Shown: piece by piece, positions 1 through 64,000 of the stretch
How positions within the stretch are numbered: position 1 is the stretch's first letter
How the letters are laid out: every line of letters begins with the position of its first letter
Source: Adineta vaga
Taxonomy: Eukaryota; Animalia; Rotifera
Reading direction: 5' to 3'
Assembly: GCA_021613535.1 (NCBI GenBank)
Contig: CP075497.1
Location: forward strand, 1,364,001 to 1,428,000
Length of the DNA stretch: 64,000 nt
Notes under the pieces: generated by a model
What the model saw: the letters and a program-made list of their open reading frames with translations, nothing else
Database searches by the model: none
Told to the model about the DNA's origin: nothing
Program-made: the position numbers and the translations under genes

Positions 1-846
1 CAATTATTGGAATTCTTAATGATAAATATTTTGATATTTCAGAATAAAAAATATTTTGTTCAAATAAATATTGTGAAAATAAATTTTGTGTAAGAAAATG
101 TTCTTCATTAGCAAATTTATATGTTTCAGTAACATAAATATCTCGTGTTAATGTTCGTGTTTGTTCACAATCATTACGAATATCTTCTAATTCATGTGAA
201 CGTTCATCATAATTTGTTAATTGATAACGATCAGATCGAGTTTGAAATTTTTTTAGATTTGAATCAGCTGTTTCCAAACGTTTTTGAGCTTTTTCATAAT
301 TTTCTTTCACTTCTGTCATTGTTTGACGAATAGTTGACTAAATTATAAAGATTTCAAAAAACTAAAAAGTAAAAAAAATCAAACAAACTTGTTTTTCTTT
401 TGCTTGATCAATAATTTTTTTAATTTGTTCAAGAGATTCTTTTCTTCTTAAATCAATAAAATCATGTATTTGTACTAAATCATCAATTGTACGATTAAGA
501 ATTGATGAAGCACCATTTGGACCATATGGAGAACGATAATTTTTCGCCACTTCACTTGAACGAAAATCTTTAAATGATTTCGATATTTCATTATCGAAAC
601 TTTTATTTAACTAAAATGAAATTCTATTTTCATTTTCTTATTTATTAAAACAATTCAACTTACAAAATCTTTATCTGTTTTATAAATATCAGATAAAACT
701 TTACAAGCATCTCGAATATATCGAACTCGATTATAACAATCTGGTACATCATCATTTCTAAATAAGAATTTTCAATGAAAGAAATTCTTTTGAAAAAATA
801 AAATCATTTACTTTGTTCCCGAGATAAATGGACGTAATTTATTCAT
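1..846 (-). CDS. 5' part of a multi-exon BAR-domain protein, ARHGAP17/44 (RICH)-like; runs off the window start
   Basis: Spliced exons read MNKLRPFISGTK / NDDVPDCYNRVRYIRDACKVLSDIY / ...EQTRTLTRDIYVTETYKFANEEHFLTQNLFSQYLFEQNIFYSEISKYL, resembling the third BAR helix of RICH RhoGAPs. The GAP domain is not in the window. Confidence 0.55.
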
Positions 847-1234
847 CTAAAATGAATTTATTTAAAAGTTTTTTCTCGAATGATCGTGATCAAATAAAAT
901 CGAAAGATTGATTTTTAATGATTATTTATTAAAAAAAGAATCTTTCTTCGAAATTCAAATCGATTTATTCCTTTTAATATATAATAATAATAATCATCAA
1001 ATCTTTTTAATTTATTTGATTAGAATCAATCAATCAATCATTTACAAAAACAAAATATTTATTTCATTTTATATTTTTTATATTTTCTTTTTTAGTTTAA
1101 GAAAAAAATTAAAAGAATAATTTCATTTTTAAATTCAAAATTTGATTTTCGCAAGATGTCGCTCATTTACAATGTAAAGAGAATGAATAGGATGAGATTA
1201 TTTTCTATTTTTATAATCAAATGAAACCTATTCA

Positions 1235-1623
1235 ATGAATTTGTTGAAAAACTTTCTGTTTTTTTCTTTTCTTATTTCATTTCTAATGAATAACATCGAA
1301 GAATATTCTTTACCTACGAATTCTATTTCAATAATTGATGAAAATAATTCTTATGAAAGATCATTTCAAGATTCTAATTGGACTATACAACGAGAAACAT
1401 CAATTACTATTGAGTATAAATTCAGATTTTTTTTCATAGGTTTTATTCATTTATTCTTCTTTTTTCCAGTAAGAGTATCAATAATTCATCAATATGTTTT
1501 TCAAAGAAAATTCAAATTTTATTTGGAATATTTCTACTTATTGTAATTATTTTATCTATATTATTACCAATAATAGTATGTGTTATATATCCTCGTTATA
1601 TTTCATCATCAAAATACAAGTAA
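1235..1623 (+). CDS. Small single-pass membrane protein of unknown function (2 exons)
   Basis: Hydrophobic N-terminus; intron ~1413-1469; exon 2 encodes TM segment ILFGIFLLIVIILSILLPIIVCVIY and ends at TAA 1621-1623. Confidence 0.5.
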
Positions 1624-3396
1624 ATGGGAAAAAAGTTTTCAACAATTTGGATTGGTGAATTGTTTTTATTTCCTAATGTGATCAGAACAAAGTTCTAATA
1701 CATAAAAGTTTGAAAAGTGCATTGTCTTAATTTAATATGCTACATTCAAAAAGATGTCGGAGAACAACAACACGTAGTTGTAAGGTTTTAAAATTAATTC
1801 TTCGAATAGCAATAGAATTTGTATGTTCTACCACCGTATAACATTAGTATGAAGGAATAATATAATCAATTCATTCATCTGTATCACAACATATATCAAA
1901 AACTTCTACATCGTATCTCTATAGGGTATGTACTGTGGTGCTTTCATTCAATACATCGAATCTTGAAAAATATTGTCTGTTATTATTGTATGACAGATGT
2001 TAGAATCAGAACCACCAGCAAACATGACCTAAGTATTCACTAAGTACGATGTAAAATGAAACACGCATTTTTTGAGAAGCGATCAACCACATTTAAATAA
2101 ATACAAGTAATAAAATCAGATGAAATCTTTTCAATGTTAACTTTTAAGATGTCTCAAACAATGGTCATTTCTATTTGTTAAAGCAATGAACAAAGTAATA
2201 ACTTTTTGTTGAATTTGTTGCAAAGAATCTATAGTATTGATAAAGTAATTTTGAACTGCGTCATTATAGTAATAAAGAGCATATCGAACATGAGATGTAC
2301 GGATAATATGAACATACGACATATAAAATATGGCTTTTGATATAAGATTTCAATATAAACATTAAAAGAGAAATACGAAAATATCGTAAGTGTTCTCCTA
2401 TAACTTGGATATCTGTTCGCGTGCATTTTCGAAGAACGTAATAAACAACTAAGTGGTTGTTTTCTTTCATTTCTTTAGAAGAACTGAGAACCATAAATCT
2501 GCTGGAAAAATACAAGAGAATGATTATATTTTATATGAAAACAGTATTCTATCTAAAACTTATTCGCATTCATTTTGATTGATTCTCAGACATTTCCTGT
2601 ATTTAGACTTAAGAATGCTAATTAAAAGATTAATAAACATTGAATTCCATTGTCTATTCTCTTCATCAATAAGTGATTTAAGTTTAAACGAAGCTACAGT
2701 ATATTGAGCATTGATAGAAAATATGAGAAAAGATTTTGATGTGATCAACGAATTATTCCTCACATATGTAAAAGAAAAAGATATTTATTGAGAGTGTGCT
2801 TTTATATTACGATATTCTAATCAAGGAATATTTTGTTGTTGATCGTATCATTTTGAAAGCTATAGATAGAAGATCTTTTACGTGACTGTATAATGTAAGA
2901 TGTCAAAAGTATACTGAAATTGCCAGAATTCGAGAAAACTTCTCTTCAGTCTCTCTAAAAGGATTTTGTATAATTCTCTTTTAAACACCGAAACAACATC
3001 CCTTTTCTGCATTAAACTTGGAAAATTTTTTGATTAAACTTATTTTTTGTAGAAGAGAGAAAAGTTTATCAATCAAATAGAGAATTGAATAACTCTTCAA
3101 TTTGCAAGAAAAAACTAAACCAACTTCTCATAGTTTTGGGATGTCATTCATTAGAATTACCAAAATTTAGCTGAAACTTAGATTATACATGATACAAGCA
3201 TTAATAAGTCTTTTACTTTGTTCGTAGCTGTGAATTTATTTATTTGATAGGCGTGCAACAATAATTCACCATTCCACACAATGTACTGAAATACATAGAT
3301 TTTAAGAATTGGAACAATCTATAGACTATTTAATAGAAATTATGTTCAATTTATTCTACGAGATCATCCTCGAAAGGTTCAACAAAAAATATGTAC

Positions 3397-3843
3397 TTAA
3401 AATATAACACAGTCAAACGATGTTAAGTCGTCAATAATTATATCAGCAAACAAGTTGTCATCAATACTGAATTGTTCCTCAAAGTAAGAGAATTCGTCTT
3501 GATTAAACTTGGTTAACTGAAGAATTAGATTTTGTTTATGTAATTCAAGTTGATTAATTAAATTTTCCACCGAAACTTCTTTTTCTTCCAATTGTTTGAC
3601 TTGTTCAAGTAGATCATTTAAAACCTTCTCCCTTCTTTCTTTCAATTTTTTTGCTGATAAACGATTTCTTTCACGTCTTAAATTTCGCTTCAATTGTTCT
3701 TCATCACTAACTTGTTCGAATTTGGAACGACGACCAGTTAATAATGTTGAAGCTTGACTTCGTCGATGACAAATTCGTATCGGACCATAATGTATAGCAT
3801 CAGTGGCTGCATAATGTTTCTTGTTTTTTGGTTTCGATGACAT
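3397..3843 (-). CDS. bZIP transcription factor (ATF3/Fos/BATF-like), intronless
   Basis: Basic region RRERNRLSAKKLKERR followed by a Leu heptad zipper; likely start MSSKPK at 3843. Confidence 0.85.
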   Translation of the reverse strand: MSSKPKNKKHYAATDAIHYGPIRICHRRSQASTLLTGRRSKFEQVSDEEQLKRNLRRERNRLSAKKLKERREKVLNDLLEQVKQLEEKEVSVENLINQLELHKQNLILQLTKFNQDEFSYFEEQFSIDDNLFADIIIDDLTSFDCVIF

Positions 3844-4317
3844 TTTATAATATTTAAGCGAAGTCAAAAAATGTTCTTTCTCCTTTGGATAGAATATCAC
3901 TCGATGGTTACGCTTCGATGAGAAATAAACCTACGCACAGTCCTTTACGTCAACAAAAAAGTATCCTATATCAAACTATTTTCTTCTTACCTTTTTTTTC
4001 ACTTACATTGATTTATATATAACATATGCTTTATTTACGTCGGTGTAAAAACAAATATCCCACATATTTTCACCTACAAATATTTATAATATCTTTGTGG
4101 AGGTAGTCGAAACCATGTAATTACTGTACATTGATTATTCATTATTAAATTTCGCTAATTCAGTTTTTCTCATTTTCTACTTTAATTTAGAGAAATAAAT
4201 CTATTCAATAAAAGAAAACAATTTTTTCTTCATCAAGATTCTCTTGTATGAAATAACTAAAAAATTGAAATTATTAAATTTTATAGAAATATAATCCAAT
4301 TGCTAAAATATCTTGTT

Positions 4318-5489
4318 TTATCGTTTAATAAGTAAAGGTGACATATGAAGAAGAAACGATGTTGATAATGGATTAAATTGATTCAGTTTGAAATGAATTT
4401 GAATCCATTGATCTAATAATTCTTTCCAATCATTTAAAATCTTTTCATTAATCTCTAAATGATTTTTTGTTTGATTTAATTTATTATTTTGTTCATTTTC
4501 TAAAACTTGACCCATTTCATTTACATGAAGATAAAGACCACGATTAGAAAGTGATGTAACTAGTTCATATGAAGAAAGTTTATTCATATTTTTGATTTGT
4601 TTATCATCCATTAATATTCGATATTGCCACATTTCTAATTGAGATTCTAAAGAATAACTTGATAATAAATAACGAGCAAGAAATGAAGAATGTAACACAG
4701 ATTGATGAAGTTTTAATAAATGTTCACGAGAAAATAATGATAATGGATAACATTGATGAAATAATGAAGAATATTCAGGTATTGATGAGAGAATGGTTTC
4801 ATATCGATTTTCACTTCTTTCAACCTTTTTATATTAAAAGAAAACAATAGTTTTATTTTTTTTTCAACAAAAATTTCAATATACTTCATTAATGAATTGT
4901 GTGATTGGTATCATTCCATAAATAGTTTGACTATTGAATTGATTTTGATTAAATTCAATAAATGAATCAATGATTTGACAAGAAACATTTGCATCTTCAT
5001 TTATAAATTTGATCTAAAGAAAAAAGCAAAAGAATTGTGATATGTTGAAAAGAAAGAAAATAAGTAAACCTTTTGTGTCGGCATGATTAATGTTGATGGA
5101 AGATATTTGGGCCCAAGAATTGCTAACAATGGTGCACTATAACCAAGAATTGGTATAGAAAACAATGTCACAAATGGAACACCGACACGAATATCATAAC
5201 CGAATTGTTTTAAAAATAATTGATCATTTCGTGTTAAATCATTTTCATTTCTATTTGAAATTGATAGATAGAAAAATCTATTTTATTATTGAAACAATTC
5301 GAATTACTTTTTTTTAATTTGTTGAATAAATCGAGAATTTCGATAGAGCAATTTTGATCCAAGCCAATAATGATTAAGAACATATCGAATACGAGATATT
5401 ATCGAGGGTTTTATTGATGATGATGATGAACTCAAACGAAGTGTTGAATATGTTAAATGACTAGTTTTTAATAGAAATAAACTATTCAT
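4318..5489 (-). CDS. LETM1-domain mitochondrial protein (LETMD1-like), copy 1
   Basis: Transit-peptide-like N-terminus; exons with HYWLGSKLL, VPFVTLFSIPILGY...PKYLPST and DDKQIK...LSSYELVTSLSNRGL, typical of the LETM1 domain. Confidence 0.75.
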
Positions 5490-5910
5490 CTTTTTTTGTT
5501 TTATCACTTAGAAAGATTTAAAAAGTAAATAAAAGAAAACTTTCATAACCACCTTCATTTTTTCTTGTCTTGTTCTCCTCGTATGCTGACTGGTGGAATG
5601 AATAAACCAAGGAAATGTAAACTATAGAATGACAGTTACTATTACTACTAGCGCTATCCCTCTCATTGTCTTTTTCCTTGTCGAATCTTTGGTGTTTTAC
5701 TATTATTTCAATGTCTTGATTGTCTGTATATCGTCAATGTAATGTGACGGTGACATAGTTAGTTTCCCTATTATTATTACTATGAATTAAACGAGTGAGG
5801 ATTTGTATATTTAGTAAAAGCATGAACACTCTAATTATGATATCATATTTTCTTTGTAAATGTACAATCTTGATTTATTCATAAACATAAATAAATTTTC
5901 CTTATATTAG

Positions 5911-6454
5911 CCTAGGTCGGTCATTTCGACTTCCGGAACTAGAAGGAAACGTTCGGAAAAAACAGATTTTTTTGCAAGATCCGACAAGTTCCGCAACTTT
6001 GTCACTCGTTCCATCAGGAAAAATATACGGAAATGGATTAGTTACTGAATCAATTAAAAATTATTGTGGGCAAATAAATCAATGAAAAATTAAAAAATTA
6101 AACGTATTCTTAAAGAGTTGGCGATCATAAAATCGTCAACGGGATTTGTAAGCTATTGCTCTTATTTTGGAAAAATTTTACTTTCAACAGCTGAAATGAA
6201 ATTATGGTGTCTTTTTTTATGAATGTGTATGTGTATAGTATACAAAAATATATGAGCATTGTAATAGAACTTTCTTCATTTCCTAGGTAAACTCAATTAA
6301 AATGAAGTTGTTAAGATGTTACAAGACGTAAGGAATCCACAGGAAAAAATTGCGACAGTTTCCTGCCGCAACACTGCTTTCATGTTCCAGCGATTTTCCC
6401 GCATCTTCCCAGCCAGATCCCGTTGGATCCGATGTCTGGAATCATCGTCATGGG
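5911..6454. mobile_element. Degenerate MITE-like element
   Basis: GC-richer ends cctaggtcggtcatttc and ggaatcatcgtcatggg are imperfect inverted repeats (~11/18); a similar end occurs at 28600-28671. Confidence 0.4.
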
Positions 6455-6718
6455 TGTTGGTTAATAATCATGTTTACCTGGTCTTTTATTATTTTCTGAT
6501 GGTGTTTTGGCATTTGGTTGTCGAACAAAATACTTAATCTTAATTGGTAAACCATTTCTACTATTCATACACATTTCTAAATTGTCATCAAAGTATATAT
6601 GATTGATAAAGATGAGATTATTTTGATGAATACACAAGAAACGAATGTATAGTTATAGGACATTAAATACTTAGATCATATATAGAAGAATTGTTAATAG
6701 TTCGTATTGTATTTCAGT

Positions 6719-7827
6719 CAGAGATGTCCGGCGCGGCAGCGTTCGATTTTTTCGGGATATTTTTACAAAACTTTTTTGAGTATATTTTGATATATAAAAT
6801 TTAAATTGTTTTTTTCTTCATTTACATCATATAGAATATTTTCTCGATCAATATCTTGAAACTGAAATATCATCAACTATGGTGAAAGAAAATCCACTCG
6901 AATTTTGGTCTGGTGAATTTGCTTCGAGATTCCCCCGTTTAAAAAATCTAACGAGGAGAATCTTGTTGATTCCAGCTACTACGTCAGGAACCGAACGATT
7001 ATTTAGTTACAGTGGTATTATCCTAAACAGTATAGAAGACAACGACGTTCGCCAGATCAAATAGATAATATGTTGGTTATTAGAAGTGCTCGACAAATAC
7101 TTTCAAATATAAAATAAGTTAAATTGAAAGAATATGCACTTTCTTTAAAAAATATCTTGTTGGTGATTTATTTGGAAGAAAAAAAACATAATAAACGTTT
7201 AAACTGATTTAAATCAACCTTCTTTTTGTTTGAATGATATTTCCATCTATATACGCATGAGAAACAGTAAATAAATTAGAGTTTATTAACATATAATAGA
7301 TAATAGTATCATAAAACTAGGTGTAATATTATATGCATATCTATAGTGTCTTGTTAATGTCTAATTATTGTTATTTCTGTTCTTTTCTAAATTGAAATGT
7401 TGGTATGGAAATGGAAATGACTTAAGCAATTGAACTATAATATTCCTTTCACAATATATGACAAAGTATATTACTGTATTTATCTCGATTACGTATTACA
7501 CACTTATGATTCAACCAAGACTTTGATATATTTATCAACATGATTCATATTATCTCATACAGATAATTTAACAATTGCCCACATTAAAGTGAACCTTGAC
7601 TGATTTCTATAAACTGTAAAAAGTTTATTTTGCATTCTATTAATCTTTCGAAGATTTAAAAAAATTTAAGGGATCTATTAGCATACGTTGTTCCTCCTTG
7701 CATTTGACAAATCAACTTTTACACTTTGCAACACGAGTTTCTGTACTTTGCCGCTCAGCACATATTTCAGACTATAGTTTGCATAATCGCGGCAGCGGTT
7801 CAACCTCGGCCGCAATGGAAATCTCTG
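6719..7827 (+). mobile_element. Non-autonomous hAT transposon carrying a C-terminal dimerisation-domain remnant
   Basis: TIRs cagagatgtccggcgcggc vs revcomp cagagatttccattgcggc (15/19); 8-bp TSD atttcagt/atttcaat; internal NPLEFW...FPRLKNLTRRILLIPATTSGTERLFS (hATC), frameshifted. Confidence 0.85.
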
Positions 7828-8139
7828 ATTTCAATAGAGATACGTATGAGGATACAAAAAAGTACACAAGTCGAAGAATTTGATCCCTCAATTTGGAAGA
7901 AAAATTCCAGATAATGATTAAATTCTACATCGAAAATATCAAGATCCTTCTAATATATATGATAGAAATCTAGTATTTCAATCAAAACTTATCCTGCTTC
8001 TTTCTATTGATGCTCAATTATTTTCTAGAATACCATATCATTAAGAGATTGTAGAAAATTTTGGTATAAATAGTACAAGCATCAATAAATCTGGTTCGAT
8101 AGTGGAGCAACAATGATTCATTATTTTATATACGGATAA

Positions 8140-8560
8140 GTATTGAAATACATAGATCTTACAAATAGAACGATTTATAGACTATATTAAATAGAAATTA
8201 TGATCAAATTTATTCTAATATATAACGCAAAAGAAAACATAATCAAACGATTTTATAGTTGTCCATTGTTAGATTGTTCTTCAAAAAAAGAATCAGAATT
8301 TTTCAATCGTTCTTTGTTACTAACTTAATCGAATTTTGAGCAACGACCACTAGTAAGTAATGTTGAAAGCTGCCTAAGTCGATGATAAAATCGTATTTTG
8401 GACTATAATGTATACGTATATAATCACTTGATAGATGATCTTTCATTTTTTTTATTTCGATAACATTTTGACTTACTTATACAAAATCAAATAATTTTTC
8501 TTCTTTAAATACCATACCAATCGATGGTTACACTTTACTGAAAAATAAATCTACGCATCA
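8140..8560 (-). pseudogene. Decayed copy of the bZIP gene
   Basis: Colinear similarity to 3285-3940 (e.g. gaaatacatagat, cgacca..taatgttgaa, tcgatggttac), with most of the basic/zipper region deleted and the frame broken. Confidence 0.7.
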
Positions 8561-8927
8561 TCGTTCATATCAATAGGTATTATTCTCTCTGAAACTAAGT
8601 TCTTCTTATCTTTTTTCCATGTACATTCATTCATTCGTATGAAACGTGTTTTTCATTTGTTCATATCAAAGCATATATTCCAAATATCTTTACCTATAGG
8701 TACCAAGTATTATACATCTGTGGAGGTGATCAAGAAAATGGAAAAAATTTATACAAGCTGTTCACTATTACAGATTGTTCATGTAACTTTTCTTCTTTTC
8801 TATATTATTTAAGGAAAAAATCATTCTTTTTTTCATCTAGATAACTCTCTTATTATCAATCTTTGACAATTCTTCTGATAGAAAAAAATTTCTTATAAAA
8901 CAAGAAAAAAATTCGATGAAAATAATT

Positions 8928-10099
8928 TTATTGTTTAACAAGTAAAGGTGAAATATGAAGAAGAAATTATGTTGATATTGGATTAAATTGTTTCAGTTTG
9001 AAATGAATTTGAATCCATTGATCTAATAATTCTTTCCAATCATTTAAAACCTTTTCATTAATCTCTAAATGATTTTTTGTTTGATTTAATTTATTATTTT
9101 GTTCATTTTCTAAAACTTGACCCATTTCATTTACATGGAGATAAAGACCACGATTAGAAAGTGATGTAACTAATTCGTATGAAGAAAGTTTATTCATATT
9201 TTTGATTTGTTTATCATCCATTAATATTCGATATTGCCACATTTCTAATTGAGATTCTAAAGAATAATTTGATAATAAATAACGAGCAAGAAATGAAGAA
9301 TGTAACACAGATTGATGAAGTTTTAATAAATGTTCACGAGAAAATAATGATAATGGATAACATTGATGAAATAATGAAGAATATTCAGGTATTGATGAGA
9401 GAATGGTTTCATATCGATTTTCACTTCTTTCAACCTTTTTATATTAAAAGAAAACAATAGTTTTATTTTTTTTTCAACAAAAATTTCAATATACTTCATT
9501 AATGAATTGTGTGATTGGTATCATTCCATAAATAGTTTGACTATTGAATTGATTTTGATTAAATTCAATAAATGAATCAATGATTTGACAAGAAACATTT
9601 GCATCTTCATTTATAAATTTGATCTAAAGAAAAAAGCAAAAGAATTGTGATATGTTAAAAAGAAAGAAAATAGGTAAACCTTTTGTGTTGGCATAATTAA
9701 TGTTGATGGAAGATATTTTGGTCCGAGAATTGCTAAAAGTGGTGCACTATAACCAAGAATTGGTATAGAAAATAATGTCACAAATGGAACACCGACACGA
9801 ATATCATAACCGAATTGTTTTAAAAATAATTGATCATTTCGTGTTAAATCATTTTCATCTCTATTCGAAATTGATAGATAGAAAAATCTATTTTATTATT
9901 GAAACAATTCGAAATACTTTTTTTTAATTTGTTGAATAAATCGAGAATTTCGATAGAGCAATTTTGATCCAAGCCAATAATGATTAAGAACATATCGAAT
10001 ACGAGATATTATCGAGGGTTTTATTGATGATGATGATGAACTCAAACGAAGTGTTGATTTTATCAAATAATTACATCTTAATAAATCTAAACTTTTCAT
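8928..10099 (-). CDS. LETM1-domain protein copy 2, with a premature stop 13 codons before the ancestral end
   Basis: Near-identical to 4318-5489 at offset 4610; reads FNPIST*FLLHISPLLVKQ* versus FNPLSTSFLLHMSPLLIKR*. Confidence 0.75.
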
Positions 10100-10330
10100 C
10101 GTTTTCTGCTTTACTCAATAGCCTTATATTTTACAAAATGTCTAGGACAAAATCGAAAATTTCAATGTAGCGATCCGTTCTTTATCATCATCAGTTGACT
10201 GGTTATTAGATATACCAATGAAGATTTAAAAGAATATTTTCATTCGTAAATTTTCTATATGATGAACATTAGAGAAAAAAATTTCGATTGTTAAAAAAAG
10301 AATTGGCGCAAGAACTGAAATGATTTGAAT

Positions 10331-10585
10331 ATGTTAATAAAACATCGAGAAATAATTCAAGGATTAATTATTGGTTCATGTCTTCTTATTCTTTGTTTAA
10401 TTCTTGTTTATTTATTCATTTATTATAAAAGAAAACAAAGAAAATTAATTTTAAATGAAAATAATTATGAAAATAAACGAAAAATTCTTGGAGAATTAAT
10501 GAGAAAAAGTTTTGAATTAGCTCAAACTGTTGAAAAAGTTGCAGACGAAAAAGAAAAACGACTTAGTCTCAAAGATGATTTGTAA
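10331..10585 (+). CDS. Small single-pass membrane protein of unknown function
   Basis: TM segment GLIIGSCLLILCLILVYLFIYY, then basic KRKQRK and a charged helix. Confidence 0.4.
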   Translation: MLIKHREIIQGLIIGSCLLILCLILVYLFIYYKRKQRKLILNENNYENKRKILGELMRKSFELAQTVEKVADEKEKRLSLKDDL

Positions 10586-12846
10586 TCTCAATATGATATT
10601 CACAAATCTATCAATCAGTGACGTAACCATCCAAGAAAATTTAACTCTTCCAAGATCAGCAAAGTTTGTTGCTAATATAAATTACAGTTACAATTCTATT
10701 CTGAAGAATCAGAAGAAAAATGTTGATAGAAATATGAAAATCATGTTTTGTTTTTCTTTAAAATAATTGATGAGAATATTCAATGATATCTGACTTTTTC
10801 TTTTTCTTATTGTGACTTTAAAAAGTAATTGTATTTAATATTTTGTTGTTTTATTTATATAAGGAAATAATGATGAGTGTCATTTGGATAAAGAATAACA
10901 AAATGAATGAGAAAGTGTTGAGTAAAGAGAGATAAGTGTCTATGATGGATAGATGTGTGTAGACATATGTTTTCTTTTAAAAAGAAAAGTTAAAATTAGA
11001 AAGAAATTCAATATTGATTTAAAAGATTTTCTAAATGGAACTTTTTATTTTTGTTTCTTGTTCAATTTATATGATTAATAATATGTTACTTGAAGTCAAA
11101 GTAAAATTATTGATGATAAATTAGAGAAAATGGCATGAAGAAATGTGTCGGCAACGGATATGTGTTTCTTTTTCCTTTTTATTATTTCTATGATTGGAAA
11201 AAAAGAGGAGAAAGAGAGAGTGACATATGGGAAAAGAACGATAAGAACAAAGATTTCATAGGGCAGATGATGATGATGATGATGATCGTTCGGAAGTTGA
11301 TCTACACTTTGCTTATTAACGACAGACGGCGTCCGACTAGAAACAATTCTCTATTTGACTAGTTGAAGATCATCAGAGATGAATAGATTGTTATCACGCT
11401 AATTGGAAAGAATAAAGTGCTCAATCGATTCTCATTGCTTTTGTTTATAGATACATCACACAAGAAAACACCTTTAGATCGTCAAGTGGGATTAACATTT
11501 GATAAGAATCTTTTTATTAGAAATAGAGAAGAAAAAAAAAGAAGAAGTTATTCTAAGATGAAAATACTTCTTTCAATCGATTGAATAGAGGTCAATAGGA
11601 AATCAAATATAACGAAAGATGAACGGAAAAGCCCGATCATGCGCTGACACTCTTTAGTTAATTTGTTCATGCGTCCACTTCTCGTCCGTAGTGGAATTCC
11701 ATTCTATTGGATTTCTTTCCGGAACTAACTGAGACATTCTCTATAGACTATATAGAAAAAAAGAGAGATCGGTTTATTGACTTTGGAGTAGATCAATGTC
11801 TGCATTGATGATCTTATTAAGAAAAAGAAAAAATCTTATTCATTTCAATGAATTTCTTTTTCTTAAAAAATTGAATTAACATCTAAATGTCAATTATGAT
11901 TTGTTCATTTATTCTTTTTTAGATAAAGAAACGAATCAATTTTTCTTAAACAAAAGAAAAATAAGTTTCCGGCATTTGTGAAAGTGTTGAAAGGTACTTA
12001 TCTCTTTCGAAAATGATTATGTAAAACAAGATAAGCAATTTAACAATGTTAAACTACCGGAAGAAAATGCACATTGCTTGTCTCATCAATCATTTTCTTT
12101 TTCTTTTCATTATAATTTTCTTTTTTTATTTTACTATTTTGAAAAAAAAAAGAATTTATTGATTTGATCATATTTCTGTTGATTTAAGAGAAAATGAAGA
12201 TTCTTCATCAATGACTTGATCATTAACTTAAGGCAATATTCCGTTCTCAATAGTATTTACCCTCTTCTTTCTTTTCATATAAACTATTTTTCTTTCCTTT
12301 TCTCTTTTCTCTTTTCTCTTAATAACGTCGAAATATCATTGGTAATCATCCAATGAGGAAAAGAATATTTTATTTGTTCTGTCTTTCTATCCGTTGGCGT
12401 TGTTAACAAGCTACTCGAACATGAATGTAAAACATCGTGTCTCGTTGCAGTGGCACACGACTTGTCAACCAATGAGATTTTTTTTTCTTTTTCTTATCGA
12501 CAAATAGTAGTTAGAAGAGAGAATAACGATCATGTTAGACAAACTAACAGACGAACGTGTTTTTTTTCTTTTCTCTCTTCTCTCTTTTCCGACTCTTTTT
12601 TTCTTCTTCTTCTAATGTCTATTCGTTTAACAATATATTAACATTGGTAACTAGGAAAGAGAAAAAAGAAAGACGACTATTACAACTACGACTGTTCGCA
12701 TTCTTGTCGAAACACTTGCAAAATCATGTTAAGATATTAAAACTTGTTTTCAGATTATTTCTTTCGTTCTTTTTTTTTATTTTGAAAAACCATTTTCTTT
12801 ATTTTTATTCAGATAAAAAAAACCAAAAGAAATAAATCTTATTTCA

Positions 12847-14149
12847 ATGAATAGAATAGCAGGTATCAATTCAACAGATTCGAATCCATATTCATCAATT
12901 AAAGTAAATTAATCTTATATTTTTATTGATGTTTCATTGTTTTTCTTCATCAAGGATTCGAATATGAATGTTGTTGGATTAACATCAGATTGTACAAGTT
13001 TAGTTAATTCTCATCCATGGCGTCATCCTTATTCGAATCCTTATATCTATGATGCAGCTACAGCTGTTGCTTTAGTTGGCTATACTCCATATACAACTGG
13101 GTAAAGTATCGATATAACATTTTTTTGTTTGAGTAAAAAGAAGAATAAATGGAATCACTTAGAGAAAAAGAGAAGAATAGCCTCAAGTATAATGAAGTGA
13201 ATGTATTAGTCTCTAAACGATGCATATCTATTTCTCATATTGAACTGATGCATAGAAAATGAAGATCATTTTCCAATGAGACACATTAGAATTTGAGAAG
13301 TTATTTTCTCTTTTTGTTTTTAGTTATTCTCCTCACATGGATTTAGCTGGAAGAAGAAAAAATGCCACACGAGAAACAACAGCAACATTAAAAGCTTGGT
13401 TATATGAACATCGAAAAAATCCTTACCCAACTAAATCAGAAAAAGTTTATTTAGCTATTATGACTAAAATGACACTAACACAAGTTTCAACTTGGTTTGC
13501 AAATGCAAGAAGACGATTAAAAAAAGAAAATAAAATGACTTGGTCACCAAGAAATAGGTAAATTTATTTATTTTTCTTAGAAAAATTTTCTTTTTGTTTT
13601 CTTTTCTTAAAAAGAACAACCGATGACGATGATGATGATAGACATGATGAAGAATCCAATAGTTCTCAATCAGATAATCAGTCGAATTCTCCATCTATTC
13701 AAACCAATCAAATTCCATCATCATCATCAACAACAACAACAATTCAAAGATCATTTCATTATTTATCACCACCATTAACTATTCTTCAACATCATCAAAT
13801 TCAACCCGAAAATATTTCAACAGGTTTATCTCATTTCAATCAATCATTCATTTCAATCGAGAATCTTTTCTTTGTAGATGAAAAAAGTTTAAAAAGAAAA
13901 TTTGATGAAAATTGCTCCGAAGAAAGAAAAAAACGTTGTGGAATTTGGTCACTTGCAGATATGGCGGAAACAAATCATAATAAAAAACAAATCAATTCAA
14001 ATCAACAAGATGAACAAATAAGATCAACTTCAATTGCTTCATCATCATCATCATCTTCATCTTCTTCATCATCTTTATCTCCAACATCATCATCACAACA
14101 TTTAGAAAAAGTTCCATCAATTGTTGGTGCATTTAAACCATTTAAATGA
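12847..14149 (+). CDS. Irx: Iroquois-class TALE homeobox protein (~5 exons)
   Basis: Homeodomain [28 protein letters not shown]...[22 protein letters not shown], followed by an acidic patch and an IRO-box-like [10 protein letters not shown]. Confidence 0.95.
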
Positions 14150-15034
14150 TTTTAAAATGAACTCACTCATTATCGAGTGTCAGATAAATTCATTCCGCAT
14201 AAAATTAAACTCATTAATAAAGAAAAAAAAAGATGCCGGTCATAACAGTGAACATAAACTTATCTTTATATATCTTCTCGTCTTTATGTTGTATTTCTTT
14301 TCTCTCTCACTCTCTGTTTTTTTGTTCTTTATTCATTCGATTAATCTTTTCTTTATTCAAAACAAAATTCAATAATTCTATCAATATGAACTTTCTTTTT
14401 TTTCTTTCTCTTCTGATGAAAATCAATCTTTGATTATGTTGATATTTGTTTATATGAACAGACTTTTTCATTGACTGCAACTTATAAATATATGTGAATA
14501 TGCAGATGTTTCACTTGAGAATGATATATCTCATTAGATGAAATAGAAAGAAGAGAATTGTTTATTTAATTGAATCGAATAGATCAATTATTTATTAGAT
14601 TTACTTTTGAAATAAAAGAGAACTGCACGAAGATCGATTATTATCACCTTTTTTTTTTTTAAAGAAGTGAATCTTTATTTGATGATCAAATAAAAAGAAA
14701 AGTCAATTGAAATAAATTAACGTTTCATAGATCTCGTGATGTAATTCAGTTTATTCTTTGCGTGACCTGTCAAAGATTAAAAGAAACGTTTGTTCCATCT
14801 CACAGGTGTCTTTTTCTTTTGACTTATATTCAATAGGAGAAAAAAATTTCTTGCGAAGAAGAAAAAAAAAGATCTCTTCTATTTGGATTAATCTAAATAT
14901 TTATTTGAAATTAATCTAAACAATATTTCTCTTCTCTTTTAACAATAAATGATTGACACATTTAAAGATCAATCTAATCATCTTGAAAGATTAGACGAGA
15001 AAGAGAGAATGTCAGACTTGTTGAATGATATCTC

Positions 15035-15036
15035 GA

Positions 15037-15070
<34 letters not shown>
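15035..15070 (+). repeat. (GAAA)9 microsatellite
   Basis: Directly visible. Confidence 0.95.
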
Positions 15071-15074
<4 letters not shown>

Positions 15075-16484
15075 AACTAATCAGATATGAGAATATTCAT
15101 CTGAGAACAAAGAAAAGATTTGATTTTCATCAAAGTCAATCGAATTTTCCTTTGGGAATTCATTTTCTTTTTCTCATTATTATTATTTCAAAGATTAAAA
15201 TTAAAATTGAAACGAAAAGAAAGTGAGAATGTTATCTTAACTTATTTGTCTAGACAAATAAACAAAAACATATTCAAGTGTATCACTTTCTCTCTCTCTC
15301 ATCACCACTTCACTAAACATATCCTCAACTAGAAAATACTTTTATCCATTAAATAAATCATTTATCATATAAACTTTTAATTGTTAATAGTCGAATATTT
15401 TAACTTATTTACATTTTATGGAGATATGATTATTATTAATCACTAAATCATGTGTTTTATCGTTCAATGACGAATCGTTCGAATGGATTAATGCATCAAC
15501 TAATGGCAAAGAAGTGGAGAAATTATTGATCATTCATTAAAAGTCGCATGAATACTTTCTTTTACTTAACAATCTCTACTTAAGATAGATATAAGAAACA
15601 ATTCAATGCAGATTTTTCTAGAAATGATCAATCATGGAATTGTAAATGATTTAAAAAAAAAGAAGATATTACTATTTTCATGATTTGTGAATGTAAGGAC
15701 ATCTGTGGATTATCATTATCAGTATAGTTCTTTTTGATTCTACGAAAAATGAAGAGATAAATTATTGTCTAAAAGTTTGTATTTCTTACAGTCGTGCGTT
15801 ATCTATGACGGAATTACGGATGGAACTCATGAGTAAGAGAAAAACGACCAATTTTTCTCGTTTTTTAATAATTTTACACAAACTTTTAGATAAAAATCTT
15901 GTCTGTTCGCGGGGCTTCATGTCATGTTGTAGATGAAGCGATCTCTATTATATAGTAATTCATTTTCACTCAAAATAGATCTATAAGAACGAGCAGAGGG
16001 AATATTAGACTATTGGTGATTCATGTCAATGAATATTAGAAAACGAAAGCTTTTTTCATGATTTCCGAAAAAATCGGATGATTTATTGGCAACCCTTGAT
16101 ATTTTTTATAAGTAATTTCAAGAATTGATGTACTTGAAGGAATGGAACAACTTTGAAAAAGATATGGCAAGTTTAGTAAAATCTTCTAAAAGCGAACATT
16201 AAGATTTAGTTCTCACCCTCAAATCGTAGCAAAACAATAATTTGAACTTTTTTTTTCTATTCATTGAATCGTTTTTGTAATTAATAACAATTGAAATATG
16301 GACCATGTTTAAAAAGAGATCTGTCATCCTCTTTCTCGATTTTAAAATTTTTACATCGACAAAAGATTTCATTGGTGTAGAAATGATCCAATAGAAAGAA
16401 GAAATTTAACTAACAGATGATTTCTTTTTCCTAATCTGAATAAAAGATTTTCATTTGAAATTTCAATTCGAAAGAGAACGTTTC

Positions 16485-18475
16485 ATGGATCGAAATCTTC
16501 GTGGAAATCATCGATTTCGTTTAAATGAAGATTCCATATCAAATGATAATGGTAAATTGCATATATTTGTTAAATTAACTGATTCATGTATGAAAGCAAT
16601 TGAAACTTATATGAAACAAAATAAAAAAGGAAATTTATCAAATATTAAATTTAATTTAACTGGTGGAGTAAGATTAATTTATCGTTTATTTATTTATTTA
16701 TTTATTTTCTATTTGATTTTTATTTTCAAAGGAAATTTCAATTCCAATTAATAATAATGAAAGAAAAACATATTCTTTTCAAATTTCACCGGAAGATAAA
16801 ACACCTGAAGTATTTGAATGTATTAAACAAGTCAATCGAGAGTAAATCTTTAGAAGAAAACAGTACCGATAATTTTAGAAACTATTTTATTTTATTTAGT
16901 CAACTTGAAAGTTGTGGAACAATTGAACAACGAATAAGTATTCATGCACAAGAAGATGTTTATTCTATGACAAAAGTTAAAGTTACAGAATTTCAAAAAC
17001 ATGAAGAATTAACGAAAAAACAGTTCGTATTTATTTTTCAAAAGAATTTCAAATAAAAGATTTTTCTTTTCAAGAACGAAAGAAATTGGTGAAACTTCCA
17101 AAGCAATTTTAGAAAAGAAAACTCATAAATCATCAAATCCTCGTTCATCAATATCAACATTGAATAAAAATAAAACAAGAATTGGAACAAATCAAGATGA
17201 ACGTCTAAGTCCAATTCCAATTCCAATTCCAGTTCCAACAACAAATCAACCATCATCATTCGAAAGACCATTAAGGTTTGGGTTTCTTGATTTGATTTAT
17301 TTAATTTTGTTTTATTTTAAAGAGAAAGACTTGTTCATTTATTAGCAGCAAGAACTTATAAAAAACCCGATCTAATTGCACGATTAAAAACTGGTTTGAA
17401 AAATTTGATTTTCTTTGAAAACAAATTTCTTTTTCTATTTAAATAGAAGGTGGAATACGTGATGATGAAAAAGAACAATTAGATTCAATTTTATCTTCAA
17501 TATCAACTCAATCGAAAACTGGTGAATTTATTCTTTTAAAACAACTTTTAACAAGTGGAGAAGTTAATTATGATTGGCCTTTTTATCCAAAAGGAGAAGC
17601 AAATATTGTTCGAAAGTATTTTCAATTTCTTTTCGTATTTAATTTCACTATTTTGTTTCTCAAGAAAAATCAAAGAACTTCAAGCGAATACAACAAGATC
17701 AACAATAAATAAAACAAATAATGAAGTAAAAATTCTTTCGTTTCTTAAAAATCAAACTACTCGTTCATTTCAATAGATTACATCGAATTCAAAAAGTCTT
17801 ATATCTAATTCAAATTCTTCAATAAAACCGAAAACAATAATTTCAAATGAAAAATCTTCATTAGATAACGAAGAATCAACACAAAATCCGTTAAGTGATG
17901 AAAAAATGCAACAATGTAAAAATATATCTTTGAATATTGAAGTAAAAACTCTTTTCAATTCATTTAGTATCAGATATGTTGGATAAATTAACAAATGCAA
18001 TATCTGATAATGATAAATTTCATGAACAGTATGTTTTTTATATGTTAAATAGATAATTTTCATATGAAATTTTCGTAAATAGATTACTAAATGAAAATGA
18101 TTCAATTGATGAAAATGATTTAGATGAAATTGAAAAAGAATATCATCGTCTTGTTCCTGAATATAATCATTTAATTGATTATTTAAATGAAATTTCACAA
18201 AAATTTTCATTACTTCAACAAGAATTTCATGAAGATCAAGTTTGCTTTAATTTATTTTTTGAAAGAAAAAATTCGTTTGTTTTTTCTTTTAGAATAATGA
18301 AAAAGCGAAGAAAATTGTTGACGAATTTTTCTCATGTGAAACCAATGATGGATTTTTATTAAAACGTCAACGTGCTTTTCAATTACATAAGAAATTAAAT
18401 CATTTTCAAAAACTTTTACAAAAATCTTCTCCTACAAATTCTTTTTCTTCTGATGATGATGATGATGATAATTAA
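16485..18475 (+). CDS. ELL: RNA polymerase II elongation factor ELL
   Basis: IFVKLTDSCMKAIE in the N-terminal domain; RPLRERLVHLLAARTYKKPDL; C-terminal occludin/ELL-like helix (EKEYHRL...KRQRAFQLHKKLNH). Confidence 0.85.
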
Positions 18476-18506
18476 TTAAATCTTTTCTTTTCTTTCTTTT
18501 TCAGAT

Positions 18507-21303
18507 ATGACTTCATCAACATTTCGATTAAATCAACTTCGACAATTAATGAAATCGAAAGAATATTTTCATGATATCATTCATGCATATATTATTCCAA
18601 CAACGGATCCACATCGAGTAGATTTTCTTTTCCTTTTTAAAAAACAAAATTCTTTTTATCTTTCAAATAGAATGAATATGTTGCTGATCGATATAAAAGA
18701 AGAGAATTTATCTCAAATTTTACAGGATCAAATGGTTCTTTTTTGATTTGAGAATAAATGAAAATATTTTTCTATTTTCATTTTCAATAGGCACAGCTGT
18801 GATTACTGATAAAGATGCTCTTTTATGGACTGATGGAAGATATTTTGCTCAAGCAGAAAAAGAATTAGATTTAAATTCATGGAAATTAATGAAAGAAGGA
18901 ACAAAAGATGTTTTATCAATACCAAGTTGGATTTCTAAAGTAAAGAAAATTTATATTTAAAGAAATATTTAAAAAATATATAAATTTCAGAATTTAGAAA
19001 AGAATTCATTAATTGGTTGTGATCCACAATTAATTTCAATCAATGAATGGGAAGAATGGAATAAAACATTTGAACAAACTGATAAACAATTAGTTCCAAT
19101 TAATACTAATCTTATTGATATTTTATGGGCAAAACAAAGACCAGAATTACCAAATAATCAAATTTGGAAATATGATCTTCAATTTGCTGGTCAAATATCT
19201 TTTCGCATCTTTTTCTTGACTTTTCTTTTCATTTAGGTTTAACAATAACTGATAAATTATCTAAAGTTCGTTCAAAAATGAGTGAATATCAAGTCAATCA
19301 TTTAATTATTCATCGAACAGATGATGTTGCTTGTAAATATTTCTTTAGTTTTAATTTTCTTTCAGAGATTTTGTTTTTTAAAGGGTTATTTAATTTACGT
19401 GGTGGGGATATTCCGTTTAATCCCGTTTTTTTATCATTTGCAATTCTTTCATTTGATTCTGTCAAGTAAATTTTAATTGAAGAAATTTATATCAAAGATT
19501 TTCTTCTTTTAATTTAGATTATTTGTTGATTTAAATAAATTATCAAATGAATTAAAAAAAGATTTAGAAAAAGAAAAGATTTCGTTATTTTCCTATGATT
19601 TATTTTATGAAGAATTGAAAAACGATGTTCAATTACAAGATAAATCACAGAAATTTTGTGTATTATATTCAAAATTGAAGTTCTTTTTTTCTGTTTAAAA
19701 GAAATATTTTCTATTTAGACATCATCAATATGTAATCATGCTGTTCAAACAATAATTCCAAAAGTAAATTGACGAAAATAAAGGATTTTATTTTGAAATT
19801 TATTTTTTAAAAGAAACAATTAGTTCTTCAAGATGATATTGTTTATGATTTAAAATCAATTAAAAATGATTGCGAAATTCAAGGAATGAAATTTGCTCAT
19901 GTAAATTGCTTTTTGTTTTCGAAAGAAAGTTCTGTTTCAATTGAATTATTTAGATAAAAGATGGTGTAGCTCTTTGTTCATATTTACATTGGCTTGAAGA
20001 AAATGTATTGAATTTTTTGATAAGAATATCAAATTGTTTAGAAGAATTTCATTTGATTTAGATTGAAAATATTTCTGATATAAGCGAATGTTCAGGTGCT
20101 GAAAAATTAAGATTATTTCGAAGGTAAATTAATAAAGTATAGATGATTTTGATAGAATTTCATGTTTTAGTGAACAAATCAATTATTTGTATGATAGTTT
20201 TGAAACTATATCTGCTATTGGAAAAAATGGAGCAATTATTCATTATAAGTTCGAAATTACTTTTAGTTTAATTTTGAAGAAATGAAATGTTTTAGACCAA
20301 CAGAAGAATCTGATACAAAACTTGATAATAATCAATTATATTTAGTTGATTCAGGTGGACAATATAAGTAAAGATAGAAAAGATTTTGAATAGAACGAAA
20401 TTTTGTTTGATTTGTTTATTAAAGAGAAGGAACAACGGATGTAACACGAACAATTCATTTAGGTCAACCAACAGAATTTGAAAAGGTTTTTCTTTTCGAT
20501 TGAAAAATTTAAATTATTTTCTTGTTTTTCTTTATAAAAATCTAAAGGAATGTTTTACACGTGTTTTAAAAGGATTTATTTCATTAGCATCATGTTTATT
20601 TCCTCCCAATACAATAGGTGCACGATTAGATTCATTTGCACGTCGAGCACTTTGGGATGTTGGATTAGATTATCGACATGGCACTGGACATGGTGTTGGA
20701 TGTTGTCTTAATGTTCATGAAGGTTTCTTTTATGATATTATTTATTGTTTGATAATAAAATGTTTCTTTTTCAAAGGTCCACAATCAATTGGAACAAGAA
20801 TTCGATCGGATAACTATTTAGTTCCCGGAATGATTCTTAGTGATGGTAAAGATTTTCTTTGACAAAAAAAAACTAAAACTAAATAGTTTTCAATGAAAAA
20901 GAACCTGGTTTTTATTCTGATGATAAATTTGGTATTCGAATTGAAAATTGTGTTCTTGTTATTAAACAAAAATCTAAAGTTTGTTTTTTAAAAGGAAAAA
21001 ATGAATTTAATATTTAAAATGAAATATTTAGTATGCTTATTATAATGATGATTGGTTAACATTTGAACAATTAACAATGGTTCCAATTCAACGGAAATTA
21101 ATTCAACGTCAATTATTAACTGATGAAGAAGTTTGTTTAAATCATTTCTTAATTTGATTTTGATTTCTTTTTCTTTTTCAAAGATTAATTATATAAATGA
21201 ATATCATAAAAAAGTTTATGAATTACTTTCCAATGAAATGAAAAAACAAGGTGTTAAACAAAGTTTATTAGATTGGCTTGAAATCAATACACAACCAATT
21301 TAA
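18507..21303 (+). CDS. XPNPEP1: Xaa-Pro aminopeptidase 1 (M24B), many short introns
   Basis: Motifs ALLWTDGRY, DSGGQY.EGTTDVTRT, YRHGTGHGVG, EPGFY and GIRIEN. Confidence 0.95.
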
Positions 21304-21420
21304 TTCTTTCTCTCTTACTTGTGTTTTTAAAATTTAAATCAAACATCTTTTTAAAAGATTTCTTTTTGATGATTTTAGATCGTTTTTAATTCCTTGAATT
21401 TTATTTAGAATGGTAAATCA

Positions 21421-23534
21421 ATGTTTAATAAAATTCGAGTAAAATTCAATTGGTTTATTAAAACCAAAATTCTTTATCAAGAAATGTCAACTAAAACAAT
21501 TCGTATTGGTTTATGTCAATTAAATTCTCGTGATGATAAAGAAGAAAATTTTCGAATTGGACAAAAATTGATTAATGAAGCAAAAGAACAGAATGCTAAA
21601 GTTTGTTTTCTTTGCTAATTTGATAAGAAAAAAATTGTTTTCAAAACTGTAGATTGTATTTTTTCCTGAAGCATTCGATTATATTTGTGATTCGAAATTA
21701 GCGACAATTGAAAAAGCTGAACCAATTGATGGACCACTTATAAATGGATATCGAAAATTAGCAAAAGATAATCAATTATGGATTTCATTGGGTGGTTTTC
21801 ATGAACAAGTTCGATGTTTTTAAAAGTTAATTAATCAAAAATCTGTTTTTGTTTTCTTCGTCTTTAGACAAAAGATAAAAGTCGTATTTTAAATAGTCAT
21901 TTAATGATTAATGATCAAGGTGATATTGTTGGTCATTATTCAAAAATTCATTTATTTGATGTTCAAGCTGGCTCATTAAATATTCGAGAATCAGATTATA
22001 CACAATCTGGTTCAGTAATTCTTAATCCAATTGAAACACCATTCGGAAGAATCGCTCTTGGAATTGTTTGTTTCCCTTTCTTTTTTATAAAAGATTTGCT
22101 TCTCTATTTCTTATTTAGTGTTATGATCTTCGTTTTGTTGAATTTGCTCGTTTATTAACATCATCAGCAACAAAAGGTGCACAAATTCTGACTTATCCGA
22201 GTGCATTTACTAAACATACAGGAGAAGCTCATTGGGAAGTAAGTGACACATAAGGACTTTTTTTTTTGAGAAATATCAGAAAGAAAACTAATTAATATAA
22301 ATTCAGATTCTATTTGATAAAGTTCAATAAAACTTAAGTATAATTTGACATGAGATAATCTTTGGATTACAATAGTTATGATAAGAAGTTAATTAATTAA
22401 TATTCTATCAATCAAAATATAATTTAAAAGGATGCTTTTATTGTTTAAATAGAAAAAATGTTCAATTCAAATCATTTGTTTTATTTAGATATTACTTCGT
22501 GCACGTGCTATTGAAAATCAATGTTTTGTTATCGCTGCTGCTCAAGTTGGTTCGCATTCGAGTAAACGTGAATCTTATGGACATTCAATGGTTAGTTATC
22601 ACTGGTTTTTGTTTTCAAATGAAAATCCATTCTTTCAATAGGTTGTGGATCCATGGGGAAATATTTTATTAGATATGGGTTTAGAATATCCATCAATTCG
22701 TACAATTGATATTGATCTTGAACGTATTAAAATAATCAGAGATAAAATGCCAATTATTGAACATCGTCGACTTGATTTATATTCTTTAATATCAACAAAA
22801 AATATGATTTGTATTAAAAGGAAAAGATTATTTTCAAATGAAAAAAGAAGTCTTTTTTTCTCTTTCTTTTTCCAGTACCAATTAATAATAAAGATGACGA
22901 GAAAATCTCGTGGGGACAATTACAAATTACAGCCGGACAGATATTCTTTCGTTCAACATTATCCATGGCTTTAGTCAATAGGAAACCAGTTATACCGGGA
23001 CGTAAGTTCATATGAACATTACCGAAATAAATATCATATCTTATTTTGTTATGTTTTTATGAAATTCAGATGTGCTTGTATCGCCTATTCGTTGTGTTGA
23101 ACGATTTTCTGATTTAAATTCTGAAGAAATTCATGATTTATTTTTAAGTACACAATTAATTGCAAAAAAAATTGAAGAATTTTTTCAAGCAAAGTCATTA
23201 AGTATTGCAATACAAGATGGAGAATATGCTGGACAAACTGTTAAAGTAATGATTTTTTCTTAATTAATTTTATTTGAAGAAGAAAACAAAAACTAATGTA
23301 ATTTTTTTTAGCATGTTCATGTTCATATTCTTCCACGAAAAGCTGATGATTTCGAAGATAATGATACGATTTATCATGAGGTTTGTTTTCATAAATAATA
23401 AACAAAACATTTGAAAATTTCTTTTGAGTTTTTAGTTAGCTCATCATGATAAAAAAGAAAAAGGATGGAGAGAAGAACAAGAAATGATTAATGAAGCAAA
23501 AGTTTTTAGAAAATTATTTTATCCTGATCAATAG
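21421..23534 (+). CDS. NitFhit: Nitrilase-Fhit fusion protein (NitFhit)
   Basis: Nitrilase triad FPE / YSKIHLFD / ICYDLRF, spliced in frame (intron ~22811-22875) to Fhit: [32 protein letters not shown]. Confidence 0.92.
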
Positions 23535-24314
23535 TGATTGTTTTCATCATATCCAGAATTCGTCTTTAAATTTGATGAGACAAACTTCTGAGACTTTTTT
23601 ATATTACGAACAGAAAAATAAAATACAAAAAAATCTCATCTACATTGTTTGTAGTATGAAACGGTATTCTCATTAAAAATATCGACCTATTTAAATAATG
23701 ATAAGATCAGAAATTTAAAGAACACGAGTTTTCTGTTGTAAAACGCTGACAAAGAATATAGTATTAAGAAACCATTTTATATGAGATCATAAAGATCATT
23801 TATATGCATAATAAAGTCTATACTTACCAGTAAATACTAAAGATCAATACTGTTTACTCGTTATTACTCATGATAATTATGAATGTAAAACTATTCATTT
23901 GAAATGAATATAATTTGATTGCCTGATTTAGTTTTTAATAACAGAAGCTCTTCATAACAATTCAAATGTATGTTCCTATAGTTGAGTTTCTTATTTATTT
24001 AAATTATGCTTCATATCACAAAAGAGAATGATATAAAATGTAGATCATAAATTTTTGAAGTAGCCAAATGATTTCATATTAGAAAAGTACATTACGGGGG
24101 ATTTCGAATACAATTTAAAAAAATCAACATTATATATCATTTGTCTCATCAATTAAATTTATTTTCCATCCCATCATTGAAAGAAAAAGTAAAACTTTAT
24201 TACATAAAAACAAAGAACCAATATCATCTTTTTATTTATTTCGATAAATATATTAATAATTGAATTGTTAGTAAAAATAGTGATAGCAACACAATTATGC
24301 ACAATGGTTTAATG

Positions 24315-24698
24315 TCATGGACAATAACGTGTCATTTCTGAGACAGTACATAGAGTTTCACAGCAAGCTTCAGTAAGTAATTTTCGTCTTGAAAATCTAC
24401 GGAAACGTTTTGCATTCTGTAATTTGGGTTTGTGTTGTCCAACAACTTCACAAGCAATACTAATCATTTGCAAGAGATAAGTGCCACATGCATGATAAGC
24501 TCGATGAAGAGCACAGTCTTCCATTTTATAAAGTTTTCCTCGGATTTCAATACTTTCACCTTCGTTCAGTAAATGTCCATCGCGATTAATTGTGCAGTTT
24601 CGAACATTATTAGAAGATATAGCAGCTTGGCTCTGAATGTTTTGATTAAATACAATCAATGTTATAAGTAAAAATATGAGACAGAACATGTTGGTCAT
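24315..24698 (-). CDS. Insulin-like peptide precursor with an N-terminal extension
   Basis: Signal peptide; B-chain ACGTYLLQMISIAC; basic sites KR/RR/RRK; A-chain LTEACCETLCTVSEMTRYC. Confidence 0.9.
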   Translation of the reverse strand: MTNMFCLIFLLITLIVFNQNIQSQAAISSNNVRNCTINRDGHLLNEGESIEIRGKLYKMEDCALHRAYHACGTYLLQMISIACEVVGQHKPKLQNAKRFRRFSRRKLLTEACCETLCTVSEMTRYCP

Positions 24699-24783
24699 AA
24701 TCGAAGGAATAACGACAAGTATTGTTGAAATATAAACTAAAATATAGATGTTATATATACAAAGAGAAGAAAAAAGAAGAGTT

Positions 24784-24891
24784 TATTTATATCGGAAATG
24801 TAATAAAGAAAATATACATCATGTGTAATGAATTTTCATTATTATTATTGACAAAACCGTTAAGAGATTTTCTCAAGCTATAATGACGTCA
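24784..24891 (-). promoter_or_regulatory. Putative ILP promoter: TATA (24784-24791) and palindromic CRE TGACGTCA (24884-24891)
   Basis: Exact motifs ~90 and ~190 nt upstream of the ATG; function is inferred. Confidence 0.4.
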
Positions 24892-26081
24892 AACCATAAG
24901 CTGACAATATAAATTTATTTGAGAGAGAAAAACTTAAGACTTATATTCCTCTATTATACTAGCGAGTTGGTGTAAGTCTACAAAAGAATTTGACGCCCAA
25001 ACATAAGCATTGTTATAAAACAATATTGAGGAAAACTAAAATTATATCTTCTCCTACAAAAAAAATTAATTATTCTTTCTTTTATTATATTCATTGTGTC
25101 TGCCTGATAAGAATAACAGCTTTTAAATTGTTTTTTACAAATGCTTTTAATAATGAAAAAAGTTTTATAGAACAAAAAATGTACTATTGGTTTTTAATGT
25201 TAAAAATAAAAAATCAATGTTTCTATATACTCTTTTTTATTAAAATCTGAGTTAAATGAGTTCAAGTCTATAATGGATTACTGGGAAAACAAATACTTCA
25301 AAATTTTCTCTTCTAGACTTTTATAAATTGGTTTCTGATCACAAGTAAACATTTGGTCGCTGTAATGTATTCTATAATAACCGTGAAAGTAAAAATATGC
25401 CTGTTAACACTTAAATCTTGTGAAATGGACGTCATCAATCTATTTCCCTTTTATACCTACGAAGAAATTCGAAAAAGCACAAAACTAATTTAACATTTTT
25501 TAGGTTTTTTGTGTTATAGAAGATTCTTTTTTTTCTTTAATTAAGTACAATGATTTGAACGTTTTCGTTGTGTTTATATATTTCTGAATTTGATAAAATA
25601 TTTTTAAGAAAAATGATACTTCTCATCTGTCCATTTCACTTTAATTTATTATTGGCGGTCAGTAGTGGAGTGTATACGTCTCAATCGATTAATTACATTA
25701 TGTTGTCATTTCAATTCTAAATAATAATATATTTCTAATATATTTAGTTTTCTTTTGCTATGAAAATGAACCTGATACATGAATTGTGTGCAACTTGTTT
25801 GATGATTATAAACTTCTAAATTGTTACATTGGAATCATCAAAAAAGTAATGGAATTAGTTTTTTTTTCTCAGCTGCTTAATTCCATACTATGATATACTG
25901 TTGATTTATAGAAATTTCAACATTATGAATGATATAGACATTGTTTTTTATCTGTAAATATACGAGAAAAAGTCAATACATCTTAGTAGGTACTAATATT
26001 ATCAAAATATGATATGGTGTGTCAGTTAGAATGTAATTTTCATGAGAGGACTTACGATCATCTCAATTATTCGTTAGAATA

Positions 26082-27377
26082 TAATAGGTTGTCCGAAAAG
26101 TTCGTGCAACTCAAATACTTTTAAATCGTGAAAGGATGATAATAGTTTTTATTGAATGTAATGACCTCCACTAGCAACCACACGTTGCCAGCGGTCATGC
26201 AAATGCTCTATACCGTAACAAAAAAAGTTTGCATCAAGATCATTTAAATAGTCCTCGACAGTTCTTATTGCTTCATTGTCGGAGTTGAAATTTTTGCCCC
26301 GAAGAAATTTTTTCAAATGTGAGAATAGATGATAATCGCAGGGTGCAATATCCGGAGAATAAGGTGGGTGATTCAGTTCGATGAGGCCACATTGTCGAAT
26401 TGCAGCTTGAGCAATGTTGGACTTGTGAACAGGCGCGTTGTCATGAAGAAGCAGCACACCACGACGAACTTTGCCACGACGTTTTTCCTGTATAGCAGAA
26501 TGCAACCGCTCGATGATTGATGCATAATAGGGACCATTCATTGTAGCACCACGTGGTAGATAATCGGTCAGCAGAACACCATCCTTATCCCAAAATACGG
26601 TCACCATACGTTTTGCAGTTGATCGTTGTCGACGTTGTCGAGTTGGTGTTTCTTCACCTGATCTCTTCCAGATTTTGGCCTCCAACTGAGTGAGAGGATC
26701 ATAGTGGTATATCCAAGATTCATCACCGGTCACGATGCGGTCAAAAAATTTCGATGGATCTTCTTCACTTTGTTGAATAAGCTCTTCACAACAATCCACT
26801 CGATTTGCAAGTTGAAGTGGTGTAAGCAATTTTGGCACCCAACGTGTGCAAACTTTCTTCATCTCTAAATGATTCTTCATGATTTCATGGATGGTGGTTT
26901 TTGGAATGCCTAATTCATCAGCTACCCGACGAACAGAGATTTGTCGATCACGCATCACAACTCGTTCAACAGCTTTAATATTTTCATCAGTGGTCGTGGT
27001 TGATGGACGACCAGATCGAGGTGCATCGTCGAAGCCACGTTCTGGATCTTTAAATTCAGCTACCCATTTAGCGACAGTGCGGTACGATGGAGCAGAGTCG
27101 CCGTAAACATCGTCCAGCTCTTTGCTGATTTCAGTGGCATTTAGGCCTTTTCGGGTGAAAAACTTTATGACTGCTCGATATTCGATATTTGACATATTTG
27201 AAATATCACTATACAAAATGACTAGAAAAACGTTTTATTTCTAATTAAAGAAACGCGCCAATTAGATCAAAAACTGTATATTGTAATGATATTGCGCCCT
27301 CTATAGAATGACAGAAAGTAAATGCCTTACGGATGTACCGTGAAATGAGTTGCACGAACTTTTCGGACAACCTATTA
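26082..27377 (-). mobile_element. Full-length mariner transposon (1296 bp)
   Basis: Perfect 32-bp TIRs taataggttgtccgaaaagttcgtgcaactca, TA target duplication and an intact ORF. Confidence 0.97.
26149..27216 (-). CDS. Mariner transposase, DD34D
   Basis: Motifs WVPKLL, TGDESW, HDNAPVH and YSPDIAPCD; 34 residues between the second and third Asp. Confidence 0.97.
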   Translation of the reverse strand: MYSDISNMSNIEYRAVIKFFTRKGLNATEISKELDDVYGDSAPSYRTVAKWVAEFKDPERGFDDAPRSGRPSTTTTDENIKAVERVVMRDRQISVRRVADELGIPKTTIHEIMKNHLEMKKVCTRWVPKLLTPLQLANRVDCCEELIQQSEEDPSKFFDRIVTGDESWIYHYDPLTQLEAKIWKRSGEETPTRQRRQRSTAKRMVTVFWDKDGVLLTDYLPRGATMNGPYYASIIERLHSAIQEKRRGKVRRGVLLLHDNAPVHKSNIAQAAIRQCGLIELNHPPYSPDIAPCDYHLFSHLKKFLRGKNFNSDNEAIRTVEDYLNDLDANFFCYGIEHLHDRWQRVVASGGHYIQ

Positions 27378-28599
27378 TATTTAAATTAAAGTAAAAGAAA
27401 CGATGTTTCACAGAACAGTATGATATTAATAAAACTATCCATAGCATCGCTCTAGATAAAACTAAGTACAGTCTTTAGTTGTTTTCTTAAACGTTGATAG
27501 TTACTTTATTTAACGATGTTGACGATAATATAGTCAACAACTAGTTGCAACTGTAATTTTTACAACAGCCTCCTCATATTATATATTTATATTAATCAAA
27601 ATGGCTTACCTAATAGATTTTTTCTTACACTTGTCGTTTATAATACTTGCTATAGTTTCATATAATTTATTGTTAAAAAATAATTATAACATAGTTTCCA
27701 ACGTTATCAATATTCGGCTGATTGTATATCATTGATGGAATTGTCAACATTTTCAAACGATTCCTGCTATGTGATTCCATTGCTGGAAACACGATCTTGT
27801 TGTTGCTTTCTAAAATTATGTTTTTACATGTAAACTATGCTTAATGTATTAGAGGCTGAAAAAGGTTTTACTTAAGAAGTAAAGAAACAGCGCATGTTGC
27901 AGAAGCTTTATCATAAATCGTTTTTATCCAATCATTAGAAAATAGATTTCTATCATAATTTTTTAGTAACTAGTGAAGATCGTTCATTTGAATAGTTTTA
28001 TTTCTATTACAATAAACGCATATCATTTAGGATGTCTGTAAAAACGTAGTTGTCGTAAGGCTTTATTGCATTGACATTAGAATACGATTGATGCAAATAA
28101 GAATATTATTCTCTATGACAGATCATATGTATACAATAAAACTATGTATTTCCAAATTAGTGATATAATTCATAATAACTCGTATGAAGTGAATTTTTAC
28201 AGCCTGTTTAATTAAATTGTAGAACATTATGATTATATGTTATATAGATAAAATTCAAAAGTAATTCGTTCTACTGTAAAAATATTTATTCAAATATAAC
28301 GGAATAATTCATGAAAGAACTATGATATGGAAAGAATGGGTGAGTTACGAGAATTTAATGAGTCTGTTGACATCTAGAGAGATTTTGTAATGTATTATTC
28401 TACTTACATTCTAGTTTTATACTTTTATTAAATTTTCGATAGCTTATTATTTGTAATTGCAACTGTTTTGATGAATTCATATCTGATAAGCGTACATCTA
28501 TACTACAGGAGGGTGCTTTTTTATCTGCAAGGAAATTTTATTCTACGTTTTATAGATGAAAAATATCAATTTATACGAAACTGTTCCTATAATCAGATA

Positions 28600-28671
28600 C
28601 CCAAATGGACAAATCCGATATTAGATCCGATAGAATCCGGCATGGGATCCGATCGTATTGGTCGACATGGG
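28600..28671. mobile_element. Tiny degenerate MITE-like inverted-repeat element
   Basis: cccaaatggacaaatccgat vs revcomp of the right end cccatgtcgaccaatacgat; internal atccg repeats. Confidence 0.4.
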
Positions 28672-31555
28672 TTGCAATATCGGATAGTAATTCGTAACTT
28701 ACCAAGCCGCAGGTTTCAGAATACATTATTTCGATTAATTGATTAACAACAAATAATAACGATGAACAAAAGCGAAGTAATGCATCGATAGTTTTGAACA
28801 AATTTAACGATATTATCTACCTAAGTCATCTTTGACGTCTGTCATTTACAGTGTGCCCTAAGACGCTAATATTTTCCTGTAGTTAGAGTTAGTTTCCAGG
28901 TCATTGATATTGATATTTGACATGTAAAACAGATTTATATATTTCAACGTTCGAATGCATATTTATGGAGAATGGCAGCATTCTTTTGTCACTAATTTAG
29001 TAGATAACACTCAAAGTGTAAAGTTTTATGTATGATTAGAAAACATTTAATCAATCATTTATAAACAATTTTTATTTTTATTTTATTATAGTAATTGAAG
29101 TTAATTGTTGAGTGGTCGAATTTATATTTTGAATGATTCACAAGAATAGTCGGCTAATCATATTCGTGCCACATATTTAATTCCGAGTAAGACTTTTTCT
29201 TTTGATTGGTTGTTATCAATATAAAACAAAATATATTCCTCTTATTTCAGTAACTCCAGTTAATTGAGAGTAGTTGATTTTTAGGTATTAAATCATCAGA
29301 TTATGTTTTTTCTATGTATAATTTTGGAATAGGATTTACTTAATATACAGGTTTAAACTATGTGCGATAATCCTCTATATTTGAAAAGTGCATCACTGTG
29401 TTGGAACATCTTTTCATGACAAAATGAATAAAGTATGAAATTTCGGAAAACTCAATATCTTACATCGAGGAGGGACATAATGTGAGCCAGTTATGAATCA
29501 AGATGTCTTTTATTTCTATTTCCTGCTGTTAACAAAGGTAATAGCAGATTATTCACTCTGATATTTCAGTTCTATGATGAACAAAAGTTCTTTTGTGACA
29601 ACGAAACATGTCGTTTGCTATTGAAATTTATAGGTATTAGTGTGATCAAATTCATAAGGTAATTTTTATCCTCTGTAACATTTATTTGTACTATTTTTTG
29701 TTAGGATAGATCGTATGAATGAGAAATCAGAAATGTTTGCTAGGTAAATAAATCGATACTTATATTATTGTTTTTACATGCATGTGACGCACTTTTCTGT
29801 CTTATAATTAGATCTAGATAGTTTTCAAAATAGGTTTTGGCTACCGCTTTTAGTATGAAATATTGTAGTTCTTTGCTTGAAACATGTTATAAAAATGTAT
29901 CTCATCAAAACTATAAAATACCTTCTAATTTCTATCCGTGCTTCACGGAGCATAATCTCATTCGTAATAATTCGTCATTAGCTTTCATCTATTATCGACA
30001 ATTTTCTTCACACGATATTTGATAGAACGTAGAGTCTGTGCAATTAATGAGAAAAATCCTTATCATGATCATTCGCTACTCTGTAAAAAATAAGTAGAAA
30101 AGTTATTGTAAAATATTTATTTATTACAATCCTACAGATAGAGAATAGACATCACTTGTGTATTCTCTGCAAATAGGATTTGAGATAAATGGAACAATTT
30201 AGAAAAATTACTCCTTTTTCTTGCAGTATTTTAATCTACAGAAAATATTTGACTTTTTCGAAATTTATTAACAGAAATTCTTTTTATTTCATTATTGGCT
30301 ACAATGAGCATGACACTGCATAAGAAACGAAATGTTCAGGTAGATATTCCTCTGAATCACATTTGTTTTCAGTGAAAGATTTTACTTGTTCAATTAGATA
30401 CAGTCTATTTGGAAGAAAGCAATATAAAATAATACTTTTTCGTAGCTCATTGCTGGAATTTAAATACGAGATACTATACATAGTCATGAAATAATTATTG
30501 CTTTTACGCATAAAAAACATATCGATTAAACATTTTTATTGAAAAATAAGAATCTACTAATTTTTATAAGACTAAAACTCCATCAACAATGCGAATAGTT
30601 TCTTTTTCTCTCTCTACTTTTTGTTTTTTATAAAAGATATTTTCCTAAGAACATTCGAAATATACTCGCAAATTTATAGTACTTATTAAAAATAAACACA
30701 AACAAAATATCATTGTAAAATCCTCAACCTAAATGATATTTTATGTCTTGCAATGATTATAATACTGCATATAATAATGAAGCAAAACTGATTATTAGAC
30801 TAAAGTATCTGCACTGTCAATAGTCGAGAGTAGTGCTGACAGTATATACTTTGTGCAACAGAATTAAGAATATTATTATATTATTTTTCATGACAGTATG
30901 AAAGAAAGTTTTCTTTTTTTGCATATTTATATTTATAAAGTAATTTGATGAACATAATGTAACTTGAGGTATAATATTTTGTACTCTGTCAGTGTACGTA
31001 TATTTCTCTTATTGCAACAAAGCTCACTCTTAGATACATCAGAAAAATATATAGTTGTATTAATAACTAGTAACGCTCATCGAGACAGACTAGCTTAACC
31101 CTCGGCTGGATGACTAACAGTTAACGTTTTCTCTTGCTGAAGTTATTCATAATAATTTGAATTCGACTATTATGTACTCGTCATAGTCCTTTTTTAGCTT
31201 ATAATCTTAAAAGTCATGTCTTAGGTATTTTAAAAAAATTCTAATTCATATTACGCTTGAGAACATTTGTTCCAGAACTTCCGTAATCAACTGTGTAACA
31301 AAAATTTATTTATTGCAGTACAATCGAATATATATAACAGACGTCGAACGACAGAAATTAGTTCGTTTTTATAAAAGTATGGCTTTAATCATATATGTTT
31401 GTGGACTAGTTAAGGACGCTAGGATGCTGCTTCTATAGAGCAAGTGTAGAAATTGGCCAAAAAGATAAATTTGTTTCGAAATTACAAACAGTTATTGGTT
31501 TGTAATTTTCCCTAACCCCTCCCAAACGATATTTTATGAAGTTTTGAGCATTTTC

Positions 31556-33849
31556 AAAAAAATGTTTTTTGACCTTTGACCTTTAACCCTGACACAAACA
31601 TACAAACTATTTTTTTTCATATGACCCTCCTTTCAGTCGAGGGAATATTCCTCTCATGATGAGATGGGTCTATCGCGAAAAAGTGTAATAATTTGAGTGG
31701 CCTTCGTATTTTTATTCTCCAGCAATTCATGACACAATCGTCTTCACACAAAATCGTATTCTTCAAATTCTCTCATATTTCTGAAGTGGTGTAAGTATTG
31801 TTTGGAGAAACATTATTTAACAGGTTTGAAATGTATATTTATTGATATAATCATTAGTTTATCTATGTCAACGATGAACTGTTAGTGGTGGAAACCTACG
31901 TATGTGAATTATGACTCGTGCGACTCAGAGAATTGAGTAGCATCGTGTCTTTCATTTAATTTAGTATGTATCATAGTGATTAATATAATATAACTAACAG
32001 AATGCTTTTATACTTTCAATATAGAAAGGAGTGAAATTTTACGAAAAATACGACTTGTGAAAAATAATGAAATTGATCAGCTAAAATATTACATTCTTAA
32101 AATATTCTCGGTATAGAACGAATCTGAAATCAAGTTAGTATTTGTATAGTTGATACGTATGTATTTTAAATAATGCTCTTAAGAGAGACTTGTTCAACCC
32201 TCAACTGATTTTAATATCATTTTATATCTATCAAAATCTATGTGATGTTGTTCGTTTTGTATTCGGTTGTCGGCGTCCCTTCGATGCGCCACTCCCGACT
32301 GCTCAATTGATGGAACCACATGTGTAATAGCATACAGTTGTACACGCCCTTCACTTTAACTACGGGTTGACTATTTAATGACACGTAATATGTAAATAAC
32401 AGCTTATCGTATCCCAATAATTCGTGTTGAGAAAGGGTCAGTCCACATTAATTTACAACATTATTCAAGCGCACTCAAATGTTTTCGCCTGAGACGGTAA
32501 ATATGACGAATAGAAAAATCGAAGACGAAACCACGTAACTAGATCGTACTGAATGGTAAAGCAATATTTTCTCACCCTATTCTCGATTTCTATTCTTTAC
32601 GATCGTTCTGTAGAAAATATGTCTTGAACCTTAGATTCTGACACAAACATACACGCATACATATAAATTATGGCGAGGGAACATAACACAATAACAGAAT
32701 AGAAAAAAATGTACACAGAGCAATCACAACGAATATAGAGCACAGGTATGAGTTAAACGAATTATACAATTGAACAATTTTTCCATGCAGATTAAAAAAG
32801 CTACTATTATCTCGAAAAGATAAATTTATGTTCTTGTTGCTTCACCATAGTTATTCTATGCTTCGTAAAAGGAAAAAATAGGTGAATAATATGCAGAATG
32901 CTTCTTTCTATAATACTCAAAGTACCATTTGATATAAATTTTCTCATAATAAAATAATTTGACTTCGAGTTTAGTTCCGATATTTGTAAGCTCATAGAAT
33001 GATCACTATTTTACTATACTACCACCGTCATATATAGTGCCGTTTTGGTTAGAGGTTTTATAGTATGGTTTGGCTACAGTTGCGCAAGACGATTTACTGG
33101 ATTACTTAAGATAACTCATACAGCTCTTCTAATAGATAGGCACTAAACTGGCCAATTTTAATGTATCTCAGCTATGCTTGATCAATTTTATCAATCTTCA
33201 CTTCTGCTTGGTCAGAAAACATTGATGACACAAATGGGAGATTATTTCTAATGCGATGCGATTAGCATACAGCATTTATGTAGTTTCTCGAAGTATTCAC
33301 CTAAATTTCTCACTTTTTGATACGATGATCTCAAGAACCACAGATGACAAAAAATTGATTGTAAAACCAATTTTGACTTTGAAACTTTTTAGATAATTAA
33401 GATCAAGTTGTCAAGAAGCAATGTTAGGCGCGAGTTTTGTTCACCAAATGTTTTACAGCCGAAAAAACACATGATCATACATATGAAAAGTCATTTCTTT
33501 CTAACAATCTATGTTGTTCATCTCAACAACATTCGAAATCTGATTGTTGCATTCCATTCTGTAGTCGAGTGAAACTCGAATACCATCTAGTTATGTTGTG
33601 CGGCATCAAGTTTTGACTCAACAGCGTACCCTCACCCTTGCTCTATACTTAGTTTTCAAGTTTTGCGATAGTTTTAAAAAGTATGTCTTTTCCCTTTGAT
33701 CTTCTATCTTTGATCCTGCTTTTGGTTTCTGTTCTTTACGATCGTTTTGTAGAAAATGTTTTTTTAACCTTTAACTTTTGACCCCTCACCATACCATCAT
33801 TCCACTCTCAGTAAGAGATATGACTCTCCTTTCAGTCGAAAGAATATTC
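31556..33849 (+). repeat. Three diverged copies of a dispersed repeat (31556-31650, 32585-32652, 33724-33849)
   Basis: Shared blocks aaaatgtttttt.acctt, ctgacacaaacatac, atatgac.ctcctttcagtcga..gaatattc and ttctttacgatcgtt.tgtagaaaat. Confidence 0.7.
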
Positions 33850-35210
33850 TTTGTAATTCAGATGTTTTATACCATCTATTCTTACAATAGATTGTATGAA
33901 ATATATTTTCTCAATAAAAGTAACCGCTGTGTATGTTATAAGATTGTTTTTGGTATATGAATTCGTGTGGCAATTCTTTCTTCTAAGCATATCTCTCTAG
34001 TATTTTCTTTATAAGATGTGTTTCTGCAGTGTCAATGCATTTGTATGTTGACCTGTTTTATCACGTTTTCTAACAGTCCGAGAAGAATTTGCCCTGAAGA
34101 ATTTTATTAAAGTATCAAATAATGGTTCAGCCGCTTTAATTATTGAAGGAACATTTCTTTACAACAACGGCCACCATTCTTATTACAAGCAAAAAAATAC
34201 TCTGTCTTTTTACATGAATTATTCTACTGTAATTCAATTTTAATAACTAACCCGTTAAAATGTCGACTTTTCTTTTACTTCTACATTATTAAGATGAATA
34301 TATTAGAATGCTATGTTCCATTAAAATTGCAAGGAGTGCACAATAAGTATCGCTATATTTAACACATGAAAAAGTAGTTTCTATTCTGAAATAGTTTTGA
34401 TACGACTTTATTTGAAAAAATACTTTTTCTTATGGAATGTTCTTTTCGCATTTTGCACCACATTTCTCACTCTAACAGCACTCATTTCTATAAGCAGTTG
34501 TAGGTAAATTCATATTTCTATCTCTAAGACTACTTTGTTTTTTGACTATTTGTTACGTCGAATTTTATCTCGCTACATAAGTATCAAAAAAATCTTTATA
34601 GCATATGTGGAAGAAGTATTAAAATCGAAATCAAATTTTAGTGTTTTATATTCTTTTCGAATGCATATCATTGGGGAAAACTAGTTGAAGATATATCAGA
34701 AGCTTTTGTTTCATACGTTTCTATAACTTTTTTTCTTCATGATATGCTCATTATTTATCACGCAACGTTCGTAAGTTTCTTTACTGTCTATTTTTAGCAT
34801 AAGATGTTTTTCGCTACTTTCATAAGTACTAATAGTACTACTCATTTGTTTTTCAGTCGCAAATTTATGCTCATCTATATTCGATAATTATGAATAATGT
34901 ATCATTTATCTCTTTGGTAAAATCTAAATAGAATCAATTCTTATTCTTTTCTCGATTATTTAATCTTTATAGTATTTAAAAAATTCCCATAATCTTTCTC
35001 GGTCCATACTTGAATCATTCCTCATACAGAAAATAAGTATTTTGAAAAATTAAAATAATATATTTTCTAGACACACTTCAAATGAGAGTATAATACGGAT
35101 GTTAGTGTCACACCACGTCATACGTGGTCATCCATTATCTGCACTCACATGTATTCTATAACACTATACAAAGATTTGTGCGGATACAGAGTATGAGTTA
35201 ATTCGCGGCT

Positions 35211-35247
35211 GGACGCATATATACGTCTCCGGTCCGCAAGAGGTTAA
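35211..35247. mobile_element. Orphan piggyBac-like terminus
   Basis: ggacgcatatatacgtctccggtccgcaagagg|ttaa: TTAA-flanked end with a subterminal near-palindrome; no partner end found. Confidence 0.4.
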
Positions 35248-36600
35248 ATAAGAAAAATATAGTTAAGAAAGTGATTTACAAAAATATTACGGGACAATAT
35301 TATTTTTACGTATACCATATTGTCAAGTATACGAAGTGAAAAGTTTTCTTTGAATTTTGTATCGACTGATTGAAACTGTCAACTTTAATTCTATATATAG
35401 TGTGAAGAAATATTTATAAATAGTTCCTCAAACTGTTTCTTACTTATAACAAAATTTCATTGTATACTTCGTTTAAACGACAGAAATGGATAAACGAAAT
35501 GTTTATTCTAAAAAGACCTCTTGCAATAGTCTTGACATAAAATATACGATTTGTAATTCTTCAGTTTGATCCGCATCGTGAGATTTTTTTAGATGCACAT
35601 ACGGTACTAACACATTTTCTATTCTGGATTTTATTCAGAATGTCATTGTTAAGTTCACAAAATCAACAATATAACAGACAAAACCTCCTTCACTTGAAAT
35701 GATGAAGTGAAAGATCGTATCCATATTCCAGTATATATGATAATTCAACAGGCACGAATGCTTCAGATAATTATATCCAAACAATGCGTATCTATGCTGT
35801 GAGTCATGATTTTTATAAAACTAAGATTCATTCAGTTTAGACAATTAGTTTCGTGTGTGCTATCACGTAGTTTAATTTTTCGAGAGAATGTCTTCGATTT
35901 ATAGTAAAATGTAATTATTTTCTTTCGACAAAATATTCAGTTGTAGTTGTAAGAGTTTTCACATCGAACCTAAGTATGTGCCGTTAATTTTGTCTTACTT
36001 ATAAAGACTTCAGCAAATGTGTTTTTAGAAAAACATAACAATACGTCATATGTACTGCTGACAATAAAGACGTGTTGGCACCGTAAGATATACATATTTG
36101 TAAGCAGAGAGCTCTGTTTTATGCTAATTTTGTTATATAATCTTAATTATTGAAAGAAGATGAAAATATCATAGGTTTTCAGTTTCAGATACTATTGAAA
36201 CATAATTCGAATTAGAACTTAAGATAAGATAGGACTAGTTTGTTTTTCAAAAAAAAAGTCTTTTATGGGAAATACGAATCCCTCAAGAGAATATCTAAGG
36301 CTTACTTCTTCTTAATAGACAGAAGTGAATGTTAAAAAATAGTTTTCTAATATATATATATATATGCAAATAGACGCACTGGGATTAAAATTTTGAAACT
36401 GTTTATAGATTTTCTTTTATGCATGGAGATAACTAATTGGTTCCTTCTATAAGGTGGATTCATTTCGTAATACTTTTTTATTATTAAAATAAATGCAATA
36501 GAAAAAGGAAAGTTTGATGCTTCTTTCAAAATCATTTATAATCACTGGTAACGGTACTGCACAAAAAATGACATGCTTCTTCCTGTATTTTCTAGAAAAA

Positions 36601-36873
36601 ATGTTGTTTCAAATCGTCCTATTAAGTCTGTTATTAGTGTCTCAAGCATCAATGATTTCAGCAATTATGCTTCAATGCCGATGCTGTCAATACAGTGGTT
36701 TGCTACAATCTAACGCTCGAAAATCGTGTTCATGTGTTGGCGAGAATGCAGGATCACCTTTTCAATACGATGGTTCAGCAATTCGCCCTTACGCCAGAGT
36801 GTGTCGCTTAAAATATCGTCCATTCTATAACCCTCATAAACCAAATCTATGTTGCCAAATATTCTTGGTCTAA
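36601..36873 (+). CDS. Small secreted 8-Cys peptide
   Basis: Signal MLFQIVLLSLLLVSQASMISA, then a basic mature part with CxCC..CxC..C..CC; ATG follows acceptor ttttctag. Confidence 0.65.
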   Translation: MLFQIVLLSLLLVSQASMISAIMLQCRCCQYSGLLQSNARKSCSCVGENAGSPFQYDGSAIRPYARVCRLKYRPFYNPHKPNLCCQIFLV

Positions 36874-37329
36874 TTTCTTTTCTGCTTTTTTCTGCTTGAT
36901 TATGACGCAAAAAATAAAATAAAATCCATGAAAACATTAGTTTCAATAGTTACATTACCTATAAAAAGTTTTAATCTGAAAAATTGAAAAATGATGAGCT
37001 CTTTGATAAAAATTAGCAGGTACACGTTACTTTTGTTTATACTAAATTCTGTTTATATCGTGATTGACTAGATAGAATTACAATCTTTTCCAAAGCTACA
37101 TAACTAGAATGCAGTCGTGAACTAATATAAAGATTTCTATATTGGCAATATATTTCTATTTAGACTCAACGACTATCATAAGTGTATTAAAAAATCGTAT
37201 TCGCTGCTTTTAATATAACTGTTTTGTCTATTGCAACATGGCTTCTTCAACTTGTAATAGGATGTCTTTTGATTTCAGCAATTATTATTTCTTTACCTTT
37301 TTAAATAGTAGACCAACAAAAAATTCATA

Positions 37330-37400
37330 TGCCACGGGCAGGAATCGAACCAGCGTTATCCGGACCACAACCGGGTGTACTACCATTATACTACCGCGGC
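37330..37400 (-). tRNA. tRNA-His (GUG)
   Basis: Acceptor stem gccgcgg/ccgtggc; anticodon arm ccgg-ttGTGgt-ccgg; T-loop ggttcgattcc. Confidence 0.95.
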
Positions 37401-37782
37401 GAGAATGAACTCAGTAAAACTTTTAGTTGTTTTTTAATTAGCAGTACTACGGGAAAAAAAGAAAGTTATTCTTTGTCTTCTACTACAGCTCTATCTATTA
37501 TTGAGATTGCTATAGAAAATATATCTTTTATACTTGTAATATATTTATTTTTGAATAAACTATGATAGGAAAAGAAAAAAAGACGAGTAAGTTATCTATG
37601 AATGCATACAAACATAAACGCAAAAGAAAATGAGAGATAAGCAGATAATGGAATGTGAACATTGGTTTGGTTTAAAAATTGTTTTAATAGTGAAAGAAAT
37701 ACTCGAATTTTACATTCACTAGATATCACTGTTCAGTAAATGAAAATCGAGATGAGATTCAAATATTCGAATGTATGATTGT

Positions 37783-40172
37783 TTAATCCATCTTAATATT
37801 AACATAAATATATCGAATAAAACGAAGAGAAGAGAAAAAGCCAATTGTACCAAGCATTAAAAAGAATACATAACAAGCGATTGATGTATAACCAAAGAAT
37901 TGCAACGTTTGCAATGTACCACGCATCTTGGAACGATTAAAATAAAAGAATACTGCGTATATAAACACGAATAAGCCGGTCGATCTAAATTAATGCGACA
38001 AGAAATAAATATGTGCTTGACAAATATACATGCAGAAAAACATACCCAGACGTGAGAATTGATTGCCACCACCATCTGTAATCTTCGGCAGCTAATTGAA
38101 AGTAAGTTAAAGCTATCGATATACATGCAGTAACAGATAGAAGAATAATAAAAACAATTGCTAATATGCCATATAACATGTAATGTTCACGACCCCAAAA
38201 TGTTGAAAATATATAATAAAGTTCAACACTAATCGCTGAAAATGGCAAGAAACCACCAATCAACATACGTGCAAAGCTGGAACGATACCAAGGTACTTGA
38301 GGAATTTCACGTGCAATGTTTTTTGTTCGACATGGTGAATCAAAATTGCCTGCCCAATTTTTACCAAAAATGCCACCCAAAACTGTCAACGGAAATCCAA
38401 CTAAAGGAAAAACATAATGTTACATATATATCAAATATTAAATAGAAAGGAGAAAAAAAACAATTATTTACCAAAAAGCCACATAAAAGCAAGAATAAGT
38501 ACAGTTGTATATGGTAATGCCTGTGTTGTTCCATATGCCCATGCGAATGAATTTATTATACACCAAATGATGAAAAATGGTACTGTAAAAAGATTTGCTG
38601 TTAAAATAATATTCCATGTCCAACGTTCACCTTGTAATTGACGATACATTCTTCCACTCATATATCCAGCTACACACGAAGTAAATGCATATAATATAAC
38701 ACCTGAAGCTATTAATGAACCATGACGATGTACAGTAAACATGCCACATACAGCAAATATTAGAATGCCAGTAAAAATCGATAGAAATTGACTACCAACG
38801 CCAAGTATTGAACAAAATAATTCACGATTAACTGGAAAACGAAATACATCTGTGTGAATTATTTTCCATCCATTTTCTTCTTCTGGTGAACCATCATCAT
38901 CTTCATCAGTTATTCGATTCAGATCATGTTTCAATATACGAGACTAAAAAATGAATGCATTCTTTATTTGATAAATGAATTCGTTTTTTTCAAATATCAT
39001 TATTACTATCAATAAACTGACAGAAAACAATGTAGTGAAAGAATGTGTTTTTTCGAGAATCAGCTATTCTTGTACTTACGAGAATAATAACGACGAAACC
39101 AATAAGAAGAAAGACAAGTACCATAGAATTAATTACAGATAACCAATGAACCTTTCAAATAAAACATTTTAATATAAAACAAAAATCAAAATCCAGGTAA
39201 AAACGAACCTCGAGTGTTTCGGGAAAGAAACCTGTATTAGCAATGTATTTTGCACGATCTTTATACGATGTTCTATACATTTAAAAGAAACTATACAAAA
39301 ATATAGAAAAAAAATGCAGATATTTACTCTGTTTCGTGCCATTTCGCTGAATAAGTATATTCAAGTTTAAGCGATGTTGCTGACTCATCATCTAATGATG
39401 TTGGTGGATGTTCTTTGGTGCTGATATTAACATAAATAATCTAAATATCAGAAAAAGTTCTTTTATCGTAAGAAGATCTATTCTTGTTCTCTTCATCGAC
39501 GTTCTAACCTGATTGTTGTTAACATGAAAATCAAAATGATGATGTGTATAAGCATAAATATGATGCTTATGTGGAAATAAATTTGTTTCTTCTACTTGTC
39601 CAACAAAACCTCGAATCGGAATATCATCAACAACAAATTCAAAATAATAAAATTCTTCGATTGCTAATCGTAATGCATTTAATTCTTCACTATTCAATGT
39701 TAATGAACATAATTGTTTATTAGTTATATCCTCTGAAAAGAAAAATCGATTAAGAAGAACCATCTCTTTTCAATTATTAGATATGCAAACCATTAAATTG
39801 AATTTCATATAAAGAATGAGCCATCCGATCTCCAGAAAGTACTTCACCCAATGTTAATTCTTTTGATACAATCTATTATTGCAATATAAATATTTTATTA
39901 ACTAGAATAAAATGAAATTTTTTCTCTATTCTTTTTTACTTTTAATGGACGGCAAACCGGAAGTGAATAGTAATGATATGTTTCTTGAGGATTAGAATAC
40001 GGACCAACTTTATTCACATACACAACAACCTTTAAGATAACAACAAAATATAAATATTTGTAAAAGTAAATGAGTCTTTTACATTATCTTTTGCGGTATA
40101 TTTCTTCTCATCGGCATTAACAATTACCAATAAACAAAGAAATAAGAAATGTTTAAAGAAAAACGACATCAT
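37783..40172 (-). CDS. TM9SF1: Transmembrane 9 superfamily member 1
   Basis: [50 protein letters not shown]; C-terminus YVNIKMD. Confidence 0.95.
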
Positions 40173-40651
40173 CTAAAATAGATAGATGAAACTACTATTC
40201 GTTTGATGTTCAAGAATAAAAATATTAGAAATAACACATTTTCTTTGATAAAAATCTAATGAATACAGAAATATATCAACCTGTTTACATGCTCAACAGA
40301 CTGCATCGTTTTAGTCAACAACACATACTCATTCAATGTTATGTTCGTTTACTACTTTCATCATGATTACGACCTCCTGTATTAATTGGCAACATTAGTA
40401 ACCACTCAGAAGACAAGAAAAGATTATCATAAAAATTTTACATGTGAATACATATATTTATATACTTTCGAAGATGGCGCTAATTATCAATTCTTTTATT
40501 CAAAAAGAAAATTCTATAAAAAAAAGTAGAAAGTCTTTCAAAATCATCTTTTCTGTAATATATGAATTAATTTCATATGAAAAAAACAGATTCATTATAT
40601 AAAATACGTTTTTATGGCGCATATTTACTTTAATTAAATGTAAATTCAAGT

Positions 40652-41086
40652 ATGTCATCAGTTTATCAAATATATCGTTCAACGACAATAGGTTTAGCTC
40701 TTGATGATACACTACGTGAACTTGTTCGTCGACAAATCTTTACTCCTCGCATTGTTAATTATATTCTTGGTGTTTTCGATTATATAATTAATCAAAAATT
40801 AACATTTTCATCGTCGATTAAAGGAAAAAAAGAATCTTGTCTTCTTTTTAAAGGTCATCTTCTTTCCTATAGAGCATGTGATCAAGTTTGGACATTACTT
40901 TTTGATTCATTAACATTAACATCGACAACAGATTCTCTTTGGAAAATGATTTTAACTGATAAACATGAAAAAATCAAAATTATTTCTTGTCCAGCTACAA
41001 AATTAACTTCATCAACAACTGAAAAAATAACGACAAGTGAACTTCAAGTAAAGTCAGTAAAAAAAATCAAGTTTACATCAGATTGA
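40652..41086 (+). CDS. GTF2A2: TFIIA gamma subunit-like, divergent and intronless
   Basis: YQIYRSTTIGLALDDTL, FD..INQKL, FKGHLLSYRACDQVWT and KIKIISC. Confidence 0.8.
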   Translation: MSSVYQIYRSTTIGLALDDTLRELVRRQIFTPRIVNYILGVFDYIINQKLTFSSSIKGKKESCLLFKGHLLSYRACDQVWTLLFDSLTLTSTTDSLWKMILTDKHEKIKIISCPATKLTSSTTEKITTSELQVKSVKKIKFTSD

Positions 41087-42251
41087 TTCGTTTTATCAAT
41101 GATTTATCTCTCGAAACTATTCGATCTTTCTAGGTAATGATTCTAAAGAATGTTTACAATAACAAAAGATAAATATTTTTCTTGTAGAATTACTGAGACA
41201 TTTGTTCGCTTCGTTATATATTTGAACATAACAAAAAAAAACGATGGTGAATGTCATGTTATTGATATATTCATTGATTAATGTGCGTGTTAGAGAAAAA
41301 GAAACATGTTGTCTGAATTGGTTGATCGTGTATAAGTTTAGTTTGTCTTTATCATCGATGATTCTATTCTCTAGATTGGTTAGTCGTTAGACATCGACAT
41401 GGAATATTTAGATAAATGAGTCGAATGAAGAGCGAGTATGTCTCAAGCGAATATGTCAGTTGAGGAAAAGAAAAACTCATTATATACTCAAGACAAATGA
41501 TCTTTTGCCGATATATATATATATATGTATTCGTCGATGTTTTAACCAACAGAGAAAGATTTTTCTTCATGTTTGTTCGTTCGAAGAATATGAAAGAAAA
41601 AGATTATTAATGATTTCCTTTCCTTTTTCTTTCAATGATCAAACGATGCGGTTGGACAAGAATAGATCGAGAGAAAAAAAAACAAGAAAAACTGAAAATG
41701 TCACACCGCATGTTTCATTGAAATAACATGATAACCATCTGACGACGTTAACAACAACAAAAAAAGAAATCAGATCAACGAAATTAATTTGTCATTTGTC
41801 TTGTTTTTAAAATTAAAACATTATTTTCTAATTTAGACGAAAGAAAAACTAAGTTCAATTGATTGTCATTTTCTTTTCTCCGACGAATCGATTAATTCAA
41901 ATGAGAATGTTATATTTAATACATAAGATTAAGAGAAGCATGATCTGCATGCTATCAGAAGAGATAAAAAAAAGGAAGAAATGATTAAGAATACATGCAC
42001 GAACTCAAAAAAGATAAGCATAACATTCACAAGCGACTTCATTTTTTGAGATTCTTTATTTTGGCTCTTATGACATGTACAAAACAACAATAACAACAGA
42101 GAACAAAAAGTGGTCATTCACATAGATATTGAAATGTTCGTAAAGAGAGAGAGAGAGAAAATGTAAATACAAGAGAGATTTTATAAAAAATAATGAATAA
42201 TTTCTTGTCAAATGAGAAAAATGTCATCAGTTTATCGGAAAAGAATCAATA

Positions 42252-43969
42252 TTAATTTGAAGATTCATCAGAAAAAGTTTCTTCTTTAATAAATGTTGAA
42301 TTAATCTCTTCTTCCTCCTCTTCTTCTTCTTCTTCTTCTTTTTTTATTAAATGTGGTGAAGAAGAATCCGATGATGTTGATGCTGCTGGTAATTGATCAG
42401 GTAGTTTAGATTTCGTATTCGGTAATTTATGATCTTTTTTCCATTTCATTCGTCTAAAATCGATTCAATTAGATAAAACATAATAAAAATTTCAAGAAAT
42501 AAACTAACCGATTTTGAAACCAAATTTTAATTTGTCTTTAAGAAGAAGAAAAAACAAAGAATAAGAAATAAATTTTCTTGAAAAAAAATAATCAAACCTT
42601 TCAGTTAAAACAAGTGAATGAGCTATTTCAATTCGTCGTCGTCGAGTTAAATATTTTGAAAAATGAAATTCTTTTTCCAGTTCTAAGTCAAATCAAAATT
42701 CGTTGTCTTTTTTACGAAAAAAAAAACCCTTTTACCTAAAACTTGATGACGTGTATAAGCTGTTCGAGCTCGTTTAGTTTCTCCATTTGTATAATTAATA
42801 ACTAAAAGAAAAGAGATCAGATGAATATTCTTCTATCCATTATTGAGTTCAACTGTCTGAGAAAAACAGATGAAGAGATTTCTGTTATTTTCACGAAGTT
42901 TAGGTCATTTATACTTCGAATGATAAGAGAAGTGTACGTTCATAACAATGAAATCTTTTGTTTGATTTAGTTTAAAGGAAAAGGTTAAATTTTGAATGAA
43001 AAAGAAATGTAACACTTTTCCATGTGATTCAAGCTGAGAAGAGAAGAAGACAATTTTGACATTTTCAAAATCAATGATATTTACAAAAGTCGTTAAAAAG
43101 ACATTTTATTCAAGGTGTTACTACGAAACTAAAACAAGTCAAACTGACTAAATAAATAATCAGATAAAAGAATTTGATTTCATAGAATGAATGATTACAG
43201 ACGATCATTAATCTTGTTTTTTTTTTCTTTTACCTGGATTATTAATATGTGCTTTACGCATCCATGGATAAATAACAGGTGGAGTTTGTTGTTTAGATAA
43301 CGAATCAATTGTTGATGATAATGGAATTAAATCGGAAGAATTTCGATCGATTGAAGATAGAGGAGATGATGAAGGAGGTGGAGCTGTTGGACTCATTGTT
43401 AAACCATAAAGATCAAGATTTACAGGATGAAGAGAATTTATCATATCAGTTTGAGAAAGACTATTTGATGAAGTTGACACATTATTTTCTTGATTATATG
43501 TTCCATTTGAATCATTATGACATGGATAAATACAAGAGCTATTCAAATTATTTATTAATTTTTTTCCTCTTCTATTCAAAAAAATTATTTCTTACTTTTG
43601 TGCAATATGGGCTGTTGTTGATGATGATGAAGGTGGAAGACCATTGTAACGATATAGATTCGTGGTATTATCTTGATAAAGATGATGAGTTGGATGAGAA
43701 TAAAGTGGAAGAATACGAGACGCTGTTTGGTGATATGAATGTTGACCATAATAGTCATTCAATGGTGATTGAATAAGACATGATGAAGTTGAAGATGAAT
43801 CAGTAGGAACATTAACACTGTTCGCAGATAATTGATGTACACCAGAATAAGTTGTATTTGTCCCATCATTTCCATAATTATAATGATGTTGATGATGATG
43901 ATGAGAAGGAGGATGAGGAGGATGATTGTTCATTGTATGAAGAGAAGGATACGGTGATAGAGAACTCAT
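42252..43969 (-). CDS. Hox4: Hox4/Deformed homeobox protein (6 exons)
   Basis: [10 protein letters not shown] hexapeptide; spliced homeodomain [35 protein letters not shown]...[13 protein letters not shown] followed by the PG4-diagnostic KLPNTK. Confidence 0.95.
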
Positions 43970-45888
43970 GTATTCTTTTTTTTTTCTTCTCTTCTCTCTT
44001 TTTCTTTTTCTGTTCTCTTGTTAATGATAGTCTCAGTTTGTAGGAGTTAAGTGCAATAGTAAATGATCCTCTACAATAGCTGTTATTAATGATTGTAGAG
44101 AGACTCTTCGAATACAACTGATCAAATGATGAGAGAAAACAATGCAAGCAAACCTTGTCACACAAAACGACCTATTAAATCGATTAATGGATACTATAAA
44201 AGAAATATGTGAAAGGAAAAAAATCGATTTTTCTCTCATAAAAGATACAACGGCTGTAACCAATCAATATTCTTTAATCGTATTCTTGTTCTTTCTCATT
44301 TTTCATTGGTGTAAAAGAGAGCAGAAAAAAAATGTATAGGTCGACTTCATACATCTGTATCGAAGAGAGAAGGAAGAACAAATATGATATCTAATAAATC
44401 AATCAATCATTTCGATTCTGAAGAGAAAAACAAGTAATTTTTCAATCAAATCTCTTTCGTAAAAGTTATTCTGAATTTAGCAATATTTTTTTGTTTCCTT
44501 CACTTTAAATACTTCTCTATTCATGGCATTACTTTGAGTGAGTTGCGAAACATTATATTAGGAAAAAAATTTCAACTTTAATAGTTTGTTGTCATTGATA
44601 AGAGTAATAAACATATTTTTCGTATAGTATGTGTGTATGAGTGAAATATAAATCCAAGATCATTGATCTTTCTGTCTCGAATATCTTCTGTCGGTATTTC
44701 TTTTTGAAAATTTCAAATGTTCATCTGATTATCATCAATAGAATTCTTCATTTTTGCCATTTCTTTCTTTTTCGCTCGATAAAATTTTTTCCAAAGAACA
44801 GAAAAACAAAATCGATTAATAACTATTTACAACGAGAAACATGATAAGGCACGTTCACGGCGTAGTTTTAATTAAAAGAATCTGTTTTCTTTTCCTTATC
44901 AATAATTTCCTATCTAAAGTTAGAAGTGAATGTCTCTGAGCTATATTTTCGTTCGAAATGATCTAAGAAAGACAAGACGATTGTTTATCTAAAAAACTAA
45001 AGTTTATTCAATGAAATTAATGATCCGATTCATGTTTGTTCAATCTATGTCACTTAGAATAACCAAAAAGAATAGTTGACAACTAAATGATCATTTAAAT
45101 AGATTGAACAACAGCTATGTAAGTCTGACACCCACCATCGATTAAAAATACATTTTCTATGACCATTCTTTTTCTCTCTATTATTCACACATATTTCGTT
45201 TCGCAAACCATCATATCGAAACATGAACCAATCAATACTATTTGGTATTCATATATGATTCATTCATCCGTCAGATGTATATATATTAAATACTTCGTTT
45301 TCTCGATGAGAATATTAAGTTAGATTGTATGAACGATATATGTATCTTGTACGTGACTATCATCGTATTGTACAAAAAAAAGAAAAAAAGTTCAAAGAAA
45401 CATCTGATACTTGCAATGATGATTGTTATCGTCATATGACTTATTTCTTCAGAAATTAACTTTGATGAAAGTGATGATCTAAACGTGATTTTATACTAGA
45501 AAAAAAAACAGTTTCCTTGTAAGTAAAAGCTGAAGTACATCATCAAAATAGGATTAATCGAGAAATACGATCCTTGTGTGTTATACATAAGAAAAAAAGA
45601 AGAAAGTATTTTATCGAATTCTCAAGACATCATGTTTGAGAACGAATGAATTATTTAGATCAATATGTTTTATTTGAATTGATCGAGAATATAAGAAGAT
45701 TAATTTTGTTAATTAAAAACAATATATAAACATTATTTTGTTTATATTAAACACACTTGATTACATATAAAAAAATGATAAAGCAGGTCGATATGAATGC
45801 AATTTAATTGCATATAGATAATTTTTGATAGAATGAAAGGTATTTATGAAAGGGTTATTAGCATAAGTCGATTCTTGACTATATTTTT

Positions 45889-46458
45889 CTAGTCGTCGTC
45901 GTCGTCGTCATCGTCATCACTTTCTGCTGTTGTTCGATGAGAATGAATTGTAGTATGATCATTGTCATCGTCATCATCATCGTCATTAAGTCTATGTAAT
46001 GTTTCATAAACAGTTGGACCTGTATAAAACATTGATAGAAGTGTTGAATTCTTTTCTTCTTCTTCTACTTCTTGATCTTCTTTGACTAATGAAATAGTTG
46101 CATTTTCATATGCAAAAGTAACAAAAACTTCTGTTTGATTAATATCAACTGGATCATCACATAAACTGAAATGAAGATCAGGAAGTGGTACTGAACAATT
46201 TTCAGTTTTAATTTGAATTTTAACACCTATTTCTGTTTCAGGAACAACATATAAATAAACTTCATTCGATTCTGATGTTGATGCATTAACTCGAATACAA
46301 GTTTCATTGACATTTGTTATTTCAATAATATGTTTTGCTATTGTATCGTTGTCACCTGCAATACAGTCCACAACACGAAATTGAAGAGATTCTTTGAGAA
46401 TTGGTGCTCCAAATACATATCCACTAGCAATTAATAAAAATAAAATCATATACGACAT
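45889..46458 (-). CDS. Secreted highly acidic protein with a poly-Asp tail, unknown function
   Basis: Signal peptide, 4-Cys beta-rich core, several N-x-S/T sites, two Asp runs. Confidence 0.75.
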   Translation of the reverse strand: MSYMILFLLIASGYVFGAPILKESLQFRVVDCIAGDNDTIAKHIIEITNVNETCIRVNASTSESNEVYLYVVPETEIGVKIQIKTENCSVPLPDLHFSLCDDPVDINQTEVFVTFAYENATISLVKEDQEVEEEEKNSTLLSMFYTGPTVYETLHRLNDDDDDDDNDHTTIHSHRTTAESDDDDDDDDD

Positions 46459-47327
46459 TTTTACCTATTTATTATAAAGAATTTTGATGAAATATGTTAT
46501 TTGTTCGTTGACTGTGTAACAGAAAAAACCAATATGAAGAGTTAGACCAGCTGGTATACTAGTATTTTCTAGATAGAGAAATGAAAGAAATACTGTAGGA
46601 TAGAATTTTCCTAGTATTAATCATTCTAGAAAGAGATATAGATATTTATTCGTCATTATACCAAGGCTATTGCCCAAAAATATATGTCTAAGTTCTCTTT
46701 TCTTTCTTCATAAAGAGGAAAAGAAATCTGTCATTAACTTTAGTTATAAATAGAAATAGACAAACAAGGACATATTATCAAGTATGTTTTGTAGAAAAAG
46801 AAAACTCGTTTTTTTTCCGAATTGTTATAAACAATAGTTTTTCAATTGCAATATTTAACAATATTCAACATATTGTTCAGATCATAAAATAGAAGATTAT
46901 CTAATCTTCTTCAGGAATATTACATCTATTTTGACCTTTTATTCATTTGATTCTAGTTAACAAATGTCAGTTATATATCTCAGATGAAATTAAGCGTCAA
47001 CATGAAAATAAAGATTATTTGTTGAAAGATACAGTAAACAATATTGATATATCTTATTCATGGTTTAAGAACAATCTTTTCCCCCATATATATTCTGTCA
47101 GTATCAATTTTTCTCTAGAACTAAGACTCTGTATAGACTAACTAACATATATTAGTGGGAAATATTATTACTTAAGAAAAAAGAAATAGTCCAATGTATA
47201 GAACGTATATTATATAAATACATAGATAAATCTATAGGTCTTAATACTATTTAAACAATAATCACTCTTTCAATATAACAAAAAAGGAAAATCTGTAATT
47301 ATTTGTAAGAGAAAGAGAGAAATATAT

Positions 47328-48699
47328 TTATTGAATTTGGTCATTAAAAATTGTTGAAACACGTCCGACTAAATCTTTAAAATATGGTCTTAGAGCAACA
47401 CAACATGTTAAACAAGGTAAAATAAGATGAGTATAAACTTCATTTGATCCAAATTGTTGAGATTGAGGAAGAAAATAAGGGAGATTTTCTGATGAATTTT
47501 TTAAAAGATTTTGAATTGTTCGATTATCTAAATTTCCATATGGACGTTGTCCTATTGAATAAATTTCCCAAAGAGTTATTCCCTATTTGAAATAAAAACA
47601 CAAACTATAGAACAAAACTCATTCTAAACACATACATAACTCCAAACATCTGATCGAGATGTATATTTTAAAGTATTAATAACTTCCGGTGCTGCCCAAC
47701 GTGTAGCAAATATAGTTTTTTTATTTCCATTGTATTGACCACATTCAGTTAATCTAAAATAGATCATATTTTTTTTATCATATTGAAAAAATACAAATGT
47801 TACTTTGTTAAACCAAAATCTGCAACTTTTAAAATATCATTATCACCAATTAAGCAATTTCTCGTCGCTAAATCTCGATGAATAATATTTCGTTGTTCTA
47901 AATATAACATTGCTTGAAAAATTTGTTTGGAAAAATAATTTAATTTTTTATTAATCATATCTTTTGATGATGATTCAATAAAATTATCTCGAAATTTTCG
48001 AAGATAATTCAATAACGAACCATTTTTCATAAAATCAGTAACTAAACTTAATTGTTTACTTTGTCCATAAAATGTTATTCCAATAATAGGTAAAAGATTT
48101 TCATGTTTTAATTGTGTCATTATATGAGCTTCGAAAAGTATTTCATACATTTTTTTATTATCATATTCTTCAATTGAATTTTGTCGTTGACAATTTAATG
48201 TTTTTAATGCAATATCATGAATACCTTTATATGATGCACGATAAACAATACCGAAGTTTCCTTTACCAATTTCTTGAACATTCTATGAAAGAAAATAAGA
48301 AAATGAATTCATAATTAAATATGAAATTACTTGTAAATCTGATGAATCAATTAAAATAAATTGAAAATCTTTAGGTATTTGTTTAATTTTCTTTGTAAAA
48401 GAATTGTATTGATCAATATTTGTTGTTGATTGAGTTTTTATCAATTGTTCAATTGTTATTAAATTATTTGAAATTGACATAGGATCATTTTTTCTTGTTA
48501 TTTCATAATTTGATGACATTTGTCGATGTTTTCTTAAATTTTGAATTTCTTCATTAGTTAAACGAGAAATATCATTACTTGTTAGAGTTGAATGATGATT
48601 CCATTTTGTATAGGAACGTCGAACAATTTGATAAGATGAACTTTTTCTTTGAGAAGATAAATTTTCTTTGATTGGTTGTTTCGATGTTTTTGACCCCAT
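47328..48699 (-). CDS. Cytoplasmic protein tyrosine kinase with an N-myristoylation motif
   Basis: MGSKTSK start; GKGNFG, IAIK, HRDLATRN, DFG, RWAAPE and SDVWSYG across 5 exons. Confidence 0.88.
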
Positions 48700-49064
48700 T
48701 GTTGGAAGAAATTTTTCTATCTGTTTTCTTCCGTTTATAAACAAATAATATGAAAAAAACTTACCTATGAGTAATTACAGTGACACATCTACTCATTCAT
48801 TCTTCCTTTTTATGATCAATCATAATATGTCAAAAAAAACTATTGATAAAGGTAAAAGATATTCTAATGTCCGTCCTTTTTCTCATTAGGAAATTTTGTC
48901 GTCAAGATATAAATGTAAAAATATTGATTTTGAGAACGAAATTTTAATTCCATACATTTAACCTTGAGAATATCAAATACTAATCTTTTGATTTGATAAT
49001 TTAATTGAAAATTTTTTTCATAAATGAAATAAATCAATTCTTACTTTTCGTTTCAAATGTATCA

Positions 49065-50090
49065 ATGCGTCATATATCATTTCATGTAAAATTAATTCGT
49101 CAATCGACAATTTTTTTAATGATTATTGTCTTCATTACTTTAATTTACATTAAATCTTTTTCTTATTTTCAATGTCGAACATCACCTATCTTCAACTTAA
49201 TATCGAAATCAAATTCTCTCACGAATTTAATAATTAATAAAGATAAACAAATAGCTGTTGATAATTATTCTATTTGGTGTCTTCATATGGCACATCGTCT
49301 TGATAGTGAACAATATTATTCTCTATCATCAACTCTTCAATCACCATCAATAAATTCTTCGAGACTAAATCGTTTACCTTATCGCTATTCATTATGGAAA
49401 TCATCTTCACTTCTTCCTCGTCGATTAACACCGTGTGAACATAGTTTAGTCATACGTTTATTAATGATTATTGAACGAATTTGTCGAAAATATCATATTA
49501 CATATATGATGTCTGATGGAACATTATTAGGTTCATTAAGACATCATGATATGATTCCATGGGATGATGATATTGATTTAATGATACCAATTCATCAATC
49601 AAAACGTTTTATTAAGGTAATTAAAAAAATGAAACATACATTAGTAAAATATCGTATTATATCAGATAAGAGAAAGAAACGAGATTATTTAAAAATATTT
49701 TTTCGATATACAAAATCAGCTGGAGATCTTTCATGGAATTTTCCATTTGTTGATATATTCTTTTATGAACAAAATCAAACACATCTATGGCAAGTAGCTG
49801 ATCCTGATACAACAAAAAACATTCAATATATATTTCCATTAATTATGAGACCATTTGGAGAATTATGGTTACCTGCACCACACAATGCAAGACAACTTTT
49901 TAAATTTGATCCATTTGATCAATGTCAAAGTCATTTTTGGGATCATAGAAAAGAAAATACACAAAAACAAATTTCACAAAAATGTAAATTTTTTAAACAT
50001 GTTTATCCTTTTGTCGATTATAGGGATAGATCGACATCAAAAGAAGTTTTGAAAATTAATAATACAATCATTCATACTGTTATTTATTAA
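49065..50090 (+). CDS. LicD/fukutin-family nucleotidyltransferase-fold protein, type II membrane, intronless
   Basis: GTLLGSLRHHDMIPWDDDIDL, WNFPFVDIFF and an N-terminal TM segment. Confidence 0.9.
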   Translation: MRHISFHVKLIRQSTIFLMIIVFITLIYIKSFSYFQCRTSPIFNLISKSNSLTNLIINKDKQIAVDNYSIWCLHMAHRLDSEQYYSLSSTLQSPSINSSRLNRLPYRYSLWKSSSLLPRRLTPCEHSLVIRLLMIIERICRKYHITYMMSDGTLLGSLRHHDMIPWDDDIDLMIPIHQSKRFIKVIKKMKHTLVKYRIISDKRKKRDYLKIFFRYTKSAGDLSWNFPFVDIFFYEQNQTHLWQVADPDTTKNIQYIFPLIMRPFGELWLPAPHNARQLFKFDPFDQCQSHFWDHRKENTQKQISQKCKFFKHVYPFVDYRDRSTSKEVLKINNTIIHTVIY

Positions 50091-50241
50091 TAAAATAATA
50101 ATTATCAACAATTCATTTGTTATTTAAAAAAAGATTTATTAAGATAAATAAATAAACTTGATTGTTTAGTTAATTGTCTATTACAAATTATCAACAACTT
50201 CATATATCAGTAAAATTTCTTTCGTCAAATTACAGAATATT

Positions 50242-51362
50242 TTAAATAAATTTTCCTACAAACAATACAAATGTCAAACCTATGACAATATTAATAAGAT
50301 TCGATTTTGATATTGTAATGGCTGTATTGCACAAGTTTTTATCACAACAACAAACCCATAGTCTAGAAGCACCATTTGTTTTCCATGAACATCCAGTAGA
50401 TGTACAAAGACTAGAGGAAGCAGCGCCTCGACTATAAACACTATTACGAGAGTTTGTTAAACTTGTTTTCTAAAAGAAATTTTCTCTCATATTTTACGAT
50501 TAATTGAGAAAAAAACATCTACATACTATACACCAACCGCTGGTTGCATATACTGTATCAACATCAATACTAAAGGAATCAAATGGGTTTGGACAATAGG
50601 GTTCATCACAATGATAACAGTTTATGGTCCACGGATAATATGTGGTAGAACCTTTAGTAATTGTTGACAAACGAGTTGTCGTAGAGATAGGACGAGTTAT
50701 TGTGGTCGAAGAGCGAGTTGTCGTAGAGATAGGACGAGTTATTGTGGTCGAAGAGCGAGTTGTCGTAGAGATAGGACGAGTTATTGTGGTCGAAGAGCGA
50801 GTTGTCGTAGAGATAGGACGAGTTATTGTGGTCGAAGAGCGAGTTGTCGTAGAGATAGGACGAGTTATTGTGGTCGAAGAGCGAGTAGTCGTAGATGTAG
50901 CACGAGTTGTGGAGGATGTGCGACGAGTAGTCGTGGATGTGGAAAGAGTTGTGGTGGTAGGAGGACGAGTTGTAGTGGTCGAAGAGCGAGTTGTCGTGGT
51001 AGGGGGACGAGTGGTAGTGGTAGGAGGACGAGTTGTAGTGGTCGAAGAGCGAGTTGTCGTGGTAGGAGGACGAGTGGTAGTGGTAGGAAGACGAGTTGTG
51101 GTGGTAGGAGGACGAGTTGTAGTGGTCGAAGAGCGAGTTGTCGTGGTAGGAGGACGAGTGGTAGTGGTAGGAAGACGAGTTGTAGTGGTGGAAGAGCGAG
51201 TCGTTGTGGTTGATACACTGGGTTTCAAAGTCGTCTGTTGTGTTGAAGATGATAGAATAGTACCTTTTCGAAAAGATGATAAATAAAAGAATTTATATGT
51301 TAAGTATTCTTACTAATACTGACAGCACCAAGAATAAATAAAGTAGTTAATGAATAATGCAT
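50242..51362 (-). CDS. Thr-rich mucin fused to a Ly6/uPAR-like (three-finger) domain, probable GPI anchor (3 exons)
   Basis: Signal exon MHYSLTTLFILGAVSIS; TTTRPP/TTTRSS repeats; NCYHCDEPYCP...WC...CCCDKNLCN; hydrophobic C-tail. Confidence 0.85.
50665..51210 (-). repeat. Coding minisatellite: 21-bp basic unit, including ~5 identical 42-bp units
   Basis: cgagttgtcgtagagataggacgagttattgtggtcgaagag is repeated in tandem. Confidence 0.95.
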
Positions 51363-52797
51363 TTTCAGAAGCAAAGCTAAATAATTTCGAATCAAATCCA
51401 CAAATCAACAATAACAATGATGAAAGAAAGTATTCGAAAAAAACGCCTTTAATATATTTTATTGACGTAAAAACTTTGACGCACATAAGATAAGAAATTG
51501 AGTCACTTCAAGTTGATAAAAGATATAACGTTCGTTGCTGACACTATCTTTTTTTCTAACCAACGAACTAAACAAAGAACATAACGAAGACTGCGTGGGT
51601 ATAGATAAAATTTGTACTTCAAAAAAACAGAATAGATAATCACATCGACTCAGTCTTTACCTGCGTCAATAATAAATCACTTTATCTCCAAGTAGTCTTT
51701 TACTTTCATGTATTCTACTTTCAAAAAGCTTAATCTTATATTTAAGATTAATTCTAAATGTAAATCGATACTGTTCATAGCTTTAAAGTTCATTATTGTA
51801 TACGAACTATTTATTCAAGTCAACCATATTAGAAAAAAAAACAATTTCTTTATTCCTATTGTTTGAAACGCAGAAGAATATTATGATAATAAATGTCGAC
51901 GACAAAGTATTTTTTATAAATAGATACCAAAAGAAATTATGTGAGTACCAGGTACATCATTCTGCTGTGATCTTTATTTCAAAAAATGAATCTTTGACAA
52001 AAAACGTTTTCTTGATAAAACTTTTTTGTGATCATAATTGTTGCGACAAAACCATTTTTGACGGCAATGTATTTATTAGACAATTACCAATTTCTGAGCA
52101 TGCATCATTAGATCAATTATCTTTTCTGGATCAATTGAAGTCAGTTTTTTGACAGCCGACGCGTCAGCATCTGAATCAAATCTATTTTAAAAATTTTTAC
52201 TATATATTCTTTTATTTTCAAATTTTCTTACTCAACAACGAAGGTACTTTTATCTTCTCCCTTGGCAATATTGACTTTATTGATTTTATATATCTTTGTT
52301 AATTTGTTCACGGCTAAAAAGAATTAATATCACTCAATTTATTAATAAATGATTAGAAAGTATAAACTTACAATCAATTGCATTGGCATATTCATTATTT
52401 AAGACGATGATTTGTATCACATTCGGACGTTCACTCTATAAAGATAAAAATTTAATATAATATTAAGTTTATTAGTATATTATTGGTATTTTTAGTCGGA
52501 AAAGTGTAAATAGATGAGTAGTGTAGAAATCGTTAATTCGATTCGAGTATTAAACTTCTTCTTCAACTTCTAAAGTTTCAGTTCAGAATTCGAGTATTCG
52601 AATTTTAAACTATTGAATTCCATAAGTATCCTAACATATGATATCGTCGACTATTTTAAATGTGCATTTAAGTTATATGGTGTAAATGCTTTGCAGACCG
52701 TTATCAATCGGTGTCTTTCCCGCTGAAAACGCTTTTCGTGTGTCCAGTGCAACAGAGGGGTCCAAGGCAATCTTAGTTTGCTCTTTGCCTTCCAAAA

Positions 52798-52821
52798 TCC
52801 TTACCCACACCCACACCCTCA
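52798..52821 (-). repeat. Short telomere-type tract TGAGGG-TGTGGG-TGTGGG(-TAAGGA)
   Basis: The plus strand reads tcctta cccaca cccaca ccctca, matching known bdelloid telomeric hexamers. Confidence 0.55.
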
Positions 52822-53041
52822 AGATATGAAAGTTTCTAATCATTAGAAAATTTTGACAATGACGAGCTAGCATGAACATACAATAGATGAAAATGTTAGT
52901 TTTATTGTTTTCTTCTGCTTATATTTATCATCGATATCACCGTAAAGAAGAAAAGAAATAAAGGTTTGTTAAGAAATCTATATACAATAAAAAAAAGAAG
53001 AAGTTTTGTTTGTTTAAATAAAAGAGAATGTTGTCTGTTTT

Positions 53042-54402
53042 TTATTCCATAAGATTGTTAATATCTGTACTAGTTGATGGTGGTCGTGGTCTTTGAAAAT
53101 CAGTTGTTGTTGATGAACTATGTTCATTAGCTAAATTCTGATTTGATGATGGACTTGAAACAGTTCTCGAACGTGATAAATGTTGTTGAGATGAGCTTGT
53201 TCTTTGTTGTTTAGGAAAAGCTTTCATTCGTTCATTTAATGCACGTTCTTCATCCATTTCTAGTGAGGATTCACTTTCACTTAATTGACGACAAAGTTGT
53301 TCACGACGATCAACCTAAAATCGAATAAAAGATAAAAGAGAAAAGAAGAAAAAGAAGAACAATTTACTTCAAGTTGTAATTTTCTTTGTAAACGTAAATT
53401 TTCATTTCTAATATCTTGTTCTTCTCGTACAAGTTGTTCCATTTTTTCTCGATGTGATTCTTGTGTAGAATTCAATTCTCTTTTTAATTTTTCTACTTCA
53501 CGTTTTAATTGTTGAATATGATCAACATTTGGTAATGAAAGACGATTTGTTAATTGAGGATTTGAACGATTTGGTAAGATTTCATCAGTTGAAATCATTG
53601 TTGAACTAATATTTACATTTGTTGAATCAATTGATGAAGATGGAGGACATTCCTTGAAGAAATAAAAGAAAGTTTTAAAGGGAAACGAAAAGAAAAGAAA
53701 AGAATATTACAAAATGATTTTGATCTGGTTGTTCAAGTTTTTGTTGAAGTAATCTTTTATCTGTTTCTAATTTTTCCATTCTTTTCCATAAACGATTTAC
53801 TAACGATTCTTGTTCTTTTTCTAATGTATTTTCTAATTCAATTTTTTCTCGTTTTAATTGTTCCAAAGTATTTTGTTTATTAATCGTTTCTGCTTCTAAT
53901 CGTTTAATTCTTTTCAATAATTTATTAATTTGTGAAGCTTGTTCTTGTTCAAGTGAATGTTCTAGTGATTGTTTTTCTTCTCTTAATTGTTGTAATTTTC
54001 TTGATAAATCATTTGTTAAAAATTCTTCTTCTCTTTCATAATTATTTGCTAAAGTTTCTTTTTCTTTTTTTAATTCTTGAATTTTTTTCAATAACGTATT
54101 CGAAATAAATTCTTCTTCTTGTTCAGCTTTAGCTTGCATATGAACACTTGCACTAAAAGAAAAGATTTATTTATTTATTTATTTATTAGAAGATAAACTA
54201 TGAATTTATATCTTAACTGTTTTAATTGTTTGATTTCTTGTTGTGAACCTTTTAAACGTAATTTAAATGTTTCAAGTTCAACTTTAAGAACTCGATTTTC
54301 TTGTGTTAATGAATCAATACGTTTTATTAAATGTTCACGATTAATTGTTGTTGAATCAGCTATGGATGAAACATCAGATTCACATTCACTATCGGTTTGC
54401 AT
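53042..54402 (-). CDS. CCDC6: Coiled-coil domain-containing protein 6
   Basis: [44 protein letters not shown] and [13 protein letters not shown]. Confidence 0.95.
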
Positions 54403-54748
54403 TGAATGAATTAAACTAAATGAAAAGAATGAAATTTGAAATAATTAAATTCTTTGTTTCTTAATTACTTTTCACCACTCATTTTTATTCTTTTGCGACG
54501 ATTCGATTCTTTCATTAAGAAAATATTCCTTTCCTCTAAAATGATTCGTTTTAACACATTTATGCACTTGAAATTCAAATAAAGAAAATATGAATTGATT
54601 TCGATTTGAATGAAGAAAAAAAAGGAATTTTTTTAGGAAATTCAAATTGAAAATGTTTGATTTATTTTTGAAAAACAAAAACGAATAAAATCAGATGGAT
54701 AATTCACGTGCTTTAAAGAAAAAGGAATAAAACAAAAGAAAACGTGAA

Positions 54749-56383
54749 ATGATTTTCCTTTTATTTTTTGTAAGTTTTTCAATTAATTTCTTTTCTTGTT
54801 CGAAAACATCAAATCTGTTTTTCTCAAAGATTTGTTTAAATATTTCTTCAATCTCAACACGTGCAATACAAATTACAAATGAGAATATTCAATCAATTAT
54901 TTGTAAAATAACATCTTTTTCTTGTGTCTTTTATAATTCTTTTCTCTTTTTTTTCTTTCAAAAAGCATCCAATGAATTCGTTTTGATTAATTTTTATGCG
55001 AATTGGTGTCGATTTAGTCAAATATTGAATCCAATTTATGATCAATTAGCTGAGAAAGTTAATCAAGAATATACGGTTTGTTTCGTCTGCTGGTTTTTAG
55101 TCAAATTTATTTGATAAATTTAGAAAAAAAATGTGATTTTAATTGGAAAAGTTGATTCTGATAAAGAAGGTAAGAAATGAAATGATAAAAGGAAAATCAA
55201 TTTTTTATTCTTTTAAGAGTTACTTACGAAAAAATATCAAGTCAATAAATATCCAACATTGAAATATTTTCGACATGGAATTCTTGTTAAACGAGAATAT
55301 CGAGGATCAAGGTAAAGTTATTTAATTTTGAATTGAAATTTTATATTTGTTTTTATTTTTCAAAGAAATTTTGATTCTTTATTAAATTTTATTCATGAAC
55401 AACTTCAATCACCAATTCGAAATATCAATGAAATTGATAGAAAATCTTCATTTATTATTGGATATTTTCATAATCAACAATCAGAAAATTATCAAATATT
55501 TTCCAAAATTGCAAATCTTCTTCGTGATCATTGTCATTTTGTTCATTCAATTAATACTGAATTAGAAAATGAATCAATTTATTATCATCCATCTGAAGTA
55601 AAGAGAAAATATTTTTCTTAAATAAAATTCAATTGATAAATTTAGTTTTCCAATCAATTCAATGAAAGTTATAAAGGAAAATTAAATGATGAAAATCAAT
55701 TCTATACTTGGTCTCATAATAAATGTACAGAATTAGTTCGTGAAATAACATTTGAAAATGCCGAAGAATTAACAGATGAAGGTTTACCATTTCTTATTTT
55801 ATTTCATCATCCCAATGATTCTCAATCAATTCTTTTATTTAAACAACAAGTTCAAAAACAACTTCAACATCAATTAGGTAAAGATTTTTCTTTTCGAAAA
55901 TTTCTTTCTTTTATTTCTTCTTTTTTCCAGGAACAATCAATTGTTTACATGCTGATGGAACGAAATTTACTCATCCATTAAAGCATTTAAATAAACAAAT
56001 ATCGGATTTACCATTATTAGTTATTGATACTTTTAAACATATGATTCTGTTTCCAGATTTTAATCTCATTTCGTAAGAAATTTGCCGTTCTCGTTTTCGA
56101 AAGAAAATCTTTTCGTTTTAGAATTAATGGAAAATTATTAGAATTTGTTAAAGATCTTCATTCAGGAAAACTTCATCGAGATTTTCATCAAACATCAATT
56201 AATATTGAAGTAAAGAGTTCTTTTTCTCCAAATGAAATTTCTCCAAAATTCATTTTTGTTTTTTTCTAGGAAAATCTTGATACCGGTGATGTAATAAATA
56301 GAAAGAATACTAATCCACTTGAATCGATATTTATTCATTTGAGTCCAAGTCGAAAACGTTATTCATTTCGTGATGAATTATAA
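54749..56383 (+). CDS. ERP44: ER resident protein 44
   Basis: Thioredoxin motif FYANWCRFS; VREITFENAEELTDEGLPFLILF; C-terminal RDEL. Confidence 0.95.
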
Positions 56384-56451
56384 AGCAAATCTATTTACTT
56401 TTTTTTGTCATTTGTTTTAGATAAAAAAACAAACTTTCATTTTCTAATTGA

Positions 56452-57442
56452 ATGCGTCGGCATCGTCAGATAGCAATTTTAGGATATCCAGGTGTTGGGA
56501 AATCTTCTCTTGCTCATCATTTTGTTTATAAACAATATCATGATGAATATGATCCAAATATCAAAACAAGTTGGAAATTTATTCGATGAAATTTACAAAA
56601 AAACAAATTCTTCTTATTTAGATCTTCAATACCAATGTGATATCAATGGAAGAGAATATGATTTAACAATCATTGATAATGCTGGATCAGATCAATATAC
56701 AATTAATCATAGTGATTTAGAAAATAGTGATGCATATATTCTTGTTTATGCTATTGATGATAAACAAAGGTTTGACATTGATTAAAATGAATTTATATAA
56801 GTACTAGCGGACGTGTCTGATGTTTCGATGTCGAAAATAAAGCTTGAATTTTGATCCTCTTTCAGTCTATAAGCTCTCATGTGATAGTTTGTTTGAGTTT
56901 TTGATTAGAGACAAAATCTTATAATTTTTTCTTAGTTTTCAAATGGTTTCGAAAATTCGAGAGAAAATTTTCTCAACAAGTCCAATTACAAAGTGAGATT
57001 TGATTTGAATTTTTCTTTTGAAGAATTTTATTTTGTTTTTAGAATTCCAATTGTTTTAGTTGGAAATAAAATCGATCGAACTGATGAAAGGTAAATGAAA
57101 GAATTTAAATGAAGATTTTCAACAAATGTTTATTTGTTTTAAGAGTTGTATCAAATGAAGAAGGACAAACTTTAGCTAATAAATGGAAAATACAATTTAT
57201 TGAAACATCTGCTATGGATTTTAAGGTTTGATTTACTTTTCTAAAAATCTAATTAAATTTTCAATTCTATTTAGAACGTTGAAGAAATCTTTTCGAAAAG
57301 TTTTAAATCGATGGATAATATTGATATAGTTGATAATCATTCGAATTCGAATTCGAATCCATTCAATGATTTTATTGAACAAAAAAGTTTTTCATCTCGA
57401 ACAAAGAATTCGTCAACAAATAAATCTTGTTCAATCTCTTAA
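56452..57442 (+). CDS. Rheb-like small GTPase, divergent
   Basis: RQIAILGYPGVGKSS, YDPNI, DNAGSDQY, LVGNKID, ETSA; CAAX box CSIS. Confidence 0.8.
56804..56911 (-). mobile_element. Possible tiny non-autonomous Helitron in an intron of the Rheb-like gene
   Basis: Minus strand starts TC(TCTAAT) and ends CTAG|T, with a subterminal palindrome tttcga-ca-tcgaaa; the host intron is ~165 nt versus a typical 50-60 nt. Confidence 0.4.
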
Positions 57443-57617
57443 AGAAGATTCTCTTTTTTTTTTCTTGTATATAGATTTCCATTTTCTTTTTCTTTTCTTT
57501 ATGATTTGATTATTCAGTGATGATGAAAAAAAAAACAAACGATCAGATATATGAACAGTAAAAGAGATTTGTTTATTTAGATTTGAAATGATTTAAAAAA
57601 AAAAGAGGAGAAAAAAA

Positions 57618-58973
57618 ATGACATTTGAAAATTTTCTTAATTGGACGGTTTCAATTGATTGTGGATCATCAATTGGAAATTATCAAGGAGAAATTAAATC
57701 AATTGATGGTATTAATCAAACATTAACATTAAAAAATGCATTTCTTAATGGAATTTTACTTGATCAAGAATTAATTATAATTAAATCGAAAGATATCTTG
57801 GATTTAAATCTTTTATCTCAACCTGGTTCATCATTTCAAATTCCAAAACCAATTCCAAAAAAGTCAAATCAAGATCTATCTCAACAACAATCAAAACCTG
57901 CACCGATTGCAAATAATAATGGTCTTTTCTTCGACAGAGATTTCTAGAAAATTAAATCGTCAATTTCATTTTCTTTTAGGTAATAAATCGAATCGAAATA
58001 GTTCATTAAAATCTTGGTCAGATGAAGATATCAATGAAGAAATGAAAAATCGTTTGATAATTGAATCATCAACAAAAACAAGTCAATTATCAGATAAATA
58101 TCGTTGTGATCAAATGATTCTTGAACATAATAACGGACCAATTGATTATGAGCAAATTCAATTACCTGTTCCAACAACAAAAAAATATTTAACAGGTTTT
58201 CTTTAACAAGAAACATTTTTTTAAGCAAAAAAGAATTCATTTTAGATGAAGGTTTAATCATTCCTGCAATAAATACAGAATTACGTGATAAATTATTTAA
58301 TGCTGGTGAATATTATGGTTATTCAAAAGAACGTCGAATAGAATCGATGGGTCGTTGTACAAGTGATATGTGTTTGCATTTATTAGGTGGTACACAAAGA
58401 TTATTAGTTAAAAATCGTCATCAACATCCAACAATAATAGTATTAGCATGTTTAACAGAAATTCAAGGTGCATATGCTATATCAGCTGGAAGAATTTTAG
58501 CATCAAGAAATATTCGAGTTTATTTATATTTACAACCAAATACAAATTTAATTCGAAATAATCTTGTTGAAAATGAATTACAATTATTTCAAACAACTCA
58601 AGGAATTTTAACAACTAATGTTTCAGATCTTCCTCATTCACCAGTGGATTTAATTCTTAATGGATTAGATTCAGCAAATAATTCCGATTCTGTTTTATTT
58701 GCTAAACCATGGTATCGTGAAATAGTTCAATATTGTTCACGTTTACAAGCATCTGTTATTGGTGTTGATCCTCCATTAGATGGTGGAGCAATTGAATGTA
58801 AATATTCATTAGTACCATTATTACCACTTGTGGCAATGTCATCGAAAAATGTTGGAAGACTTTATTTATGTGATTTATCTTTTGGACAAAAAGTATTTCA
58901 ACATTTACATATTCGTTATGCTTCACCATTTGGAGCGAAATCATTTGTTGCTTTACATGAGAATTCAAATTAA
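57618..58973 (+). CDS. EDC3: Enhancer of mRNA decapping 3
   Basis: N-terminal LSm (VSIDCGSSIGNYQGEI), KYRCDQMILE linker, C-terminal YjeF-N (LLGGTQRL...GRLYLCDL...SPFGAKSFV). Confidence 0.92.
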
Positions 58974-59199
58974 ACATTCAACGCTCTTCTTCTTTTTTTT
59001 TTATCAAAACAAAACACATTCTCTTTCTTCTCTTTTTTCTTTGTATTTTTATTAAAAATTCATTAAAAAGATGATCAAAAGAAAAAGATTTTTTTAAAAT
59101 TATGAATTCAATTGATAAAAGATTTAATTTGGATTTCAGTATGTTATTGAAACTAATTAGATTTAATTCGGTGAGTTTCATTATTTCTTCTAGATACTG

Positions 59200-59625
59200 A
59201 TGGTTTCTTCTAATTTGTATATTTTTTTATTCTTTTTTTCTTCATTAATTTTATATTATATTTACTCTCAGATAATAGTAAAACGATCAATGGCTTCGAT
59301 AAGTTCCACTGAATATTCAGCTTGTTTAACAACTGTATCGAATGATGAAGAAGCACGAAAATTATCTCGATCAATTGTTGAATCGCATCTTGCTGCTTGT
59401 GTGAATATTATTCCAAATATTCGTTCTGTTTATGAATGGAAATCAACGATTCATGAAGATAATGAATTGATTTTATTAATTAAAACAAAAAAAGATCTTG
59501 TTCCAAAATTAATTGAATTTGTTAAAAAAAATCATTCATATGAAGTTCCAGAATTAATTGAATTACCTATTCAAAATGGAAATCCTGATTACCTCAAATG
59601 GATTGATGGAATTGTTAAACAATAG
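59200..59625 (+). CDS. CUTA: CutA family protein (alternative start at 59290)
   Basis: LAACVNIIP, SVYEWK, HSYEVPELI and YLKWI. Confidence 0.93.
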   Translation: MVSSNLYIFLFFFSSLILYYIYSQIIVKRSMASISSTEYSACLTTVSNDEEARKLSRSIVESHLAACVNIIPNIRSVYEWKSTIHEDNELILLIKTKKDLVPKLIEFVKKNHSYEVPELIELPIQNGNPDYLKWIDGIVKQ

Positions 59626-60885
59626 AGATTTTTTTAGAGAAAAGACTAAAATAAAATTTGACTCTTTTTTTTATTCGTTCTCTTTGTTCTTATCTCACGA
59701 AGACATCGTAGGTGTTGAGAAAATTATGTTCTTTCAATGACGATTGGGAGAAACGAGTTTGAATGAAATCGAAGTGTTATATATTATATGAAATAATATT
59801 GATTGTTAGCATAGATTCTGGGTACCAATCAAGAAATATCTACATAAAAAACTTCACATGTTGAAAAATCAAAGCAGATATCGATATCAATATGTTTAAA
59901 ATGTCTCTATTTGCAGTCTCTGTATTTCTCGCGGTGCATAGCAGAGAACGACAATTTATTCATGAAATCAATTAGCTAATGTATTAGTAGTTGAGTCAGG
60001 ACAATTATCAATTAACATTTTCATTTTCTCGTCTTAATTAACGATGACAAGATTCACATAAGAGACTGGATAAGAAGTTTAACGACATATCTTTACTTTG
60101 AATTTAAATTAGATGAGAGAATTTTACAATATACAATTTAACTTATGATCATTTTAACCCAGATGATATTTTATAAAATCTATCAGTAAATAATTGACTA
60201 ACTATTTATTTTAAAAACAAATCATATTGCTTTAAATTTAATGAAAAGTCTCTAAGTTATTTATTCAACATTACTTGTGGATATGATATTTCGATTTATT
60301 TAAAATATGTATGTAATTACATAATTGAATCTTAGTTAATTAGTAGTTATATACTCTTTCTTATATTATGGTTTTATAGTCACTGTTCTCGTTTCTTCTA
60401 CTAAATCCTAAACTTTTCAAATTTTCATGTTACTAATTGTTTATAACTTTTGAACGAACAACAAATATGAATATTAATCAAAATGATATCTAATGATAAC
60501 TTGATAGTTGTTAACAATCTATTGATGCGAACAACCAACTGATTTTTACATTAGAATTTGTATCAACAAAAGATTGATATATTTTACATTGTTATTGTAA
60601 GAAAAAAGTTTATCAAAACTTGTCGCGAGGATCATCGTATAATTCGTTCAGCTTCAATATTATCACATTTTACACATCATAGACGTTAGATATCGTTTTC
60701 ATCGGTCAGTTTATTACTTAGCATGTCCAAGTGATATTATATAACTAAGAACATATTGAACTGATGATTTTTGTTCATTGTTTCGACGTCAATATATGTA
60801 TTGACATGAAAAAATATCTCATTGCATTGCATATCAACATATAAATTTAGAAATTATACAAACACATTATTCTCTTCATTATTCA

Positions 60886-63023
60886 ATGACATTAATCACA
60901 TGTTTCGACGATTAACCAGATCTCTTCCTTATCGAACTGTTTCATTATTTATCTTCATTCGATATTCTTTGGTCATTTATGAATTTAGATAATCGTATTC
61001 GGCAAATAATTCATGAACGAGGTTTCTTTCGACGTATTAATTTATCATCAACATCTTTATATAAATTTGATAAACTTTTTACATTTCTTCCATTAACTCA
61101 AATTCAAACACTTGTTATTAATATCGAAGCATCATCTCTTGTACTTTCGCGCTTTCCTTATTTACCTTATTTAACTACATTACGATTGTATGGCTTACGT
61201 ACCTTGAAATATGCTTACAATTTTATTCTTCATCATTCACATTCACTTGAACATCTTACATTATAGACAGATGGTTTATTTCAACCCGTAAGTATAATTC
61301 CAGTTTATGATATGATTGCTATTAAACTAAGAAACATTTAGCAACATCATTATGTTTTTCTACTATAACATTTCATATTAAACTAGGTTTTCCCACAATT
61401 AGGAAAAAAATTTCATTAATTTATTTTTCTTGTTTTTCTAGTTTGGTTTTGCAGAATCTGTTCTCTACCCTCAAGAGCGTCTTGAAAAATTCATGGAAGA
61501 GATTCTACCACATTTAAATGTACTTCGTTCACTTGATTTTGGTCTAGGTATTGATACGGGTTTTCCATTATGGCATGTAACAACAATAGAATGTCCTCTT
61601 AATTATCTTCGTATGCCTTTACAGGACATAAAACAATTATGTCAACTTATGTCACTAGAAAAACCTTCAATTACATTGAAAGAATTACATGTTGCAATGC
61701 GTTATTTATGTCCAGGAGGTTGGAATGATTTACCATACGGATTAGCATTATCTAAAATGATTAATTTACATTCGTTCAGCTTAGTTCAATCAATATTTAC
61801 TGAAAATAGAATTGCATGGTCTACTATTGAATTTCTTACAGCTCCAAATGTGATGCCTGTACTTCGACAAATGAATTTGGTTTTTTTTATTACTATCAAA
61901 GAATTAAAATGTATTAATGAATCAACACTGTTCAATGATGATCGTTAAATTGATATTCAGTTTGCTTTTATTATGGATGAGAATTCCTTTACTATTCAAT
62001 TAAGTAAATATATACCAAATAGAAGTCGTTTTCATCCAAGACAAATAGTTGGCGTTACGTGTACACAAAATGTATTGAAACGAGAATATGAATACATGAT
62101 CAATCTCAATTGCTATGTGAGTATAATTATATATGTATATATCTGCTCGATTTCAGTTTAATAATAATATTATTTTTCTTTCGTTTCAGTTTGATCATCT
62201 CCCACAGACTTTTCATGTATGGTACACTTTACCATGGGCTTTTGATCAATTTTTTACATTGAAAAAGTCAAATCAATACATAACTAAAGTAGAAACATGT
62301 GCTCCATCACAATGCAATTCATCCATGATTTATACATCTCAACTTCGTACACTTGATATATCTCAAAATAAATCATTACCGTCAATTGTTTCAATGCCGC
62401 ATGTTGTTCAATTCAATCGTATTAATACAGTTCATTTGTCATTTCATGATTGACCTTCTGGTTTACATCTTTCAAATCTTCATCATATTACATTAACAAA
62501 TAATCTTACTGCATTAAAAACCGTCTCCTTATTTCCACGTACTATTCGTTCAATCCAACTAATATTTCATGCTCGTATGCCAAACTTTGTTTGTACTGAT
62601 TGGTCTGTTCTTCCTTCACTTTCGTCTTTATCAAAACTCACTTCATTACGAATCATTTTCCACGATATGAATATAAGTTTTGATGAAAATATTTGTCAAA
62701 TTATCGCTGAAACAGCATCAATACTTGTTCATTTTGACATTTGTTTTCGACGACAGTCCGATGTAATAACAGAACCTGATGATTTTAATCCACCTAATGT
62801 AGTAGAACCTTTCATTTGGGATATGTATAATATAGAACCTGATCTTGTTATTGGAGAGGACGGTAATCTTGGTGTTGGTGCTTTACGTTTTCAGAAATCA
62901 ATCATTATGAATTATCAAAAATCTATCGAAGAAATACACCGTCGCATTGTAAGTTTATCATTTTGTGTTAAACTGCTCATTGTTGTAGAAGAAGGAAAGT
63001 GTGGATTGACTGTTTGGTTCTAA
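60886..63023 (+). pseudogene. F-box/LRR-like gene with four in-frame stops (3 exons)
   Basis: MTLITCFDD*PDLFLIELFHYLSSFDILWSF F-box-like start, LxxLxL repeats and WYTLPW; stops at 60913, 61264, 61946 and 62451. Confidence 0.8.
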
Positions 63024-63229
63024 TTTTGTCATAATAAATAAATGATACAAATGAATTCTGTAAAATTTTCAAATAGATGATTTATTGAGGAACATATAAT
63101 GGAGATAGGAATGAATAGATAGAATAAATTAACAACTTTTTGTTTTTATTTTTCTTATTTATAAAATATTAGATTACGAAATATATCAAACTCCAATAAG
63201 TTAATTTTTCTTAACTGAATTATTTATTT

Positions 63230-63960
63230 TGTTGGTCAGTCATTTGTTGATAAATACGTGGAAGAATCTTTTAATTCGATTTCTTTGTCTGTTCAAGTTA
63301 TGTTTGAACTTTTTTTCCAATAAACTCAAATGATTTCCGATTGGTTTATTCTGAAAAGAAAAAAAACGAAAGAAATTTTTTAAAATTGAATACAAATTGC
63401 AATCATAGTATCAATAACTGTTTGATAATTGATTTAGTTCATTCGATGATCCATGAAATAAAAAACTTCACTTTTATTTTCTTCAGGACGATTTTCAAGT
63501 TTAAGATATTCTAAATGAATATTTACCAAATGAACAAATCTATTCAGAAAAAAAGATGAAAACAGATATTATCTCTTACTCTTTTTTTAAGATCTACAAA
63601 ATTGATTTTAACTGTTAAAACATCTTCATAACTATTATCAATCACCTACATTCGTTTCATATCGATTTGTATGTGTTATAAATGTGTAGGATAAGACATG
63701 GACAGTTTCAAGAATATGATAATATAGAGTTTCCTGTAGTTGATTTCACATGTTTGTAGGAAACGAAACTCATGTATTTTGATTCAGTAAGATTTTCTAA
63801 TCGAAGTTCTTTCTCAAACTGCTCCATAGCAGAGATTCGAGTAAACTCAATTTAACCTTACAAATCTTTCCGTTCTCATGCGAGAAATTTAGTTGATCTT
63901 TATTCTTTGATTTCGCAATGCTGAGAAATGATGATATTTTTTTTCATTAATAGAAAAGTG
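63230..63960 (-). pseudogene. Possible decayed multi-exon coding remnant, unidentified
   Basis: Intron-like spacers with splice signals separate coding-like stretches that contain stops; no family recognised. Confidence 0.25.
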
Positions 63961-64000
63961 TTGCTCTGGTAGATCAGTGTTGCCACCGATCCACACGATT

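What the first reader, a model, noticed from the sequence alone, without database searches (positions are those of the whole stretch)
16485..23534. Candidate trans-spliced operon 1: ELL - XPNPEP1 - NitFhit
Seen: three co-oriented housekeeping genes. The ELL stop (18475) is only 31 nt from the XPNPEP1 ATG (18507). That gap is almost entirely a polypyrimidine tract plus acceptor (tcttttcttttctttctttttcag|atATG), with no GT donor, no AATAAA and no room for a promoter. XPNPEP1 to NitFhit is 117 nt, U-rich, with tttag acceptors at ~21378 and ~21408. Known: bdelloids perform spliced-leader trans-splicing, and nematodes and tunicates use it to resolve operons. Inference: this is a polycistronic unit. 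The 31-nt gap recalls C. elegans SL1-type operons, where 3' end formation and trans-splicing compete.
Basis: partly seen in the sequence, partly recalled or inferred. Interest (0 to 1): 0.85.

Follow-up and report, generated by a model that had tools for sequence, protein, structure and literature searches.

The report
Conserved bdelloid ELL-XPNPEP1 operon candidate
In bdelloid rotifers two unrelated housekeeping genes sit only 26-62 bases apart with a splice acceptor between them, and a fossil cDNA copy shows the first gene's message ending at that acceptor, so they probably form a sea-squirt-style operon cut apart by spliced-leader trans-splicing, a layout I found no published report of in rotifers.

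Summary
ELL (16485-18475), XPNPEP1 (18507-21303) and NitFhit (21421-23534) are intact, spliced and expressed. The gaps are 31 and 117 nt. The first gap holds one pyrimidine tract plus AG, with no GT for 132 nt upstream. The genome (Adineta vaga-like) has 42 spliced-leader (SL) exon copies.

The ELL-XPNPEP1 gap stays 26-62 nt, with an acceptor, in 13 bdelloid lineages. An intronless ELL copy in A. steineri lies inside an SL RNA gene. It follows its parent up to the gap's acceptor AG and then has an A-run, the signature of Ciona-type operons.

NitFhit is weaker. Its order is kept, but the gap is 352-1545 nt in relatives. One RNA contig ends XPNPEP1 exactly at the acceptor at 21378.

Not shown: an SL joined to XPNPEP1 or NitFhit, a read-through RNA, or a single promoter. 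The RNA contigs were monocistronic, and the tool skipped the key gap as a repeat.

Odds: ELL-XPNPEP1 operon about 0.75-0.8; NitFhit as third cistron about 0.5. The scan has already noted similar operons on other DNA of this genome. This is a new member of a known kind.

The parts
16485..18475 (+). ELL (RNA polymerase II elongation factor), 11 exons, 485 aa; presumed first cistron
   Evidence: open spliced model; Pfam ELL on two exons; spliced RNA contigs in 3 studies; single match in the genome
18475..18480 (+). ATTAAA hexamer overlapping the ELL stop, 24 nt before the acceptor; possible poly(A) signal, not conserved
18476..18506 (+). 31-nt ELL-XPNPEP1 gap: pyrimidine tract, acceptor AG at 18503-18504, 2 nt to the ATG; no donor at normal intron distance
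   Evidence: same layout in 12 other lineages
18507..21303 (+). XPNPEP1 (cytosolic aminopeptidase P), 19 exons, 612 aa; presumed second cistron
   Evidence: Pfam Peptidase_M24; 13 introns listed as RNA joints
21304..21378 (+). XPNPEP1 3' UTR as far as seen in RNA, ending at the strongest acceptor of the second gap (AG 21377-21378)
   Evidence: run X11 contig ends at 21378; acceptor score 9.8 bits
21395..21408 (+). second, weaker acceptor (AG 21407-21408) 12 nt before the first NitFhit ATG
   Evidence: 5.2 bits
21410..21442 (+). short out-of-frame upstream ORF overlapping the first NitFhit ATG; an upstream ATG at this place in 5 of 5 species
21421..23534 (+). NitFhit fusion gene, 10 exons, 464 aa from the first ATG (conserved 21-aa N-terminal extension), 443 aa from the second ATG at 21484; possible third cistron
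   Evidence: Pfam CN_hydrolase and HIT; RNA contigs start at 21466
23617..23622 (+). canonical AATAAA after the last gene
   Evidence: RNA contigs end at about 23600-23609 by length bookkeeping

Best explanation
ELL and XPNPEP1 form one RNA polymerase II transcription unit, started in the 2.3 kb upstream of ELL and resolved by spliced-leader trans-splicing, with little or no intercistronic DNA (Ciona-type, like C. elegans SL1-type operons). SHOWN: gene structures, gaps, acceptor, lack of a donor, conservation, SL RNA genes, separate mature mRNAs. INFERRED: the polymerase reads through the ELL stop; the 23-nt SL is joined at AG 18504, giving a capped XPNPEP1 mRNA with 2 nt of its own 5' UTR; the ELL mRNA ends at or next to the same AG and is polyadenylated there. 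Because the pyrimidine tract and branch region lie in ELL's 3' end, one precursor probably yields either ELL or XPNPEP1 mRNA, as argued for Ciona (PMC1488885). NitFhit carries its own acceptor in most species. In this genome the gap has shrunk to 117 nt and XPNPEP1 RNA reaches that acceptor, so it is about an even bet as third cistron; in relatives it may be a separately promoted, trans-spliced neighbour.
For: Gap of 26-62 nt with pyrimidine tract plus AG in 13 lineages of Adineta, Rotaria and environmental bdelloids. No donor scoring above 3.4 bits at 40-75 nt in the 10 lineages printed, while introns here are 47-68 nt bar one. 42 SL exon copies; in fetched loci 43 of 47 matches are followed by the SL intron. 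The A. steineri intronless ELL copy matches its parent exon by exon and through the 3' UTR to the best acceptor AG, then has an A-rich run where the parent has a T-tract. Control: an SL-fused intronless copy in this genome begins exactly after a pyrimidine tract plus AG in its parent. XPNPEP1 RNA contig of run X11 ends at AG 21378.
Against: No SL loose end is listed at 18505, 21379 or 21409 (8 rows not shown), and no contig bridges either gap. The SL-plus-XPNPEP1 pattern found nothing in metagenomes. The window's own acceptor is modest (5.8 bits, below the lower quartile of cis acceptors). The fossil cDNA is from another species, and its A-rich tail has three readings. XPNPEP1-NitFhit gaps are 352-1545 nt in relatives, with AATAAA/ATTAAA hexamers in them. 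NitFhit contigs start at 21466, downstream of both acceptors.
Confidence: 0.72

Rival explanations
1. Overlapping but independent units (or a hybrid operon): XPNPEP1 has its own promoter inside the last exons or introns of ELL, and its outron is removed by SL trans-splicing at 18504. The acceptor is real, but most XPNPEP1 mRNA does not come from the ELL promoter. The same may hold for NitFhit.
For: Mature RNA contigs are separate in every run. Contigs over the XPNPEP1 5' end are deeper than the ELL contigs (61-76 against 14), though the tool warns that depth cannot rank genes. Hybrid operons exist in Caenorhabditis (10.1101/2021.09.24.461604). Relatives leave 352-1545 nt before NitFhit.
Against: It needs a promoter inside coding sequence, kept in 13 lineages while the gap never opens beyond 62 nt. 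An ELL message ending at the acceptor already requires transcription up to the boundary.
Confidence: 0.17
2. Plain compact packing: the T-tract is ELL's U-rich 3'-end element, the AG is incidental, and XPNPEP1 starts from a nearby promoter without trans-splicing.
For: The genome is AT-rich. 11% of intergenic windows match the window's acceptor score, and one control flank (after NitFhit in the window) also holds an 8.3-bit AG. No SL was seen.
Against: The AG closes the tract in all 13 lineages despite divergent gap sequence; background is 5% or lower in 10 relatives; four other NitFhit 3' flanks lack a good acceptor.
Confidence: 0.07
3. Cis-splicing: the AG ends a 5'-UTR intron, or joins an ELL donor to XPNPEP1 to make a fusion transcript.
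For: Good donors exist further upstream (18240, 18275). For the second gap, GT 21323 to AG 21378 would be a normal 56-nt intron.
Against: No GT within 132 nt of 18504. A join from 18240 hits a stop after one codon, and the AG-to-ATG phase varies between species (0, 2, 8, 13, 14, 16, 17 nt). Run X11 reads 21184-21378 unspliced.
Confidence: 0.04

Closest known systems
Ciona intestinalis operons without intercistronic DNA (Satou et al. 2006, PMC1488885)
   Same: Unrelated genes, same strand, under 100 nt apart; upstream mRNA ends at the AG of the downstream acceptor followed by poly(A); one SL; canonical AATAAA not the rule.
   Different: Different phylum and SL sequence. In Ciona the SL junctions and dicistronic cDNAs were shown; here the 3'-end evidence is a retrocopy in a sister species plus one contig end.
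C. elegans / C. briggsae SL1-type operons (10.1101/2021.09.24.461604; Williams et al. 1999 as cited there)
   Same: No or almost no intercistronic region; the common SL is used; 3'-end formation and trans-splicing share one site.
   Different: The characterised worm cases have a canonical AATAAA (PMC1488885); here only an unconserved ATTAAA. Worms also have an operon-specific SL2; I found one SL exon type, but my search could not see an unrelated one.
Oikopleura and chaetognath operons (PMC1488885; PMC2481426; PMC12460157)
   Same: Gaps of 3-30 nt, housekeeping genes, no operon-specific SL. Chaetognaths are fellow gnathiferans, and the under-250-bp rule used there is met by both gaps in this genome.
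   Different: There the downstream genes were shown to carry the SL. A. steineri has two acceptors 31 nt apart, so an Oikopleura-like short spacer is possible in that species.
Relict-SL retrogenes of dinoflagellates (PMC5585692, search listing only; otherwise own knowledge)
   Same: Intronless gene copies with an SL remnant before the start codon.
   Different: The bdelloid copies sit inside SL RNA genes, behind the SL promoter and, for ELL, in front of the SL intron.

Membership tests
SL-resolved eukaryotic operon | Member genes on one strand and very close (under 100-250 nt) | tested here: met
   31 and 117 nt. ELL-XPNPEP1 26-62 nt in 13 lineages; XPNPEP1-NitFhit meets it only in this genome.
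SL-resolved eukaryotic operon | Organism has SL RNA genes and trans-splices | tested here: met
   42 copies of the rotifer SL exon (sequence from PMC3795323, Table 1), followed by GT and a shared intron; an SL-fused cDNA copy starts at its parent's acceptor.
SL-resolved eukaryotic operon | Unpaired splice acceptor before each downstream start codon | tested here: met
   XPNPEP1: yes in all lineages. NitFhit: acceptor present, but a cis donor is possible here and in A. steineri.
SL-resolved eukaryotic operon | SL joined to the 5' end of downstream mRNAs | tested here: inconclusive
   Only assembled contigs were available; they break at 18546, 18584 and 21466, and short loose ends were not listed. 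Metagenome pattern blank.
SL-resolved eukaryotic operon | Polycistronic precursor detectable | tested here: inconclusive
   No bridging contig, but the tool skipped 18437-18500 as a repeat.
SL-resolved eukaryotic operon | One promoter, upstream of the first gene | not testable with these tools
   Needs CAGE or H3K4me3 data; A. vaga H3K4me3 ChIP-seq exists (PMC8885841).
Ciona-type / SL1-type operon (no intercistronic DNA) | Upstream mRNA 3' end coincides with the downstream acceptor | tested here: inconclusive
   Indirectly met: the A. steineri ELL retrocopy ends at the acceptor AG plus A-run; the X11 XPNPEP1 contig ends at AG 21378. No poly(A) read was seen in this genome.
C. elegans SL1-type operon | Canonical AATAAA just upstream of the shared site | tested here: not met
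   ATTAAA in the window; AATAAA in 2 of 10 relatives; none of the hexamers sought in 4.
C. elegans SL2-type operon | About 100-nt intercistronic region and an operon-specific second SL | tested here: inconclusive
   The 31-nt gap is too short. The 117-nt gap is mostly XPNPEP1 3' UTR. A second SL could not be sought without raw reads.

The most novel reading that the evidence does not exclude
Bdelloid rotifers have an old, genome-wide class of operons without intercistronic DNA, of which ELL-XPNPEP1 is conserved across Adineta and Rotaria. In addition, SL-capped mRNAs from such genes are occasionally copied back into SL RNA genes, creating intact intronless genes behind the SL promoter that record the trans-splice site and 3' end of the parent message.
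Probability: 0.45. Interest if true: 0.75.

Novelty: new member of a known kind. Interest (0 to 1): 0.6.

Why it matters
Rotifer SL trans-splicing has been known since 2005, but operons were listed as not determined (PMC2481426, Table 4), and my searches found no paper describing them. A 2025 paper names rotifers only in a joint sentence on trans-splicing and operons (PMC12460157). A junction conserved in 13 lineages gives one defined locus where the question can be settled with existing public data. It would add a second gnathiferan phylum, beside chaetognaths, to the test of whether operons arose once in that clade. It would also give an old example for asking how 3'-end formation and trans-splicing share one site, and it affects how RNAi, knock-outs and gene annotation in Adineta are read. 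The SL-gene-borne cDNA copies offer a way to read trans-splice sites from DNA alone.

Tried and rejected
Read laying on four runs: contigs only; no SL junction and no bridging contig listed. I considered reading the shared NitFhit contig start at 21466 as a transcription start, and set it aside: the XPNPEP1 contigs of two runs likewise start at 18546, one base after a variable site, so such starts are probably assembly-graph breaks. The SL-plus-XPNPEP1 pattern in metagenomes was blank. A search for short XPNPEP1 N-terminal proteins returned only intron-containing DNA contigs. No second copy of ELL or NitFhit was found in this genome, and other M24 hits are 40-47% paralogues, so no ohnologue comparison was possible. 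No Didymodactylos or monogonont ELL was named among the hits. An ELL-XPNPEP1 fusion protein was rejected on frame. The 2005 rotifer SL paper is not held. Spliced models were searched exon by exon, by reference; the joined-protein search was left out.

Full report
Setting. The window is C6:1364001-1428000 of a 100.8-Mb, six-contig assembly. The size, the 47-68-nt introns and the closest protein relatives (Adineta, Rotaria) point to the bdelloid Adineta vaga; that naming is my inference.

Observation. The three genes are real and intact. ELL runs 16485-18475 (11 exons, 485 aa), XPNPEP1 18507-21303 (19 exons, 612 aa) and NitFhit 21421-23534 (10 exons, 464 aa). Exon-wise Pfam scans give ELL, Peptidase_M24, CN_hydrolase and HIT. 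Models were searched exon by exon, by reference; the joined search was left out. The first gap is 31 nt with one AG at 18503-04 and no GT. The nearest GTs upstream, at 133-188 nt, score below zero as donors. The second gap is 117 nt to the first ATG, which starts an N-terminal extension conserved in five relatives. Its best acceptor is at 21378 (9.8 bits), with a weaker one at 21408. An Iroquois-type homeobox gene ends at about 14150, leaving 2.3 kb for a promoter before ELL.

The organism trans-splices. The rotifer SL exon, taken from PMC3795323 Table 1, has 42 genomic copies with one mismatch and none in the reversed control. They are followed by GT and a shared intron, often in divergent pairs. 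One copy lies 40 nt beyond the window's end.

RNA. Four runs from four studies were laid on 15950-21900. All are assembled contigs, and RNA is the tool's guess, but they skip the predicted introns. Three runs each give separate ELL, XPNPEP1 and NitFhit contigs. By length bookkeeping, ELL contigs end at 18021, 18349 and about 18469; XPNPEP1 contigs start at 18546, 18546 and 18584 and end at 21295-21378; NitFhit contigs start at 21466. No SL loose end and no bridging contig is listed. The test is weak: the tool skipped 18437-18500 as a repeat, eight loose-end rows were not shown, and contig starts coincide with a variable site at 18545. One detail is suggestive: the deepest run ends the XPNPEP1 contig at 21378, the G of the best acceptor. 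Separate mature mRNAs are expected under both the operon and the independent-gene readings.

Conservation. The order ELL, XPNPEP1, NitFhit is kept in Rotaria magnacalcarata, R. socialis, R. sp. Silwood1, Adineta steineri and one metagenome contig. ELL-XPNPEP1 adjacency is also seen in R. sordida and six more environmental lineages. In all 13 lineages the stop-to-start gap is 26-62 nt and reads stop, pyrimidine tract, AG, 0-17 nt, ATG. Against a matrix built from 37 cis acceptors of these genes, 10 relatives score 7.9-13.7 bits, which 0-5% of equal-length intergenic windows reach; the window scores 5.8 bits (11%). The lineages are related, so these are not independent trials, but the gap sequences differ freely apart from the acceptor. 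The AG-to-ATG distance changes phase between species, which excludes a conserved fusion protein. The second gap is not conserved in size: 352, 517, 518, 638 and 1545 nt. An acceptor 22-36 nt before the NitFhit ATG is strong in three relatives and weak in two.

A fossil cDNA. A. steineri carries, besides the normal locus, an intronless ELL copy that matches the parent exon by exon at 87-97%. Upstream of its ATG lie an SL-gene promoter region and an SL exon relic; downstream lies the SL RNA intron from about +7 (81% over 80 nt, E 2e-16). So the copy sits inside an SL RNA gene. At its 3' end it follows the parent for 18-19 nt past the stop, through the pyrimidine tract to the best-scoring AG, then has a 10-nt A-rich run where the parent continues with a T-tract. 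The run can be read as poly(A), as a short poly(A) plus a target-site repeat, or as XPNPEP1 5' UTR reached after a 31-nt loss. The first two put the ELL 3' end at the acceptor, as described for Ciona (PMC1488885); the third means read-through past it. All three leave no room for a separate promoter in the gap. The 5' junction lacks 13 nt expected from the parent's acceptor, so it does not prove that ELL itself is trans-spliced. A control in this genome shows that such copies can record real sites: an SL exon fused to an intronless immunoglobulin-like ORF begins exactly after a pyrimidine tract plus AG in its parent.

Mechanism. Most likely one transcript starts before ELL. The SL is joined at 18505 to give XPNPEP1 mRNA, and ELL mRNA ends at or near the same AG. 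Since the acceptor's tract lies in ELL's 3' end, one precursor probably gives one message or the other; this follows the argument made for Ciona and is not tested here. NitFhit is joined by the same logic in this genome if XPNPEP1 RNA really ends at 21378; in relatives it has room for its own promoter. The main rival is an XPNPEP1 promoter inside ELL with a trans-spliced outron (0.17). Incidental AG (0.07) and cis-splicing (0.04) are unlikely.

Comparison. It works like a Ciona or SL1-type operon. Membership is not proven, because the SL junction, the precursor and the single promoter were inconclusive or untestable. It fails the AATAAA feature of worm SL1-type operons. Literature searches found no description of rotifer operons; most subscription papers are outside the library. 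The scan's own notes list several similar clusters in this genome, some reporting SL junctions. I did not check those claims and do not count them as support.

Verdict. A real, conserved feature, and a new member of a known kind in a phylum where I found none reported. Interest 0.6.

Noticed in passing
L017:9840-11330, L018, L027:5840-7380, L028, L029 (A. steineri): Intronless ELL copy with an open frame of 376-420 aa inserted into an SL RNA gene between exon and intron. The divergent partner SL exon is fused directly to the ATG of an intronless aminotransferase ORF (418 aa).
   Followed up: partly
L037:2551-3400 (G000:C6:4522650): SL promoter and exon fused to an intronless immunoglobulin-like ORF; the parent at C1:2484596 has introns and a pyrimidine tract plus AG exactly at the fusion point.
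   Followed up: partly
window 63950-64000 (-): 3' part of an SL RNA gene whose exon lies at C6:1428040-1428062, 40 nt beyond the window.
   Followed up: partly
L035:1195 (+), L032:264 (-), L033:6036 (+): Three SL exon copies followed by GT but by a different shared sequence instead of the usual SL intron; variant SL genes or an old insertion.
   Followed up: no
window 21410-21483: NitFhit has a conserved 21-aa N-terminal extension (basic and hydrophobic, like a mitochondrial transit peptide; inference) and, in 5 of 5 species, an upstream out-of-frame ATG shortly after the acceptor. This may set the ratio of two isoforms.
   Followed up: partly
window 18515-18575: RNA contigs over the XPNPEP1 5' end are about three times deeper than those of the gene body in two studies (61-76 against 18-23); unexplained, and the tool warns against ranking by depth.
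   Followed up: no
window 12800-14150 (+): Iroquois-type homeobox gene upstream of ELL; the same neighbour in all relatives with enough flank.
   Followed up: partly
   Followed up: no
window 26149-27216 (-): 355-aa intronless ORF in a stretch of 41% GC against about 27% for the window; possibly foreign or mobile.
   Followed up: no
G000 whole genome: ELL and NitFhit gave one true match each and XPNPEP1 no close second copy, so this block seems to lack an ohnologue.
   Followed up: partly

Follow-up and report, generated by a model that had tools for sequence, protein, structure and literature searches.

A probable spliced-leader operon of ERp44, Rheb-like GTPase, EDC3 and CutA genes in the bdelloid rotifer Adineta vaga

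Spliced-leader operons and the bdelloid leader

Spliced-leader operons are known in nematodes, tunicates, flatworms and chaetognaths. In the SL2-type operons of Caenorhabditis elegans, co-oriented, unrelated housekeeping genes are separated by U-rich intercistronic regions that measure between tens of nucleotides and a few hundred, downstream cistrons carry a trans-splice acceptor near the ATG, and gene order is kept among relatives. The Ur element and the coupling of CstF to SL2 are also features of these operons, and a dedicated SL2 family serves the downstream genes. Tunicates (Ciona, Oikopleura) have compact genomes with short introns and use one leader class for operon and non-operon genes alike; their operons are typically without an intercistronic region. 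In bdelloid rotifers, Pouchkina-Stantcheva and Tunnacliffe are said to have found in 2005 a leader on 50-65% of mRNAs, and reportedly described single-gene trans-splicing and alternative acceptors within hsp82. For the chaetognath Paraspadella gotoi, a gnathiferan like the rotifers, an operon was defined as a set of genes less than 250 bp apart of which at least one bears the leader, and no operon-specific leader was found (PMC12460157). Chaetognaths are assumed to have another leader than rotifers and to have acquired their operons independently. According to a 2021 methods paper, spliced-leader operons had not been reported in rotifers (PMC7986045), and we found no report of rotifer operons in the searchable literature.

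Here we analysed a stretch of 64,000 nucleotides of the Adineta vaga genome (contig CP075497.1; hereafter the window), in which four unrelated housekeeping genes, encoding ERp44, a Rheb-like GTPase, EDC3 and CutA, lie head to tail. We consider the four to be a probable spliced-leader operon, at somewhat better than even, and grade the ERp44-Rheb pair alone higher. As in C. elegans, the genes are co-oriented and functionally unrelated, the gaps are U-rich and of similar length, acceptors lie near the downstream ATGs and the order is kept among relatives; unlike in nematodes, there is one known leader family, with two one-base variants. The single leader class, compact genome and short introns recall tunicates, as do the near-zero gaps of some bdelloid relatives (27 nt in one case, AG|ATG in another), whereas the A. 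vaga stop-to-acceptor distances (37, 138 and 166 nt), which Rotaria exceeds, do not. The P. gotoi study drew on reads and Iso-Seq, whereas the A. vaga cluster is known from contigs, and it would come under the chaetognath working definition once leader-bearing reads are seen. If the reading is correct, these would be the first operons for the phylum Rotifera, adding one phylum to the list, and would bear on whether leader trans-splicing always gives rise to operons. Bdelloids, which recover from desiccation-induced arrest, would gain a genome feature that has been associated with rapid resumption of growth after arrest, and rotifer gene models and promoter assignments would have to allow for polycistrons.

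Genes, intercistronic gaps and their conservation

An earlier note, made from the DNA letters alone, had named four co-oriented genes here, and these identities were borne out by domain matches, termini and structures in exon-by-exon searches of the spliced models. The first gene (54749..56383, plus strand; introns confirmed by RNA contigs) encodes a protein with a signal peptide and is identified as ERp44 by its Pfam Thioredoxin and Thioredoxin_6 domains, the CRFS active site in the thioredoxin domain and the C-terminal RDEL. The second (56452..57442, plus strand) encodes a Rheb-like Ras-family GTPase (Pfam Ras) in six exons with five RNA-confirmed introns; the top solved-structure matches of exon 1 are RhebL1/Rheb and the protein terminates in the CaaX box CSIS. 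EDC3 (57618..58973, plus strand) has three exons and encodes 415 aa with LSM14 and YjeF_N domains; it corresponds to A. vaga I4U23_027671, and its last exon is 100% identical to P0001. CutA (NCBI protein P0021, plus strand) consists of a mini-exon 1 (59141..59170, MLLKLIRFNS; donor GTGAGT at 59171), a 101-nt intron (59171..59271) and exon 2 (59272..59625; Pfam CutA1, E = 3e-37). Upstream, a DUF2046 (CCDC6-like) gene, assigned by Pfam, lies on the minus strand and is divergent from ERp44, leaving a 346-bp gap (54403..54748) that is putatively a promoter shared by the cluster. Of the Irx and Hox4 genes that the earlier note cited for contrast, an Irx-type homeobox is found elsewhere in the window, at about 13.5 kb, and a simple scan of the 64 kb found no Hox-type motif.

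The first two stop-to-start gaps are exactly the 68 and 175 nt given in the earlier note. In gap 1 (56384..56451, plus strand), TATAAA overlies the stop codon and is accompanied by a T-rich tract and an acceptor AG at 56419-56420, giving the Rheb-like gene a 5'UTR of 31 nt from 56421; this acceptor and the ATAAAAA that follows it are kept in six other bdelloid loci. Gap 2 (57443..57617, plus strand) holds a conserved UGUAUAUA block at 57467-57474 (alignment A1), AGTAAA at 57557-57562 and an acceptor AG at 57579-57580, from which the ATG is 37 nt away. The third gap had been put at 226 nt, up to an ATG at 59200. The CutA start in the NCBI model I4U23_027672 (127 aa) and in all relatives is ATG 59141, behind the acceptor AG 59138-59139 and one base from it, and the gap is therefore 167 nt (58974..59140, plus strand); ATG 59200 falls within the intron of that model. 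Two ATTAAA motifs lie in this gap at about 59051 and 59063. The CutA mini-exon is kept in relatives, and its 'cag|N ATG' start is kept in Rotaria and four uncultured bdelloids, among them a GC-rich one (L038). A 'cag|a ATG' at the 3' end of another relative's contig (L025) was dropped as a CutA start, being dissimilar to the other mini-exons.

All three acceptors proposed at the outset (AG 56419-20, 57579-80 and 59192-93) are present and resemble eleven RNA-verified cis-acceptors of the same stretch, but the one at 59193, with ATG 59200, is only a conserved alternative for CutA. Acceptor motifs alone are weak evidence, since 6-18% of random 45-nt stretches in this window of 28% GC hold one; their conservation in other species, in Rotaria and uncultured bdelloids, makes these acceptors more than chance. 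A conserved acceptor without a partner donor is found 0-38 nt upstream of the ATG of each downstream gene.

Two bdelloid families share the gene order, and conservation of the acceptors likewise extends beyond one family. Rotaria socialis has the same order, DUF2046(-)/ERp44/Ras/EDC3/CutA, with 404 nt between the divergent DUF2046 and ERp44 genes and with homology ending directly after CutA, in a comparison of order at this locus. Ras-EDC3-CutA is retained in R. sordida, ERp44-Rheb(-EDC3) in three metagenome contigs (L029, L030, L036), and ERp44-Rheb only in the old ohnologue of the locus on A. vaga C3. One of these contigs, L029, was considered as a spliced three-gene RNA and rejected because it retains its introns; it is thus genomic and was used for synteny only. 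Gaps in the relatives range from 27 to 534 nt (227, 534 and 288 nt in Rotaria). The shortest is the ERp44-Rheb gap of L029, where the acceptor follows the stop by 17 nt, and the EDC3 start of the same contig is the AG|ATG case. With only 17 nt there, and 37 nt in A. vaga, no promoter fits into the ERp44-Rheb gap.

The spliced leader and RNA contigs across the gaps

The 3' part of an SL RNA gene lies at the end of the window (63954..64000, minus strand) and belongs to a back-to-back pair whose leader exons lie just beyond it, at about 64042-64063 (minus) and 64193-64219 (plus). The leader, read from these genes with L007, is GCTTATTA[C/A]AACTTACCAAGAG followed by GTAAAT, in two variants with C or A at the ninth base. 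It is the same 23-nt bdelloid leader, ending CCAAGAG. The Rfam spliced-leader families gave no match in the window.

Trans-splicing of a downstream gene of the cluster was seen in a relative, in which a transcript (L020) has at its head the final 11 nt of the leader, attached to the EDC3 5'UTR at a point 38 nt upstream of the ATG, at the homologue of the A. vaga gap-2 acceptor. Contig L019 has the unspliced form of this acceptor, and L021 starts at the shared AG. The EDC3 contigs L019-L022, from four data sets, go on for about 250 nt and so reach the donor of CutA exon 1. In an intron-less RNA contig from a relative (L025), the three final exons of Rheb are followed by a 212-nt gap and then by complete EDC3; the first 150 nt of this contig are a chimeric join, so such assemblies can mis-join.

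The RNA evidence from A. vaga consists of de Bruijn contigs rather than reads. Overlapping transcripts that share 31 nt are joined in these as well, and a contig that covers two genes is no proof of one molecule. Contigs from three runs (X1, X5, X13), with cis-introns removed, are unbroken over 56270-56569, that is, from the ERp44 stop through the gap into Rheb exon 1, and include the whole of Rheb; the stretch thus bridged is unique in the genome. In a fourth run (X11), the contig begins exactly at 56421, the base after the predicted Rheb acceptor, is unbroken from Rheb into EDC3 (57273-57920) and extends to 59001. An EDC3 contig of X5 crosses gap 3 and reaches 59170, the donor of CutA exon 1, and a contig of X11 begins at 59141. 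Nowhere among the A. vaga runs are EDC3 and CutA exon 2 bridged within one run, and no leader letters were found at any A. vaga acceptor in the RNA contigs, loose ends included. One loose end of X11, at 56453, comes from a transcript of C4:13.05 Mb that shares about 18 nt by chance. An exact-protein look-up of A. vaga CutA transcripts returned only a DNA metagenome scaffold of C4 type.

The operon model and its alternatives

In the model that we favour, Pol II would start in the 346 bp that lie between ERp44 and the divergent DUF2046 gene, presumably from a single promoter, and would read through ERp44, the Rheb-like gene, EDC3 and CutA as one polycistronic unit from which the cis-introns are removed. 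Every upstream cistron would then undergo 3'-end formation, which along with trans-splicing would divide the precursor into mRNAs of one gene each; the two steps may be coupled. The bdelloid leader of 22-23 nt would be added in A. vaga to the unpaired acceptors at 56420 (Rheb-like), 57580 (EDC3) and 59139 (CutA). The earlier proposal of a second operon in this window thus gains from the conserved order and acceptors, gaps of as little as 27 nt, contigs that bridge every junction in one data set or more, and the leader on a relative's transcript, but it had misplaced the start of CutA. We see an even chance that bdelloid operons are evolutionarily conserved and resolved by a single leader, with intercistronic regions of nematode-like length, no second leader and, at this locus, two CutA acceptors.

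The strongest alternative, which we regard as possible though rather unlikely, is that ERp44 and Rheb are co-transcribed, with EDC3 and/or CutA transcribed also or mainly from internal promoters in the longer gaps and their leaders added to the outrons of their own transcripts. Gaps 2 and 3 are long (175 and 167 nt; up to 534 nt in Rotaria), and gap 2 has blocks conserved between Rotaria and the species of L025 and L029; such conserved blocks in the Rotaria gaps could be internal promoters. Most of the gap-2 blocks are, however, deleted in A. vaga, and in L029 the EDC3 ATG directly follows the acceptor. Independent expression of the downstream genes is also suggested by a 98% copy of the locus on another chromosome, C4, which retains EDC3 and CutA but lacks ERp44, Rheb exon 1 and the putative promoter, and by the C3 ohnologue, which keeps ERp44-Rheb only. 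Starting at 56643, the RNA contigs mix sequence of the present locus (C6) with that of the C4 copy, and the Rheb-EDC3 and EDC3-CutA contigs are thus not assignable with certainty to C6. Many alleles in the RNA are common to the C4 copy, yet the RNA haplotype is about equally distant from the C6 and C4 references, so that transcription of C4 is not established. Against separate transcription of EDC3 and CutA, Rheb and EDC3 are bridged by L025 as well as in A. vaga RNA, and in five data sets contigs of EDC3 extend into CutA exon 1.

That there is no operon, and that a compact genome has simply placed four independent promoters close together, partly within upstream genes, with ordinary leader trans-splicing of the downstream genes, is improbable in our view. 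The bridging contigs would then represent 3' read-through or the overlap of neighbouring transcripts. Trans-splicing by itself is no mark of an operon if half or more of bdelloid mRNAs carry the leader, as is reported. An overlap of 31 nt is enough to join two transcripts in a contig, and contigs of X5 and X13 extend at least 650 nt beyond CutA, so that read-through coverage occurs outside the gaps as well. Three observations nevertheless argue for co-transcription: the ERp44-Rheb gap is too short for a promoter in both L029 and A. vaga, ERp44 and Rheb are found in a single spliced contig in three runs, and the order is kept across two families and an ancient ohnologue with synteny breaking directly after CutA.

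An artefactual origin of the RNA support, by assembly chimeras of paralogues or DNA contamination of the runs, is highly improbable: the head of L025 is chimeric and it is differences between C6 and C4 that make contigs end at 57534, 59001 and 59279, but the ERp44-Rheb gap has no second genomic copy, independent assemblers and samples agree, and the gap-keeping contigs have their introns cleanly removed and so do not derive from DNA. The ends at 57534 and 59001 were rejected as poly(A) sites, as they fall at homopolymer runs that differ in length between C6 and C4. Similarly, the starts of CutA contigs at 59279 in three runs were rejected as a trans-splice site; at base 59278 the C6 locus and the C4 copy differ (G/A), and the assembly graph breaks at this difference.

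The acceptor AG 59192-59193, which lies with ATG 59200 inside CutA intron 1, may be an alternative to 59139. By frame analysis, this ATG opens a hydrophobic ORF in frame with CutA exon 2, and we propose the ORF as a candidate for another first exon. The choice of the CutA N-terminus would then fall to two conserved leader acceptors that lie 54 nt apart, with a short basic presequence from 59139 versus a hydrophobic signal or anchor from 59193. A counterpart of the hydrophobic ORF is found in P0025, P0026, P0030, P0032 and P0046 and in L026, L027 and L038.

Gene models and signals in the gaps

Exon-by-exon Pfam scans of the cluster, in a window of 28% GC, identified four genes on the + strand. 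The first, ERp44 (54749-56383), carries Thioredoxin and Thioredoxin_6 domains, with the CRFS and C-terminal RDEL hallmarks in its translation. The second (56452-57442) is a Ras-family, Rheb-like gene, for whose exon 1 the best solved structures are RhebL1 and Rheb. The third (57618-58973) combines LSM14 with YjeF_N and is therefore EDC3, and the fourth (59141-59625) matches CutA1 (E = 3e-37). The EDC3 product is 100% identical to the A. vaga protein I4U23_027671, and the CutA product to I4U23_027672 (P0021). The N-terminus of the latter, MLLKLIRFNS followed by IIVKRS, fits a + strand model with exon 1 at 59141-59170 (30 nt), intron 1 at 59171-59271 (101 nt) and exon 2 at 59272-59625. The intergenic gaps of 68 and 175 nt proposed in the earlier note were exact; the third, given as 226 nt, had been counted to ATG 59200, and with the P0021 start at ATG 59141 the true EDC3-CutA gap is 167 nt. 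Intron 2 of the Rheb-like gene (56770-56935) is 166 nt long, compared with 48-60 nt in the other ten introns here, and its counterpart in Rotaria socialis is ~60 nt; its GC-richer core may be a small insertion.

T-rich tracts followed by AG were found at 56419-20, 57579-80 and 59192-93, where the earlier note had placed them, and a further one at 59138-39, one base 5' of ATG 59141. These four look like the eleven RNA-verified cis-acceptors of the window. Of random 45-nt segments drawn from the window, 6-18% contain a comparable motif, so that acceptor motifs alone prove little. 3'-end signals precede each acceptor: TATAAA overlaps the ERp44 stop codon, just upstream of the Rheb acceptor; AGTAAA lies 17 nt upstream of the EDC3 site; and ATTAAA lies about 70-85 nt upstream of the CutA site. 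A Pumilio-type motif, UGUAUAUA at 57467-57474 (UGUAAAUA in relatives), forms a block that is nearly invariant across the five species aligned, ~25 nt past the stop codon of the Rheb-like gene.

The acceptor at 59192-93 (ttctag|at) lies within CutA intron 1, ~23 nt past the donor and too close to pair with it. From ATG 59200 a hydrophobic ORF, resembling a signal or anchor sequence, reads in frame with CutA exon 2; this ORF is retained in at least nine bdelloid sequences; the inner acceptor and hydrophobic frame are kept together in the GC-rich locus L038 and in proteins P0025, P0026, P0030, P0032 and P0046, among others. Judged from these sequences, 59193 is a candidate alternative leader acceptor that would yield a second CutA N-terminus.

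RNA across the gaps and the C4 paralogue

The A. vaga RNA evidence consists of assembled contigs from four runs of four studies, which skip eleven GT..AG introns (48-166 nt) and are therefore RNA-derived. In each of X1, X5 and X13, one contig links the final exons of ERp44 to all six Rheb exons through the entire 68-nt gap, crossing 56270-56569 without a break; this gap sequence is single-copy in the genome assembly searched (six contigs, 100.8 Mb), in which the window occupies C6:1364001-1428000. A 2096-nt contig from X11 runs from 56421 to 59001 through all Rheb exons, the entire 175-nt gap and EDC3, unbroken over 57273-57920. The X5 EDC3 contig reaches 59170, the final base of CutA exon 1, and a separate X11 contig spans 59141-59519.

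The origin of the RNA further 3' is complicated by a duplicate of 56643-61498 on C4 (C4:14069106-14072084, 98% identity), which begins within Rheb exon 2 and adjoins unrelated, GC-richer DNA. Where the RNA contigs depart from the window sequence they are mosaic: seven variant letters match C4 and eight C4-private changes are missing; the expressed haplotype is therefore a third sequence, and the source locus of RNA 3' of 56643 is uncertain. Three contig ends were rejected as RNA ends, since 59279 directly follows a C6/C4 G/A difference at 59278, and 57534 and 59001 fall in an A-run and a T-run, respectively, of differing length between C6 and C4. Unlike these, the X11 start at 56421, the first base past the predicted Rheb acceptor, has no such explanation. 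It is only suggestive of a leader acceptor because it is two bases off 56419, the start expected where leader and genome diverge. No leader letters were seen at the loose ends of the A. vaga contigs in the four runs.

The CutA contig of X5 and X13 extends at least 650 nt beyond the stop through ORF-free DNA (59660-60300), which could be read-through or an additional transcription unit; it skips 59821-59986, which corresponds to an indel between this locus and the C4 copy and not to an intron. An older partial copy (EDC3 end and CutA, 85-93%) lies on C1:2549865-2550367. All three CutA-bearing places have a back-to-back SL RNA gene pair within about 1-4.5 kb downstream, a pattern that would fit SL gene clusters taking adjacent DNA with them.

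Conservation and a leader-bearing transcript in relatives

Rotaria socialis retains the order and orientation of A. vaga, namely DUF2046(-), Thioredoxin, Ras, LSM14/EDC3 and CutA1, and tblastx against the window was collinear over 53042-59639 with no match past CutA. Ras-EDC3-CutA is retained in R. sordida. A second R. sordida locus also has this trio, without a clear ERp44 upstream; the proteins annotated there are cut short (140, 283 and 72-105 aa), and the locus may be a duplicate in decay. On C3, the old A. vaga ohnologue (67-86% identity) has DUF2046, ERp44 and Rheb but neither EDC3 nor CutA; a 199-nt gap there contains an acceptor. ERp44-Rheb is retained in metagenome contigs L029, L030 and L036, with gaps of 27, 167 and 100 nt, respectively; L029 additionally carries EDC3, whose ATG immediately follows AG. 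EDC3-CutA is retained in L023, L026, L027 and L038. Acceptors are present in every relative locus (Rheb AG|ATAAA..., EDC3 tttAG|ATTT..., CutA cag|N ATG).

The leader, GCTTATTA[C/A]AACTTACCAAGAG followed by GTAAAT, was read from a back-to-back SL RNA gene pair just beyond the window end (L007:241-270 (-) and L007:394-420 (+)). The two genes differ at a single leader-exon base, the ninth (C or A), and the same variants recur at the C4 locus. Searching for EDC3 homologues recovered four transcript contigs from an uncultured bdelloid (66% identity; two Logan runs and two JGI assemblies). L020 opens with the final 11 bases of the leader, which run directly into the 5'UTR 38 nt upstream of the EDC3 ATG; at this point L019 shows the unspliced genomic form (...ttgttgaag), and L021 starts at the shared AG. 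All four extend ~250 nt past the stop codon of EDC3, cross 'ttttcag|T ATG' and finish at the donor that closes the CutA mini-exon. A metatranscriptome contig from a different relative, L025 (84% identity), is intron-less; it covers the final three exons of Rheb (ending in TNKTCSIS), a gap of 212 nt in which the acceptor is conserved, and all of EDC3. Its head (L025:1-150) encodes a Rab-like segment (TAGQERF...) matching no Rheb locus, probably a chimeric join made during assembly at the conserved LVGNK stretch, and L025 was weighed accordingly.

Polycistronic reading and other window features

The cluster is best read as a polycistronic unit that leader trans-splicing resolves. Transcription would begin in the DUF2046/ERp44 gap, probably from a single promoter, and the precursor would be resolved by leader addition at 56420, 57580 and 59139, with 59193 sometimes used for CutA and 3'-end formation presumably coupled to trans-splicing. 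The ERp44-Rheb link is the strongest, given its unique sequence, three runs, the 27-nt gap in a relative and its retention in the ohnologue. Those to EDC3 and CutA are weaker, given their greater gap lengths, the blocks conserved within the gaps in Rotaria and the C4 paralogue. Full-text literature searches found no report of rotifer operons; a 2025 chaetognath paper loosely counts rotifers as a lineage showing trans-splicing and operonic transcription, giving no data.

Of the two homeobox genes named in the earlier note, the Irx-type TALE homeobox (WFANARR) was recovered at ~13343-13500 (+); the Hox4 assignment stays tentative, a simple six-frame scan of the window having found no WFQNRR-type Hox motif. 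The window also contains a tRNA gene at 37330-37400 (-).
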